A DNA stretch of 63,677 nucleotides, the filler included, from Craspedostauros australis (Eukaryota), in the NCBI GenBank assembly GCA_030167865.1. It is 6 parts of 6 records of this genome, joined end to end, with 100 filler letters (N's around TTAATTAATTAA, not from the genome) between each part and the next. Parts side by side here need not be neighbours in the genome. Positions count along the whole stretch, not along the records: positions 29,913 to 61,823 come from JALAGF010002806.1; 5 more parts are not named here. One strand, written 5' to 3'. Below the pieces are notes generated by a model. The model was not told where the DNA came from and searched no databases. It saw nothing but the letters and a program-made list of their open reading frames with translations. Every line of letters begins with the position of its first letter. Within the stretch, counting starts at the first letter, position 1. This document shows, piece after piece, positions 1 to 63,677 of the stretch. Both the position numbers and the translations under genes were made by a program.

Positions 1-225
1 CACGCTGCGATGATGTGATGCTGCGATGTTGGGATGCTGTGATGCTGCGATCTTGCAATGCTGTGACGCTGTGATGTTGGGATGATGTGATGCCGTGATG
101 CTGTGATGCTGCGATGTTGTGAACCTGCGATGCTACAATATTGTGATGTTACAATGTTGCGATGTTGTGATGCAGCCATCCTGTGATGTTGCGATGCTGT
201 GATGCTCACATGATGCGATGCTCGT
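1..225. repeat. Degenerate 8-bp minisatellite (consensus GATGYTGY)
   Basis: Head-to-tail variants gatgctgc/gatgttgg/gatgctgt/gacgctgt/gatgccgt/gatgttgc run from the window start to about 225. Confidence 0.8.
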
Positions 226-1818
226 TGCACGGTAAGAGAAGCAGNCACCACAACCCGCAAGCAGCACATTGGTAGCAAGAGGCATGCTGATACGTAACAA
301 CAAAGGCATGACGTGTGGGTGTTGGCAAGGAAGCGGATTCGAAAAACGGAAATGCGACCTCGCCAATTTGGCGATTCGCGTCTCGCCAATGGAATGAGCT
401 ACAGTCCCGCAGCTCAAAATCGATTCACGAGTACTTAGGCAACTATATCAACCTAAAGACAGTAACAGACATATAAATGTGATAGCATGGTTGGAAAGAG
501 GAGCTCGAGAAGATCAATAATGTGTAAAGAAAAGAGGTTCCCACTCGTAGGCGTTGGGGTCAAAAGTTTGAATAACTGATTTCGATTTGTTTATCGCCCA
601 ATTATTGGGCGATAGGTCGTAAAGGGATATGCTCCTCCGAATCCTTACGTTACAGCTAATCTCGATTCCATTGTCAGCCATGCCAGCTAGCAACTCCACA
701 CGACAGGAACAAGGAGATCCGCCCTGCTTCAACATGAGCAGGGAATCCAACTACAATTCCCGTCGCTCGACAACCCGTGTTCTCAGCTACACCTCAATCA
801 AGATGTCAAGACTTTGTACTCGAACGTAGAACAACGACGACAGATAGTGGAGAAAGAGAGAAAGAGAGGGCTTGTCCGTTCTCAGCACTGAGCCTCTGAT
901 GCTCAGTGCAGAGCCGCACTATCCAACTGAACATCGTTTCTTCATCCTACATCTCAAACCGATCAACTCACAATGTAGACTATTGAAAATAACAAATAGC
1001 ACAACTCAAGATCAGAACAACCATTCTCATCTACTCATTGTCACCCATTACTATTACCCAGACGGCTCATCCTCGTTAACTGCATCATCAGCTTCACCAA
1101 GTCTGACGGTTAGCAAGGCCTTCCCTTCCGGACCGTGTCCCACCAGCACACGAAAATCCAACTAAAGTCATGTTGTCCCATAAAAAAATCGGCAGGAACG
1201 TACGTGCGAACCCTGAATGGGGTCGGATGGATATTTGACAGTTGGTGGAAAGGAAGTGACAGTTCGCATCCCGTTTGCTTCGTCGAACCACTCCACTTCG
1301 AGTTCACAATCCGATGTTATGTCTGTCGGTCATCCGATTCTCTGTTTCGTCATTTGTTGCTTCGCCGCACCATGTGGGACGTTATTGGAAGGTTATTGGA
1401 TATTTTAATTGAGAACTGCATGACGATTTCAAACAGAACACACAGACACTCACCGTGCACGCTGGTGCTGGCCAGTGATGGTGTTTGGCTTCACATTTCT
1501 CTGTGTGTCAGCTTCCTTTGTTTGTCCAGAGTTCGCGCGCGTCCTGTGCGAGTACGTGGACCTGTCCAAGTGTTGCTGATTGCGTGTACAAGCAATAGCA
1601 TGTGCGTGTATCGTAGGTCGTACCAAACCTGACAACATCTTCTGCTGTGCTTGAACCGAATCGAACAGGACACAAAACGAACACACCAGATTTGCTTCTG
1701 TGACATCCTCATTTCACTTTCGACAAGCTCACGAAACACACTGCTCCGCCGTACAGCACTCGACAACATCACACAACGTTCAATAGACAACGTACAACGT
1801 GCAGCACACTATTCCAGA

Positions 1819-2277
1819 ATGCTGACAGGAACGATGATCACACGAACCATCGCACTCATGTGCCTCCTGGTTGCCTCAGGTGCAGAAACGGCGCCTCAGA
1901 CGGTCAGCAATGCCAAGGATGCCGCTGCCAGCCCAGCAGGTACCCCTGCCAACGCCAACAAGAAGGGAAGGCGCATCGTCGGAACAAGGACGAAGGCCAA
2001 GCCCCAGCACGCCGATCGAGGTAGCAACCGTGACTACATCCTTTCGCACCACAAGTCCGCCTCACCCGATGCTCACACAACCGAACACGGCAACACGGAG
2101 GTGTCGGAAGAGGCCGAGATCGCAACGAATGAGGATGACATGCATACGCTGTATCGATTTGGATTCGGGTCCAACCTCAAGCTGCAGCAGATCAACAAGG
2201 TGCAGCACTGTGATTACAACAATCCGAAAACGCTGGAATTCTGCCCACCCATGATCGATCCAAGAATACAGCACTAG
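1819..2277 (+). CDS. Small predicted secreted protein, unknown function (152 aa)
   Basis: ATG at 1819 within ORF 1651-2277. The N-terminus MLTGTMITRTIALMCLLVASGA-ET resembles a signal peptide. Basic and acidic low-complexity middle, C-terminus with two Cys. A (TGTGA)n tract follows the stop. Confidence 0.55.
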   Translation: MLTGTMITRTIALMCLLVASGAETAPQTVSNAKDAAASPAGTPANANKKGRRIVGTRTKAKPQHADRGSNRDYILSHHKSASPDAHTTEHGNTEVSEEAEIATNEDDMHTLYRFGFGSNLKLQQINKVQHCDYNNPKTLEFCPPMIDPRIQH

Positions 2278-3995
2278 CAGTGAGGAGCATTGCGATGCGG
2301 GGCGGTGTGATGTGATGTGATGTGATGTGGTCGTACTGGTATCATGCTGATATCATGTTGGGAGGATCGAGTCGATTTGGGTTGATAGGATCACCACAGC
2401 TCGCACACTACGAGATAGAGTACACCTTTCAACTCGACGGAACAAAGTAGCACCACGGAGTAGCATCACATGGGCACAAGCGCCATGCGACAGTCGCATG
2501 AGCGGCGATGAGGAGCACACGATTCAAACTCGCGAATTCGGAGGCGTGAGAAAATGCTGCGGAAGCCGGAGCAATCGTGCGAGCGAGGAATGCCAGAGGG
2601 GAAAGCAATCTCGCATGCGTGAAGCCAAGCATCGGTGCATGCTCAGCTGCCTGCGTGCCTGGTACTATTGGTATGGCACGAGTAGAATCGGCAAAGCGCC
2701 CAAAATACTTGTATGTAAAAACACTCTGTATGGTAGAGAGACCAACCAACAGCAACCCTTGACTTCATTTTTTCATTTGCCACACATGCTCTCTCTCGTA
2801 GGTCGTACAAGCAGCATCGTCTCCTGTCTTCACGCGCATAGGACATCACAGTAGAACATGGCCCTCCAATACTATTCTACCACAATCTGAAAAGCTTGGA
2901 GAAATTCTTCACATCGCTCTCTCTCTCAACCTCAAGAGAGATGAATGAGGGGGTGAGGGAATGAGCAGCCAACACGTTGCCTCCGCGGATGCAGTTCATG
3001 GAGTAATCGTGCGGTGCATAGTTCATGCACGCCACACACGCTCTCTTTGTCTCTTCCTTTCTCCCTTACTCCTTCCACAAGGCTGCTTGTACCGGAACCA
3101 TGGGCGTCAGAAAGGGACGGAGATGAGCAATCTGATTCGTCTTCGTTGTGAGCGGCCGTTGACGTCCACTCTCTGCAACAGCTCAATTCGTTTCTCTGTC
3201 CGGCGTGCTTCTCGTCACGGAACATGCCTGTCTCTGTCTGCGTTTGGTCCTCAACCACATCACAACCACGAACAGAGAGAACACAGCCACGAAACAAGAC
3301 GCATCACGGGTAATCACCTCTTCCAGCTTCACAACACATCGCCTCCGTGTTCTGACACCACATCATTTGCCCCTGGTTAAGTACTCCTATTCACGCATGT
3401 TGCATCGTGTCAAGTCCAAGCGACACGGACAAAGTCAGCAACGCGAGCGAAATCCTCACAAACAAGCTCCATGTCAACCCTGCCACAACTTGGATCGGTC
3501 ACTACACATCCTAACCATCAGACAAACGATCACAAATTCAATGTGTTCGGGTGCTGGTCGGTGCGCGCAAAACGCCAGTCGGATCTTGTCAACGGAAGCA
3601 CATGCATCCGCCAAATCATCGCACAAACTTGTTCCTCCTCACATTTCCAGACCACCCAATTGGACCATGAACGAGCCTTCGCGCTCATGCTGAAATCTTG
3701 ATGCTTTGCTCTTCTTTGGCGCACGACATGTCTGTGTGGTATTGTCATCTTGTGCTCAATTATAATACTATACTTGCACGAATACTTGCACTTGCGGTTG
3801 TACTTTACTGGTAGTGGTGCTTGTGCAAATGCAATACTATCACTTACTGTACAAAACATACTAATAGGACGATCGTTTCGTCTTGAAGTGAATGTGACCG
3901 AAACGATATCAAACTCTCCACCTACCCATTACCGATCACCCATCATGCACCATCACGCACCATCACATACCATCAATCAGCATGTTGTGCTCTCT

Positions 3996-6900
3996 TCAAA
4001 ACGACGCCATGGTTGCGGAATCCCACCGATAATTGCTGTTCGGATCAGAACTCATGATGCTGCCATCGACAGTGCCAGTGCCGTCGGAACGAACGGACAT
4101 ATTGTCACAATCGTTCGAGGTGTCGACAAAATGAGGATAAGGCTTGGCCGTCCGTGTCATCAGGACGGTCCGCATCTTGCTTAAAGGACCTGGAATTGGC
4201 GTGACGGCGGATACCGCTGCTGCTGATGCTGTGATTGTTCGGAGCTTGGCGCTGTCATCGTCTGCATTACCGTCGTGGGAAGTGCGTCCATGGCTGTGCG
4301 CCAACGAGGCATGGTCATCTGCGACTGACGAGGGAGACGGGAATTGAGGTGTTATCGCAGCCCCTGGAGCGCCTGAAAATGAAGCATTTGGCTTTTGCGG
4401 CGATTCGATGGATTGCCTTGCCGTGGCTGTGGCCAGTGGCGACTTTGTGGCCGGATCCATTGGATGAAGTTGTTGCATCTGCTTGCTGACGGTTGGAGGT
4501 TTGTTCTCCTGTTGTGACAGTCCGCTCGTTGAGGCAGGCACCGACATTTCACCGCTTGTGCAGCTCCTCAGTGGATCGCCGCTCGTGTTGGTGGACGGGC
4601 TGCGTGCCGAATCGATGCTGTCGGTACTGGCGTGGACGTCGTCCATGCTGCCGAGCAGATCTCCTGGAGCGATCCGCGATCGATCTGGAGATGCATCGAT
4701 CATCAGCGAAGCCTCGACTTGCGGCGACGGCAAGAGGGATGCAAATGAGCTTGAATCGCTGATGGAATCATCAAGATCGACCGGGCCATCTCCTCGACGT
4801 CCACCGGTGCTCACGACGTTGCTGACACCCAGCATCATGAATCGAGGTGGGACGGGTCGAGATGTTGATCGGACTCGGATCTTCATTTCTTTCTGCATGT
4901 GGGTCTCTTCATCCTCCTTCACCTTAGCGTCGACATGGCTGGTGTCGAAATCGAGCTCTCGGCCGCCGTTTGGCGCTTGCTTGCTGGTGGCCGAAAAGTT
5001 GGACAAATACTGGCGCTTCTTTGATTCAAGGCTGGCTGCAGGGGCTCTTCCTATCCCTCCTCTTCCTGTTGCTGCTGATGCTGCTGCTGCTGCTGCTTCT
5101 CGTACACTGTTGCCTGGTGTGGCGATCATGGGAGACTGGACACCATTCCTCTTTGCGTTTGATTTTTTGGCAGTCGGGAGATTGTGCTGGTTCATAGCAG
5201 CAGCAGCAGCGCCGTACTGGCCGTCACCACTCGTGCTCTTCGCCGGCGTGGTTTCCGCCACGTCGCCGACCTTCTTCTCTTCGCCGCGATCGTTCCAAAG
5301 ATCATGGAATGCCTGCCTTGCGCTTTCCGTCATCATGGTATTTGTCGTCGAATCCAGATTCAGAATACGGGAGACTCCGTGATCGCTCACCAAGCTGGTG
5401 TTGTCGTCGGCATCTATGTACCTATCAGCAGCATCATTGCGTACCACGCGTTCGTCGTGACCATTGAAATATGTCATGGATGGAGTCGTGACCGAACTGC
5501 TGGCTGATGGGGGGTGCGCATATCGCTGCTGCTGCTGCTGCTGCTGCTGGGATTGCCTGTTTCGGCGGCGCTGGCCGTGCTGATGATTGGGCGCCGTGTT
5601 CACGCCCAACCGACCAGCAGCTTCATGACGATTGCGAGAATGCGGGCCATCTGTGTTGCCAGTTGAGCCGTCACCAGTCTCGAGATCGGCGGACATGTCC
5701 TGTGCGTCGCTTTCATCGCTGTCGTCGTCTCTGCCAAAGTGAGTTTGGAGCTGAGACATGATGCTCCAAACAGGAGAGATCTTGGGAGTGCTCTCGTCAG
5801 AGCTGGACTTGAGATCATCGTGACTATCGTGGCCGCTTCTTCCGTTCATGTCGATGGTCCTGCTCTCCCTGGAATAACTGGCACCAATACCGATGCCAAT
5901 GTTAGTGTCGTCATTCATATCTGTACCGGCATCGTTGTTGTTGTCGTCGTCGTCGTCGTCGCCGTCGGCATATGCGTCCATTTCAACATCGTCGCCGTAG
6001 TGATACGCATTCAATCTTTTTGGCTGCGTCGTCTTCCCTTCGTGCGCGTTGATGGAATGCAGCAACGAAGGTGCAAGCGACAGCGATGTGTCATCTTCCA
6101 GAACCATGCTCGAGATGGTGGTAACGCCGCCGCCTCCCGCTCTTCCGTAGCTGTAGAGGGAAGCGCTCGTAATGCTGTGACTATCCATGTCGTCGCTGTC
6201 CACAAACTCTTCACCCTCGTATCCTGGAGAATGGGGATTGGCACTGCCCCGAACACCATCGGCGTTGAGGTACGTGAGCCCATCAAACCCGTTCGGGTGA
6301 CGGTCGATATCTTCCGCAGCCGTCCGTTTCTTGCGTCCCCAGCGCCGGTTGTTCGCGCTAGCGATGGTGCCGTTGCTATGGTTGCTGCCATCGCCGCCTC
6401 TTGTTGCGCGCTTCGGCGTCTTGTTGGATGACATGGAGTCGCTCCCACGCGATTTGAGAATATCGGTGGCACCGTTTCCACTTCCACGGCCATCGCCATG
6501 TTCGTTGTCATTTCCGTAAGAGCGTGCCAACGATCTGGACTTGTTCGCAGCCTGGTTGGCCCTGCCACGGCGTCTGCTGTTGGGCCCGATCTTCCTCAAC
6601 GAACAAATGAGCCAAATGCACGTGATGCAGATGGCACCGATGACCATTCCGACCGAGCCAACGATGGCAAGGATCGACGTGCTGCTCCATGTGACATCGC
6701 CGAGCACGCCGTCGTCGGAGGATGATTTGCTGCCGTCACCCGGCGTTCCTCCACGGCCTCCATTTTCACCACCTGAGTTCCCGTTGCCGCCCTGCTGGGA
6801 TGGCGGAGCCACGTCCTTGCCGGTCCCGGCTCTCCATTCGACGCTGGCGATGCGCTGGAGGCCTTCATCCTTCGAGAGCTTGAGCCGGAGCATGTAGAGC

Positions 6901-8098
6901 TCCAGGGCATCTCCATGAAATGCCTCCTTCATCGTGCTGTCCAGTTCCTCCCGGGTGATGACCACCTGGGCCGCGACGAAGATGGTGATGCCTGAGACTG
7001 CCTCGTACAGCGTCGGTAGCGGATTGATGGACAGGTGGGTTGAAGCGAGGACCAGCTCGACGTCTTCGACTGATGGTTTCGACGAACTGCCTGTCTTGAC
7101 CTGGATGGTAACTTCGCCGTCGCCGTCGCCATCGCCGTCTCCCTGATCTGCACCGGAACCTGTGAAGTGATAAATCTTGGCCTTCAAAGTCTCCACGATG
7201 TGTTGGTACGTAACGTCGAAGAGCTCCGTTCGATCGAGCACAAGCCCGGCATTGATTGCTTCTCCATCAGCTCCCACTTTCTGGTCGCTGAACTGCATGA
7301 TGAGTGTGAATGGCGTAAATTCTCTCGTTCTCTCGGTAAGGGAGTCTTCGATGTCGCCAGCCGAGGAGGCTGATGTGATACAAAAGTGAGAATGCAGTGA
7401 GAGACATGAGCCGGAATATGCAGAAAACAAAGACTGGTGAGGTTTGTGCAGCTGTTGCGAGTGGCAATGAGCAATTGGCAAATAGTCATCGACGAATAGG
7501 CAGCGAAGGCCAGTTCTACATCAAGAGGCATTCCATATGTAGTACGAGAGTATCATGGAATGCTGAGTGGTTGGACAATGGTGACACAGTGTGACACAGA
7601 ATGATGCAGGATGACACAGAATGAATGAAGATGAATGAGGAACAACTTACCCGAGAGTGCGCGATCAGCTGTCACCGCGTCGGAATGATACGACGTGCTG
7701 GCAACGTTTCTGCCATCACCAATTCCATCCCCATGCATCTTCCACCACAGGAAGCATGGCTCCAAGGAATCTGGGAGGGTCGAGATCTGTTCGTCCGTGA
7801 AGGTGAGAGCATCGGCTGGTCCACAGATATCCTGCGGCGGCGAGGCAGGGTCGAGATCTTCGACGTTCCACCTGTATGTCGTGGGATCGCATGAGATAGT
7901 GCGGTCTGCGTACAGTTGTGGGTATCTGCAGTGGTAGACATCGTCCGAAACGCTGATGCTTTCAGTTGCCAGACGTGTTGCCGACGTTGCTGCGGATGTT
8001 GCCGTTGACGAATCGCTTGCGAAGCAGATCGCCGGCCCGATCAAGGCCAGCAGGGGCAGCAGCAGCCTGGATGTTGCTGCGAAGGCTGTTGACCTCAT
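3996..8098 (-). CDS. Type I single-pass membrane protein with long disordered cytoplasmic tail
   Basis: Exon 1 is 8098-7651 (MRSTAFAATSRLLLPLLALIGPAICFA, signal peptide). A phase-1 intron 7650-7370 (GTAAGT...CATCAG) joins in frame to the 1161-aa ORF. Hydrophobic segment ILAIVGSVGMVIGAICITCIWLICSL is followed by RK and ~870 aa rich in S/D/G/Q. Confidence 0.75.
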
Positions 8099-10404
8099 TT
8101 TCGTTGCTGGGTCCTTCACTTTGGTACGACTATCGATGGATTGTCTCCTTGCTTCAGTGTGCTCGTGATGGTGCAGGTGGTGATGCGAGTGCTCCGCGGT
8201 GCGAAGATGGATTGCACTTGAGTGGAGTTGCCTCTTGATGCTGTTGGTGGGAGTGGAGATATGTGAACGGAGCAGAGTAAACTACTAATATAGCAGTGTC
8301 TCGAAGAATATGTCAGCCTTGCCTTTCTTAATCTCTCCTTATCTCTCGTTGTGTCTGGCTGTGGCTGGCTTTGACTTATGTGGTATGTCTGCAAGTTGTT
8401 TTGCAAAGCTGTTCTGCAAACTGCACCCACTTGCCTCGATAATCTCTCAATGATCAGTCAATGATCTCTCAATGATCAGTCAATGATGAGTCGCTGATCA
8501 GTCGATCGCTTGTTATTGTGATGAACTGACGATGTGACCAATTCGTAAAATGGGGTGCAGTAGTTGATGCTGAATCGAGCAGATGACTGTAAACCAGAAT
8601 GGACCACCAGTGATCGGCAGAATAATGGAGTAACGACAGCACAGAGGTCGGTGGCAGCAACAAGAGGACTGGTTGAGAGGCAGTACCAATGGAGCATTGG
8701 CAGAGTGTTGGTTGAGTAGTTGTAGCAACCAGAGGGTGGCATCAGATGGACTGCGAAGTGATGGCGATGTCGATCGCGATCGCGACGGTGATGATACGAT
8801 GATGAGATGATGAAATGATGAGATGGTGCGCGCAGTAGGCATGGTACAAAGGTACTCTGTTGATCCTCGGATGGCACCTCCACAGAACACAGCAGAACAC
8901 GACAAGGATGCAACTACCACCATTCAACAACCAAGCGGCACAGCGCCAAACGAGTCTGCAGAACAATCGCGGGATGCGGTGCGGGGGAAAGCGCACATGG
9001 AATGCAAATCCGCAGATCGGCAATGGCGATGTTGCTACCAACTTGGTTTCAAATTTGTTGATGTCACAACGTCACGCTCGTCGAGGGTGGTGGCTTGCGC
9101 CGAATCCCGCCGCAAATACAACATCGCATTGTCGGCGCCTGTCCGTTCTGCATTTGTTCTTGTTTCAAAATGTGACAATTTTTGTCACCGTTGCAGACGC
9201 GTGTCGCCGAAGTGAAGACGAATTTTGGCATGCTGTTAACGCCAGACGTTAACTATGACTAATTTGCTCTTGTCCGACAGATTTCGTCATTTTACGAATG
9301 TGCCTTTCGCGCTTGCATTCATGGACCAATCAGACTTGTTCTAAAGATACATTTGGGACTATCTAACAGCCGACAAGAACAAAAAGGAATGTCAAATCAG
9401 GATCAACTACCTCAATAGTAACTCGGATACTCTAGACCGAGAAATGGCGCCACCATTTCCAATCCACGATTTCAACACAAACAAAGAACGCCATCCTCGG
9501 CTGAACAGCCCCGTACAAAACATGTCCAAGTTGCCACATCGAACCTTCATTTCAGGCTGGCGCGGTTGCTTGACATAATCAAACTTCAACAACGGATCGA
9601 ATTCAAGAACGCGAATCGAGTCCCCCATTCGGATTCGTTAGAGGCATTTCTCACAAACGCATCACCATGCGCCACCACACGCACGATCGACAATGACGAC
9701 CACAACGCAGCCGCGTGGCCGGTCGTTGAAGCCGCCATGGTCGCAGGTGTGCCGCGGGTCTGGATCATCGCAGGTGATGAAGAATTGAAGCATCGTGGGA
9801 ACTGCCACGATTGTTTTCGCGCTTCGATGGCTTTCCATTTCCGTCTTTCATGGGTGTGGTCACGGCTTTTCCGCGCTCGCTCTGCCTCTGCCTCTCTCCA
9901 TCCTTCCCACTACTTACGAACACGAGCAGTCGTATCCACAACTGCCAAGTCCGCCTCTCCGCCCCTGCGTACAGGAAGGAAGGAGACGGAGATGCGAGGA
10001 GAACCTGCGGCACCTTCTCGAGTCACGCTTGATGTCCAAGGTGCCGTTCAAACCCAAAGAGACAGCAGTGCGCCTCCTCCTCCTCTCGTTCTGGCAAAGC
10101 CCCATGCAGTCCTTCATCCTTCGCGTCTCCATCCACACACGTCAGACACAACACGCGTATCCACCAAGAGAGGCCAATGATTGCTCCGCTCGTCCGTTCA
10201 TCCGCTCGCCCGCTTTGCCCCCACGATCAAAGATCTTCTCTCCCTCCATTTCCTGCGAGGACTGTTTGGTGTTGCCCCTCCTGTCTCGGTGTCGTTCATT
10301 TAGTATAATACGACTACAATGCGTTGGCTGAACACGAAGCAGCATTCTGCCATGGTTCGTTGAATATCATAGAATATAATACGATACATCACAAACGACA
10401 CCAA

Positions 10405-10468
10405 TCAACAACCAGTCCAGCAGTCCAGTAGCCCAGCAGTCCAACAGTCCACAAGTCCAACAGTCAAC
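10405..10468. repeat. Degenerate 8-bp tandem repeat (CAGTCCAR)n
   Basis: ccagtccagcagtccagtagcccagcagtccaacagtccacaagtccaacagtcaaca, immediately upstream of the RING gene ATG. Confidence 0.65.
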
Positions 10469-12106
10469 ATGGGATCTTGGAGTGATGTCGGTCCGAATAG
10501 AAACACGCGCGCGAAGCATGATGCGGCAGCAGCACCACGGCCTCTGGCTACTATCATCGACAACGGCAATACCCACCGCAATACCCACCGCAGCAACCAG
10601 ATCGGGAGGAAAGGCACGAATGGCGACACCATTCCCATGATGAACGCATCGACTTGCCGTGCTCGTCGAAGTGTGAGCAACAACGATGACGGCAGCGATG
10701 ATCACAGCACCAATCAACCGCGTGACGATGTCCCTCACGGTCACCTTCGGTTCAATGCGGACCATGCAGAAGAGCGATCCGCCAATGAGCAGGCCGGACA
10801 TGGCGACGATGGGTCAGGCAGGATGGATCGTCTAGCGTCATCTCCAGGCAGCGACACAGAGTCCGACGGAGGGCCGCAGTTGAGCGCTCGGCGACCACCC
10901 GCAGAAGAACAGATGCGACGGCGGCATCGATGGTCGTTCCGGAAGTACTTCGAAAGGAGACCAAGCGGGCAAACCAGAACATCAGAAGCAGCAGCACCAC
11001 TACCACCATCGTCATTGTCATCGTTATCATCGTCATTGTCGTCCTCAGAACAACAACAACAGCAGCAGTCACGATCAAGATGGAGTACTTCTGGTATCAG
11101 CACTGTCGCTCGGGCCGTCCGACGAGTTGCAAGCATTGCCTCGTCTCAGAACCCCACCAACCCAAACCCCGAGAACCGTTCGCGGTCCACGATATTGACG
11201 AAGCGAGAGCAAAAGCGCGTTGACAAGCTGACCGAAGAGATGTCGATGATGTTGAACCAGCTGATCCACTTGCGAATCAACGACATCCCCCAAACCGTCG
11301 ACCCAATCGCGTGCGTCATTTGTGCCGAAGACCTGCAACCAAAGGACGTCGTGACCAAACTTCCCTGCGGTCATCTGTATCACTCCAGGTGCATCCTTCG
11401 ATGGTTCTTGCATTCCGGCAAGCGCGATCGGACAGTTATCCATCGAGTTCGGCAACAACAGTTGGAGCAGCAACGGCAAGCGACACTGGAGCATCCCCAG
11501 CCAGAGGCGCAATCGCGATCGCATCGTGCGCGGTTGCTGCAATTGCTCACGCCAAATGCAGCCCGTGCTCGTACCAACAGCACTGCCGCGTCACAACTAG
11601 ATGATCGCACTTCGACGTCGGCCTTGACGGACGCAGCTGCTGATGTCACCACCGCGCAGAGAGACCAGAATGACAATCGCAGTGGTCGAACTGCAGGCAG
11701 CCTGCGCGCAAGCTTCATCCAGAGGCAGCGTTGCACCTATGGATGGACCTGCCCCACTTGTCGTTATCCGATGACCTGCCACAGCGTGTCGAGCCAAACG
11801 TCTCTGATCAATGCAAATGCAAATGCGTTGGCAGATCGAGGCGCGGCAGGTGCAGCGAGGGTTCAGCAAGCGACAACGACGACAACGACGACAACAACGA
11901 CAACAACTGGAAATGCAGATGGAGATGCAAGTTCCGACGCCAACACAGAAAGCACGGCATCCTCTCCATCATCTCCGCTGTCTCCGTCCTCGATGGCCCC
12001 AATTACGAGCGTGTATGCCTGGTGCGGTTCGGATGCCATTTGCCTTCGGCTGGAGAAGCGGGTCAGCACGATGTCTCCGCCACGAGAACAAGAGCGTGAA
12101 CAGTAA
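10469..12106 (+). CDS. RING-H2 zinc-finger protein (putative E3 ubiquitin ligase) with very long insertion in the RING
   Basis: 545-aa ORF containing CVICAEDLQPKDVVTKLPCGHLYHSRCILRWF and a distant WTCPTCRY, i.e. the C3H2C3 ligand set. Start codon uncertain (several upstream Met). Confidence 0.8.
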   Translation: MGSWSDVGPNRNTRAKHDAAAAPRPLATIIDNGNTHRNTHRSNQIGRKGTNGDTIPMMNASTCRARRSVSNNDDGSDDHSTNQPRDDVPHGHLRFNADHAEERSANEQAGHGDDGSGRMDRLASSPGSDTESDGGPQLSARRPPAEEQMRRRHRWSFRKYFERRPSGQTRTSEAAAPLPPSSLSSLSSSLSSSEQQQQQQSRSRWSTSGISTVARAVRRVASIASSQNPTNPNPENRSRSTILTKREQKRVDKLTEEMSMMLNQLIHLRINDIPQTVDPIACVICAEDLQPKDVVTKLPCGHLYHSRCILRWFLHSGKRDRTVIHRVRQQQLEQQRQATLEHPQPEAQSRSHRARLLQLLTPNAARARTNSTAASQLDDRTSTSALTDAAADVTTAQRDQNDNRSGRTAGSLRASFIQRQRCTYGWTCPTCRYPMTCHSVSSQTSLINANANALADRGAAGAARVQQATTTTTTTTTTTTGNADGDASSDANTESTASSPSSPLSPSSMAPITSVYAWCGSDAICLRLEKRVSTMSPPREQEREQ

Positions 12107-13090
12107 CAAATGAGATGCCGTGACGAATCCAAAGCACGCTCTGCGACGCTCTCTCTGTCTCCAGAGAGACCATTGTAGGTACGAAATGCAAAGCTGCTGC
12201 TCTTGTCCCACACAGAGTACGTCTCTGCAAAGAGGGCGCTCACGTGACCGGGAGCTCACACGAACAACAAACCGGATCAGGCAAGCGCACCCATTTTGAA
12301 GGCGCTACCGGCCTATTCACAGGCACTGGCCCAACCGTCTCGGCGTCTCCAATCGTGCGAGCCTTGGCGGTGTCCAGGCTGAAAAAAAAAAAAACGGAGC
12401 ACGAACCACAGCTGCTTGTTCGGAGCGATTCGGCGATGGGGAGTATCATCGCCCATGTGACTTTTCGTCCCGACCAACCACAGCGCTTCCCTCATGTTCC
12501 TGCGACAGAAGGCAGAACAGGGGCGAGAGAGAATCTTTCTTGGCAACCCACCGGTGTCGGTACAACGTGCAAGTCCACAGAAAGCGGGAAAGCTGCTTGG
12601 CGGAGCGGATGTTCGGAGCCTTGGGGTTCGCATGTTTGGCCCTTCGCGCATCGCAGATGGCGCAGAGGGACACAAAGAGAGGCAGAGGAGAAGGATGGGG
12701 AGGCTTCACACCACCTGCTCAGCATCACAGTAGTAGATCGCAGCACACCCACATGACGCCACACCACACCACAAGACAACAGCAAGATCGTGGCACAGAC
12801 CACACTGGAGAAACGAGAGGCAACAAAAGAGGAAGGACGACGATGCACCCCAGTGCTCCTGCTCATTTGCCAACAACTCTCAACAACGCATGGTCTCCAC
12901 TGGACGTCGCTACTCACAACTCATACGTGTAGATCGTCCCCCAGAGAGGGATTGCATCAACACGAGCTGTTGCACCATAGTCGTACACGTTGCCAATACA
13001 TCGTCGGGCACAGAGAGCGCAGTCATTGGGCACTTATCTCGCTCTTCGCAGCATCAGCCGAGTGGAGCACTCGCACTCACACACGCCCAC

Positions 13091-13130
13091 CATACCATAC
13101 CATACCATACCATACCATACCATACCATAC
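13091..13130. repeat. (CATAC)8 microsatellite
   Basis: Perfect pentanucleotide run about 250 bp upstream of the 7TM gene. Confidence 0.95.
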
Positions 13131-13378
13131 GGATAGTGCTAACACCGATACCATTGCTGATACTGATACTGCGACGGCAGACGAATTGGCATCACTGGCG
13201 GCCACTCCGTTAGCTGGATACGTACCGCTGCTACTCACGCGCGTACTTTGACGAGCCACCCATATTACATTATTATACATTGCGCTACATTACTCCACAT
13301 TTCCACACTGCCATACCGCCACACTGCCAAACATAGTATTATACAATACAACATCGTCGTACTTCTCGCCACACAATC

Positions 13379-15488
13379 ATGGGTGATCTGACAAACGCCC
13401 AGTTCATCATCCTGACGACCGTCTGCACGATCAGCGCCACCCTTTCCCTCACAGGATCATCTCTCATCCTCTACCATGTCATCGGAGACCTCAAGGCGAA
13501 GGTCTATCACCGGACGCTGTTCCTTCTCTCCATCGGGGACGTCTGCCTCTCCACGCTCAACATCATCCACCCATTCCTGGTGCCCGCAGACGCCGCGCCC
13601 TTCCCGTCAGTGGTGGGCAACCAGACCAGCTGCTCTGCGGTGGGCTTCTTCGTCGCATGTCTCGCGGGCTGGGTGTCCGTCTACAGCGCTTTCATCTCCA
13701 TCAACTTCTGCTTTCAGATACACTTCGGATGGTCAGAGGAGAAGATCGCGCGGAAGGTGGAATGGTGGGCGCATGTTGCAGCCATACTCACGGCGACACT
13801 CCTGCAAATCGCAGCCCTGAGCACGCAATCCATCAACTACTGGGAATTGGGTGGCATTTGCTTCCTCGTGGAGTACCCCAACGGCTGCTCAACCCATGTC
13901 TCCACAAACTCAACATCAGAGCTGCGCGGCGACGAGGAACACCCTGACGACGTCGTCCCGTGCCAAAGAGGAGGCGAGACAGCTAGGAACATAGGGCGCG
14001 CCGCAGTCGCCGTGCTGTTCAGCCTCTCATGTGCCGGCTTCCTTGCAACCTTCCTGGTGTACAGGAAGGTCCGCAAGACGTTGCAGCAGAGCGCCAAGCA
14101 CAGCTTCTCATCTTCGAATCGTCCAAGAGGCGTCAGCAGCACCAACATGACAACATCTTCCGGGACCAATCTATCGGGTCGAATTATGGACAATCACACA
14201 GGTGCCAACGATGAAAGCAACAGCGAAGAAGGCTGCGAAGTCGATGAGGACAATGACGACAACAATGACGACAGTCATCATAACAGTCACCACGTCAAGC
14301 GGTATGGGCAGCATTATGGGCAGCATCTACAAGAATCCTTGGCGGAGGAGACCGACGGCCAAGAGCACGACACGAAGATCGATGGTGTGCCATTGTCGTC
14401 CAGATCTCTAGCAGCAGACTGGAGGAAAGGCCGCCAGCGCCAATCTTCCATCGCGACAGCAACCAAGGCGCGCTCAGACATGGATGAACGCCATCGGCGG
14501 AGAATACGGGAGGTTTCACGGCAATGCATCATGTATGCTCTGTAAGTTCAGATCTCTTGTGTTGCATCGTCCCCTCTGTTGAAACGCAGCCACAAAGCAT
14601 GCAGAGTCGTGTCGACCAGTCCACCTCAATCACTAACTGTCTCTTTCATTTGTTTCGCCTGCTTCAATTGACGCTGTCGCAATACTATCCACGTGTATTC
14701 ACATTCACATTCATTTACTCTATGTTACTCCACATCCATGACCGTGTGAACATTTACCAATGAACATCATCGCCATCATCAACCTCATCATGGCCACATT
14801 CATGATCATCGCCACAATGACCAACAACAGGGTGTATGCAAACTCATTCACGTGGCCATTACTATTGCAGCTCCTGTACGAGTTCGTCGACGTGGAGGGG
14901 AGGCATGGGGAGCCACAGATATACATCTTCGAGGTCGCCGCGTACATGTTATTCCCATTGCAGGGATGGTTCAACTTTCTCGTGTTCATCTCACCTCGCT
15001 ACCGCCTCTGGCGGATGGCTTTGCCGGAAGAATCCATGTGGTATGTATTCCGGCGCGCGGTCGGCAAGGAAACACCACCAACGAGACCCAGCCAGCGCCG
15101 ACGGTCGCAGGAGCAGTTGCGACATCTGTACAGGAACGAAGAGCATCATCCTTCGCACCGAGATGCTTCAAGAGTTGGGATGACAGACCTATCGAATGCA
15201 AGCACAAGCGCAAACAAGGTCATGGGCATGAGATGGCATGACTACAACCGCCATCGCCGAAGCAGTCAAAGCAACAGCCACGGACATGGCGGGAACGCAC
15301 AGAACAGGCTCAGGCAGCAACAACCACACCGGGTTGCGACATTGACCGCGAACGACCCCAGTATGACCCCAATATCCATGACCACAGTGTCATCCATCTC
15401 GCACAACCGCGAGGAGATCATCCACGTTCGCCGCTTACAGGCACCTGCATCGCCAGACGAGAGCAGCAATCTCCACTCCATCACATGA
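13379..15488 (+). CDS. GPCR-like 7TM protein (cAMP-receptor-like/Git3-like diatom family)
   Basis: Exon 1 is 13379-14541, phase-2 intron 14542-14830 (GTAAGT...CAACAG), exon 2 is 14831-15488, giving ...CIMYAL|VYANSFTWP. Motifs SATLSLTGSSLILY, YHRTLFLLSIGD, GNQTSCSAVGF, PLQGWFNFLVFISPRY. Seven hydrophobic segments and a long third intracellular loop. Confidence 0.88.
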
Positions 15489-16199
15489 TCCGAAAAGAAA
15501 CGAAAGAGAGAATGCGCTGCTCGATGAGAATGATGCGGAAGAAGCTGGCAGCATGGAACCGCATGTCCGAAGCACGCGAGAAAGTATGGAAAGCCATGCT
15601 GTTGGTGCCGTGCCATACGAGTAGCTCGTACGCTAACCATTCACGGGGGTGCCATGCCAAGGGTTGATGCACCGCACAACATAATATAATAACATAATAG
15701 AGCAGTTGATATAGTAGAATAGCTCGTATGATACCTGTTGCGCTTGCCACAGCTTGTGCAACTTGTGATGCGCGTGATGCGCCTGCTGTCGCCGCGTGAG
15801 ATCTGTCTCTCCTCCGCCTTGTACCGAAGATGGCGGCGCGATCTTCGCTAACTCCGGTCCGCGACCGACCAACACCAATGGCTCCGGCTTCGTCTCGTAG
15901 CGCGAAAACGATTGCGTGCTGCGGTATTACGAGCCGCACGAAATGTAAAATGGGACACGATAGCACTAGTTGTGGAGTTTTGTTCGTGACGAGTCGTGAT
16001 AAAGTAGACTAAAATAGAGCACACCCAAAACCATCCAAACAACTGCTTATGATGTTATATCTTGACACCACACCATTTAAAATTAAAAATAGACAGTGCA
16101 TTCGGACGCTTGGCTATCGCTTATTCTGAATATCGAAGTTGAATTTGTATGAACTTTATTTTTAATGTTGTTTTGGCTTGCTGTCAGTCAGGTGGTGGG

Positions 16200-17010
16200 T
16201 GCGAAAAATTCGGGGTGCCACCATGCTGCCCTACCTTCAGCACCCATGATCATCATTATCATCCCTGGCATTTTCACAATCTGCGCATCACATTGGCTTT
16301 GCATACCCCCCATCTATCCACTCCATGAAGGACAGACAAATCTGGGCGCATTGGATATCCCAAAGGCTCCCTGCACTGAAACGCAGAATTTTTGAACACC
16401 CGATTCCGACACGGATGCTGTTCGTATTTGGATCCGTATCTCGTCGATACGATCGTTGCAGCTCCTCCGCATGCCCCTCATGCGTTCCCACATTCTCTGA
16501 CGACACACTGATGTGTTCAGAATGGGTGGGGCGTTCATACCTCCAAAGGTACACCTCCATGTGATGATGTCATCATGCTGTTTTTCCGACACCCACAAAA
16601 AACCATTTTGTGTGCATCCTACCTTGCAGCCTCTTCCAGACCTTTGTTTTTTTCTGGCGCTTCATGAATCGATCCCTGAGTCAATTTTGACCACATCTTG
16701 AATGGGTGGCTTGGCGATATGGGTGACTTGTCAATGGCATCCTTCACCGGCGAAGTCATGTGATGTGTCCGCTGCCATCCACCAAAAAACTCTTGCCCGC
16801 CACTTGTTTCTTGCGGAGGGCACCTTCCAGGCCACCCCCAACCCTCAAACTTCGTGTGCATCTTCATTGTATCCTCTTGGACGCGTCTTGCCCATCAATA
16901 GTCGTTGGGATGGCCTGTGCATTCCAGGCAGAGACCATATCCAATGAGCAGATTTTCCTCCGAGTCGTGTCATGTGCGCGTGGGCCTGCCACGGCCCCAA
17001 ATAAGCCAAG
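16200..17010 (-). pseudogene. Highly degraded PIF/Harbinger (DDE_Tnp_4-like) transposase relic
   Basis: Frameshifted minus-strand fragments FAG-x-GC(I)D...HIAKP (~16750-16705), FLWVS (~16600) and CVSVQGAFGI (~16383-16355). Order and spacing match GxIDGxxIxxP...RFxxV...RxxVExAFG. Boundaries approximate. Confidence 0.45.
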
Positions 17011-17648
17011 ATGACATCCCGCTCTCGCTCATCCACCAAGCTTTCCATGGCGGTTCCGCCTATGCCCTCAGATCTTGCACTGGACCGCTGGTTGTCGCAG
17101 TGCCGATGATGCCGTTCGACGGCGCTTGAGGAGTTTTGTTGTGTTTCTCCATTGTCGTGTTGTTGTGTTGTGTTTGGTGTTCTCAAACAGTTTTTGCTGT
17201 TGGGGGACGTGGAGATTAGCCACAATTCTGCCGAATGTGCCCAACAATGGGAACACTTTTCGAGTCCCGAATTGCGCCTCCATTCCACAACAACAAAACT
17301 GACCTCACAAAGTGAACAACGGAAACACAGCGCATCTGGGACGAGCTGTTGTTGATTCTCTGCTGCTTGTAGATAGCTTGTACAACAATGTGGAATGACT
17401 GTGACCCTCCACATGGGAGAGAGTGGAAGATACAAGGCACCATGTGTCTGTCATCCTGTGTTCTCCATGTCCTCCTGTGATGCGCCGCGCCATGCTGTGC
17501 TTCGATGGCTGATGATGCGGTGCACTGTGTTGTGTTATTCTCCTTGTGTGCCTGGTGTGCGATGCGATGCGCCTTTCAACTCAACTGCAGCCTCCATCAA
17601 CACAGCACACATCATCCTGCAATCATTGTGATCTTCAGCTCGCAAGCA

Positions 17649-18649
17649 TGATGCTCGCTGGTGACTGTGTGAATGTGACATCCCACACGGACTCACGTGG
17701 CAGGGTTCATGACCTCGGTGTGTGCCATGTCCAGTCGCTGATGAAGCTGACTGCTGAAGGCGCTACGATCAAACGCGATGGGCCTCTTGCACCAGGAGAG
17801 GTGGCAATGGTCATGGTGACCCCAGTGATGGGGCAGAGCCGAATGTACGTTGTTCGTGAGGATCTGTGCGCGCCACACAGCCTCGCTACCTACGCACGGA
17901 CTCGCACTGCTGGTGGCCTTGCTCAACCTTCCCTCCTTTCTCCCCAGCATCACTCCGTCGCTGTTACGCGTGTCAACAACAAGGCTAAGCCCCCCACACC
18001 ATCCCCAACTACCACGGAATCGCAAGAAGCCAAAATCGCTGCTTTTCTCGAGGTCTCACGGCAGCAGAAGGCAACAGCAATCGCCCGTCTCACGAAGCAG
18101 ATGAAGAAAGGCGCAGCAACGAAAGGATGGTTGCGAAAGGATGGAGGGCGTAGCAACACTAAGCCCACCAATAGAAAGAAACAACTTGGCAGAGATGAAC
18201 AGCGAAACTACATTGTTCTCTACTTCAATTTGGGTGGGATTCCAGCCAACATGAAATTGATCGCCCACGCATGGGATATTGGCGCTAGCACTGTTGATCG
18301 CAACATCAAGAAATTCCAACAGAACAAGCTGGAACGGAAGAAGCACAGCGATGCAGGCAGCACCATCTTCACCTTCCCCAAGAAGCAACAGCAATACTTC
18401 ACGCCACGTGCTGCCTTTGCTAAGCAGTTGAGGCTGAAACATCCACAACAACGGTTGACGTCTGACAACATCTCATCTGCATTTGCTTCTGCTTTGCCTG
18501 AGGAGCTTGCATCTGCAAAAGCCCTGTCCGACTTGTGGCTGGAGCGCGGTCCGTTCCTCCAATACGACCTCCAGTGTTATCTCGTTACTGTACACAGCGA
18601 AATCACACGAGTCCTTCAAGAGAGATCAAGTCTTTCAGGACGAGGGTGA
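17649..18649 (+). mobile_element. Truncated DNA-transposase-like ORF with HTH (Tc1/mariner/IS630-like N-terminus)
   Basis: HTH-like MKLIAHAWDIGASTVDRNIKKF followed by RKKHSDAG. No DDE catalytic domain; coding character breaks at about 18575. Confidence 0.45.
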
Positions 18650-19028
18650 CAAGCTGGTGAGTGAAGACACTGTTTGGGTTGAGTGACTTCTGTTCTTATG
18701 TTATCTTCATTGAGTTGTATCTCATGTTGTTGTCTTCAAGGTCAGCTCTCGGTCATTGCACCTCTGCGATCTTGTTCTGATGTGGAGATGACCCATGATG
18801 TGGCGATGATGTCTNNNNNNNNNNNNNNNNNNNNNNNNNNTGATGTGGAGATGACCCATGATGTGGCGATGATGTCTTCTGTGTCGACGTCACTCATCAC
18901 CGTTCCATGGCTCTGTCGATTCCACATTCCATTGATGATGCTTAAGGTCGTCGGGTGTGTTGTCATTTCAGGTTTAGTTGGGAAGTATATCAGGTCGAAT
19001 TGGACATCACATGTTTGCCGGGTGGTGG
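18575..19028 (-). mobile_element. Possible LTR fragment interrupting the transposase-like ORF
   Basis: Begins TGTTATCTC on the + strand (...GAGATAACA on the - strand, an LTR-type terminus) where the upstream ORF loses coherence. Non-coding, runs to the contig end; no partner LTR visible. Confidence 0.3.
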
Positions 19029-19128
19029 NNNNNNNNNNNNNNNNNNNNNNNNNNNNNNNNNNNNNNNNNNNNTTAATTAATTAANNNNNNNNNNNNNNNN
19101 NNNNNNNNNNNNNNNNNNNNNNNNNNNN
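19029..19128. other. Artificial contig linker
   Basis: 44 N + TTAATTAATTAA (19073-19084, stops in all six frames) + 44 N. Confidence 0.97.
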
Positions 19129-21146
19129 TGAGTCACTCTCTCTCTGGATGCCTTGTCCCGGCGTCCCTGGTGTACCGTATCGTTGCAGCTTCATCACGTC
19201 GTCCTTGAAAGTACTGACGATGTTGTTGATGATGTGCGGTTGGTTCACCCAGCAATTGGTCTCGTCGTGGTTGAAGTTGATCTTACAACTGAGGTAGTCT
19301 TCGAGATCTTCTTCCACCTTGATACCGAATCGCTTTGCCTTGATGTCCCCCACNAGGTCCTTCAGCTCCTGTTCATCCCCGATGCACAGGCAGTCGTNGA
19401 CGTAGGTTCCGATCAGTAACAGTCTCCCTTCCTGATTCCGAATCAGGAGGCATGGATCCACCTTGCTCTGTCTGAATCCCATTTCGATCAGCATGTCGAC
19501 CAGCTTCTTGTTCCATTGCCTGGCGCTCTGCACGAGCCCATAGATTGTCTTCTTGAGCAACAAGCATTCATTTGCCTCATGCCTCATGCCTTTCGGGCAT
19601 TGCATGTAGATCTCTTCTTCGAGATCCCCATGCAAGAACGCTGTCTCGAAGTCGATGATGATGCAGTCCATTCGAAGAAGCATCTTCATGGTTAGCATCA
19701 CTCGNNNNNNNNNNNNNNNNNNNNNNNNNNNNNNNNNNNNNNNNNNNNNNNNNNNNNNNNNNNNNNNNNNNNNNNNNNNNNNNNNNNNNNNNNNNNNNNN
19801 NNNNNNNNNNNNNNNNNNNNNNNNNNNNNNNNNNNNNNNNNNNNNNNNNNNNNNNNNNNNNNNNNNNNNNNNNNNNNNNNNNNNNNNNNNNNNNNNNNNN
19901 NNNNNNNNNAACTCCTTGTTGATAGCCCCGCGCCACTTCTCTCTCTTCTCGGGATCAGCATGATCCCAGCACTCCTCGAACGTCGTTGGATCCAACATCA
20001 CAGCCGTATTGGCTTGTTCGGACCATTCACCATTCCGTTCGTTCTCAACATCTTGACTCGCAGCGATGAAGTCGATGAGTCTCATCCTCCCTTGGGTAGT
20101 ATCAATCATCATGCTGGCGACGTCTCTGTTGAACATCGACCCATCTGTGTGGAAGTTGGGTCCTCCAGTAGCCGCGGGGACTATCATNGTCTCCTGNGCA
20201 GTNTCATAGCCATCCTCATCTCCTGATGCTGATGCTTCGNCTGCCTCCGATTCCGAATCTGATTCTGATTCTCGTTCCCTCTCCTCTTGGGGAATCGGTG
20301 AGTTGTTGTAGCCTGCCAGGCCACTCACCATCCTCGGTACGCGCGCCAATGGTCTCACGGGAGTGCGAGCAGTCGATTGCTCAATAGCTGAATCGATCCG
20401 CCCCGCACGGTCATTGTCCCTTCCGGATTCATCGCCCTCATCATTGTACGATGGTTCTTCCCCTTGGGTAGGTAGCAAGTCATCTTGCTCGTGAGCGGTG
20501 TCATCTGTGTTTCCTTTCGTGTGTCCGGCTCTTCCGCTCCTCTCTGCTACGCCGATCTTCGCGTTCCTCGCGATATTCGAGCTTCGCCCCCAAGTCACTC
20601 TCTTTCTCTGGATTGCATCTCCAGTCTCANNNNNNNNNNNNNNNNNNNNNNNNNNNNNNNNNCTGTTGGCATTCTCAACACCCTTGAATTGCCCATACGA
20701 CTGGTTCATCCATGTCACGTCTCGCGTGATTAGGATCCTTGCCGTTGCGAGATTCATCATTCGGTATACACCGCTCGCATGTGACTGTCCGTATTCGACG
20801 AACATGGCCGGTTTGGACCGATCGTCCAGCTTCGCCTTGATCACTCGGCCTCCAATGAACACCATGCCAATCTCGCCGAACAAACGCAGTCTGTCCACGT
20901 ATGTGGGTGTCTGCCCATTGAATAGTACGCAAGCCGGTTCTCTCGACTTCGTTCCAATGATGTTCTCGAGTTGCGTTGCTGTTCTTGCTGCTTCGGCCCA
21001 TAGCTTTCCTCGTAGATGCTTTGGTACGTGGGTCTGATTGAGCATCGCCCTGACCTTTCCGCATAGCACAGCGAACTTCCGTTCCACGCGACCATTCTGC
21101 TGTGGAGTTGAAGCTGCCGTGTATTCGAACGTCGGGCCGAATCCCT
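19129..21146 (-). mobile_element. Ty1/Copia LTR-retrotransposon pol fragment (integrase C-terminus + reverse transcriptase)
   Basis: Open frame across the whole contig: TPQQNGRVERKF, LWAEAARTA, KAKLDDRSKPAMFVEY (integrase/GKGY region), then IDFETAFLHGDLEEEIYM, LKKTIYGLVQSARQW, GFRQSKVDPCL, YVxD (RT). INT-before-RT order indicates Copia. Confidence 0.95.
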
Positions 21147-21246
21147 NNNNNNNNNNNNNNNNNNNNNNNNNNNNNNNNNNNNNNNNNNNNTTAATTAATT
21201 AANNNNNNNNNNNNNNNNNNNNNNNNNNNNNNNNNNNNNNNNNNNN
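21147..21246. other. Artificial contig linker
   Basis: 44 N + TTAATTAATTAA (21191-21202) + 44 N. Confidence 0.97.
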
Positions 21247-21748
21247 CACCAAGAGAAGCCGCAAACTGCTCGACGAGTCTCGACTTTCCCGTTCCGCTGA
21301 GTCCCCACAGGAAGACGGCAGGCAACCTCGGAATGCCATTTGGATTCTGGGTTTGGATGATCGAAACTTGCTCGGAAGGCAAGGAAACATCACCATCGCT
21401 CGGATCGGCCTTGCGCCCATCACTGTCAGATGATTCCTGACGATTCCCGTGCTGCCCCTGACTCTGGCGCGCTTGCTTTTGCCTTCGCCGTTCCTTGTCG
21501 CGCCTTGGCGATCGTCGCACGATGCCATCGAATGCGTCCTTCAGCTGCTGAAGTTCATGGGAACGACCGAAGAACTCTACGTTGCGAAAGTCGAGCTCAG
21601 CATGGATATCTGGGTTTAGCTCTCTCTCGTTGTATCTATCATCGTAGAAGTCACTCCCTGATGTGAAGGTGACGGACATTCGTTCCGTTGATGAGGGCTC
21701 CGAGATGCAGCTTGCGGCAGAGTTCGCCATGGCCTTGTTAGCGTCCAT
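21247..21748 (-). CDS. N-terminal fragment of AAA_16/STAND-like P-loop NTPase (truncated by contig end)
   Basis: ATG at 21748. LDFRNVEFFGRSHELQQLKDAF (GR..E motif preceding STAND P-loops) and Walker A VFLWGLSGTGKSRLV. Confidence 0.8.
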
Positions 21749-23039
21749 TTGCGTGGTTGGTGATGTGGGTTTGGTTGCGTTTCGGAGGTGGAGTAGTATG
21801 TGGTCGCGGGTGCTGTGGAGTGGAGTGGAGTCGAAGAAAGCATCGGTCTCTCCGCGAGGCAAGGCTGGATGATGCGGCAAGAGCTCAATGTTTATGATCA
21901 CCTTTCCACGCTATTGAAAAATGGTGATGTTGGTGGTGATGTTATTGTCCGGTGTTGCGTGAGTGATGCGTGATGTTGGCAAACATTGTTTTCTTGTAGA
22001 TTTGGAGGGACGATTGATCTTCGTGTGAGCGACATGGATGACACCGATTTTGAGAACCAAGAGTCATAATAGGCCACAGAGGTCAAGATCAATGTTCACG
22101 AAGGTTGCGTGCGAATTCACAACTAGTCCATTTCCTCCACAACAACCTTCGCGTTCGCAGCTGTTCGACGAACACTGTGTTTGTGCTGCCGCAACAATGG
22201 AAGGTCTTTTGACGCAGGCCGCACAAGAGTCACTTGGCGGAGCTATTTAGTCCTTTGTGTCATATGGATCCACGCTTTCATTGACATTGTTGCCTTGCCT
22301 TTGATGTGACTGGCTATGTATCTTGGGGATGCCAAGAAGAAGAACATTGCTTGCCTGGGCGTTTTTTTCACCTTTGTTTTATGAAGACTGTGAAATGTGA
22401 ATAGGGCGAGATACTTCTGTTCCTTGACACGAAATCGTCACTGACGCACATATGGCTGACTAAACAGGACACAAGCCCAAGCTCCGAATGCGGGAGCAAC
22501 AATCCCGAAGCGCTTTGCCAATCCCAGTTGACAAAGGCCCCACGCCATCTCCTTCCACCAACTGGCTTCGAAATGACTTTCTTTGTGCGCGAGCTGTGCA
22601 GAAGGGGCGGTTACGACAGAGAAGTGGAGGTGGTTGTAAGGGTCATAATTTCATACTCTGGGCCTCTCGACCAATCATATCGCTCTATTTAGGGCACGAG
22701 ATACCTTTCGGCTCCTCATTGAAATGGGGGTCAACGTCCATATAACGTCAATCGAAATAATTATGAACTCATTGTCCGCGAATATGAACGCTCCTCGGAG
22801 ACCGTTCATAATTTCATAATCTCTCTGATGAGTCGTGGTAGTCCAAAATTCGTTCTCAACGGCTGCATCGGAGCAAAACTTTGTGCTCACACCAGATTGA
22901 TCTGATGTGCTCTACTGCAAATTGATTATTCGTGCCCACCCATTGCATCGCAACTCTCTGTTGCAGGCCAACTCCTTCTTTACATGCACCTAGTGTAACT
23001 CTGTATTTATCATCTGATGAACTCCAGCAGATCATATCT

Positions 23040-23420
23040 TCCCCCACCATCATGACGTCCACCCTCCAGTATCATCGCCGGCACCAGGCTGCCTTGATTT
23101 CCGTCATCCTTGTCATTCTCAAGCATCTTGCTGCACAGCAGCGCCTCCTCATGTGTGCTGTGGCACACTGCATCCTTGACACCATGCCAACAAGTGTGCG
23201 AAGGGGTCGGTACCTCAGCTCAAGCATCTTCTATCATCAAGCATTATCTTTCAGGTCTTTGATTTGAGAGTATAGTGACTCCATGGAGTTCTACGACTTC
23301 ATCGGGTTTACCAGGCCATCGTTCAATTGATTGGCATAACTGCTATAGCCCAGCATCGAAGCGTTGCCCATCGATCCGTGAGACACGGTGCCACCACGAC
23401 ATCATATATTCGCTCTTGTA
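23040..23420 (+). pseudogene. Possible degraded Harbinger-like transposase N-terminal relic
   Basis: Reads EFYDFIGFTRPSFN*LA*LL*PSIEA, resembling the F...xxRxxFxxLxxxL N-terminal motif of PIF/Harbinger transposases. Multiple stops, and the surrounding 22-25.5 kb lacks host-like genes. Confidence 0.3.
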
Positions 23421-25692
23421 ATATCGGCTACATCGATGTCACTGCCATTGCAATGAAGTATCTGACTTCCAAGTCAGAATTGAAGAGCCATTTCTGGTAG
23501 GATCTGCCTTCGTTAGAAGGTCGGAAGAGATCTTGGAGGACGTAGGGAGCAATGGACATGGCAGAGGCTGAAGTTGAGGCAATGGAAGAGCACTCTCGCG
23601 AAACAGGGACTATGGATGACAATTGTAACCTGACATATGAAGCGATGGCTCTTGAGAAGAAAGCAAAAGAAGATGTGGAATGCATCAGCGATACCCAGAA
23701 GCAAAGAAGGTGCGAGTGGGAAGCTACAATGGCCATTTGCATCATCAAAGCATTGACAATGAGACGATTGATGAGGAAACGATTGCACCAAACACTGCGA
23801 TGGTTGGGATAGGTATGTTGAGCGTTCAATGAATGAAGGAGTGGACACCAGCAGCACAGCCAATGGAGAAAGGAAGACGGGGGAAGCAGGAAAGTGGCAA
23901 CGCAAAGTGAATAGTATGGAGATGAACTGCGGATGGCGAGGAGCAACACATATGTACATACATACACATCCATCTGGTATATGGCAGTTGAAAACTGCAC
24001 TTGGGCAAGACACATGTATTTGCGAATGTGTGAAGCAGCAAGAGATGTGCGAAACTGAAGCTGTAGATGTGTCAGCATACAGCCCCATTCAGCGAGGTCG
24101 AGTATCATCCTGCCGATATTGAATTGGACAACATGACAATTTAGCAAGCTATGTGGCATGTTGTCCATTAGGGTTAGATATATTTAGATAGCTCTTACAA
24201 CACAAGTACATGGCTTGTGCTCACTGTGGATGGAAATGATGCTGTCATTGTTGGTCGATATCAGACTGCGATGGTATCCAACAGTGTGAGTGGTGATGTT
24301 GTGACAGCTTCGGTGTTGCGTTGATTCCTCACGTTGTGGACGATTGGGCTCTGTTGTGTGCTTCCTCCCTTGTGTGTCAGGAATCGGGTGTTCTGAAACA
24401 CCGATTGCCGCACCTCCCAAGAGTAAGGGGTCGAATTTCATGATATGATAAGTTACCGCAACTCCCACCGTTGGATCTTTGTCACAGAAAAATGTGAGCT
24501 GCACGTGTTTTGTGATGGAGAACGACATGTGCCGAATGCGGGCCGTACTTTGGCGTTCATGACTCCAATGCAGGTATGCGAATTGCATGTGGATATCGCA
24601 GGGGGCAGAGGTGTTGGAATCGTGACCAACATCACGATACACATGACTACAGCCCCCATGTCGCAACCAATGAAAAAGAGTACTGGGGGAAGGCCAATGT
24701 CACAAAGTGTGAGATGGTCTGTGAACGGACCAGTGATGAAGAACCTCCAGGAAGCCAGTGAAGTGATTGGTGAAGTGATTGGAGAAACGACAGGAGAAGC
24801 ATTGGAGATGATTGGAGATGTGTGATGATGAGGAGCTGAGAGAGACCTCATCCAGGGTGCTCCTGTGTTGAATGGGAGACCGTGATCTGATTGAATGAAC
24901 CAACCTGTGTGATGCCTACGACTTGGCAATGTCTAAGGAATCGAAACTATCAGGGGAGGACAACGTGTTTATGTGCACGGATATGGGGTACTTGGTGGTG
25001 CATGCATGTACATGATGAATTTGCGATGAATGCAAGATGGATGCCTGCTAGACCAACAGAGGGACCCATGGAGATCTCAGGAGGAGATCGGACTTTGAAG
25101 TTGAGAGCAATGAAGAGCTCACAGTTCAGAGAAGTAGATTCTAACAAACGATTAGATTTCTACTATCATCACCACCTCGGATTTCCAACATATTATATCG
25201 TCTAGGTCATGAAGAGATATTGACTGAATGTAGCAAGATTCATGTGTCAAATGAAACAGTGGCGAGTCCCTACTCTGGAGAGTATTTGATTTTGTATTCA
25301 TGGCCTTGCGAGTATGGCGGTGGTTCATTTTCCATGCATCCGTTGCAACAGCGTGCTCCCACGGAATCCCATGCCTACCTCACCCTTCATGATCGGAGTG
25401 CCCAGCATCTCTCCAAATAGAGATGGTGTGATCTTCAGATGCTTCATCAACCTTTCCACCACAGTCCTCATCGCCATCCCCGCCGTTCAGAAACGGCGAT
25501 TGCCACATCGGCATGTCGCAAGATTCAGTCGAACCCTGCACAATTCTCGCCTGCCTAAATCGCCAACTTTGGTCAGCAGCATCCCACAGAGCAGCTCCCA
25601 AATGATCATATATAGCCAACAAAGCTGCCGCTGCAGCAAAACACCGTACTCAATTTGCGCAGCATTTGCCTCCCAGGTTCAGCTTTGTGGTG

Positions 25693-27089
25693 TTAAGACC
25701 TTGCCAACACCCACTCCTTCACATGATTGCAAACAACGCCGGTGACCTCCGAAATGTCCTGGAAGAGCTGGTGATGGCCACCCTTGACTTCTTTGAAGGT
25801 CTTGTCCTCGGATTGTGCCAGCTGCTGCACGCGTCGCACGGCATCTGTGTCGACACGGACTTCCTTCTCTCCCATGAACACTGCGATTGGTGCCTTGATG
25901 TCTCCCAGCGAGTCGTTCACGTAACCGAAACTCGTCAAGACTGACGCGATCATCCCAAGCCGCGGTGGGATTGTTGCTGCTTCCTGGATGATGGGATCCG
26001 CGCGCCCGGCCCTCGCCCAGCGTTTGTCACCGAAGGCGAGATCGAATGTACTGAAGAAGTCAGTTCCTGGCATCTCTAGCATCGGGAAGAATCGTGCAAC
26101 GAACTTCAACAAGGCCACCACCGGCTTGGGCGGGAGCATCTCGGCTGTAATGTGATGCATGAGGATGGAATCAAATATACGTGTGTGTGTGTGTAATGGA
26201 GTGGTCGCAAATGAACAGCGGAGGTACAGGAGCAATCAATGTGGGAATGTGTCGAACTCAATTCCGATGTTCAAGGCATCGCAGCATGTCGACATTGCTT
26301 GCCGTCAAACGCAATCCACGCTCACGTTCATGTACGCTCCTACATCAACGCCCGCAGTTACGAGGCTCCGGCATGACAACAACTGTTCCAGATGACCGAC
26401 CGCCGACCGACTGAACAGTCGCGCAACAGCAGCACTAGCAGCAGAAGGAACTACAGCAAAATCCAAAACAGCCACTTACGCAAGAGTTGGATGACCGGAC
26501 CCGTCAGGATGTACCCATCTGCCAATGATCCACTTTCGCCTTTCATCTGTTCGACAAGCATTTGCTTCAGCACAATATGACCACCAAAGCTTTCCCCCAT
26601 CGCGAAGATCTTCCTGCCTTCGAATTTGCTTCTCATGTCGTTCAAAATCTTGGTGAAATCGTTGGTGATGGTGTCGATCGAATCAAAGTACGCTCTCATC
26701 CCATTGGTGCTATCGCTGTATCCGCATCCAGCCTGGTCATACGAAATGAATGCAATTCCAGCCTGCATCATGGCCTGCCCGAGGATATCGGAATACCCGG
26801 AATGGAATCCTGCGCCACCATGATGAAAGAGGATGACGCTTTGGATGCCATCGTCAGGGACCCAACGCCACATCGCCAAACGGATCCCTGTGGCGGAGGT
26901 TGTGAACTCGTCGGGCTTCCCAAGAGGAGCGACTGTGTCCTCGCAGGAGCCCTCCTCGCTAGAAGTTCCTTGGCCCCCCTTTGCAGAACAGGATTACGCA
27001 GAAGCAAAGCTATCTGCTCCCTGCCAGAAGAATCCCACGATGAGCAGGAGAAGCGGCAGGGTGAATGTCGAATGGTGAATCGCTCTCAT
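25693..27089 (-). CDS. Alpha/beta-hydrolase, monoacylglycerol lipase/lysophospholipase (Hydrolase_4) family; in-frame TAA at codon 32
   Basis: Exon 1 is 27089-26480, intron 26479-26145 (GTAAGT...TTACAG), exon 2 is 26144-25693. Motifs VILFHHGGAGFHSG, YDQAGCGYSD, nucleophile elbow GESFGG, GGHHQLF. The signal-peptide-like N-terminus is in frame but interrupted by TAA at 26996-26994. Confidence 0.85.
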
Positions 27090-27838
27090 GTTGTGATGAT
27101 GGTCGGAGTTGTGGCTGCTGCTATTGGGCGAATTGTGAGAACTTCCGACCACGTTACGTTGCATCGTGTTGCGTCCTGTCGATCCGCGTCATGGTGCAAA
27201 TGCGAGTACTTGCATGTGCATGGTTCTGTCATGGCTGCGTTGTCTCCGTTGCGTCAAGGCGTGGGTTGGTGCCTTGTGGTGGAAGTCACCAAAGACGCGG
27301 TTCTTCTCCGCGAATGATTCTGGAAGTTCGCGTTGACGCCAAACATCTCTTCTGGCGTATCTTTTCGGATCACGGGCGTGTTTGAACAATTCGATCGTGT
27401 TCTTGGAATGCGTGGCGACTTGCGACGCCTCACAAATCAAACAGTGCTCTTGACATCCTGGTTCTGCAATACGAGTCGTCGTCTGTACCATTACTATTCT
27501 ACTCTGTTCACAGCTGACCTTGGGAGATGAGACTGGCACAAACCATCTCCGTAGTGGATTGATCTGTGCAGCGGTCACCACCACAACCAAAGAGAATCAA
27601 CAACGTGACACCAGCGGTGTCAAAAATCGCTGCAATCGTCATCAAAATCAGCAGACGTTGTGGTGCGACCGGCGATTCTACATCTACATCTACATTTCTG
27701 GCGTGAAGGATTGCTACATTCACCCACTCATCCATGCCGATCAACACCGCGCTACATTGTTCCTTCTGTCAGATGTCCGCCACGTGCATCAATTGCGATG
27801 GTGTGCCGTTGCAATGGCGCTCTCATCTGATCATTCAT

Positions 27839-27938
27839 NNNNNNNNNNNNNNNNNNNNNNNNNNNNNNNNNNNNNNNNNNNNTTAATTAATTAANNNNNN
27901 NNNNNNNNNNNNNNNNNNNNNNNNNNNNNNNNNNNNNN
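27839..27938. other. Artificial contig linker
   Basis: 44 N + TTAATTAATTAA (27883-27894) + 44 N. Confidence 0.97.
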
Positions 27939-29173
27939 TCCTTGACACGGTACTTGTAGTCTGCGTGTGGGAACTGGCCTCCAGCAAGGATCGCACCTCC
28001 AGCGCGCGACAGTCGCCTGTGTGCTGTACGAGACATGGTTCGACATCCTGGCATGACCTTCGCCTTGTCCTCTTTCGACAAGCCACCGTAGTGCATGGCC
28101 AGGATTCGGGTGCAGCGTCCAGAGTTGCAGGTCATTGCCAAAACCGCACGAGCAGTCAGTGACAGGTCTCGATTCCCCCAGAAGGCTAAATGACAGAGAG
28201 TCTGCTCCAGCAACACAGGAGGGAGTTGTTTGCGATGTCGCACGAAGGTCATGGCTTCCCAAAGTTGAGGTGATGGTTTCGCGCCAGGGAAGACTGCATG
28301 TTCGGATGTTCCGCTACACAGCTCTTTCCAGATTCGTTTGATGAGACTCCAGTGGCGCTTGGCTCCCCTTGGTGGGATGCCTCCAAATCCACGCACAGGG
28401 AATTTCGAAATTGCTCGAATGCCAATGCCTGCTGATCTGAAGATAGATATAAGTAGTCCTTTTCTGTTTACAGCATCCTCTGTTTCTGGAACATACTCGA
28501 CATCGGTGTCATCGGCACTGCTCGTACTTGCAGAATCTGACTCTCGTTCGTTCGTGGACACAGCGACATCTCGTTGCGCAAGCACATCATCTCCTGCCTG
28601 CTGATGTGGCGCCCTGCATCTGGTTGCTGATGATTTGCGCTTGGGACGTGTGGGCGCAGCAGCATCACCACAAGTCCCAATGGAGAACGAATTGGCCTGT
28701 GGTACAAAGGCATTCACACCTGCATGACGTGCACCTCCGCTGATGGATGACGCACAGTTTGGGCAAAATGGTGGCCTACTGCAGTGACTGCAGAACAGGG
28801 TCAGACATTGCTTGCAAGGCATGATACCAAAACGGTTGGGCCCCATGTAGTTGGAAATGGGAGTTGCCATGCTGGTGTTGGAATGGAATGTAGAGTAGGG
28901 TAGACTACCTGCGCCTGTACCGATGTAGCTGGGGATGCAAAAGGAAGGAGGTTGTATGTTGGGAGGGGCATGATGATTCGCAACCATGGGGAGAGGAGGA
29001 CTGTGAACGCTGCCATGGTGGTTCGGTCCGACAGGTGCAGAGTATTGGTATGATGCGTAGTGCCCATGAGGTGGTTGGGGATAGATGGATGTGCCAGCAG
29101 TTGCTGTTCGACGTTGAACCTTTGATTGGGATGGATTGGGATCGATGCTCGAATCCTCGCGTGGACGGGTCAT
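27939..29173 (-). CDS. Hypothetical protein, 5' part only, with Cys cluster; possibly transposon-encoded
   Basis: ATG at 29173, open to the contig end (>410 codons). P/H/Y-rich N-terminus, CKQCLTLFCSHCSRPPFCPNC, an acidic tract, then a basic globular region. Confidence 0.55.
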
Positions 29174-29812
29174 GATGCGATAGCGATGGTGGTTGACGAA
29201 CGATGCAGGTGGGGGGAAGGCACTGGTGATTCTGAATGATCTCGATGTTGGAGAGCACTGAGCGTTGCGCTGACATTGCAGACAGGAGAACGCAGCAGAC
29301 AGCGACAACAACGCTCAACAAGCCAAAACAGCACACGCCTATTTGTTCACAACAGCATGAGCGCTGTGTTTGTGCGGAGATCGGCGGCAACAGCTCAACG
29401 GTCGCCCATTTGTGCATACGTGGTTGTGATTGGAGAATGTATGTGGAACCATCTGCGATTTTTATTCTGGCGAAAGAGTGAGTGTGACGCGGCGCGGCGC
29501 CAACACAACGAGAGAGCAAGTGCAAGTGCAAGAGAGAGAGAGAGCAACGAGTGCTACATCAATCCGTCTGTCCATTCATTCTCTATTGAATTTCATAATA
29601 CTTTTATTCTCATCGATTGTAGCCTCAATTTCTCATCATTTGCCTTGGCATCGTGAGAGACGATCGAGTGTGTATCATGATTACGTCCCTGGTGGCCGAA
29701 CGCAAAACGGTAGAATACAATCGATCTTTTCTTCGTTGGCTGCCATTTGGAGTTGTGTTGGCTGTCGGCGCCGATCGTCTCAGATGCGACGATTGAAGTA
29801 TCCGCAGTGAAT

Positions 29813-29912
29813 NNNNNNNNNNNNNNNNNNNNNNNNNNNNNNNNNNNNNNNNNNNNTTAATTAATTAANNNNNNNNNNNNNNNNNNNNNNNNNNNNNNNN
29901 NNNNNNNNNNNN
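29813..29912. other. Artificial contig linker
   Basis: 44 N + TTAATTAATTAA (29857-29868) + 44 N. Confidence 0.97.
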
Positions 29913-30191
29913 CCAGGTGCCATGAACACAGGATCGCAACTGCTGCAGTCCCTGCCGCGCCGTGTCAGTCTCCTCTCCACCACGGATCTGAGACGACCAT
30001 CGGATACGCTCACACGGCACCGCCATTCATTGCAGTCGTTGGATTCGATGGATCGACGCTTCTCGGTTGGCCTTCCGAACGCTGTGCCGTCCGCGTTGAG
30101 CCTGTCCACTGCGGCAGCCGATGCGGCGATCGCCCGTGCTCTCCTGGCTCGTCAGCATCCAGAACTGGCCCGCAGCGGCGCGTTTTTGTAG
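29913..30191 (+). CDS. Possible 3' end of a gene truncated by contig start
   Basis: Frame open from the contig start to TAG at 30191 with coding-like composition (RRVSL, RRPS, RRFS, AAADAAIARALL). No recognisable domain. Confidence 0.4.
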   Translation, partial: PGAMNTGSQLLQSLPRRVSLLSTTDLRRPSDTLTRHRHSLQSLDSMDRRFSVGLPNAVPSALSLSTAAADAAIARALLARQHPELARSGAFL

Positions 30192-31101
30192 GATATCCGA
30201 AGGTGGACAGCAAGCGCCGATGGTATGACTGGAATGGAACCACATACCATCAGCCCGGCTCCGCCACATCTCTTTGAAACCACATCATTTTGTAACACAC
30301 CATTAACAGTAACACTATTCTTTTGAACATCAGCGTCACGCTTCAATCTACAAGCCGAGATTGAGCCAACACGAGTCTCGGATGGTTGGGGCCGAGTTCG
30401 GCGACTTCGCCAAAGTGTCACGGAAGAGATCGAACTCAATCCGTCAGCGGCTGAATTGAGTCTCGTGTAGTGTTCCATCCACTAATCCATGGTGTCGCGA
30501 AGAAACGGACAATGATGTGGATGACAGACAGACGTGGACATCGTTGATTCCATCCGTTCGGAATCGAGAAAGAGAACAACGTTATTTGGACGTTATGACG
30601 GTGTCAACATGAATGTCAGTCGTGCATATCCTTCATGACAGCTCCCATCAAAGAAAATGCACCCACGACTTCCGTCACGGCAACCAGGAGACACCAAGAG
30701 TGAAGTGCAGAATTGTGAGCTTCAAATCCGCCCCTGCTGATCATCCCCCATCACTCGTCCGCTCCTTCGCCTCGTCGCCGCAACAGGCGTCGTCATCGCC
30801 GGTGTCAATCTGCTATCAGTCACTTTGATTCAGGTGCCATCAACTTGTTCGTCCACCCTTCTCTTGTGGGGACTGTCTTTTTCGATGATCTGTTGACACG
30901 GGGACATTTGTTCTCACAAAAATCGCGGAACACAAGAACGAATCTGCAATCGCAACACACATTCCCACAGCAACGTCAACATCAACACCAACTTCAACGC
31001 CGACAACAGCATCACATCACAATTTCCCCATTGAAACGAAACAAAGGAAGGCAGACTCCGCAAACCAGTTCTTGAAACAGCCGCCGCCGCCGCCGTCCAT
31101 C

Positions 31102-32857
31102 ATGCCACCAAATACACAAGGATTCGTCACTCACCATGATCGTGATGACAACGGTGTTGTGTTCCCACCTCATTCTGATGATCAACGGATCAGGTGTGCC
31201 ATTCTGGGATGCGGCATGGTAAGCAGGAAAGGTCACGCGTGTGTATTTGGCAGACGCGTCCACTGCTGGAGCGCTGGGTTCACGGGTTTGCCTTTTGTGG
31301 TTGTGGCTGTGGCTGTGACGCGTTCACATACTCACACGTATCACAATTGTTGCATGCTCTGAATCTTCGCGATCGATCTATGTGTCAACCATCCCTTCAC
31401 CGCGCGCGCGTTTCAGATGGGACAAGAACACATCTCGTACGTCATGGGGTATTCGAAGGATGTGAGAATCAACTTCCTCTGCGATCCGCACGAGCCATCG
31501 TTGTCGAAGGCACGTCAGATCATGGACAAATTTCACTCCACCTCAAGCAATGGCGCAAGGTTCCTGGAGCCGCACAACCCCATGGCATTTAACAGCCAAG
31601 ATGAGTTGCTGCAGCATGCAGCGGACATCGATCTGCTCGTCATTGCATCTCCCAACTATCTCCACACGCCCACCTTGATGCAATGGGGCAAGCACGATCT
31701 CACCATCCTGGTGGAGAAGCCAGTGGCTGTGTCTCAAGAGCAAATCGATGACCTGCGTCAGCTTTCCGCGGATCCCGCCTTCGCCGCGAGGATCTGGGTG
31801 GCGATGGAGTACAGATTCATCCCTGCCATCGCCAAGCTCGTGTCGCTCATCCCTGCCGTCGGCGAGATCAAGATGGTGACCATCCGCGAAAACCGATACC
31901 CATTCCTGCACAAGATTGGGAAATGGAATCGCGACAGCAAGAAGACCGGCGACACTCTGGTGGAGAAGTGCTGCCACTTCTTCGACCTGTTCCGTCTCAT
32001 CACCGGCGAGGAGGCAAACCTGTCGAAGGTCCGAGCGTTGGCCCAACGTGGTTTGAACTACGGACAAGAAAAGGACCAGTTCGATGAACCCATCATCGAT
32101 TCTGCGTTCGTCACGATGCCGTTCCAGGATCCGAAGTCTATGGGTGCCAGCAAGCAGCAGACCTCCTCCTTATCTCCAGATTCCGCTTCCTCCGCTTCTT
32201 CTGTCTCCTCTTCGTCGTCGTCGTCGTCGTCTTCGCCGGAGACCAATTGGAGAAAGATTATCGGGTGTTTGGAGCTCTGCATGTTTGCTGAAGGCAGCAG
32301 GCACCAGGAGGAAGTCATTGTCACCGGAACCAAGGTACGCGGGATGCGTTGGATAGTTCCGTGTGATTGATGTTGCTCTTGATGCTTCTCTGACTCAATG
32401 AGTGTCCACAAGCATGCTGACTGACTCACTCACTTGCTCAATTACCATACATCATCCCAACCATCTGCATTGCTTCATTCCACGATATCGATTTTCAACA
32501 ATTCAGGGACGACTGGAGGCGTACCTGCCAGAGAACAAGGTGTACATGTACCAGAGACCATCGCACGAACTCTGGAAGCACCGCAACGTGCCTCCACCTG
32601 CCGCCTCCATCCAAGAGCAAGTGTTCGAATGCTCCGACGTGAAGGAAGTCCATGGCATCGACTGCGACATGCCAACGCACGGTGGATACCATTACAGCAG
32701 CACCGGCGTCGAGTGGCACTTCCTGTTGTCAGAAATCAAAAAGTACAACAAGGGTGGCAGCTTCCATCCGCAGGTGTCGCTTGACGATGGCATCCGGGCC
32801 GTCGAGATCGGGATCCAGGCCACCGCGTCCATCGTGAATGCCACGAACGAAGCGTGA
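31102..32857 (+). CDS. Gfo/Idh/MocA family NAD(P)-dependent oxidoreductase (inositol-dehydrogenase-like)
   Basis: Exons 31102-31218, 31417-32334, 32507-32857 with GT-AG introns. Splicing restores RCAILGCGM|MGQEH (Rossmann). Also IASPNYLH, LVEKPV, MEYRF and GDTLVEKCCHFFDL. Confidence 0.92.
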
Positions 32858-33503
32858 GCATGATGGGTGGTTGGGTTGGACAATTACAGTGCAAACACAA
32901 AACACAAAAAGAAGGAATACTCGTATACGAGTATAATATTATATATTACGATGCATTGCACCATACATGTTATGCAAACAGAGAATAGAGATTAATCATC
33001 AATTGGCACGAAAGTAAACCATAAAGAGGTAAATCATACTATGCGTGCCTACTCGTACACTACGCGATACCGACAACAGCGCAGTTTCGTCTCTTGTCGC
33101 CTTTGGTGGATTCTGGTCATCGACACCACTGTCATGAATCGACATTTGCGAACACCTGATTGGTTGGTTGTGGATGAGCGGGAAGGAAAAAGGTATCCAA
33201 AGACAGACGCGACCATGTGCCAATCATGCGTGACGACAGTTTGTTCTTCGTTTTTGCCGTCGCTGGTTGATGTGATGCGAACGATCAGATGAAGCAGCTT
33301 TCCAACACCACACGCGCACAGACAGAGAGAGAGAAACAGCCTCCATCACACTTGTTGATGCAGGCACAAACTGACAAGCAGCAACACCAATAAACCATAC
33401 ATAGTCGTAGAACAGCCACCGAGCAGACACACGGGCACGAGTCATCACCAGAAGGACCACAGCCGAGAGTAACTTGTGTTGGATTATATCGCCACTGTGA
33501 ACG

Positions 33504-35051
33504 ATGGATTCGCAAAGCCTGCAGGGCATGTCGTCCGGCAACCTCTCATACGCATCGTCTGCGGCTGGATCCATCTCTTCCATGTCATTGCTGCGACGCC
33601 AGGCACCCAAAACCAACAACTCCAAGGAGGTCCCGTTCGATCAGGTGCTCCTCGACGTGCACATTGTCGATGTCGTCGGCGGCTGCCTTCAGGAGCATCG
33701 CAGCATCTTGATTCGCCAAGGCAAGATCCACAAGATCTACCCCAGCGTCGAGAGGCTCAAGGCGGACATCCAGTACTTGCTGGGCACGAAACATTGCCGC
33801 ACCTGGGATTTGAAAGGCGAGGCCTACGTCATGCCCGGATTGATCGATTGCCACGTCCACGTCACGGCTTTCACGGCGAGCTTCGCGTTGCTGGAGCAGA
33901 CGTCCGAAAGCTACGTCACGGCAAGGGCCTTGCAAACGTGCCGCGAGATGTTGTACCGCGGCTTCACGACGATCCGCGATGCCGGCGGTGCCGATCATGG
34001 CTTGGCACGTGCGCTGTCGGAAGGCATCAGCCGGGGACCGCGGCTGCTGTTCTGCGGCAAGGCCCTGAGCCAAACGGGCGGACACGGCGACATGCGGTTG
34101 CCGGGTGAATTCGCGAAGACGCTATCGCAATGTTGCGGTCTGGGACGCATCTGCGACGGCGACACCGAAGTGCGACGCGCCGTGCGTGATGAAGTGCGCA
34201 AGGGGGCCACGCACATCAAGGTCATGGCGGGTGGCGGTGTCAGCTCACCGACGGATCGCATCACGTCGACGCAATTCTCCACGGCCGAGCTCAAGGCCAT
34301 CGTCGAAGAGGCCGCGGCTGCCAACATTCCCGTGATGGCGCATGCCTACACGCCGCGTTCCATCGTGCGCGCCGTCGCGGCCGGTGTCACAAGCATCGAG
34401 CATGGCAACTTGCTGGATGCTGCGTCGGCGCAAGCCATGGCAGAGGCTGGGACGTACCTCGTGCCGACCCTGCTGACGTACGATCTGCTCAAGCGCCAAG
34501 GACTGCAACAAGGCTTGTCGCAGGACATGGTCGACAAGGTCGATGACGTGCTGGAGGCTGGCATGCGATCGATCCAGATTGCCTACAAGTACGGCATCCG
34601 CATGGCGTTCGGCACCGATTGCTTGGCGGCCATGCGGGATTATCAGCTGCATGAATTCGCGCTGTTGGAAGAGGCAGGACTGCCCATGGATGAGATACTG
34701 CGCACGGCCACATGTCACGCAGCCGAGCTGGTCAACATGAAGGATGAGATCGGCGTCGTGGCGCAAGGCGCGCGTGCGGATCTGCTCGTGCTGAGTGAGA
34801 ATCCGCTGCTGGGATCGGCAGTGTTCGAAGATTGGGACGCGCACTGTTTGGCTGTGATGAAGGACGGAGTGATACAGTTTGAACCGCAAGGGGGTTTGGC
34901 CAAGCGCAGATCGAAGAGCAAGACGAGATCATCGCAGTTGCCACCAACCTCGCCCGTCAAGACCATCTCGGTGAACGCATCCGCGTCAACGACGCCTGAC
35001 AAGTCAAGGATCTCACCCACCAAACGGCGTTCTAGCAAGAAGGGGAAGTAA
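33504..35051 (+). CDS. Metal-dependent amidohydrolase, prolidase/Xaa-Pro dipeptidase-like subgroup
   Basis: Intronless 515-aa ORF: MPGLIDCHVH (HxH), RGFTTIRDAGG, SQTGGHGD, IKVMAGGGVSSP, MAHAY, SIEHG, FGTD, GARADLLVL. Confidence 0.93.
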   Translation: MDSQSLQGMSSGNLSYASSAAGSISSMSLLRRQAPKTNNSKEVPFDQVLLDVHIVDVVGGCLQEHRSILIRQGKIHKIYPSVERLKADIQYLLGTKHCRTWDLKGEAYVMPGLIDCHVHVTAFTASFALLEQTSESYVTARALQTCREMLYRGFTTIRDAGGADHGLARALSEGISRGPRLLFCGKALSQTGGHGDMRLPGEFAKTLSQCCGLGRICDGDTEVRRAVRDEVRKGATHIKVMAGGGVSSPTDRITSTQFSTAELKAIVEEAAAANIPVMAHAYTPRSIVRAVAAGVTSIEHGNLLDAASAQAMAEAGTYLVPTLLTYDLLKRQGLQQGLSQDMVDKVDDVLEAGMRSIQIAYKYGIRMAFGTDCLAAMRDYQLHEFALLEEAGLPMDEILRTATCHAAELVNMKDEIGVVAQGARADLLVLSENPLLGSAVFEDWDAHCLAVMKDGVIQFEPQGGLAKRRSKSKTRSSQLPPTSPVKTISVNASASTTPDKSRISPTKRRSSKKGK

Positions 35052-35075
35052 ACAAAACAAAATGTATCATACTCT

Positions 35076-35102
35076 AAGAGAGAGAGAGAGAGAGAGAGAG
35101 AG
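35076..35102. repeat. (AG)n microsatellite
   Basis: Dinucleotide run in the 78-bp gap between the convergent amidohydrolase and AKR stop codons. Confidence 0.9.
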
Positions 35103-35129
35103 CAATGTAATGCTCCGGACAGCTCTGTT

Positions 35130-36206
35130 TTATTCCAACTTCGATCCGGAATATCCACGCGAATACATGGGACAGATATGCGCGCACCGCTCGTTGGCTG
35201 TGTCGAAGGCTTCCACGACGCTCGCCGGCAACGGCCCTTGTTGCAACGCCGCCAAATTGGTCTGCAGATGATGCAACGAACTGGAGCCCACAATGATGCC
35301 ATCGTCTGCGATCAGCTTGGAATGATACCGCATCCACCGCAACGACGCGTCCGCCATCGCGATGTCGTTGCCGACGGCTTGCCGCACGAGTTCGATGGCC
35401 GCATATTGATCGGCCTGCTGAAATCGATCGCGGTAGATCTTGGCCCACCACGATGAGCCGGCGAATCGTTGGCCCACATCCTTGTTGTCGCATTGCGGCG
35501 TGTACTTGCCCGTCAGCATGCCGCCGGCCAAGGGATTGTAGGCGTAGAACACCATGTCGCAGCGGCGCAGAGCGGGAAACAGCTCCGTCTCGACCATGCG
35601 CGTGATGGCGTTGTACATGCCTTGGTAGACGGTGGGCAGGATGTAGGAACGTTGCTTCATGTAGGCGTGGATATGGACCGTCTCCCATGCCGTGAAATTG
35701 GACAATCCGAAGCGAAGGAACCTGCCTTCCTCGTACAGCGCTTGGACGGTCTCGAGGGTAGGTTCGATGGGGTTGTTGGCATCGGGCGCGTGCAGGTAGA
35801 AGAGATCGACCTGCTCCACCTGCAGGTCACGCAACGAGTCCTCGAGCTGCTGGCGCAGGTTGGGTGGCGACAGATCGTTGCCGGGCGCGATAGGATTGGC
35901 TTTGGCGGCAATGCGCGGGCTTCCAAGGACGGTGGATCGCTGGCAGATTTTGCCCATGACCTTCTGCGTGTTGCCTTTCTGATACATGATGGCGGTGTCC
36001 ATCATGGCGCCATCAGGAGCACCCGAAGATGCCGCTTCATCTCGGACGGTGTTGACGAAGGCCTCCATCATGGCTTCCGAATCTTTCTCGTTGGTCTGAC
36101 CACCAAAGGTCATGGTGCCCAGGATGAGATGTGGCAGACCATGGCTGTCGCTGCCGCTGCCGCTGCTGGCCTTGACATTGTCGGTTTCGGTCGGTGCCGT
36201 CGTCAT
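35130..36206 (-). CDS. Aldo/keto reductase, AKR7 (aflatoxin B1 aldehyde reductase)-like
   Basis: Intronless 358-aa ORF: LILGTMTFG, DTAIMY, AKANP, VDLFYLHAPD, FGLSNF, PTVYQGMYNAITR, YAYNPLAGGMLTGKY. Confidence 0.92.
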   Translation of the reverse strand: MTTAPTETDNVKASSGSGSDSHGLPHLILGTMTFGGQTNEKDSEAMMEAFVNTVRDEAASSGAPDGAMMDTAIMYQKGNTQKVMGKICQRSTVLGSPRIAAKANPIAPGNDLSPPNLRQQLEDSLRDLQVEQVDLFYLHAPDANNPIEPTLETVQALYEEGRFLRFGLSNFTAWETVHIHAYMKQRSYILPTVYQGMYNAITRMVETELFPALRRCDMVFYAYNPLAGGMLTGKYTPQCDNKDVGQRFAGSSWWAKIYRDRFQQADQYAAIELVRQAVGNDIAMADASLRWMRYHSKLIADDGIIVGSSSLHHLQTNLAALQQGPLPASVVEAFDTANERCAHICPMYSRGYSGSKLE

Positions 36207-37556
36207 CTTCGTTCACTTCGATTTGTTATGAGCAGAGTTGATCCGGAGACTGGCCTGATCTGATGCAGGATGGGAAAAGCGTGTTGTGACGATAGTTGCG
36301 GCTGTTCCAACGGTGTCGCCTTCATCACTCGCACGTACGCATGTTCGTGTCAATCCATCATTTGTTCTCATTTGGATCTTTGCGAAAGCGAAGGTCTGCG
36401 GTATTCCTGGAGAATCCAGGATGTTCCTCCCTTCTGCAGGATGTCGCGTGTTTGGAGGGTGCAGAATGACATTTCTCAGTTCCGCCATCCACGTTGCGGC
36501 GGCACATGGTTCACCGATGCCTCATCTGTGCCACGACATCCCATCTGTCTATCGTTTGATCCGATGTGTTTCATTTTCATAGTCCGAGTACGTGCAAGAG
36601 TACTATGACCCACTTGAGTGAACGAAGATGCAGTCGCGCCTAGTCGTGACTCAGATTTTCGTAAAATTTAAAATGACATATAAAAACAAAATCTAGACCA
36701 CCGTGCGATCTTATCCATATAAAAAATGGTCTTCATCCGACCTTTGCTTCAAGAGTTATACGCCCTTATCTACCACGCACAACGCCGTGTTATTTTTCCT
36801 CCTCAAATTTCGGAAATGGGTCTTGGTTGTTCGTGACTTAATATTTTCGATGGTGTCTTTTCGGTTAATTACGGTTATATTTTGGCGATATGCACCTCGT
36901 CAGCGTTTCTTCCTATCGCAACGTCACTATCTTGATCTATTCATGATGGACATTTCATTGCGCTATTCTCCGGTTTCCGCACTTGGGTGTCTCGCTTCTC
37001 CTGCAGCTTCTTGTGCATGCGAATTGCCTTGTTCGTCACAGGCTACGTGCTCCTCGTCGCCATCCCGTTTGTCAACAACCCTCCATTGGTATCATCCATG
37101 CTATCGACAAAAAATAATCAGAGCGATCTATCCAATTCAACTATCATCTGCGTTTTTCAACTTGTTCATGAAGATCTACATCCATCATTCCGTTTTTGAC
37201 GACGGCTACCACAGACAGCACACAAAGGTTCTGCTCCTATTTCATGACGGACATGGCGTTATCCGCCATGCATTCGATGACCACGATGATGCTGACAGCG
37301 ATGGTGGTGTTGATTGGGGCAGCATTGACATAGACAGCTGTGATGACACCCAGGATAGCGTTGTCAGTGGCTATGGTTGCCGCCATGGCAACGAAGGTGG
37401 TGGTGCTACCCACAGCGATGCCGTCGTCGAGGACGATGGTGGTAATGGCAACAAAGATGGTGATGGGGAAAGCAACCCGAATGATTCCATCAAGAAGGCA
37501 ATGTTGATGGCAATGAAGGTGATGTTGGTGAGAAAAACGACGGTGATGATGGCAGG

Positions 37557-37718
37557 TGACAGCTTTCTCCGTACTTTTTACCTCTTTACAAATCATATGA
37601 GTCAAAATACTGGTCGGAGATTGTCCTCGGACAACTCACAATAAAAGAACAAGAGCTCCGACCAGGGCACGCAACAACGGGCCAATACGTCTCCAGTAGT
37701 TACTTGTGCACTTTGACA
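37557..37718 (+). repeat. 5' LTR (162 bp)
   Basis: TGACAGCTTTC...CACTTTGACA; about 87% identical to 43233-43395 by manual alignment. Confidence 0.95.
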
Positions 37719-37731
37719 GATTAAGAGTCAT
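37719..37731 (+). promoter_or_regulatory. Primer-binding site complementary to tRNA-Lys(CUU) anticodon arm
   Basis: GATTAAGAGTCAT abuts the LTR's terminal CA. Its reverse complement AUGACU-CUU-AAUC is a tRNA-Lys(CUU) anticodon stem-loop. No canonical TGG PBS at the LTR edge. Confidence 0.78.
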
Positions 37732-37772
37732 GGTTTACCAACAAGCATATCACCTTTACAACATCAACCACC

Positions 37773-40700
37773 ATGGCGAGACCGATCAACAACCAAGCTT
37801 TGACAGCCGTATCCAAGTAACTTGCTGACCTTGATGACAAAGAAATGGAGTTCATCACCAAGCAACTCAGAAGGGTCGAACACACCATCAAGAGTCCAGA
37901 CAAAAACATCATCCAAGCGCTGGCTCTCTCACCAACACTCACCTCGATCAACATTGAGAACATCCTTCGCATCTTCGCTTTCGCGAAAGAACGGCAAATC
38001 GACCAAGCAACCGATTGGGTGGCCATCAACGAGTTCACTACAACGACCAGGTATGAGGTACCCACCATCGAGACTCCTGTCACCAGCAAGGCAACCCAAA
38101 TGCGGTTGAAACTCGCGATGAAGGAAGCCGCCAATCGTGAACTCCCCAAGGCAACGAGCCGCAAGGTTGTGGTACACTCACCAAGGCACCCACTGGAAGT
38201 ACGCCGATCGCCATCAATGCCAACTGGATGGAAGTATGACCCAGTCACCCTGCTAGAGGTGGAGCCATTCAGCGGACTCAACATCAAATGGTACCAGTGG
38301 AAGATCAACTTCATCCGCCAACTGGTCACAACCAGATACGCAGACTACATGCAAGAGACACGCCAGGCCCACTACTGCGAGGACGTCGACACCCAGTTCT
38401 ACGCAGTGCTCAACTCGAAAACATGCAAAGGACACGCTAACTACATGGTCCTTGTGGAAAGAGACAGCGGTCATGCGGCCTTCCAGGCCCTCATCCGCAC
38501 ATACGAATCCACTGAGAACAGGGCCGACAATGTGGCAACAGAGGAAGACAAACTGCCCAAACTCGTCTACGACGGATCTGGACCGTTCAGCGCGTTTGTC
38601 AATGACTTCTCCATGTCTGTTCAGACAATCAAAGACAATGGCAAGGCCATGAGTGACAAACAGAAGATTGCAAGATTCTTCCGCAACATTCGCGATGAGT
38701 GATTCACCAGTACGGTCTCTCGCCTCTAAGAGGCAGACAAGTCCTTCAATTGGGTCCGCAAGACTCTCATGAAGCACGACAAGGTCCTCTCCAATGCGGA
38801 GATCGACAGATCTCCATGGCGGAATCGGCGCACACAGCCGAAGGACGGACGGATGGACCGCAAGCGGCCACACGAGGCTGCAACCGAGGACCGCAACAAA
38901 CCCGCAATGTACCAACTTCCAGAAATTGTATTCAGAAGCCGTCTCACCCCAGCACAAGTGCTCGTAGTGGAATCCTTGCGACACTTCCGCAAGACAGGAG
39001 AGCTCATCAGCAAGATGACGCTCAAGCACAACAAACCCGCTGAGTTTGCCAAGACCCAGGAGCAGCACGCTCAGCGCAAACCCAACAGGTGCACCAGATT
39101 CGGCAACAAGACCAATCGAACCAAGAAGTATGGACCATGTGACAATGGCTCCTGACAACCAATGACAGGCATTTTGCGCCAGCAGTCGGAGGTCGCCATA
39201 TGCATCAAGGACCAAGACAGTGTGGACTTGACGCAAAAGGCCGCGGAGAGCGGGCCAGGACATACGACCCCGGATACGCTACGAGAGTCGCGTCCAAGAA
39301 GCGCCGACCCGCATACAGAGCACACGATTCGACGGGCAAGAGTAGCGAATAGTAGCCACGGCTATATCATTCTAGACTCAGGCACGGACGGTGACATTGT
39401 TCATGAGTCTGGATGGGTGGTAGCCCAAAATCACCAGCAGCAGTTCCACCCCGAGGGGCGACAGTGGACTCGCAAATCGAGACGTTTCCGATGGTTGACG
39501 CAGTGGCAGCGTACGAGCCGCCAGAAGGCGGAGTGATCCTCATCAAAGCATATTACGTGGCTCTCAACAAGCATCCACAGCAGATGGAGTTGCTGTTCAA
39601 TACACACCACATGCGCACGTTTGACATCAGCATCTACGATCGGCTTTGACAATACAACAGGCAGCAACGGATATCGTCTGGTGACATCAGCATCCTGCTG
39701 GCCAATCACGACAGCAATACCCTGCGCATCCCAATTCGTAAACCAACAGCTCGCGAGCTAACTCAAACTAAGAATATTACTATATGCGACAGACACAGAC
39801 GCCTTTGGCGATCCCACGCCAGTGTTGACTTCAACAAGGTCTTTTGGCATCTCCCACAACAGGTGGTCGAGAAAACGAAAGCAGCATCAACGCAGCTGGC
39901 CGATACTCCCATGGAGGTGGAACCAAGACTCATCCCAAGGCAGTACCGTGTGCAGCGAGCGGGCGCGCTACGGTCACACCGAATCAAGGGAAGAGTGGAA
40001 ACCGATCCATTCTTCTCCACGGTCCCATCCATTTGACACCACAAGTGCTTCCAGCTCTTTGCACACAGCGAGTCCAAATTCATCTGGGCAAAGCCGCTCA
40101 GCAGAGAGGCGATGGCGCCAGGGGCGCTCACCAATTTCATCGTGCAGGCCAGGGCACCTGACGTACTCATCTCGGACTACTCACAGGTCCAAGCTGTCAA
40201 GGCATGGAAGGCTGTGACGATGCGGTACATGATCGAGCACTCCTTCACGGCTTCCATGAATCCAAATCAGAACCGAGCAGAGCAGGCAATCAGCGACATC
40301 AAGCGACACACATACAAATTGCTTTGGGCAGCGTCCGTACCGCTCGCCTTCTGGTGCTACACGGTACAACACGCCATCGATGTATGGAACTACACGGCAA
40401 AGGAGAGCATTCAATGGAAGAATCCCATCGAACTGCTCCACAGGAACACTCCAGACATCTCCATGTTCAGGTTCACGTTCTTTCAACATGTCTGGGTATT
40501 TCGAGCCGATGACCAAGTTTCCACATCACCCATTCAAACCAGGTTACTTCCTGGGAATCGCATGGGGCCATGGAGACCCTTTCATATACAACATATGGTT
40601 GCTGCGGGGCGACGACGTAACCAAAGGCACTGCCCTGGTACAGAACATTGTGGAACCACGAATTGCAGAAGACGCAAGCGCTCCGCAAATCACCGACAAG

Positions 40701-43220
40701 GAAGTTCAGCGCATCGCACGCCTCGATCTCATACACACTACTACCAGAGACAACTTGGGGCAACGAGCGCGAACCAAGACGATGCTGGTGCAGCACGCTC
40801 GACAGGTCCGTGAGGCCATCGACGCGATTCCTGTGCGGTCGGGGGCGGCTGCTCGCAATCCTGAGGAGGGACCGCTGGAGACCAGGGGCGTCGTGGTCAA
40901 CGAAAATGCTATTCCGCATGACGACTGATGGTTCGGTCAGCAGAATGTCATCATTGATGACAACAACAACCACAACAGCGGGCCCACAGGCGCAATATCC
41001 GACGACGACGGGGACGATGATCGCTCAACTGGCAACATCTCGAACGAATCCGATGATGACGAACCGGTGAGGATCCCAGATCCTCCCCAGCAGCGGATTC
41101 AGGGGCGTATCGACACTCTGGCTGAGCGCGAGCATGATTAGATGTTCCAAAATCAGATCGCAACAGACGATACAAACGAACCAGCAATTACATCCATCGC
41201 AGGCCACTCATTCCGAGACGGACATCTCCATCTCAATGTGAAATAGGACAACGATGAAACTCAATGGTTCCGATACAACATCCTGAGGGCAGACCATCCC
41301 GAGCTCGTGGCGCGATACATCATCACCAACAAGCCAAAATGGCATGACAGGCACAATCGACAGTCAACGACAATACTAAAACGGGCAAAGCACGCTGTTC
41401 GCGCGATACGCAGACGCATGCAACGAATCGAGCGCATGCACATCTTCACAGTCGACAACAATGACAGCATCGCCATCCTGAGGCACATACAACCAGGAAA
41501 GAAGAAGCCGAACAAGGACTTATTCGCTACAGTATTCCAATACGGTGTAGAAGTGCCACGCAACATGCGACACGCACTCCAACTTGACGAAGCCAATGGC
41601 AACACATTGTGGAAGGACGCAGCAAAGAAAGAGATCGACGCTCTGATTGACCTCGATTGCTTTGAATTCCATCCATCCACTCACCGACCTTCATCGTACT
41701 ACCAGAGCACCAAGCTCTGGCTCATCTTCGCTGTGAAACAGGATCTGTGGCGCAAGGGGCGGCTGCTAGCCGACGGTCACCTCATTGAACTTGCTGACAA
41801 CATCAGAGTATACTCATCAACCGTCAAATCAACCATTATACGGATACTTGATGTCATCATGGACGCAAACAAGCTGAAGCAACTCTGCGGCAACGTGGGG
41901 AATGCAGTCACCAATGCCTACACCAGCGAGAAGATATATGCGAGGGCAGGAAAATAGTTCGATTACAGAGAGGGTCAGACAATCGTACTCAGGAAGGCAT
42001 TGTATGGACTCTGATCGAGCGCACAAAGCTTCCATGCTCACTTTGTAAACACACTCTCATCCATGGGGTTCTCTCCATCACGGCATGACCAGGACGTATG
42101 GATCAAGTGGAGGGATGACACTGGGTATGACTACATATGCATGCATGTTGATGACTTCAAGATCATGGCAAAAGAACCAGACCAATACATGAAGGTCATC
42201 CAGCAAGTCTACACCATCAATGACATTGAACCACCCAAATACTATCTGGGCAACAACGACTCCAGGAATGTGAAAGGCAAATGGAGCATTGGATGTGACA
42301 AATACATTGCAAACGTGATGGATAACGTCAAACGGCAGCATGGAACACACCATGACCAGCATGTTCCCATGTGGGACAAGGACCATCCGGAAACAGATGA
42401 CTCCAAACTACTCACACCAGATGAACACCAACAGTTCCAGCAGCTCATCGGCATGCTGAACTGGGTCATTCAACTTGAACGTTTCGACGTCGCCTTTGCA
42501 ACTTCTTCACTCTCTCAATTCACTGCATCACCTCGGAAAGGCCATCTAGCAAGAGCACTCAAGATACGGGGCTATCTCAAGAGTATGTCCACACTCAGAA
42601 CACAAATCAACTCCAGACCCATGATATTCGACAACTTCAACTCGACACCGTCCAACCCAGAATTGGTGGTGCAAATGAAGGAAGAAAACCCTGAGGCACA
42701 GGAGGACGTCGACGACCGGTCACCGAAGCCAATCTATCCGGAGCTGCCAATGTATGCATTCGTCGATGCTGACCATGCGCACGATTTTGTCACACACCGA
42801 TCAAACACTGGGATCATCCTTTTCCTTGGCAGGACGCCTGTGTACTTCTCGAGCAAGCGGCAGGCATCAGTCACAACGTCTACATATGGAGCAGAATTCA
42901 ACGAGATGCGATCAGTGACGGAAGAAATCATTGCACTCCAATACGCACTCCAATCGCTGAGAGTCCGCGTCCAATCACCGACAATCACATTCTGCAACAA
43001 CAATGTAGTGATCTCGAAAACGACGATCGCAGACAGCCTATTGCAAAAGAAGCACGTGGCAATATCATTTCACTGAGTCCGTGAGGCTGTGGGAGCTGGG
43101 ACAATGGTTCCAATCCACGTCCCATCAGCTCAGAACTTCGCTGGCATGCTCACCAAGGCATTGGTGAGGCCAACACTAACACTTCTTGCCACGACCCTGT
43201 TCTACGGGGGTCCACCTTGA
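37773..43220 (+). pseudogene. Copia gag-pol polyprotein with multiple stops/frameshifts
   Basis: Gag from ATG 37773 (RDSGHAAFQAL). Protease YIILDSGTD (~39364). Integrase NPNQNRAEQAI/FWCYTVQH/TPDISMFRF. RT YGVEVPRN..ALQLDEANGNTLWKDA, KALYGL*SS, HVDDFKI. RNase H FVDADHAHD..RSNTG, STYGAEF, KKHVAISFH*VREA. Confidence 0.93.
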
Positions 43221-43232
43221 GATCAAGGGGCA

Positions 43233-43395
43233 TGACAGCTTTCTCTGTACCTTTTACCTCTCTACTAGTCATATATGTCAAAATACTGGCCGGGGGATTG
43301 TCTTTGGACAAATCACAATTAAATAACAAGAGCTCCAACCAGGGCACACAACAACGGGCCAACATGTCTTCTGTAGTTACTTGTGCACTTTGACA
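43233..43395 (+). repeat. 3' LTR (163 bp)
   Basis: Direct repeat of 37557-37718, followed by the TSD GCAGG. Confidence 0.95.
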
Positions 43396-43400
43396 GCAGG

Positions 43401-44467
43401 GATGGCGATGGTGACAAGGCAACAGGTGATGGCGACGGCGATGGAAGGGACGGCGATCATCTTGAAAGCCCTGCGATTTGGAGACATCAAAGGCACCACA
43501 ATGTTGCTGGTTGATGCTTCCCTATTGAAGGGCAAGCGGCTGACTCACTGCACGAGCCCAAGAGCTCGATGGTCTGCAAACATGCTTGGTGTTCCCAACA
43601 CTCACGAGATTCAATACGAGGATGAGAAAGCTTGGTTAATTGAAGCTTCGAATGTCACCAATGCCAAAATGGTGGAGGAAGAGGCTTGGGAGTGCTCCGT
43701 TGTGAACGAACTTGGCACGACTGTGAAGGAAGACCACAAGTAGTCATGTCAACTAGTACCAGTGGATACAAAATGGCAAAGATGAGGCGAAAAGCCCAGA
43801 AGAGTGTGAAACAGAGTGGAGCGAATGTATTCAAAACAGCCCTCCGCAACAACCTCATGGAAACTGCTGATCACAACGCAATGTGGAAGGATACAACTGC
43901 TGCTATGGATCTTCCTCCTGTTACAACACCAGGTTGCGCTGCAAAGAAGACTCGATTGTCTGAGCCTATCCTGACTATGTGTTGGCAGAGCTGATCAAAA
44001 TCTGCGTACTTGCTTGCCATGACTCAAGGAACAGAATGGCGGAGTACGACGCACGCCAACAATTGATGACGATGGAACGGGTGAAAACAGACTGGCACGC
44101 TCAACTACAAGTATCACCACTTAGAGTAAAAGCATACCTCATCACGGACTATCTCAAGTTCAAAAAAGAACAAGAAAAGAAGTCAAAAACCGCTGAAACG
44201 ATGGAGTGCACAATGGTAAGTATGACTGCAAGCGCCAGTGCGCAACCAACGCTGCATGATTCTGGTTGTGTCGAAGAAGAATTTGGACGGTGGAAAGCCA
44301 AGGAAGACGAAATTTTGGAGCAAACTCACGATGATTTGCATGCGCATGCGGCAAAACAAACAGTCGAAGGTGCGGAAACATTGAAGGAAAATGTGACGCG
44401 GGAAATTGTGAATCGTGTCAGAACCAGATTGCAAGCGACAAATAATTCAAAATGGGAATGGGTGTGA
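43401..44467 (+). pseudogene. Decayed ORF of the host TIR element (continuation of 37168-37556)
   Basis: D/G-rich frame ...NDGDDGR|DGDGDKATG continues across the TSD. Overlapping frameshifted ORFs 43381-43743, 43686-43994 and 43979-44467 follow. No DDE triad recognisable. Confidence 0.5.
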
Positions 44468-45828
44468 CATCATCAGCGAGTTTTGGCGATACCCGGCGAA
44501 GTCTAAGGAAGGTCTACAACGGCCGAAGACCAAAACTATTGCAAGGTCTATAACTTTTGATCCACAACTCTCCCGATTTTTAAATTAAATCTCCCTCGAC
44601 AGAATTTTACGTAGATTCCGAATATGTACTTATTTTGTTAAATTTTAAGTCACGATCAGGCACGACTGCACCTTCGTTCACTCGAGTGGGTCCTATATGT
44701 TTCCGAGTGGAGATAGAGTATTCAACAGCATCACATGAGATCATGTTGGATTGGACCCACAAATAATGAGTTGGAGGTGGTATTGCCATACAGGAGATAG
44801 GTTCCTGCCACATTCATCACAGACCATGCTCATGTCCATGTCCATGCCCATGTCCATGCCCGTGTCCATGTTATCAGTGCCCTCATGGTGGTTGATTGTT
44901 CGTCATTTTTGGAAGGGAGGGCTGATGGCGACTTGTCTGTTGCGATTGTTGCCAAGGTTTTGTTTGCCTGCAACAGTCATTCAAAATGTGAGTGTGTGAA
45001 CGGCTACATCTGTACTCTTGTCCAGTGTGAAAAATTATTGTATACAGATGTGAATATAATATATATAAGAACGATAAGGATAACGACATGGAGAAAGAAT
45101 GTGACACATGGATGATGATGAAAAGGTATCCAATGAGTTTTATGTTGGTATGGTGCACCGCTCATGTCTGAATGTCCGTTTCAAGTCGTGTGCCGTGCTC
45201 ACTTTTTGTCACACGAATCAGTCATACGCAGCACATGATTCAAGGATGTCCAAAATCAAAACCCACGAAACGGCATGACCATGGGATTCGCTGAAACAGA
45301 AAGATGGGGACGGCACTCGACCGCATCGGACAACAGACACAAGTCATCATCATCGTCGTCCTAAACAGCACATGCCCAAACGAGCTGCAACTCCGGACAG
45401 AGAGAGTTGAGGAAAGGCGACCCACGGACACGGCCGCACGAACCAATCAAGGGGACAAACGAAAGTTCCGCTATCTGTCACGCAGAGAAACCTCTCCGTT
45501 TCATTTCGCGGGTCTTTGTGCATCCACATTCAACATCAAGTCCACTTTCGTCGACAGTTCCGCCTATTCCCACGGTCGACACCGTGAGAGCGAAGGCAAG
45601 ATTGCGTGTGCTTCGGCCAACCATCCATCCACACACAAACCTCAATTGTTCCGTCAAACGGATCCATCAACCACACACAAGGACTACCGCGCAAGTTCTG
45701 AACGTACAATACTCTTACGAAGGGACTTCCCACGCTGCATTGTCCGTCGATTGACACCATCTTTCTTCTCAGGCGACAGCCAGCGCTTCTTCCGATCGAA
45801 TCGTTGTCACAATTTCATGCACTCTCCC

Positions 45829-45856
45829 ACATCATCATCATCATCATCATCATCAT
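45829..45856. repeat. (CAT)n microsatellite
   Basis: About nine CAT units in the putative 5' UTR of the gene at 46004. Confidence 0.9.
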
Positions 45857-46003
45857 AGTTGAGGACATCTCTTCTCTCCAATCTATTATACTTGACTCTG
45901 CTCTGAATCAAATCAAATCATAATCACTTTCAACACCAACAATACCAATACCAATACCAACAATACCAACAACACAAATACAAATACAAATAGAAAAGTC
46001 AAG

Positions 46004-47674
46004 ATGCCTCTGCAACGCCCTTCATCCATCGCTCGCGGCAGCTCCAACAACAGCAGCAGCAACAACATGATGGACGCCCCATCCGCAACCTCATCGCTGT
46101 TCACATCCATCCAACGACCGCTCTCCTTGCTGACGGGCGGTCTGCCATCCTTCAGCGGCTCCGCATCGATCGGCTCGCACACGGCTTCGGCCATGTCCGC
46201 TCCGCTGTGGAACTCGGCGCCACCCGCACGACCGCGTCGTCTCTGGACCATCAGCGATACGTCGTTGCGACCCATCCCCAAGCTCTATCCAAACCTCAAT
46301 CCGCGCACCACGGTCTTTGTCTCCGATGCCTCGCCATCCGTCATCGCCGTGCGGATCAGCGAGTGTCTTCGGAAGCGCAGTATCGCGGTGGAGTATGACG
46401 AGGAAGCGGTGAGTATTTCATTTCATTTGAATTGACTTCATTTGTGTTGACTTCATTTCATTTGACTTCATTTCATTTGACTTCATTTGAGTTGACTTCA
46501 TTTGTTCATGGAGTTGAGTTGTGACATGCTAAGTCTTCAACAATCACTCACATTCACCCACATTCCCACTCCATCACCCACATCAACGCTATATCAACAC
46601 CTCATATTCCAGGTCACTGCCACAGCGATGACCAGCGACCGATGCCAGTTCACCATCTACCTCCACAAGGGCAACGCCAAACCCATCGATTTCTCGTACG
46701 GCGTGGTGGTCGAGTGCCAGCGTGTCTCCGGATCTCCCATCACATTCCACCGCACGGCACGAGCGGTGCTGGCGGCTGCGCAGGGCATGAGCACGGGCGA
46801 AGACAAGCGCAAGTCACACTTCACATCCGTCATGGAACTGCGCAGGAGGCAGCTCAACAACCAGGCATCCATCGGCAACACCAAGCCAGCAGCACCAGCA
46901 TCCCCATCGAAGCGCGGCAGGACCACCAACTCATCTGCGGCGCAGGAGGCGCTGGAACGCGCAAGGGAATTGCTGCGCAAGGACCGCTTCGAATGTCAGC
47001 AGCTTGGGATGGAGTCCCTCGTCGCTCTCACCACAATGACTACGTCCGGGATGGAGGTCACCAACTACGTATCGCTGCACGTCCTGCAGAACACCTGGAT
47101 CTCGCCCTACCTCATCCTCAAGGAAGAGAAGGAATCCAATGTGCGACAAACCCCCTTCGCCAACAACGAATCCAGCGTCATCAGCGCTTGCACATCCTCC
47201 CTCAGGGACGGCGAGTCCGCCCACACGCTCAATTCCGCCAACCGCGTCTCGGAGGAAGAGGCCAAGCAGGAGGGCATCCTGCGTGCCGGTGCTTTGCGAG
47301 TCTTTGCCAACGCTTTGCAGCACATCGCCAAGCACCAACCCAAGACCTTGCACCGCATGCTGCAATCCCACAACGCCCACCTCGCTTCCAAATCACTCTT
47401 GAAGGCCCTTGTCCACGATCTCAAGGGCGCCAACCGACCCGTCCTCGTGGCGCTCAGCACGCGTCTGGCTTCGGCCCACGAAGCGGCCTTGGCCATGTCG
47501 TGTTTGCGGATACTCAGCGAGCATTCGGATGCCGTCCGGACCTTTTTGCAAGCGGACGCGGCGCTGGAGGCCCTCGAATTGGCACGATCGTGCGGGCGGT
47601 CCACGCATTCCATTCTGCAGAAGGAAGCCGAAATCACCTACTCGCAAATCACGGAAGACTTTCGGTCGTGCTAA
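46004..47674 (+). CDS. Conserved-looking hypothetical protein with KA1-like domain and helical (ARM-like) C-terminus
   Basis: Exon 1 is 46004-46408, intron 46409-46612 (GTGAGT...TTCCAG), exon 2 is 46613-47674. VVVECQRVSGSPITFHRTARAVL resembles the KA1 VExQRxxGxxxxF signature; Leu/Ala-rich helical C-terminal half. Confidence 0.75.
46415..46505. repeat. Intronic (TTGACTTCATTT)-type tandem repeat
   Basis: ttgacttcattt recurs five times, with tttca sub-repeats, inside the intron. Confidence 0.75.
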
Positions 47675-47736
47675 ATGGGCACGATTGCATATGTATACTA
47701 GTAGAGAGAAAGTACAATACTCAAACAATCGCATCT

Positions 47737-49591
47737 TTACTTTCCCTTCTGTTCGGTGCGTTCCTGCACTCGCGCTTCCGCTTCCTGGTTGCTCATCACC
47801 TTGCTGCCCAACCACCAGCTGCTCGCCGTCCACATCCCGGCCACCGCGAGACTGAACTGGGACAACGCCTGCAGCCCGACTCCAAATTGCGCCGTCGCGA
47901 ATGACAGCAGCAACGACATGCCCGACTTGCCAAACCGGCTCGCGAACACACCGATCACCTCCTTGCCCAAATACCGCGACTCGAAATCCAGCGGCTGGTA
48001 CACCATCTCGTTCACGACGTTGCGGAACGAGTAATCCAACGTCTTCAGGCTGAAGAACGCGGCCGCCGTGACCCACAGCGCGGCATGCTGCGATAGGGTC
48101 GTGTAAATGAGAAACGGCGTCAGCAACAGCGGCAGACCGCGGTACACGTTCTTGGGTTCGAGGTACTTGCGCGCCAGCGGCAGGACGAAGAATTGCAGGA
48201 CGCCGCTGATGCCGTTGATGCCGGCGTAGAAGCCGCCCGTGAAGGCGGCGCGGTCCGTGTCGACGGGGATGCTCAATTTGAGCTGTCGCACGAAGCAGAC
48301 GCTGAGGATGGTAGACAAGGATTGGAACGTGACGACCTCGCCGAACAGGGCGGCCAACGTCGGGACGCGGCGGAACAGTTGGCTCGTTCTCGTGAGGAGG
48401 GGGGTCGTTGAGGATGGTTGGTCCTTCTTCTTTTTGTCCTTTTGGGCTTGCATCGTTTGGGCGGGGTCGAAGCCGTTCTGTGGCGGTGTAATGTATTTGT
48501 GTATTGTGTATTGTGGGTGCGTATTGTATTGGCGGGTATGAAGGAGTGTGAGTGCATGGATACATGAATGAGAGACATGCTCGTGAACTGAATTACCCAG
48601 CCAACATATATTGCACCAACATATCACCCAGCCAACATAGACAACGACAACGATAATGATAATGACAACGACATACCTGCTCCGCCATTGCGTACGCCCG
48701 ATCCGCGATCAATGCGCTCAACGACAACGTGATGCAGGTCCCGGCGATCAGCCCCAGCAACCCTACGGTGGCGCTCAACGTCTTGACCATCGAGGCCGTC
48801 GTCGTGCAGATGATGGAACTGAGTCCGGCAATGAAGGAGAACCACTTCGTGCCTTCCGTCGGCGTCATGACGCTGCCCAAGAAGGACCATTGCTGCGTGT
48901 AGATCAGATGCGCGTACGAGTTCTGAAAGATGAAGAGCAGACCGACGACGGCCTTGGAAGTCAGCGTGCCGTCGGGGATGAGGGTCAACGCTGTCGTGGC
49001 GGCCGCCAAAGCACCGACGGACAGCACCGACGTGGCGCGCAAGGCCCGGCGCGGTCCATCCTTCTTGAGGACGAGACCGTACCAATACAGCAGGACCAAG
49101 GAGACGGGCGTGACCATGCCGATGGCGAACGGATAGGCCGCGGCGCTCGTGAAGCCCGTTTGGCTGGACGTGTACAAGGCCAACGCGCCGGACCGCGCAA
49201 ACTCGTAGCCGCCAAAGTGAAGGGCCATGGCCGTGGCCATGTAGATGCAGGATCTGGCGCGCACGCTGATGTTTGTCATCGCGTTGCTGTTGTCTGCTTG
49301 TTTGCTGGTGCTATCCTTGCCGCGTTCGGAAGCGTCGCTGTTGGCCGCGTTCGATTTGGAGAGATTCAGCGCGGTGGCCGATGATCTTCGGATCGCGATG
49401 GATGCCAATGACGTTGAGGCTGTTCCTGTTGACAATGATGATGGTGAGGCCAGTGCTGCAGAGACCAAGGTGGCTCCGGCCAATTGATGGAGGTTGCTGA
49501 GCAAGAACGGAGCGACAGGCGACGAAGATGCGATGGAAGCCGCCGTCGAAACGATCGGTTGGGATGTCATGGAGGGAAGGGACGTCAGCAT
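47737..49591 (-). CDS. Nucleotide transporter of the NTT/TLC (ATP/ADP translocase) family, MFS fold
   Basis: Exon 1 is 49591-48677, intron 48676-48478 (GTATGT...CCACAG), exon 2 is 48477-47737. About 11-12 hydrophobic segments. LKTLDYSFRNVVNEMVYQPLDFESRYLGKEVIGVFASRFGKSG matches the NTT EMxYxPL...GK...RxGKSG signature. Confidence 0.87.
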
Positions 49592-49730
49592 GGCGATGCA
49601 CCGCGATGAGTTCTGTGATGCTCTGTTGCTTTTTGTGAGTGTGAAGGGACTGACAGGCACATCGGTATGGATCTCCGCTGTCGCGCAGGTGGTTTAGCAC
49701 AAGTACTAATACAAGTGTAGAACGAATACA

Positions 49731-49780
49731 AGTGCTTGTGCGAGTGCTTGTGCTTGTGCGAGTGCTTGTGCTTGTGCGAG
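49731..49780. repeat. 18-bp tandem repeat (GTGCTTGTGCTTGTGCGA)
   Basis: About 2.7 copies in the divergent intergenic region between the NTT and LRR genes. Confidence 0.8.
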
Positions 49781-50160
49781 CATGTTGGGCGCAACGGAGC
49801 GACTGGAAGAGATGATGATGATGGCCACAAGGATCCAGAAACAATGGCGAGGTTTGAATGAACACCACACAAGATGTACCAAAGTAGCGGCCATCAGAGA
49901 AAGAAAATGCGAAATAGTTCTAAATACACAATCACCGATACTCCCAAAAAGACCAATACGAAACAAACCAGTCCCCCAAACGGAGTCCTGTTTCAGTCGT
50001 GCATTCCTGGTGGGTACACGATTGGGAAACGTCACAACGCTTCGTTTTCGTGAGCGGTTCAACCAGAAACTGTTCGAGGCCGACTTCGCTTCATCCCATT
50101 CATTCAGCTCCAATCACTTCCTCACTTCATTCGTTCGTTCACCATTCGGACAGCAGCACG

Positions 50161-51582
50161 ATGGCCGATGCCGATGAGCAGACCGAGCGGAATCAGCCAA
50201 CCAACGTCCAGGCCGACGCTGATGCTCGTGCTCATGCTGATGCAGCTCCAACCCAAGCAAACAGCGAGGGCAGCAGCATCGGGTATGGTGCCACGACGGG
50301 GCCAGGAATGGATGCCACCATCATCAGCGCCCCGCCAGGAACCTTGCGAACCACCAACGCCGCCGCGAACCTCACGAGACAATTCGGCCTGACGCAGATC
50401 CAGGCGTTGGAGGAGCAACTGCGTCAAACAGCGCAGAGCAAAGCCAAGGAGGACAAGGCGAACGATGAGCAGCAACGCGACCACCATCACCTGTCGTTGT
50501 CGTTCACATTCCTCGTAAGCGCGCAGTGGTCCTTCGTCATGCACTTGAAGAAGCTGCAACGCGAGCGCCGATCGGACATTGAGCTGGTGCGGGCCATGCG
50601 CCGCCTCTTCGCCGTCATCCCCGAATGCCACTTCCTCACGAGCATCTCCATCGACTGGCGCGTCCTCCATTTCCTGCACATGCTCGATGCCACCGTCAAG
50701 CTCGAGAAGGACATGTTCCGATCCCTCGCGCGTTTGCCCAACCTCCTCGATCTCGAGATCGTCGGCAAGCGCGTCAACACCAACACGCACGTCACGTGGC
50801 CGGCGGCATTGCAACCCCTCCACGACGCGCCCAAGCTGGAGCGCCTGCGCATCGATGAGCGCGGCTGTCTCAGCGTCAAGACTCTCGCGGCGTGGCAGTG
50901 TTTCGCCGATTGCATTCGCCGTTGCACGCATCTCAAGGACCTGTACATTGGAAATCTGCAGCTCACGTTGCAATCGCCGCACGATCCGCAACACAAACCG
51001 TTCGATGGCTTCTTCCGTGACAATCCAATGTCGCAGCTGGAGCATCTGTGCATCAAGCGCAACACGACGGCGCTGTCGTCGCGGTTGCAATCGTCCTTGA
51101 TCGGCGTCGACGCCTTTCGCGACTTTCTTGCCAGCCACACGAAATTGCGACAGCTGACGCTGCGCAACGTCGGATTGGACGATGATCATTGCCGGGCCTT
51201 GGTGGATTGCTGCCTCACGACGAAGCTGTGCCAGCTCAACCTGCGCGACAATCGCAACATCACGCACGTCGGCTGCCGTCATCTCGTGCGATTGGCCGAG
51301 ACGAACCGGTCGCTGTTGGATCTCGAGGTCGATCCAGTGCTCGGCAACAGCACGGCCCTGGCATCGTTGAGTATCCACATGTCCATGAACCGCGCGCAGT
51401 ACGATCAGATCCATCATGATTCCACCCTGCACCAATGGATGGACTACTTGCATCGCTTGCAGAGTCAACGTCCGCGTCAGTTTGTCGACATCGAATATGA
51501 TATTCCCTTGGCGTCCACCTATCTGTCGTTCCGCGAGAATCCGCAATTGTTTGAGCAGTGTCGGCGGTGCAATGGAATGTAA
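50161..51582 (+). CDS. Leucine-rich-repeat (RNI-like) protein
   Basis: ATG at 50161, 473 aa. Repeats LPNLLDLEI, KLERLRI, HLKDLYI, QLEHLCI, KLRQLTLRNVGLDDDHC, LCQLNLRDNRNITHVGC; C-terminal YLSFRENPQLF. Confidence 0.85.
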   Translation: MADADEQTERNQPTNVQADADARAHADAAPTQANSEGSSIGYGATTGPGMDATIISAPPGTLRTTNAAANLTRQFGLTQIQALEEQLRQTAQSKAKEDKANDEQQRDHHHLSLSFTFLVSAQWSFVMHLKKLQRERRSDIELVRAMRRLFAVIPECHFLTSISIDWRVLHFLHMLDATVKLEKDMFRSLARLPNLLDLEIVGKRVNTNTHVTWPAALQPLHDAPKLERLRIDERGCLSVKTLAAWQCFADCIRRCTHLKDLYIGNLQLTLQSPHDPQHKPFDGFFRDNPMSQLEHLCIKRNTTALSSRLQSSLIGVDAFRDFLASHTKLRQLTLRNVGLDDDHCRALVDCCLTTKLCQLNLRDNRNITHVGCRHLVRLAETNRSLLDLEVDPVLGNSTALASLSIHMSMNRAQYDQIHHDSTLHQWMDYLHRLQSQRPRQFVDIEYDIPLASTYLSFRENPQLFEQCRRCNGM

Positions 51583-51645
51583 GGCGTACATGGCGTGTTG
51601 TACATACAATACGTATGTTGATCTGAAGGTACAATAATAGTAATA

Positions 51646-54600
51646 CTATAATGAGCTCACGGAAGTCATGCCGTCTTTGGTGGGTTTGTTGGTCGCCGTC
51701 CACTTCTGCAGGATGCCACCGATCGTCTCGAACACCTCTTCAAATGGAAATGATACGGTCCCCTTGTGCGCAATTGTGCCAGACTTCGCGCGTTCTTGCT
51801 GCGCCAAACAACGTGCCTCCATCGTTTGTCGCTGCATCGTGTCGTACGCCATCTCCTTGTAACTCTGAAGACAGTCGCCGAACTCCGTCTTGGACGCCGC
51901 TTGCGACAAGTTCGATGCCATGGCATTGCGCAGGATGAATTCGATCGAATGCAGCAGTCGCTTTTGGATCAGTTCCTGTGCAGCCAAATGCTCCAATTGC
52001 ATGCGTTGCCATGCTGTGCGCGGTTGCTGCCGTCTCAGACGCAGCACGAGACCACCCTTGGGCAGCAGCTGAATCAGTTGCTTGACACGTCGGTGGTGCA
52101 TCCGTATGCTGTTGCGGAATTGGCGATCCAGCTGTTGTTTGGTGGAGATGGATTTGACGGGCTTCCTGGGTGGCACGGAAGTGTGATTTTTCTGCTGCTT
52201 TGGCGGTTGTCGTTGTGGAGACGCAGATGGTGACGACTGACGTTGTCGTTGCGGCTGTTGAGGTTTGGTTGGTGCCTTTTTGTCCGGTGTAACCACGGAA
52301 GATGGGAGTGCAGGATTTGGGATGCGGCGTGCCAAGATATCGTTTCCAGTTGCTGGTCGTGGTTTGCTGCATGCAGGGTTCTTCAATCCGCACAGAATCT
52401 CGGCAACGCCCACGCACTCCACAGACTGTTTCACTCGTTTGGGGGCTGGTGGCGCAGGCGACTTGCATGACGGCGACTGCGCGGGTGACGATGTGGTCCC
52501 AGCTTGTTTCTCTCGCAACCTCTTCTTGAGCTTGGTCTTCTTTGACAGTGACTTCGGAGGACTGCATGTTGGCGGTGGCGGTCTGTTGTGGACCTTGCAC
52601 TGGAGTTTGGGCTGAGGAGATGATGACGTTGACGACGAGGTGAGAGTCACCTTCTGAGTCTTGGGCTCCGGCTGCACCTTCTTCGGTACAGTCGACGCTG
52701 CGATCTGTATCTGTTTCTGCTTCTTCACCGTCGGCTTTGGAGGCGGTGGTGGTGGCTTCGATGGCTTGACTTGCGCTGACAGATTCTTAACGCTCCCCTC
52801 AACCCCAACCTTGTTCTTGGTCTTATTGATAATCTTGGAGGTATCCTTTGCCTTTCCGATCACCTTGCCGCTCGTCTTGACAACAGTTTTCTCAGTTGGT
52901 TGCATCTCTTTCTTCGCCTGCGCGGGGCGTGGTTTGACCTTGGTCGCATCGGAGGGCTTCTTGCTTGCGACAACAGCAATAACTGGAGTAGTAGCAGCAG
53001 CTGGAACAATCAGTTTGGACGTCGACACTGAAGTGGCTGGTGTCGATGTGCCGTTCTTGACGATCCTTTTCTTCTTTTTCTTCGGAACGGGACACGAAAC
53101 GAGATCCGTGATGGCTTGGGTCGTCTGTGTTGGCGGTGGCAGCGATGGACGTGTCAACTTCAAGTTAACATTCAACTTCGACAGCGATGCTGACGGCAGC
53201 ATCAACGATTGCGTCCGCGGCAACGCCGGTTTGGGCGTCGTCAATGATGGTATGGGTACTGACACCCCGTGGTGCGGCTTCGGCACAGACGGACGCTGTG
53301 CTGGAACTGTGCTGATCAGTGATTTGATCATCGGCATCGCGATAGTGGCACCGGCAACCGCTGCATTCGCAACCACAGGAGCTGGAATCGAAGGAACTGG
53401 CTTGCGTTGGATGGCACTTGGTGGTGCGGTAGCGACAGTTGCAACAGCGGGAGATGCTCTCTCATTAACCGACTGTTGCTTCGTTTGCACTTTCTGTCGT
53501 TGCTGCGTGTTGGTGGCTTCCGAAATGACTGGGTTGGACTTCTTCCATGGTGTCTGAGAGATCTTGTTGTTCTTTTGCTGCTTCAACGCCAACTTCATGG
53601 CCTTCCTTGCGATCATCTTCTCGGTACACTTGACGGTGGCGCAAGACATGTCAAGCTTCTTTGCTGCTGGTGCCTTCGCGGCAACGTTGTCACCGGCGCT
53701 GCGTTTTTGGAGGTACTTGACGATGTTCCCATCGTTGGGATCGTGTGGCATGTACGGCGACGTGGCTTCCTTGGAGCTTGGAGGTTCACCTATATTCTTT
53801 CCGTGATCAGGAGACACCTGCACGCTGGCCGCATTGATCACACGAGGCTTGGTCTGCACAGGGGAATCCGTCTGTTGATCCTGTTGATTATTCGCAGATG
53901 GAACAGGCGATCGTGCCACAAGCTGCGGTTTGATCTTGGATGGCTTCGTTGGTGATGGTGATGGCGTTGCTCTCGCCTCTGTCCTTGTCTTCGTTTGTCT
54001 TTGCCTTTGCGTCTGTGTTTGAGTCATTGCCCTCTTTTCCTTCTGAGCGATCTTCTTCGTCTCCTTCCCATCCGTTGGTGGTGGTGATGCCGATGAAGGC
54101 GATGGTAGAAGCGATGCGACCGCGAGCACTTGATTGGATTTCTTCTTCATTTTCTTCTTGGACAACATTGCCTTCTTCATGGCCACATTTGCGCCATTGC
54201 CACTGTTATCATCATCAAAGTTCAGCTTGACTGCCACGCTCTTGGTTTCCCTCTTCATCCTCTTCTTCGATGGCATACCAATCGTTGAAATGCGCGAAGG
54301 ATTAGAACCGTTGCGTTCAATGGTGTGAACGATAGAGCGCTTGACGGGCGACGGACTCTCAGCGAACAGCACATCTGGGTGCGCCGAATCATCATGCGGC
54401 GTGTGGTTGCGGGCCGTTGGCGTGGATTCGACCACGTTTGCATTGCTGACATTGGTGTTGATTGGAGAGATTTTGCTGCTGTTGGTGCTCTTGGAAGGTG
54501 TACTTGGGATCGGAGAATCGCGTGGCTGAGTTTTTCTCTTGTTCTGTTTGGTGTCGTTGGGACTGTGCGGGATCTTCAGTGCCTTGCTCTTGCTGGAGGT

Positions 54601-56850
54601 TTTGTTGATGCCCTTCTCCTTGATTGCGGACTTCGAGCTTGCCGCTTGAGTAGATTTGAGGGTCTTCGATTGCTTTCTCACCTTCAAGTCGACGGTGGAC
54701 GTCTCTGTCCCTGGTGGAGTTGGCGCATCGCGGGCTGCAGGTTTCTTCAGCTGGCTTGGTGTGCCAGACGAAAGCACAGCCATTGGGAGTTGGATCGGTT
54801 TCAATGGATTGGCGTTCCAATCCAACGGTCGAACGGCAATGTGGCCTTGTCCCGTGATGGGGTCGTACAAAGACACTGCGGCCGCCACAACATGACCCAT
54901 CATGTTGGACATGCAGACTTTGCGGTGGTACCCGTCGGAGGGTGGGGTTGGAATTCTGTCGCTGGTGAGGGTCTCCAGCTTCGGCAGGCCAGAGTTGCCG
55001 TCGGATGGCTTGGACGTGTATTGGACCATCGAACCCTACAGGATGACGAGGAGGCGATGGACAGCATTGGGCAAATAATGTGAAACATGAATTCGAAGGT
55101 GAGATATGCATCGATAGTTGGGGATTAGTTGCGATGGAATGATCAAAGCAACAATCAGCAACATCGACGGCCAACCATTCACTTACATTGTCGAGCTCCA
55201 ACAAGACGCGGCTGGGATCATTCGTCAGCGTTGCGACGCTCTTGACCAGCTTCAGGTCGCCTCGTTGCGCACGTCGTCGTGATCGAGATGAAGTGCCAGA
55301 GTCTGGCAGGGCCAATTCTGTGCGATTGTACTGTGCCTTGGGTTGATCCAATCGCACGATCGACATCTGGTTGAACATGCCGGCACCTCCGCAAACGCAA
55401 AAGGGACCTGTCAATCCCAATGCCGATTCCGTGTTGACGACGTCCACGTAGGGTGGCCGTTTGGGTCGAGCGGTAGGTTCGCTGTCATTGCGGTTGTTGC
55501 GCGCAATCTTGAGTTCGTTGCTGAGATCCCAAAGACGCAGCTTTTGCGTGTCGGATTGTGAGATTGCCCAGAACTGCGTTTTGTTGGCTCGCTTGTTGCC
55601 GTTGCTGTTGTCGCCACTGTTCTGCTGCTTGGCTGAAGGCGAAGAAGAATCCGAGGTACGTTTGCTCTGCCGGCCGCGTTTGTTGACGATGCGATCATTG
55701 CCCAGAAAGTCATGCGAGAATCCAAGGAGTCGGATCGTGTTGCCATTCGTTTGCGTGTCGTACAGTCGCTCCCATTGCGCTTCCACCTCGACGGCACCCG
55801 TGACTGGATGCTTGGTAGACGGCATGAAGGACCAGATGTGGATGTTCTTGATTGCCTTGCCGGTGAGGAGGAAGTACTTTCTCCTGGAACGCGTGGCTGC
55901 CGTCGTCGTCGTCGTCGTCGTGTTGGCTTGAGAAGAAGAAGAAGTAAACGATTGCGGTAGTTCGATGCAAGTGCATGCTCCGAATCCTTTCAGCTTGCCA
56001 TCGGCATGCTTCTCGACGGTGATGTAATCGAGAAGATGCTTGTTGGCAAGAGCCTCCTTACCATACCGCGCTGCCTTCTGCACCGCATCTTCCAATGCTC
56101 CGAGATGGATGGCATGCAATTCCATCGAACCCCGTTGCACGCCAGCAAAGCAGTACATGCCATCCGGTGATACTTCAATGTGGAGGAGAAGATCCGTGTG
56201 GACGCCGCGTGCGTGGATTTGGCTCGCGACTGCCCCGTACTTCGCAAAAGCCTTGGAAAGGACATACTGCGACGTCTTGGTGCGTCCTGATGGCAAGTCA
56301 CCCCATCCTTCCGTTTTCGAACTGTTGGTGCCCCTGGAGTTGCTGCTGTGTGGATCGCCATGATTACTACTATTGCCGTCGTCGTCCGAATCGCTGTCCA
56401 TATCGCCCACGAATCCAGATGCGTCGTGATCGTCGTCGAGTTCCGTCTCGTTGCTGTCCAATCCGTTGCCATCGGAGACACCGTCGCCATCGACGCTCCG
56501 CGATGCGTGGAATGTGCCGGTCAGATCAAAGATGCGAATGGTGCCATCGGAAAATCCCGCAACGACAAAGTGTCCGCTTGGTGTGATGCACAGCGATGTG
56601 CCTACGGATGGAATGGAATTGAATGAAGTGGAATGAGACGATGATGATGAGTGATCGGTGTTGCAGCTTGTGTCAAACTACAGCATCCGCCAACAGCGCA
56701 ACACAATCGCAAAGACAAGCACGTACATTCTTCGTTGATTGGGAAATTGAAATGGCCCTTCTTGAGACCATCCATGATGACATCGCGATGGGTCGCGATA
56801 TTGTTGCTGGCAATCGCGCTCGCGTCAACCTTCAGGGCCGGTGTGGACAT
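51646..56850 (-). CDS. Large protein (~1640 aa): N-terminal WD40 propeller, long K/P/S/T-rich disordered region, C-terminal helical domain
   Basis: Exons 56850-56727, 56601-55187 and 55035-51646 joined by GT-AG introns in compatible phase. Splicing gives EECTSLCITPSGHFVVAGFSDGTIRIFD. Further WD-like VSPDGMYCFAG, KNIHIWSF, QKLRLWDL. Confidence 0.85.
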
Positions 56851-57351
56851 GGCGCAAGCTGGTTGTTGGCGATAGCTTGGACGCAGCGATGCTATTGCTT
56901 TGCGTGGTGCTCACTGCGGCGACTGTGGAGTATACGAGGGCTCCTTGTGATGCGTTGCGTTCAATGAGATGGACGGTGCTTGGTTTAGTGTGAAGTGATG
57001 CGGAATGATGAAGAGTGGAGCAAAGTAAGCAAATGTGATGAAAAATGGGAGAGCAACAGTTTTCTGTGCATTCTGCACATGCACGCGGTTTGTGTGTTTT
57101 GAGCGATGTGATGTGTTGTGCGCGGCAAACCCATGATTTTGTGACGGAAATTTCTGGCGCGAAGTCTTGATCATTCACGCTCTATTCGTGATTCGGATTC
57201 ATCTGATTCGAAGTGGTCACATGACATCGTAGACTTCATCGGTGAAAACTCTCTACTGTTAGAGAGAGAAGAGTTGACCACATTCGAGGAGGATGGAATA
57301 ACGACGATACATACCATATGTACAAGAGTAACTTTCCCACGTTGTTTGCAA

Positions 57352-58551
57352 TCACCGGGCAGGTTCCTTTTGCGTGGCCGCGACGTTGTCCACCCTCGCG
57401 CCATTGCGGATCTCATGGACGTATTCATCCAGTATCGCGCTCAACACAGCATCCGTGGCTCGCACTTCATCGGCGAACTTCTGCATCTCGTCTCCCATCC
57501 ACTTGAGCTGCGCGTCGGTGTAGCCCGGCACGTACTTGTAAAACGCCTCCCTGCGCGCATTTTCCTTCTGCGAGACCTGATACCACAGACAGGCGATCTC
57601 GTCTTGCGAGGTCATGACGTCGTAGCCCGTCTCTTGAAATGGTTTCGTCATCCTCTTGATGAGTTCGGGACCGCGCGTGGCATCGAGCAGATGCTCGTAC
57701 GGCACGTAGACAGCGACGTCGTACACGTCCATCTTCCTCCACGTCATGATCAAGTTCTTCCATCCCTCAAAGTTGGACTGCATCCACTGGTCGCGCAACC
57801 CGCGCCACTGGTCTTCTCCCATCTGCCCGTTCTGCTTGTGATACGCGATGGCCTTGTCGAAGGACATGGCGGGAAAGGCCGTGAGGAAGTTGCGCAGCAC
57901 GACGATGACGTGCGAACTGAAATTCTCCGCCTGCCCTTCGGGACCCACCGCGGTGAGGGGATGTCCATTCGAACAGGCCGCCGTGTCGCTGTTGGAGGCG
58001 CGGCAGCGCTTCAGCTTTTTGTTGCGCATGCTTCTGTGGTAGTTCTTGGCGCCCGTGGCCAAGCCCGTGATGCCGTTGACGATGGGCATCAGGATGTCGC
58101 CGGCGTTCGTGGGACCCGACGAGCCGGAGTTGGGATACGATGGCATCCACAGGGGTTTGTTGATGCGCTCATTTTCGGGGCGCACGGGGGTCGCGAAGGC
58201 GATCGTGCAACCTTCCAGGTCTCGCGTCAGTTGGGTCTTCAGCGCGGCCTCGTTGCCGACATTGTTGCTGGTTGGTTGGGCCACCGCGTTGGGCGACGGC
58301 GTGGAGGTTGTCGCGGCTGCTGTGGATGTTGCAACGGGATCGAGCCTGGAGAAATGCACGGCGCCCACAGCGATCATGACCATGGCCACCAGGATCCCAG
58401 CGACCGCATTGACTGCGCGCGATCCCTTCCTTGCCTTCTTCGATGACGATCCCCGAGTTGGCGAGTTTCCCGCATCCAGAATGAGGATGCCGCCCAAGTC
58501 GGGACTCTCATCACCGGCAGCGGCATTGCGGTTGCGTCGCATCATGGCCAT
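57352..58551 (-). CDS. Type II membrane sulfotransferase-like protein (P-loop, WSCD-like)
   Basis: ATG at 58551. Basic N-tail, single TM (AVAGILVAMVMIAVGAV), T/P stem, then WMPSYPNSGS (5'-PSB-like), IVVLRNFLTAF (3'-PB-like), YVPYEHLLD. Confidence 0.7.
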   Translation of the reverse strand: MAMMRRNRNAAAGDESPDLGGILILDAGNSPTRGSSSKKARKGSRAVNAVAGILVAMVMIAVGAVHFSRLDPVATSTAAATTSTPSPNAVAQPTSNNVGNEAALKTQLTRDLEGCTIAFATPVRPENERINKPLWMPSYPNSGSSGPTNAGDILMPIVNGITGLATGAKNYHRSMRNKKLKRCRASNSDTAACSNGHPLTAVGPEGQAENFSSHVIVVLRNFLTAFPAMSFDKAIAYHKQNGQMGEDQWRGLRDQWMQSNFEGWKNLIMTWRKMDVYDVAVYVPYEHLLDATRGPELIKRMTKPFQETGYDVMTSQDEIACLWYQVSQKENARREAFYKYVPGYTDAQLKWMGDEMQKFADEVRATDAVLSAILDEYVHEIRNGARVDNVAATQKEPAR

Positions 58552-59031
58552 GGTTGCTGCGTTTGCAAGGAAGGAGCAGAGGCAAGGCAGGATAGCTATC
58601 TTTTGTTTTATATTATTTGCAGAACCTGATGTGGAGAGTGTGGTATGGAGAGGATGCAGAGAAGACGAGGTTGGCAACAACGATGACCCTCTTGGAGGCA
58701 AACGAGAAAGCAACCAACAATGATGCGTTGGATCGTGTCTTGAGAACCGTTTCATTTGTTCGTTCGATTGTCGTATCGGACGAATAACTGTTCGAAAGGC
58801 GAGCACCTATCTTGTTCGCATTCGTGCACATCAACCACAGAGGAGACTTCAGTCCACAAACTGCGAGGTATCGACAGAATTCATTCGGCAGCGATCACAA
58901 CTACTCTACACTGCAGAGCACGTCCGAGCAGGGCAGAGGACCACGTCAAATATGATTGTAGATATGATGGAATGGAATAGAATGCACTCTGGAGTACCTA
59001 TTTTGACCGCATCTCATGATACGTGTCTACT

Positions 59032-59961
59032 CTACATCTCCTCGCTGCACTCGTACATCGATTGAAGCCACGATGCCACGATGTTCTCGTTCCATTTGTC
59101 AGACAGCGACGTGCGTGGATGATACTCGGCCAACGACATGCCGACGTCGCGTCCATGATGCAGGTACAGCAACGAGGACCCGCGCGATGGCACTCCGAAT
59201 CGCCGCACAAGATTCGGAGCATGCCTGGCAGAGACAGCGACATCGGGAAACCGATGGCACAGGCTTTGCACGTGCGTGTCCAGAATGCGGCAATCCAAGG
59301 CGTCGTCATCGAAGATGTGCACGACGACGTGCCTCAGGAATGCGAAGTTCTCTTCGTCGACGGTGGCGTACCTGCGCAGGCCGGACGATGTCATCATGGA
59401 GCGTCGGTCGGCAACGTGTCGGCGCGTGCCGCTCAACTTTTGCGCGGTGATGCAGTCCATCGCGTCTGGTTGGATGTCCAAGCGGCACGATCGCCTGTGG
59501 TGGGGATCGAAATCATGTTCGCAGCGTGTGCTGCCGTCACGGAATGGAACTTCGCATTGGTACGGATCGATGACGTCCAGCACAATCTTTGATTGTTGCT
59601 GGTCGTCGCTCTCGCATCTGCTTTCGGCATCTTCTTCCATTTCTGACAGCCGCTGCTCGGCGATGATCCTGCGGTGGCGCTCTCGGATCTTCTCGATAAT
59701 GTTGGATGGACATGGAGATGATGGACGTGGAATCTGCGCATTATCATCATCTGAGCATGAATGAGATGAGGAATAGCAGCATGTCGGCGTTGACGTGGAG
59801 CTGTCGTCGTCGGAGGTGCAGCGATTGGCATCGGCGGTGCTTCCCTTCGCGTTTTTGCGCTTGCTGCTGTCCTTCCCGCTCTTCATGCTCTTTCGGATGG
59901 ACTTCCCAACGCCGATGATCTGGTGGACGATGGAATTCGGTTGGTACTGTTGTCGGGTCAT
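59032..59961 (-). CDS. Protein with C-terminal phosducin/thioredoxin-like domain
   Basis: 309-aa ORF. IEKIRERHRRIIAEQRL helix, then VVVHIFDDDALDCRILDTHVQSLCHRFP...APNLVRRFGV, resembling phosducin-like/TXNDC9 VVxHF...CxxxDxHLxxL...APxLVxR. Confidence 0.65.
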   Translation of the reverse strand: MTRQQYQPNSIVHQIIGVGKSIRKSMKSGKDSSKRKNAKGSTADANRCTSDDDSSTSTPTCCYSSSHSCSDDDNAQIPRPSSPCPSNIIEKIRERHRRIIAEQRLSEMEEDAESRCESDDQQQSKIVLDVIDPYQCEVPFRDGSTRCEHDFDPHHRRSCRLDIQPDAMDCITAQKLSGTRRHVADRRSMMTSSGLRRYATVDEENFAFLRHVVVHIFDDDALDCRILDTHVQSLCHRFPDVAVSARHAPNLVRRFGVPSRGSSLLYLHHGRDVGMSLAEYHPRTSLSDKWNENIVASWLQSMYECSEEM

Positions 59962-61218
59962 GTTTTGAGTTGCTTTGTTGATCTCCAGTTGGCTTGGTTT
60001 GGAATAAGAGGAGTCTGTTCCGCTCTGCTCTGTTCAATTTTATGGGATGGTGGTGGCGGTGATGGTGTTTGGCTTTTCGTGGTTGTTGAATTGTGAGCTC
60101 TTCCTGTGTGTTTGCTTCCGCAGAGGCCTGCTTGGCCCTCCGCGTCCTTTCCTGCAACTGGTGTTTGCGGCATCTGCAGGCGGAAGGGACGACTCCAAAA
60201 CTCGCTCCATAAATCACAACGCGAAGGAAACAGAGAGACACATGCAGACATGTCGGAAATGCGTGAAACAGAGAGACACAAACAAACATGGCGTGCCAAA
60301 TCGGCAACGCTCTGCGGGGTGAGAACAGCCGCAGAGGACCAACAACTCTTGATAAAGTGATCGCCTTCATGTTCGTTGCGTGTGCTGATCCCCCGATTCG
60401 TCTCCGAACCTGAAATAACACATCCATCTCGGAACCCTGATGCACACGAAGGCACAATTTACAATTGCAAACTACGATTGCACAAGTGCCACCGGGTAAA
60501 CTGGTCGTATTTTCGTCTCTTCACAAAATGCTGGGGTGGCGCTTTCTGTGATTGCAAACCCCATCGAACAGGATGGCGGCATTTGCTTGGCTGGGTGATC
60601 CAAATCGTGAAACACGATGAAGTAGGCGCAACGAATACATGCACATGTCGGAATAAGTTACACCCGAGCAGATCAGCAAGCATGAGGCATGTGCAAACTT
60701 CCAGGCGACGGCAAAGATCCTTCAGCGCTCATGACAGCCGGACGTGCCCACACTGCTGCTTCTGAAGAAAAGTCAGGATCCAATCTCCAACTTCACCTCC
60801 GAGAATAGTCGATGGGAACAAGAGGAAGCCACCTCCAGAATCATCGAGGCAGAATGGGAGCGAGGCTCTTTCTCCTGTGCATGATGATGTCTTCTTTCAT
60901 GACGCCTTACACGTAGCGACGACGGTCGTGGCGCGAAGGCTCACCTAAACATAAAGTATGCTGCGGATGTTGAAACCAGCACGGCGCTCATGGTTGTCTC
61001 TTTTAATGCTTTCAAATGCTGTATACTATTGCATTATGTAACATGTAGTTGACTTGACTTGAGTTGAACCATTCGTTCTGAACATGGATTGCATCCGTGC
61101 TGTCTTGCCACTGCGGAAGATGCGACCGTCTGATCATGCGCGTAGATGTGGACACATGCTGATATTCGTACTCCCACTCCTGTTCACACCCTGAGATTGC
61201 AGTCTGCCATTTCATTTT

Positions 61219-61821
61219 TCAAGAGCATGCATCGTCATTTCGTCCAGGGCAGTCGTTGGATGGGCTGTCGATGGTGTAGGTCTGGCCAGAAGGGCCACTG
61301 CACATGTCTGTTGCCACGCAATCCTTGCAGCTGTTTGCAGGCGCGCAGGTGTTGGCCGTGATGACCAGATCATCAACCGCCGAGTTGGCGTTGGCAACAC
61401 CATTGCAGCTGTCTCGTGACAAGCATGCACCACTGCCGATGGTGATACTGCCAATAGTCTTGCCCAGGCCAGCGTGGACATTCTGACACGAGCGTTGTCC
61501 CTGACAAGCGTTTTTCCCCACGTCGATGTTGGCAAGCGTCGGTGTGGCGATACTGGTAGACTGGGCAGCACGGATTCCAAGGTCTTTGCAGCCGTCCACA
61601 CCGTTGCATCCTCCGCCTTGGATCCGGATGTTGCCGTAGATGTTCTGCCCAAGGTTCTCGCAGCTGTTTGTGCTGGTGCATGCGGCTGGCCCGATGATCT
61701 GGTAGCCAATGATGGCTGTGGCGCCAGGAGGGTTGGAAAAAGATCGAAGATTCTTGCAGGAACTCGGTCCCAGACAACTGCCAAGGATGATGGTATCCTT
61801 TGAAACCCCTTCACAGGAATT
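61219..61821 (-). CDS. 3' part of a Cys-rich repeat protein (CxxxxSC repeats), 5' end lost at contig edge
   Basis: Frame open from the contig end to stop at 61219 (200 aa). Six repeats: ILGSCLGPSSC, IGPAACTSTNSC, IQGGGCNGVDGC, VGKNACQGQRSC, IGSGACLSRDSC, ITANTCAPANSC. Confidence 0.78.
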   Translation of the reverse strand, partial: NSCEGVSKDTIILGSCLGPSSCKNLRSFSNPPGATAIIGYQIIGPAACTSTNSCENLGQNIYGNIRIQGGGCNGVDGCKDLGIRAAQSTSIATPTLANIDVGKNACQGQRSCQNVHAGLGKTIGSITIGSGACLSRDSCNGVANANSAVDDLVITANTCAPANSCKDCVATDMCSGPSGQTYTIDSPSNDCPGRNDDACS

Positions 61822-61823
61822 AT

Positions 61824-61923
61824 NNNNNNNNNNNNNNNNNNNNNNNNNNNNNNNNNNNNNNNNNNNNTTAATTAATTAANNNNNNNNNNNNNNNNNNNNN
61901 NNNNNNNNNNNNNNNNNNNNNNN
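61824..61923. other. Artificial contig linker
   Basis: 44 N + TTAATTAATTAA (61868-61879) + 44 N. Confidence 0.97.
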
Positions 61924-62235
61924 GAGCGTCTGATCATTCACAAGAGGACACGAGTGTCGGCACGGTATGGAACTGCGTTTCTGGGAATGCCAAACGCGTA
62001 GCCACTCCTCAGCCAGGTCATTCACCACGAAGCAAGCAACGACTGCTGTGGCGACATCATCATCCTCCTCCTCCAAAGAAGACAGTCAGAGCACCATCTC
62101 TCCAAGAGCGCGATTATTCGCACGAGTAGATAGTGATAGATAGAGACCCCCGCATCCTCGTACCTCCGTTCATGCCTCCATTCGTACCTGCACTCACTGC
62201 CAACAAGTCAATCACAAACAAACGAACCCGATGCG

Positions 62236-63677
62236 ATGGGACAGGATCGCACAGATGCGCAGTACATAGCGATGGGGGTCGCGATGACGACATCCAGCCT
62301 GCTCTCCATCGTGGGATCATCCTTGATCATCTACATGGCCAGGCGTGACCTATCCTTGGTCTACCATCGCATCCTCATTGTGATCTCTGTCACGGACATC
62401 ATCGCTGGTGCATTCAATGCGGTCCATCTCTTCCTTGTCCCGTCCGACCGCACGGACAGCCCCATCGCATTTGGAAACGACATGACGTGCACCATGCTCG
62501 GTTTCGCCCTCAACAGCGCCCCCATGATCATCACGCCATACAACACCTTCCTGGCCGTCAACTTTCTGCTGCAGATACGGTACCGATGGACGAATCGACA
62601 AATTGCGACGCAGATCGAGCCATACGTCTTCCTCCTCACGATTCTCATGGCCGTCTGCATTCCCAGCGTCGGGCTCCTCCAGAATTCATTCGCATTGAAC
62701 TACCTCAGCGGGTATTGCATCTTTGGCACATATTCGGAAACGTGTACTATGGAAGAAGTAGTGGTATTGCTTCAGGATGACATGCACAATGCTACGACTA
62801 CGACTACGACGATACAGCACTGCACACCCGACGCGCTGAGTCTCGATTTGCTCAGCATCATCGTTTCGTTCCTCGTCGGTATCATCGCGATGCTGGGTAT
62901 TGCCAGCACGTACGCGCTGTACAGCTCGGTCTATTCAACGTACACAGCCAATGCACGGTATGCGACGGATAATGAGCTGGTTGTCAGCAAATCCATGGCA
63001 ATGACGGTCGCAGACAGCGCGGAAGAGATTGCTGCACGGCGAAAGAGGAAACGAAGGCGATCGTTCATCACATCGAAGCTGCAACAGGAACGATTCAAGC
63101 AGATCACGCAACAGTGCATCCTGTACGGATTGTGAGTTTGGTCAGTGGGAGGGGAACGGGTCACTCCTGCCATGGTTGTGCTTCGTACGGGCATGGAGCA
63201 CTTGCGCGTGCAGCGTATCCTCTACAATGCTCTCGCTTTGATTTGATTTGATTTGAATAGATGTATCCATGTTGGTTATGTCCTTGGCGATCCATTTTGA
63301 GTCTCCATTCAGCGCACCGTGCTTCCGCTCATCTCTCTCCCTCCTTTGCCCCCCAACTCTACCAACACAACTTAACCGATNNNNNNNNNNNNNNNNNNNN
63401 NNNNNNNNNNNNNNNNNNNNNNNNNNNNNNNNNNNNNNNNNNNNNNNNNNNNNNNNNNNNNNNNCAAGACAAGTTGGGTTCGCCGGGGATCTTCCTGCTG
63501 GTCTTCCTCACGTGCGTCTTCATGCCGTTGCAGGGTGCATTCAATTTCATTGTTTTCATTTGGCCCAAGTACCAACGCGTGCACCAGCTGCTGCGGAAAC
63601 CCATGGGATCGCATGACATGATGATGCACTCTGTCGAATCGAATGGCGACTCCATTGTGGGAAGCAGCGAGATGCAG
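62236..63677 (+). CDS. GPCR-like 7TM protein, paralog of 13379-15488 (3' end beyond window)
   Basis: Exon 1 is 62236-63131 (SSLLSIVGSSLIIY, YHRILIVISVTD, GNDMTCTMLGF), donor GTGAGT at 63132; the acceptor probably lies in the N gap. 63465-63677 reads QDKLGSPGIFLLVFLTCVFMPLQGAFNFIVFIWPKY. Confidence 0.87.

Follow-up and report, generated by a model that had tools for sequence, protein, structure and literature searches.

What primed reverse transcription in a Copia-like element of Craspedostauros australis whose 5' long terminal repeat (LTR) has no TGG at its edge and runs instead into something resembling the complement of a tRNA anticodon arm? We consider this question in a stretch of DNA of 63,677 nucleotides, which we call the window as a whole and along which positions are counted unless another locus is named. 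An earlier note had read the motif as the binding site of a half tRNA-Lys(CUU) and had gone on to connect transposition with stress-induced tRNA cleavage. The explanation we favour, to which we assign a rough probability of 0.75, keeps the first part of that reading and gives up the second: the element would be a dead copy of the diatom type whose lineage was primed by a 5' fragment of tRNA-Lys(CUU).

The first requirement for any statement about a primer is to know exactly where the LTR ends. The element is bounded by two LTRs on the plus strand, namely a 5' copy of 162 nt that runs from TG to CA (37557-37718) and a 3' copy of 163 nt (43233-43395), both defined as direct repeats and by pairwise alignment. 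The direct-repeat search gives an identity of about 87-88% between them, and the alignment spans TGACAGC to TTGACA, followed by one further shared G. With the LTR end placed at the CA at 37718, the element is flanked by a perfect 5-bp target-site duplication, GCAGG, with its left copy at 37552-37556 and its right copy at 43396-43400, both read on the plus strand. A target duplication of 5 bp is what Copia elements usually make. The CA end and the perfect duplication together show that the motif begins with the very base that follows the 5' LTR, and the claim that a sequence other than TGG starts directly after the LTR is thereby borne out.

Between the LTRs, the internal region is split into many short open reading frames in several frames, from which the usual parts can still be picked out on the plus strand. 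A 293-aa open frame without family match (37821-38702) is assigned to the gag region solely by its position. An integrase remnant (40049-40676) is recovered by tblastn with the N-terminal part of pol from L064, a related locus described below (E 1.3e-17), and an RT/RNase H remnant whose frame is broken by stops (41187-43160) aligns with polC of the same locus at E 1e-122. One piece of the latter, P0001, is an open frame at 42015-43073. Directly abutting the 3' LTR, a putative polypurine tract region, GAGATCAAGGGGCA, is proposed at 43219-43232 from position and purine content only. No Pfam family was found in ten ORF pieces of the element, the RT/RNase H pieces gave just two sub-threshold chance matches to Pfam at E 10, and a search of solved structures with P0001 returned no match. 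Sequence comparison was more informative. P0001 has 147 homologues at E ≤0.001 with 33-65% identity, many of them with PF07727 (RVT_2), and the few that are named by organism belong to the diatoms Fragilaria crotonensis and Ditylum brightwellii; polC of L064 itself matches PF07727 at 2.2e-25. With L064 pol as the tblastn query, integrase comes before RT in the element, which is the Copia arrangement, and together with the PF07727 of the relatives this sustains the original assignment to Copia. Judged by these features, the element is a decayed, old Ty1/copia-type LTR retrotransposon of the diatom kind.

The surroundings of the element are repetitive. It sits in a low-complexity region of GATGGTGATGG-type repeats (37200-37556 and 43396-43470), and a repetitive coding region may have been interrupted when the element inserted, since a 315-aa open frame (36697-37644) enters the 5' LTR. 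Neither the motif nor the LTR has a further copy in the window. Another Copia pol ORF, a distant relative, lies on the minus strand at 19081-21198 (705 aa), with RVT_2 (1.1e-23) and a retroviral SH3-like integrase domain; around it neither an LTR pair nor a primer binding site (PBS) was found, and it may be a truncated copy. The window starts with a tandem array (4-243) that has a period of 8 nt, units resembling GCTGCGAT/GATGTGAT and about 20 overlapping register copies. Host genes near the element are those for an amidohydrolase (33501-35051; PF01979, 1.7e-52) and a RING-finger protein (10373-12106).

The motif, GATTAAGAGTCAT, lies on the plus strand at 37719-37731, exactly as the earlier note gave it, and this is its sole exact copy in the window. 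Its reverse complement, AUGACUCUUAAUC, has the build of an anticodon arm, in which C32, U33, the anticodon CUU, A37 and A38 are framed on either side by 2 bp of stem. Complementarity to the tRNA runs one base further than had been noted, to 37732, and the putative PBS is GATTAAGAGTCATG (37719-37732). The complement of these 14 positions, CAUGA-CUCUUAA-UC, comprises five bases of the 5' stem strand, a loop of seven bases and two bases of the 3' stem strand, and the last two pair back to G30-A31. By hand arithmetic, a random 11-mer satisfies this anticodon-arm grammar about once in 256. When up to two mismatches are allowed, the 13-mer has one match in the window, compared with 1.25 expected from shuffles. 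As such matches are no rarer than in shuffled sequence, the case is built on position and grammar, rarity aside.

Known tRNAs match the site closely. Viral contigs were scanned for the 17-mer CATGACTCTTAATCATG, which gave 17 exact matches; six of these are the anticodon arm of tRNA-Lys(CUU) genes called by ARAGORN, and the two genes among the six that were inspected in full belong to giant-virus bins. Nucleotides 27-40 of all six genes (CATGACTCTTAATC) pair with the PBS perfectly over 14 nt. A list of yeast tRNA oligonucleotides in the available text of PMC3708533 gives ATTAAGAGTCATACGCGCTA for LysCUU and TTAACAGTCGCACGCC... for AsnGUU, and the PBS shares 12 nt with the LysCUU oligonucleotide. 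These two comparisons substantiate the proposal that the motif is the complement of a tRNA-Lys(CUU) anticodon arm. A tRNA scan of the window returned no genes, and the matching tRNAs are those of viral contigs and yeast, not of the host. Self-priming of the Tf1 kind finds no support at this locus, because complementarity between the 5' LTR and the PBS region nowhere reaches 6 nt. In its arrangement, the PBS is of the half-tRNA type: it abuts the 5' LTR, complements an anticodon arm and, to judge from the pairing, ends in the 3' stem strand. That it is a primer site for a Lys(CUU) half tRNA is the core of our reading, and we consider it probable.

If this is correct, the lineage, while it was active, would have begun minus-strand DNA at a 5' piece of cytoplasmic tRNA-Lys(CUU) instead of the CCA terminus of an intact tRNA. 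The 3' end of the fragment would be nucleotide 40 (C40), which lies within the anticodon stem, on its 3' strand. Nucleotides 27-40 of the fragment (CAUGACUCUUAAUC) would anneal to the PBS next to U5, and the reverse transcriptase would extend the annealed fragment into the LTR (U5-R). We infer that the host has a tRNA-Lys(CUU) with a matching arm, that a fragment ending at nucleotide 40 is produced from it and that this fragment serves as primer.

Whether the arrangement is peculiar to one decayed copy can be judged from its relatives. Metagenome contigs were scanned with the RT/RNase H alignment, which yielded 79 loci at 36-51% identity; viral contigs contained no relatives. Seven of the loci (L014, L016, L020, L021, L024, L043 and L078) have paired LTRs, and in all seven GATTA stands directly past the 5' LTR and unrelated sequence follows the 3' LTR. 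The remaining repeat pairs are either exact contig-end overlaps or internal repeats, the latter being a second pair in L020 and the one in L064, and define no LTR ends. Junctions between an LTR end and an anticodon arm were then sought at about -4.2 to -5.0 kb from the RT match, or at +1.1 to +1.9 kb, the positive offsets serving contigs in which the LTR is collapsed and read through. Such a junction is present at the expected offset in 37 of the 79 loci, of which 9 are of a Met type, 22 of an Asn type, 4 of the Asn type with an extra base, 1 of a Ser type and 1 of the Lys type. All but one of the 37 start with GATTA, the exception being L050 with AATTA. This invariance arises in part by construction, because the search pattern demanded xATT[A/G], a bias toward GATTA from which the seven loci with paired LTRs are free. 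No junction was recognised in 20 of the 79 loci despite sufficient flank, and another 22 are too short.

When identical contexts are collapsed, 34 distinct junctions are left, the window included. The Asn type is the most frequent, with 19 distinct junctions that read GATTAACAG(T/C/A)x (one of them with AATTA) and correspond to a GUU arm; three more have an Asn-like GUU arm with one extra base. Nine read GATTATGAGAC(T/C)(G/A)A and correspond to a CAU arm, which we presume to be like that of elongator Met. A single junction, GATTAGCAGTCGGC, corresponds to the GCU arm of Ser, and two, those of L064 and the window, read GATTAAGAGTC and correspond to the CUU arm of Lys. Throughout the clade, members appear to keep GATTA, which would pair with U36-A37-A38-U39-C40, and to vary in the part that faces the anticodon and the 5' stem strand; the primers used would be elongator Met, Asn(GUU), Ser(GCU) or Lys(CUU). 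Half-tRNA priming is, on the strength of these junctions, a clade-wide trait. As the other relatives keep the register but have the arm of Met, Asn or Ser, Lys can be seen as a rare variant within a clade primed by half tRNAs. The test set in the earlier note, by which sister copies should carry the same site, came out mostly against it: GATTAAGAGTC is found in L064 only, that is, in 1 of 79 loci, and TTAAGAGTC is likewise present at this one locus.

Some loci fall outside these types. Neither a more permissive anticodon-arm pattern nor CA+TGG revealed anything at the LTR edge that is conserved from locus to locus among the 20 junctionless loci and L013. Strings of CA+TGG do occur near the expected offsets in junctionless loci, and we rejected them as candidates; the only one that is shared falls inside the LTR of L043. 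The string in question, ATGGTGCCGGGCG, recurs in L007, L041, L042 and L065. L013 (GATTGACTTCTG) was left untyped, because the base opposite U33 fails to pair. The Asn sites with an extra base, GATTAAC-N-AGTC, have C, T or A as N and occur in three lineages, represented by L008 (6447), L047 (776) and L077 together with L078 (5469 and 484, respectively); facing U33, this additional base would form a bulge or a mispair. In L071, two junctions of an LTR end with GATTAACAGTC at 1016 and 2341, 1.3 kb apart, suggest nested or tandem copies. Over the 405,797 nt of the 79 loci, a search for tRNAs gave a single gene, a tRNA-Lys(UUU) on the minus strand of L007 (4662-4735), about 800 nt downstream of the Copia RT match. 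It was dismissed as a primer, as its arm does not fit the PBS.

The only other element of the Lys type, L064, has open frames, with pol running to 2510, gag at 2609-3880 and pol again from 3881. Its site, CA followed by GATTAAGAGTCGTG, lies at +1363 from the start of the RT match, and the geometry of the window element predicts +1381. The two PBS sequences are equal at 13 of 14 positions and share the Lys 11-mer plus xTG; their sole difference, G versus A opposite nucleotide 29, still pairs with U. The LTR of L064 would extend over about 120 nt, from TG at 2509 to CA at 2628, a size in the range of its relatives, and this boundary is deduced, given that the contig holds a single LTR copy. In the stretch 2612-2642, the gag ATG is located 17 nt ahead of the LTR end so placed, which would put the primer site inside the gag frame. 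The primer site of yeast Ty1 likewise lies within the gag coding frame. Since gag and pol of L064 are in frame and separated by a single stop (3878-3883), pol expression by stop-codon readthrough is suggested, and not by frameshifting.

A tree of the RT/RNase H region places the two Lys-type elements with respect to the others. It comprises 61 rows, 19 loci having been excluded for more than two stops or fewer than 200 residues in the translated match. One clade of 35 rows contains all 20 plain Asn rows, three Asn rows with the extra base and 12 untyped rows. The other, with 26 rows and an SH-aLRT value of 97, contains the Met group, Ser, L008, L064 and the window. Within it, the window and L064 are basal and form an unresolved fork with long branches of 1.06 and 1.31, and as both branches are long, their shared basal place may be a product of long-branch attraction. 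Constraining the two together, a pair chosen post hoc, costs 0.33 lnL (AU p = 0.32). All that this shows is that one common origin for the Lys type is not rejected.

This division of the tree bears directly on the alternative that the family originally had an Asn(GUU)-type site, GATTAACAGTC, and that a C-to-G change after insertion gave this dead copy its Lys look. Since about 12-13% of positions are unlike between the two LTRs of this copy, changes within a site of 14 nt are to be expected, and the Asn type is just one substitution off; L016 and L071, which read GATTAACAGTCAT, agree with the window at 12 of 13 positions. Moreover, the Asn type is the commonest among relatives, with 22 plus four extra-base sites among the 37 that were typed, and the Lys type is known from one of the 79. 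All 20 plain Asn rows, however, belong to the opposite clade, and the clade of the window contains Met, Ser and Lys types with one extra-base Asn-like site. L064, with its intact frames, bears the Lys site. Rough arithmetic points in the same direction: at about 6% change per site and copy, an 11-mer would be kept with a probability of about 0.5, against about 0.01 for this one specific change alone. We consider such a conversion unlikely and hold to a site that was of the Lys type when the element was active.

A different alternative concerns not the tRNA but the way in which the primer is made. The earlier note had gone on to suggest that priming by a 5' half of tRNA-Lys could couple transposition to stress-induced tRNA cleavage, and the primer would then be a stress-induced half. 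Stress-induced tRNA halves are cut within the anticodon loop. The PBS pairs with nucleotides 36-40, the very part that is invariant in the relatives. These nucleotides would be missing from a half that was cut in the loop, and such a half could not bring a 3'-OH to the LTR edge. A coupling to stress would agree with the reported activation of diatom Copia elements by stress (available text of PMC2806351) and with the increase of 30-35-nt tRNA fragments in Phaeodactylum under iron starvation, but in the text available from the latter study a Lys fragment is not named (PMC4247016). One supplement of that study contains no arm sequence of tRNA-Lys or tRNA-Asn, and the fragment Table S3, which lies outside this supplement, may bear on the matter. 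For Ty5, the primer end is ascribed to RNase P-mediated internal cleavage, as stated in the accessible part of a review (PMC5371799). The pairing narrows the cleavage site to a position after nucleotide 40, within the stem, and this argues against equating such primers with stress halves, which we regard as very improbable primers here. Hardly credible is, lastly, that the anticodon-arm likeness arose by chance and that the element was primed by itself, by a whole tRNA further downstream or by another RNA: the 13-mer with up to two mismatches is indeed not rarer than shuffles would give and 20 relatives with adequate flank lack a recognisable junction, but the same grammar and register recur at the LTR edge of all seven relatives whose LTRs are paired and across 37 of 79 loci, and the window element has neither complementarity of 6 nt or more to the LTR nor a TGG at the LTR edge.

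With priming by a Lys(CUU) fragment as the preferred reading for the window element, we can ask what it implies for the clade. Tentatively, and at somewhat less than even odds, we propose that the diatom-type Copia clade primes from 5' tRNA fragments ending at nucleotide 40, with several switches of primer brought about by one or two PBS substitutions and with at least four tRNAs in use. A half-tRNA primer would be easily exchanged, since a single base separates the Asn arm from the Lys arm. The pattern suggests that the choice of primer within the clade is free only at nucleotides 27-35. Elongator Met, Asn-GUU, Ser-GCU and Lys-CUU are all readers of ANN codons. The Arg-UCU half-tRNA primer that the earlier note cites is ANN-reading, too, and ANN-reading tRNAs share a loop of the t6A37 type. 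That all these primers are ANN-reading with such a loop points to recognition of the 3' side of the anticodon arm by whatever generates the primer end. Initiator Met and Ile, the half-tRNA primers described elsewhere (available text of PMC6317226 and PMC5371799), are ANN readers as well.

These considerations translate into a simple rule, open to testing, by which the PBS can be located in diatom Copia elements, namely an LTR end followed by GATTA and the remainder of an anticodon arm. Pipelines for LTR elements that require a PBS matching a tRNA 3' end, such as the filter in PMC7466962, are expected to miss or discard such elements. The locus itself is of little weight, being a dead copy with a known mode of priming. 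The clade-wide rule, if unpublished, would be a modest but useful contribution to annotation and to thinking about how primer ends are formed.

In the literature that we searched, the primer site of diatom Copia elements is nowhere described, with supplements, Repbase and GyDB outside the scope of the search and possibly holding a description. Among the results for PBS strings, only PMC5445492 (FunCo1) and PMC3708533 (yeast oligonucleotides) were relevant, and the rest were unrelated primers; for diatom, LTR, primer binding and tRNA combined, methods statements and general texts were all that came up. Among known systems, one of the closest is that of the Copia-like CoDi elements of diatoms (PMC2806351, in part), which the window element resembles in that its nearest named RT relatives are from diatoms, its LTRs are short and its RT is divergent. 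'tRNA' does not occur in that paper and 'PBS' occurs once, and in the text that was covered, 12 of 17 matching passages, priming is not discussed.

In kind, half-tRNA priming is not new. It is classic for Copia, being the mode of copia, Ty5 and several Copia lineages of plants and fungi, and the element adds another example. The register of its PBS is, as we understand it, exactly that of Drosophila copia and yeast Ty5, for which Kikuchi 1986 and Ke 1999 are said to give the length of the primer. As described in the accessible part of PMC5371799, the PBS of copia and Ty5 also abuts the 5' LTR and pairs with an anticodon stem-loop, and the primer is a 5' tRNA fragment whose 3' end comes from internal cleavage. 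The difference lies in the tRNA, which is initiator tRNA-Met in copia and Ty5 and would be Lys(CUU) in the window element. As to the tRNA itself, the nearest likeness is to the FunCo1 Copia elements of Pezizomycotina, whose PBS, ATTAAGAGTCT, is reported to be complementary to an internal region of tRNA-Lys (PMC5445492, available text). FunCo1 and the window PBS have 10 nt in common (ATTAAGAGTC) and point to the same part of the same tRNA; the hosts of FunCo1 are fungi, however, and the base after GTC is T there and A in the window PBS. The likeness is drawn from the published PBS text alone, in a paper that, as far as its available text goes, speaks of a 'classical PBS' and holds no discussion of a half-tRNA primer. 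A further comparison is with plants, where half-molecule primers are known in several Copia lineages, half tRNA-Met in Osser, Bryco and Gymco-II and half tRNA-Ile in Bianca. In the part of that source available to us, plants have Met and Ile halves only (PMC6317226), whereas the clade to which the window element belongs appears to draw on Met (elongator-like), Asn, Ser and Lys arms.
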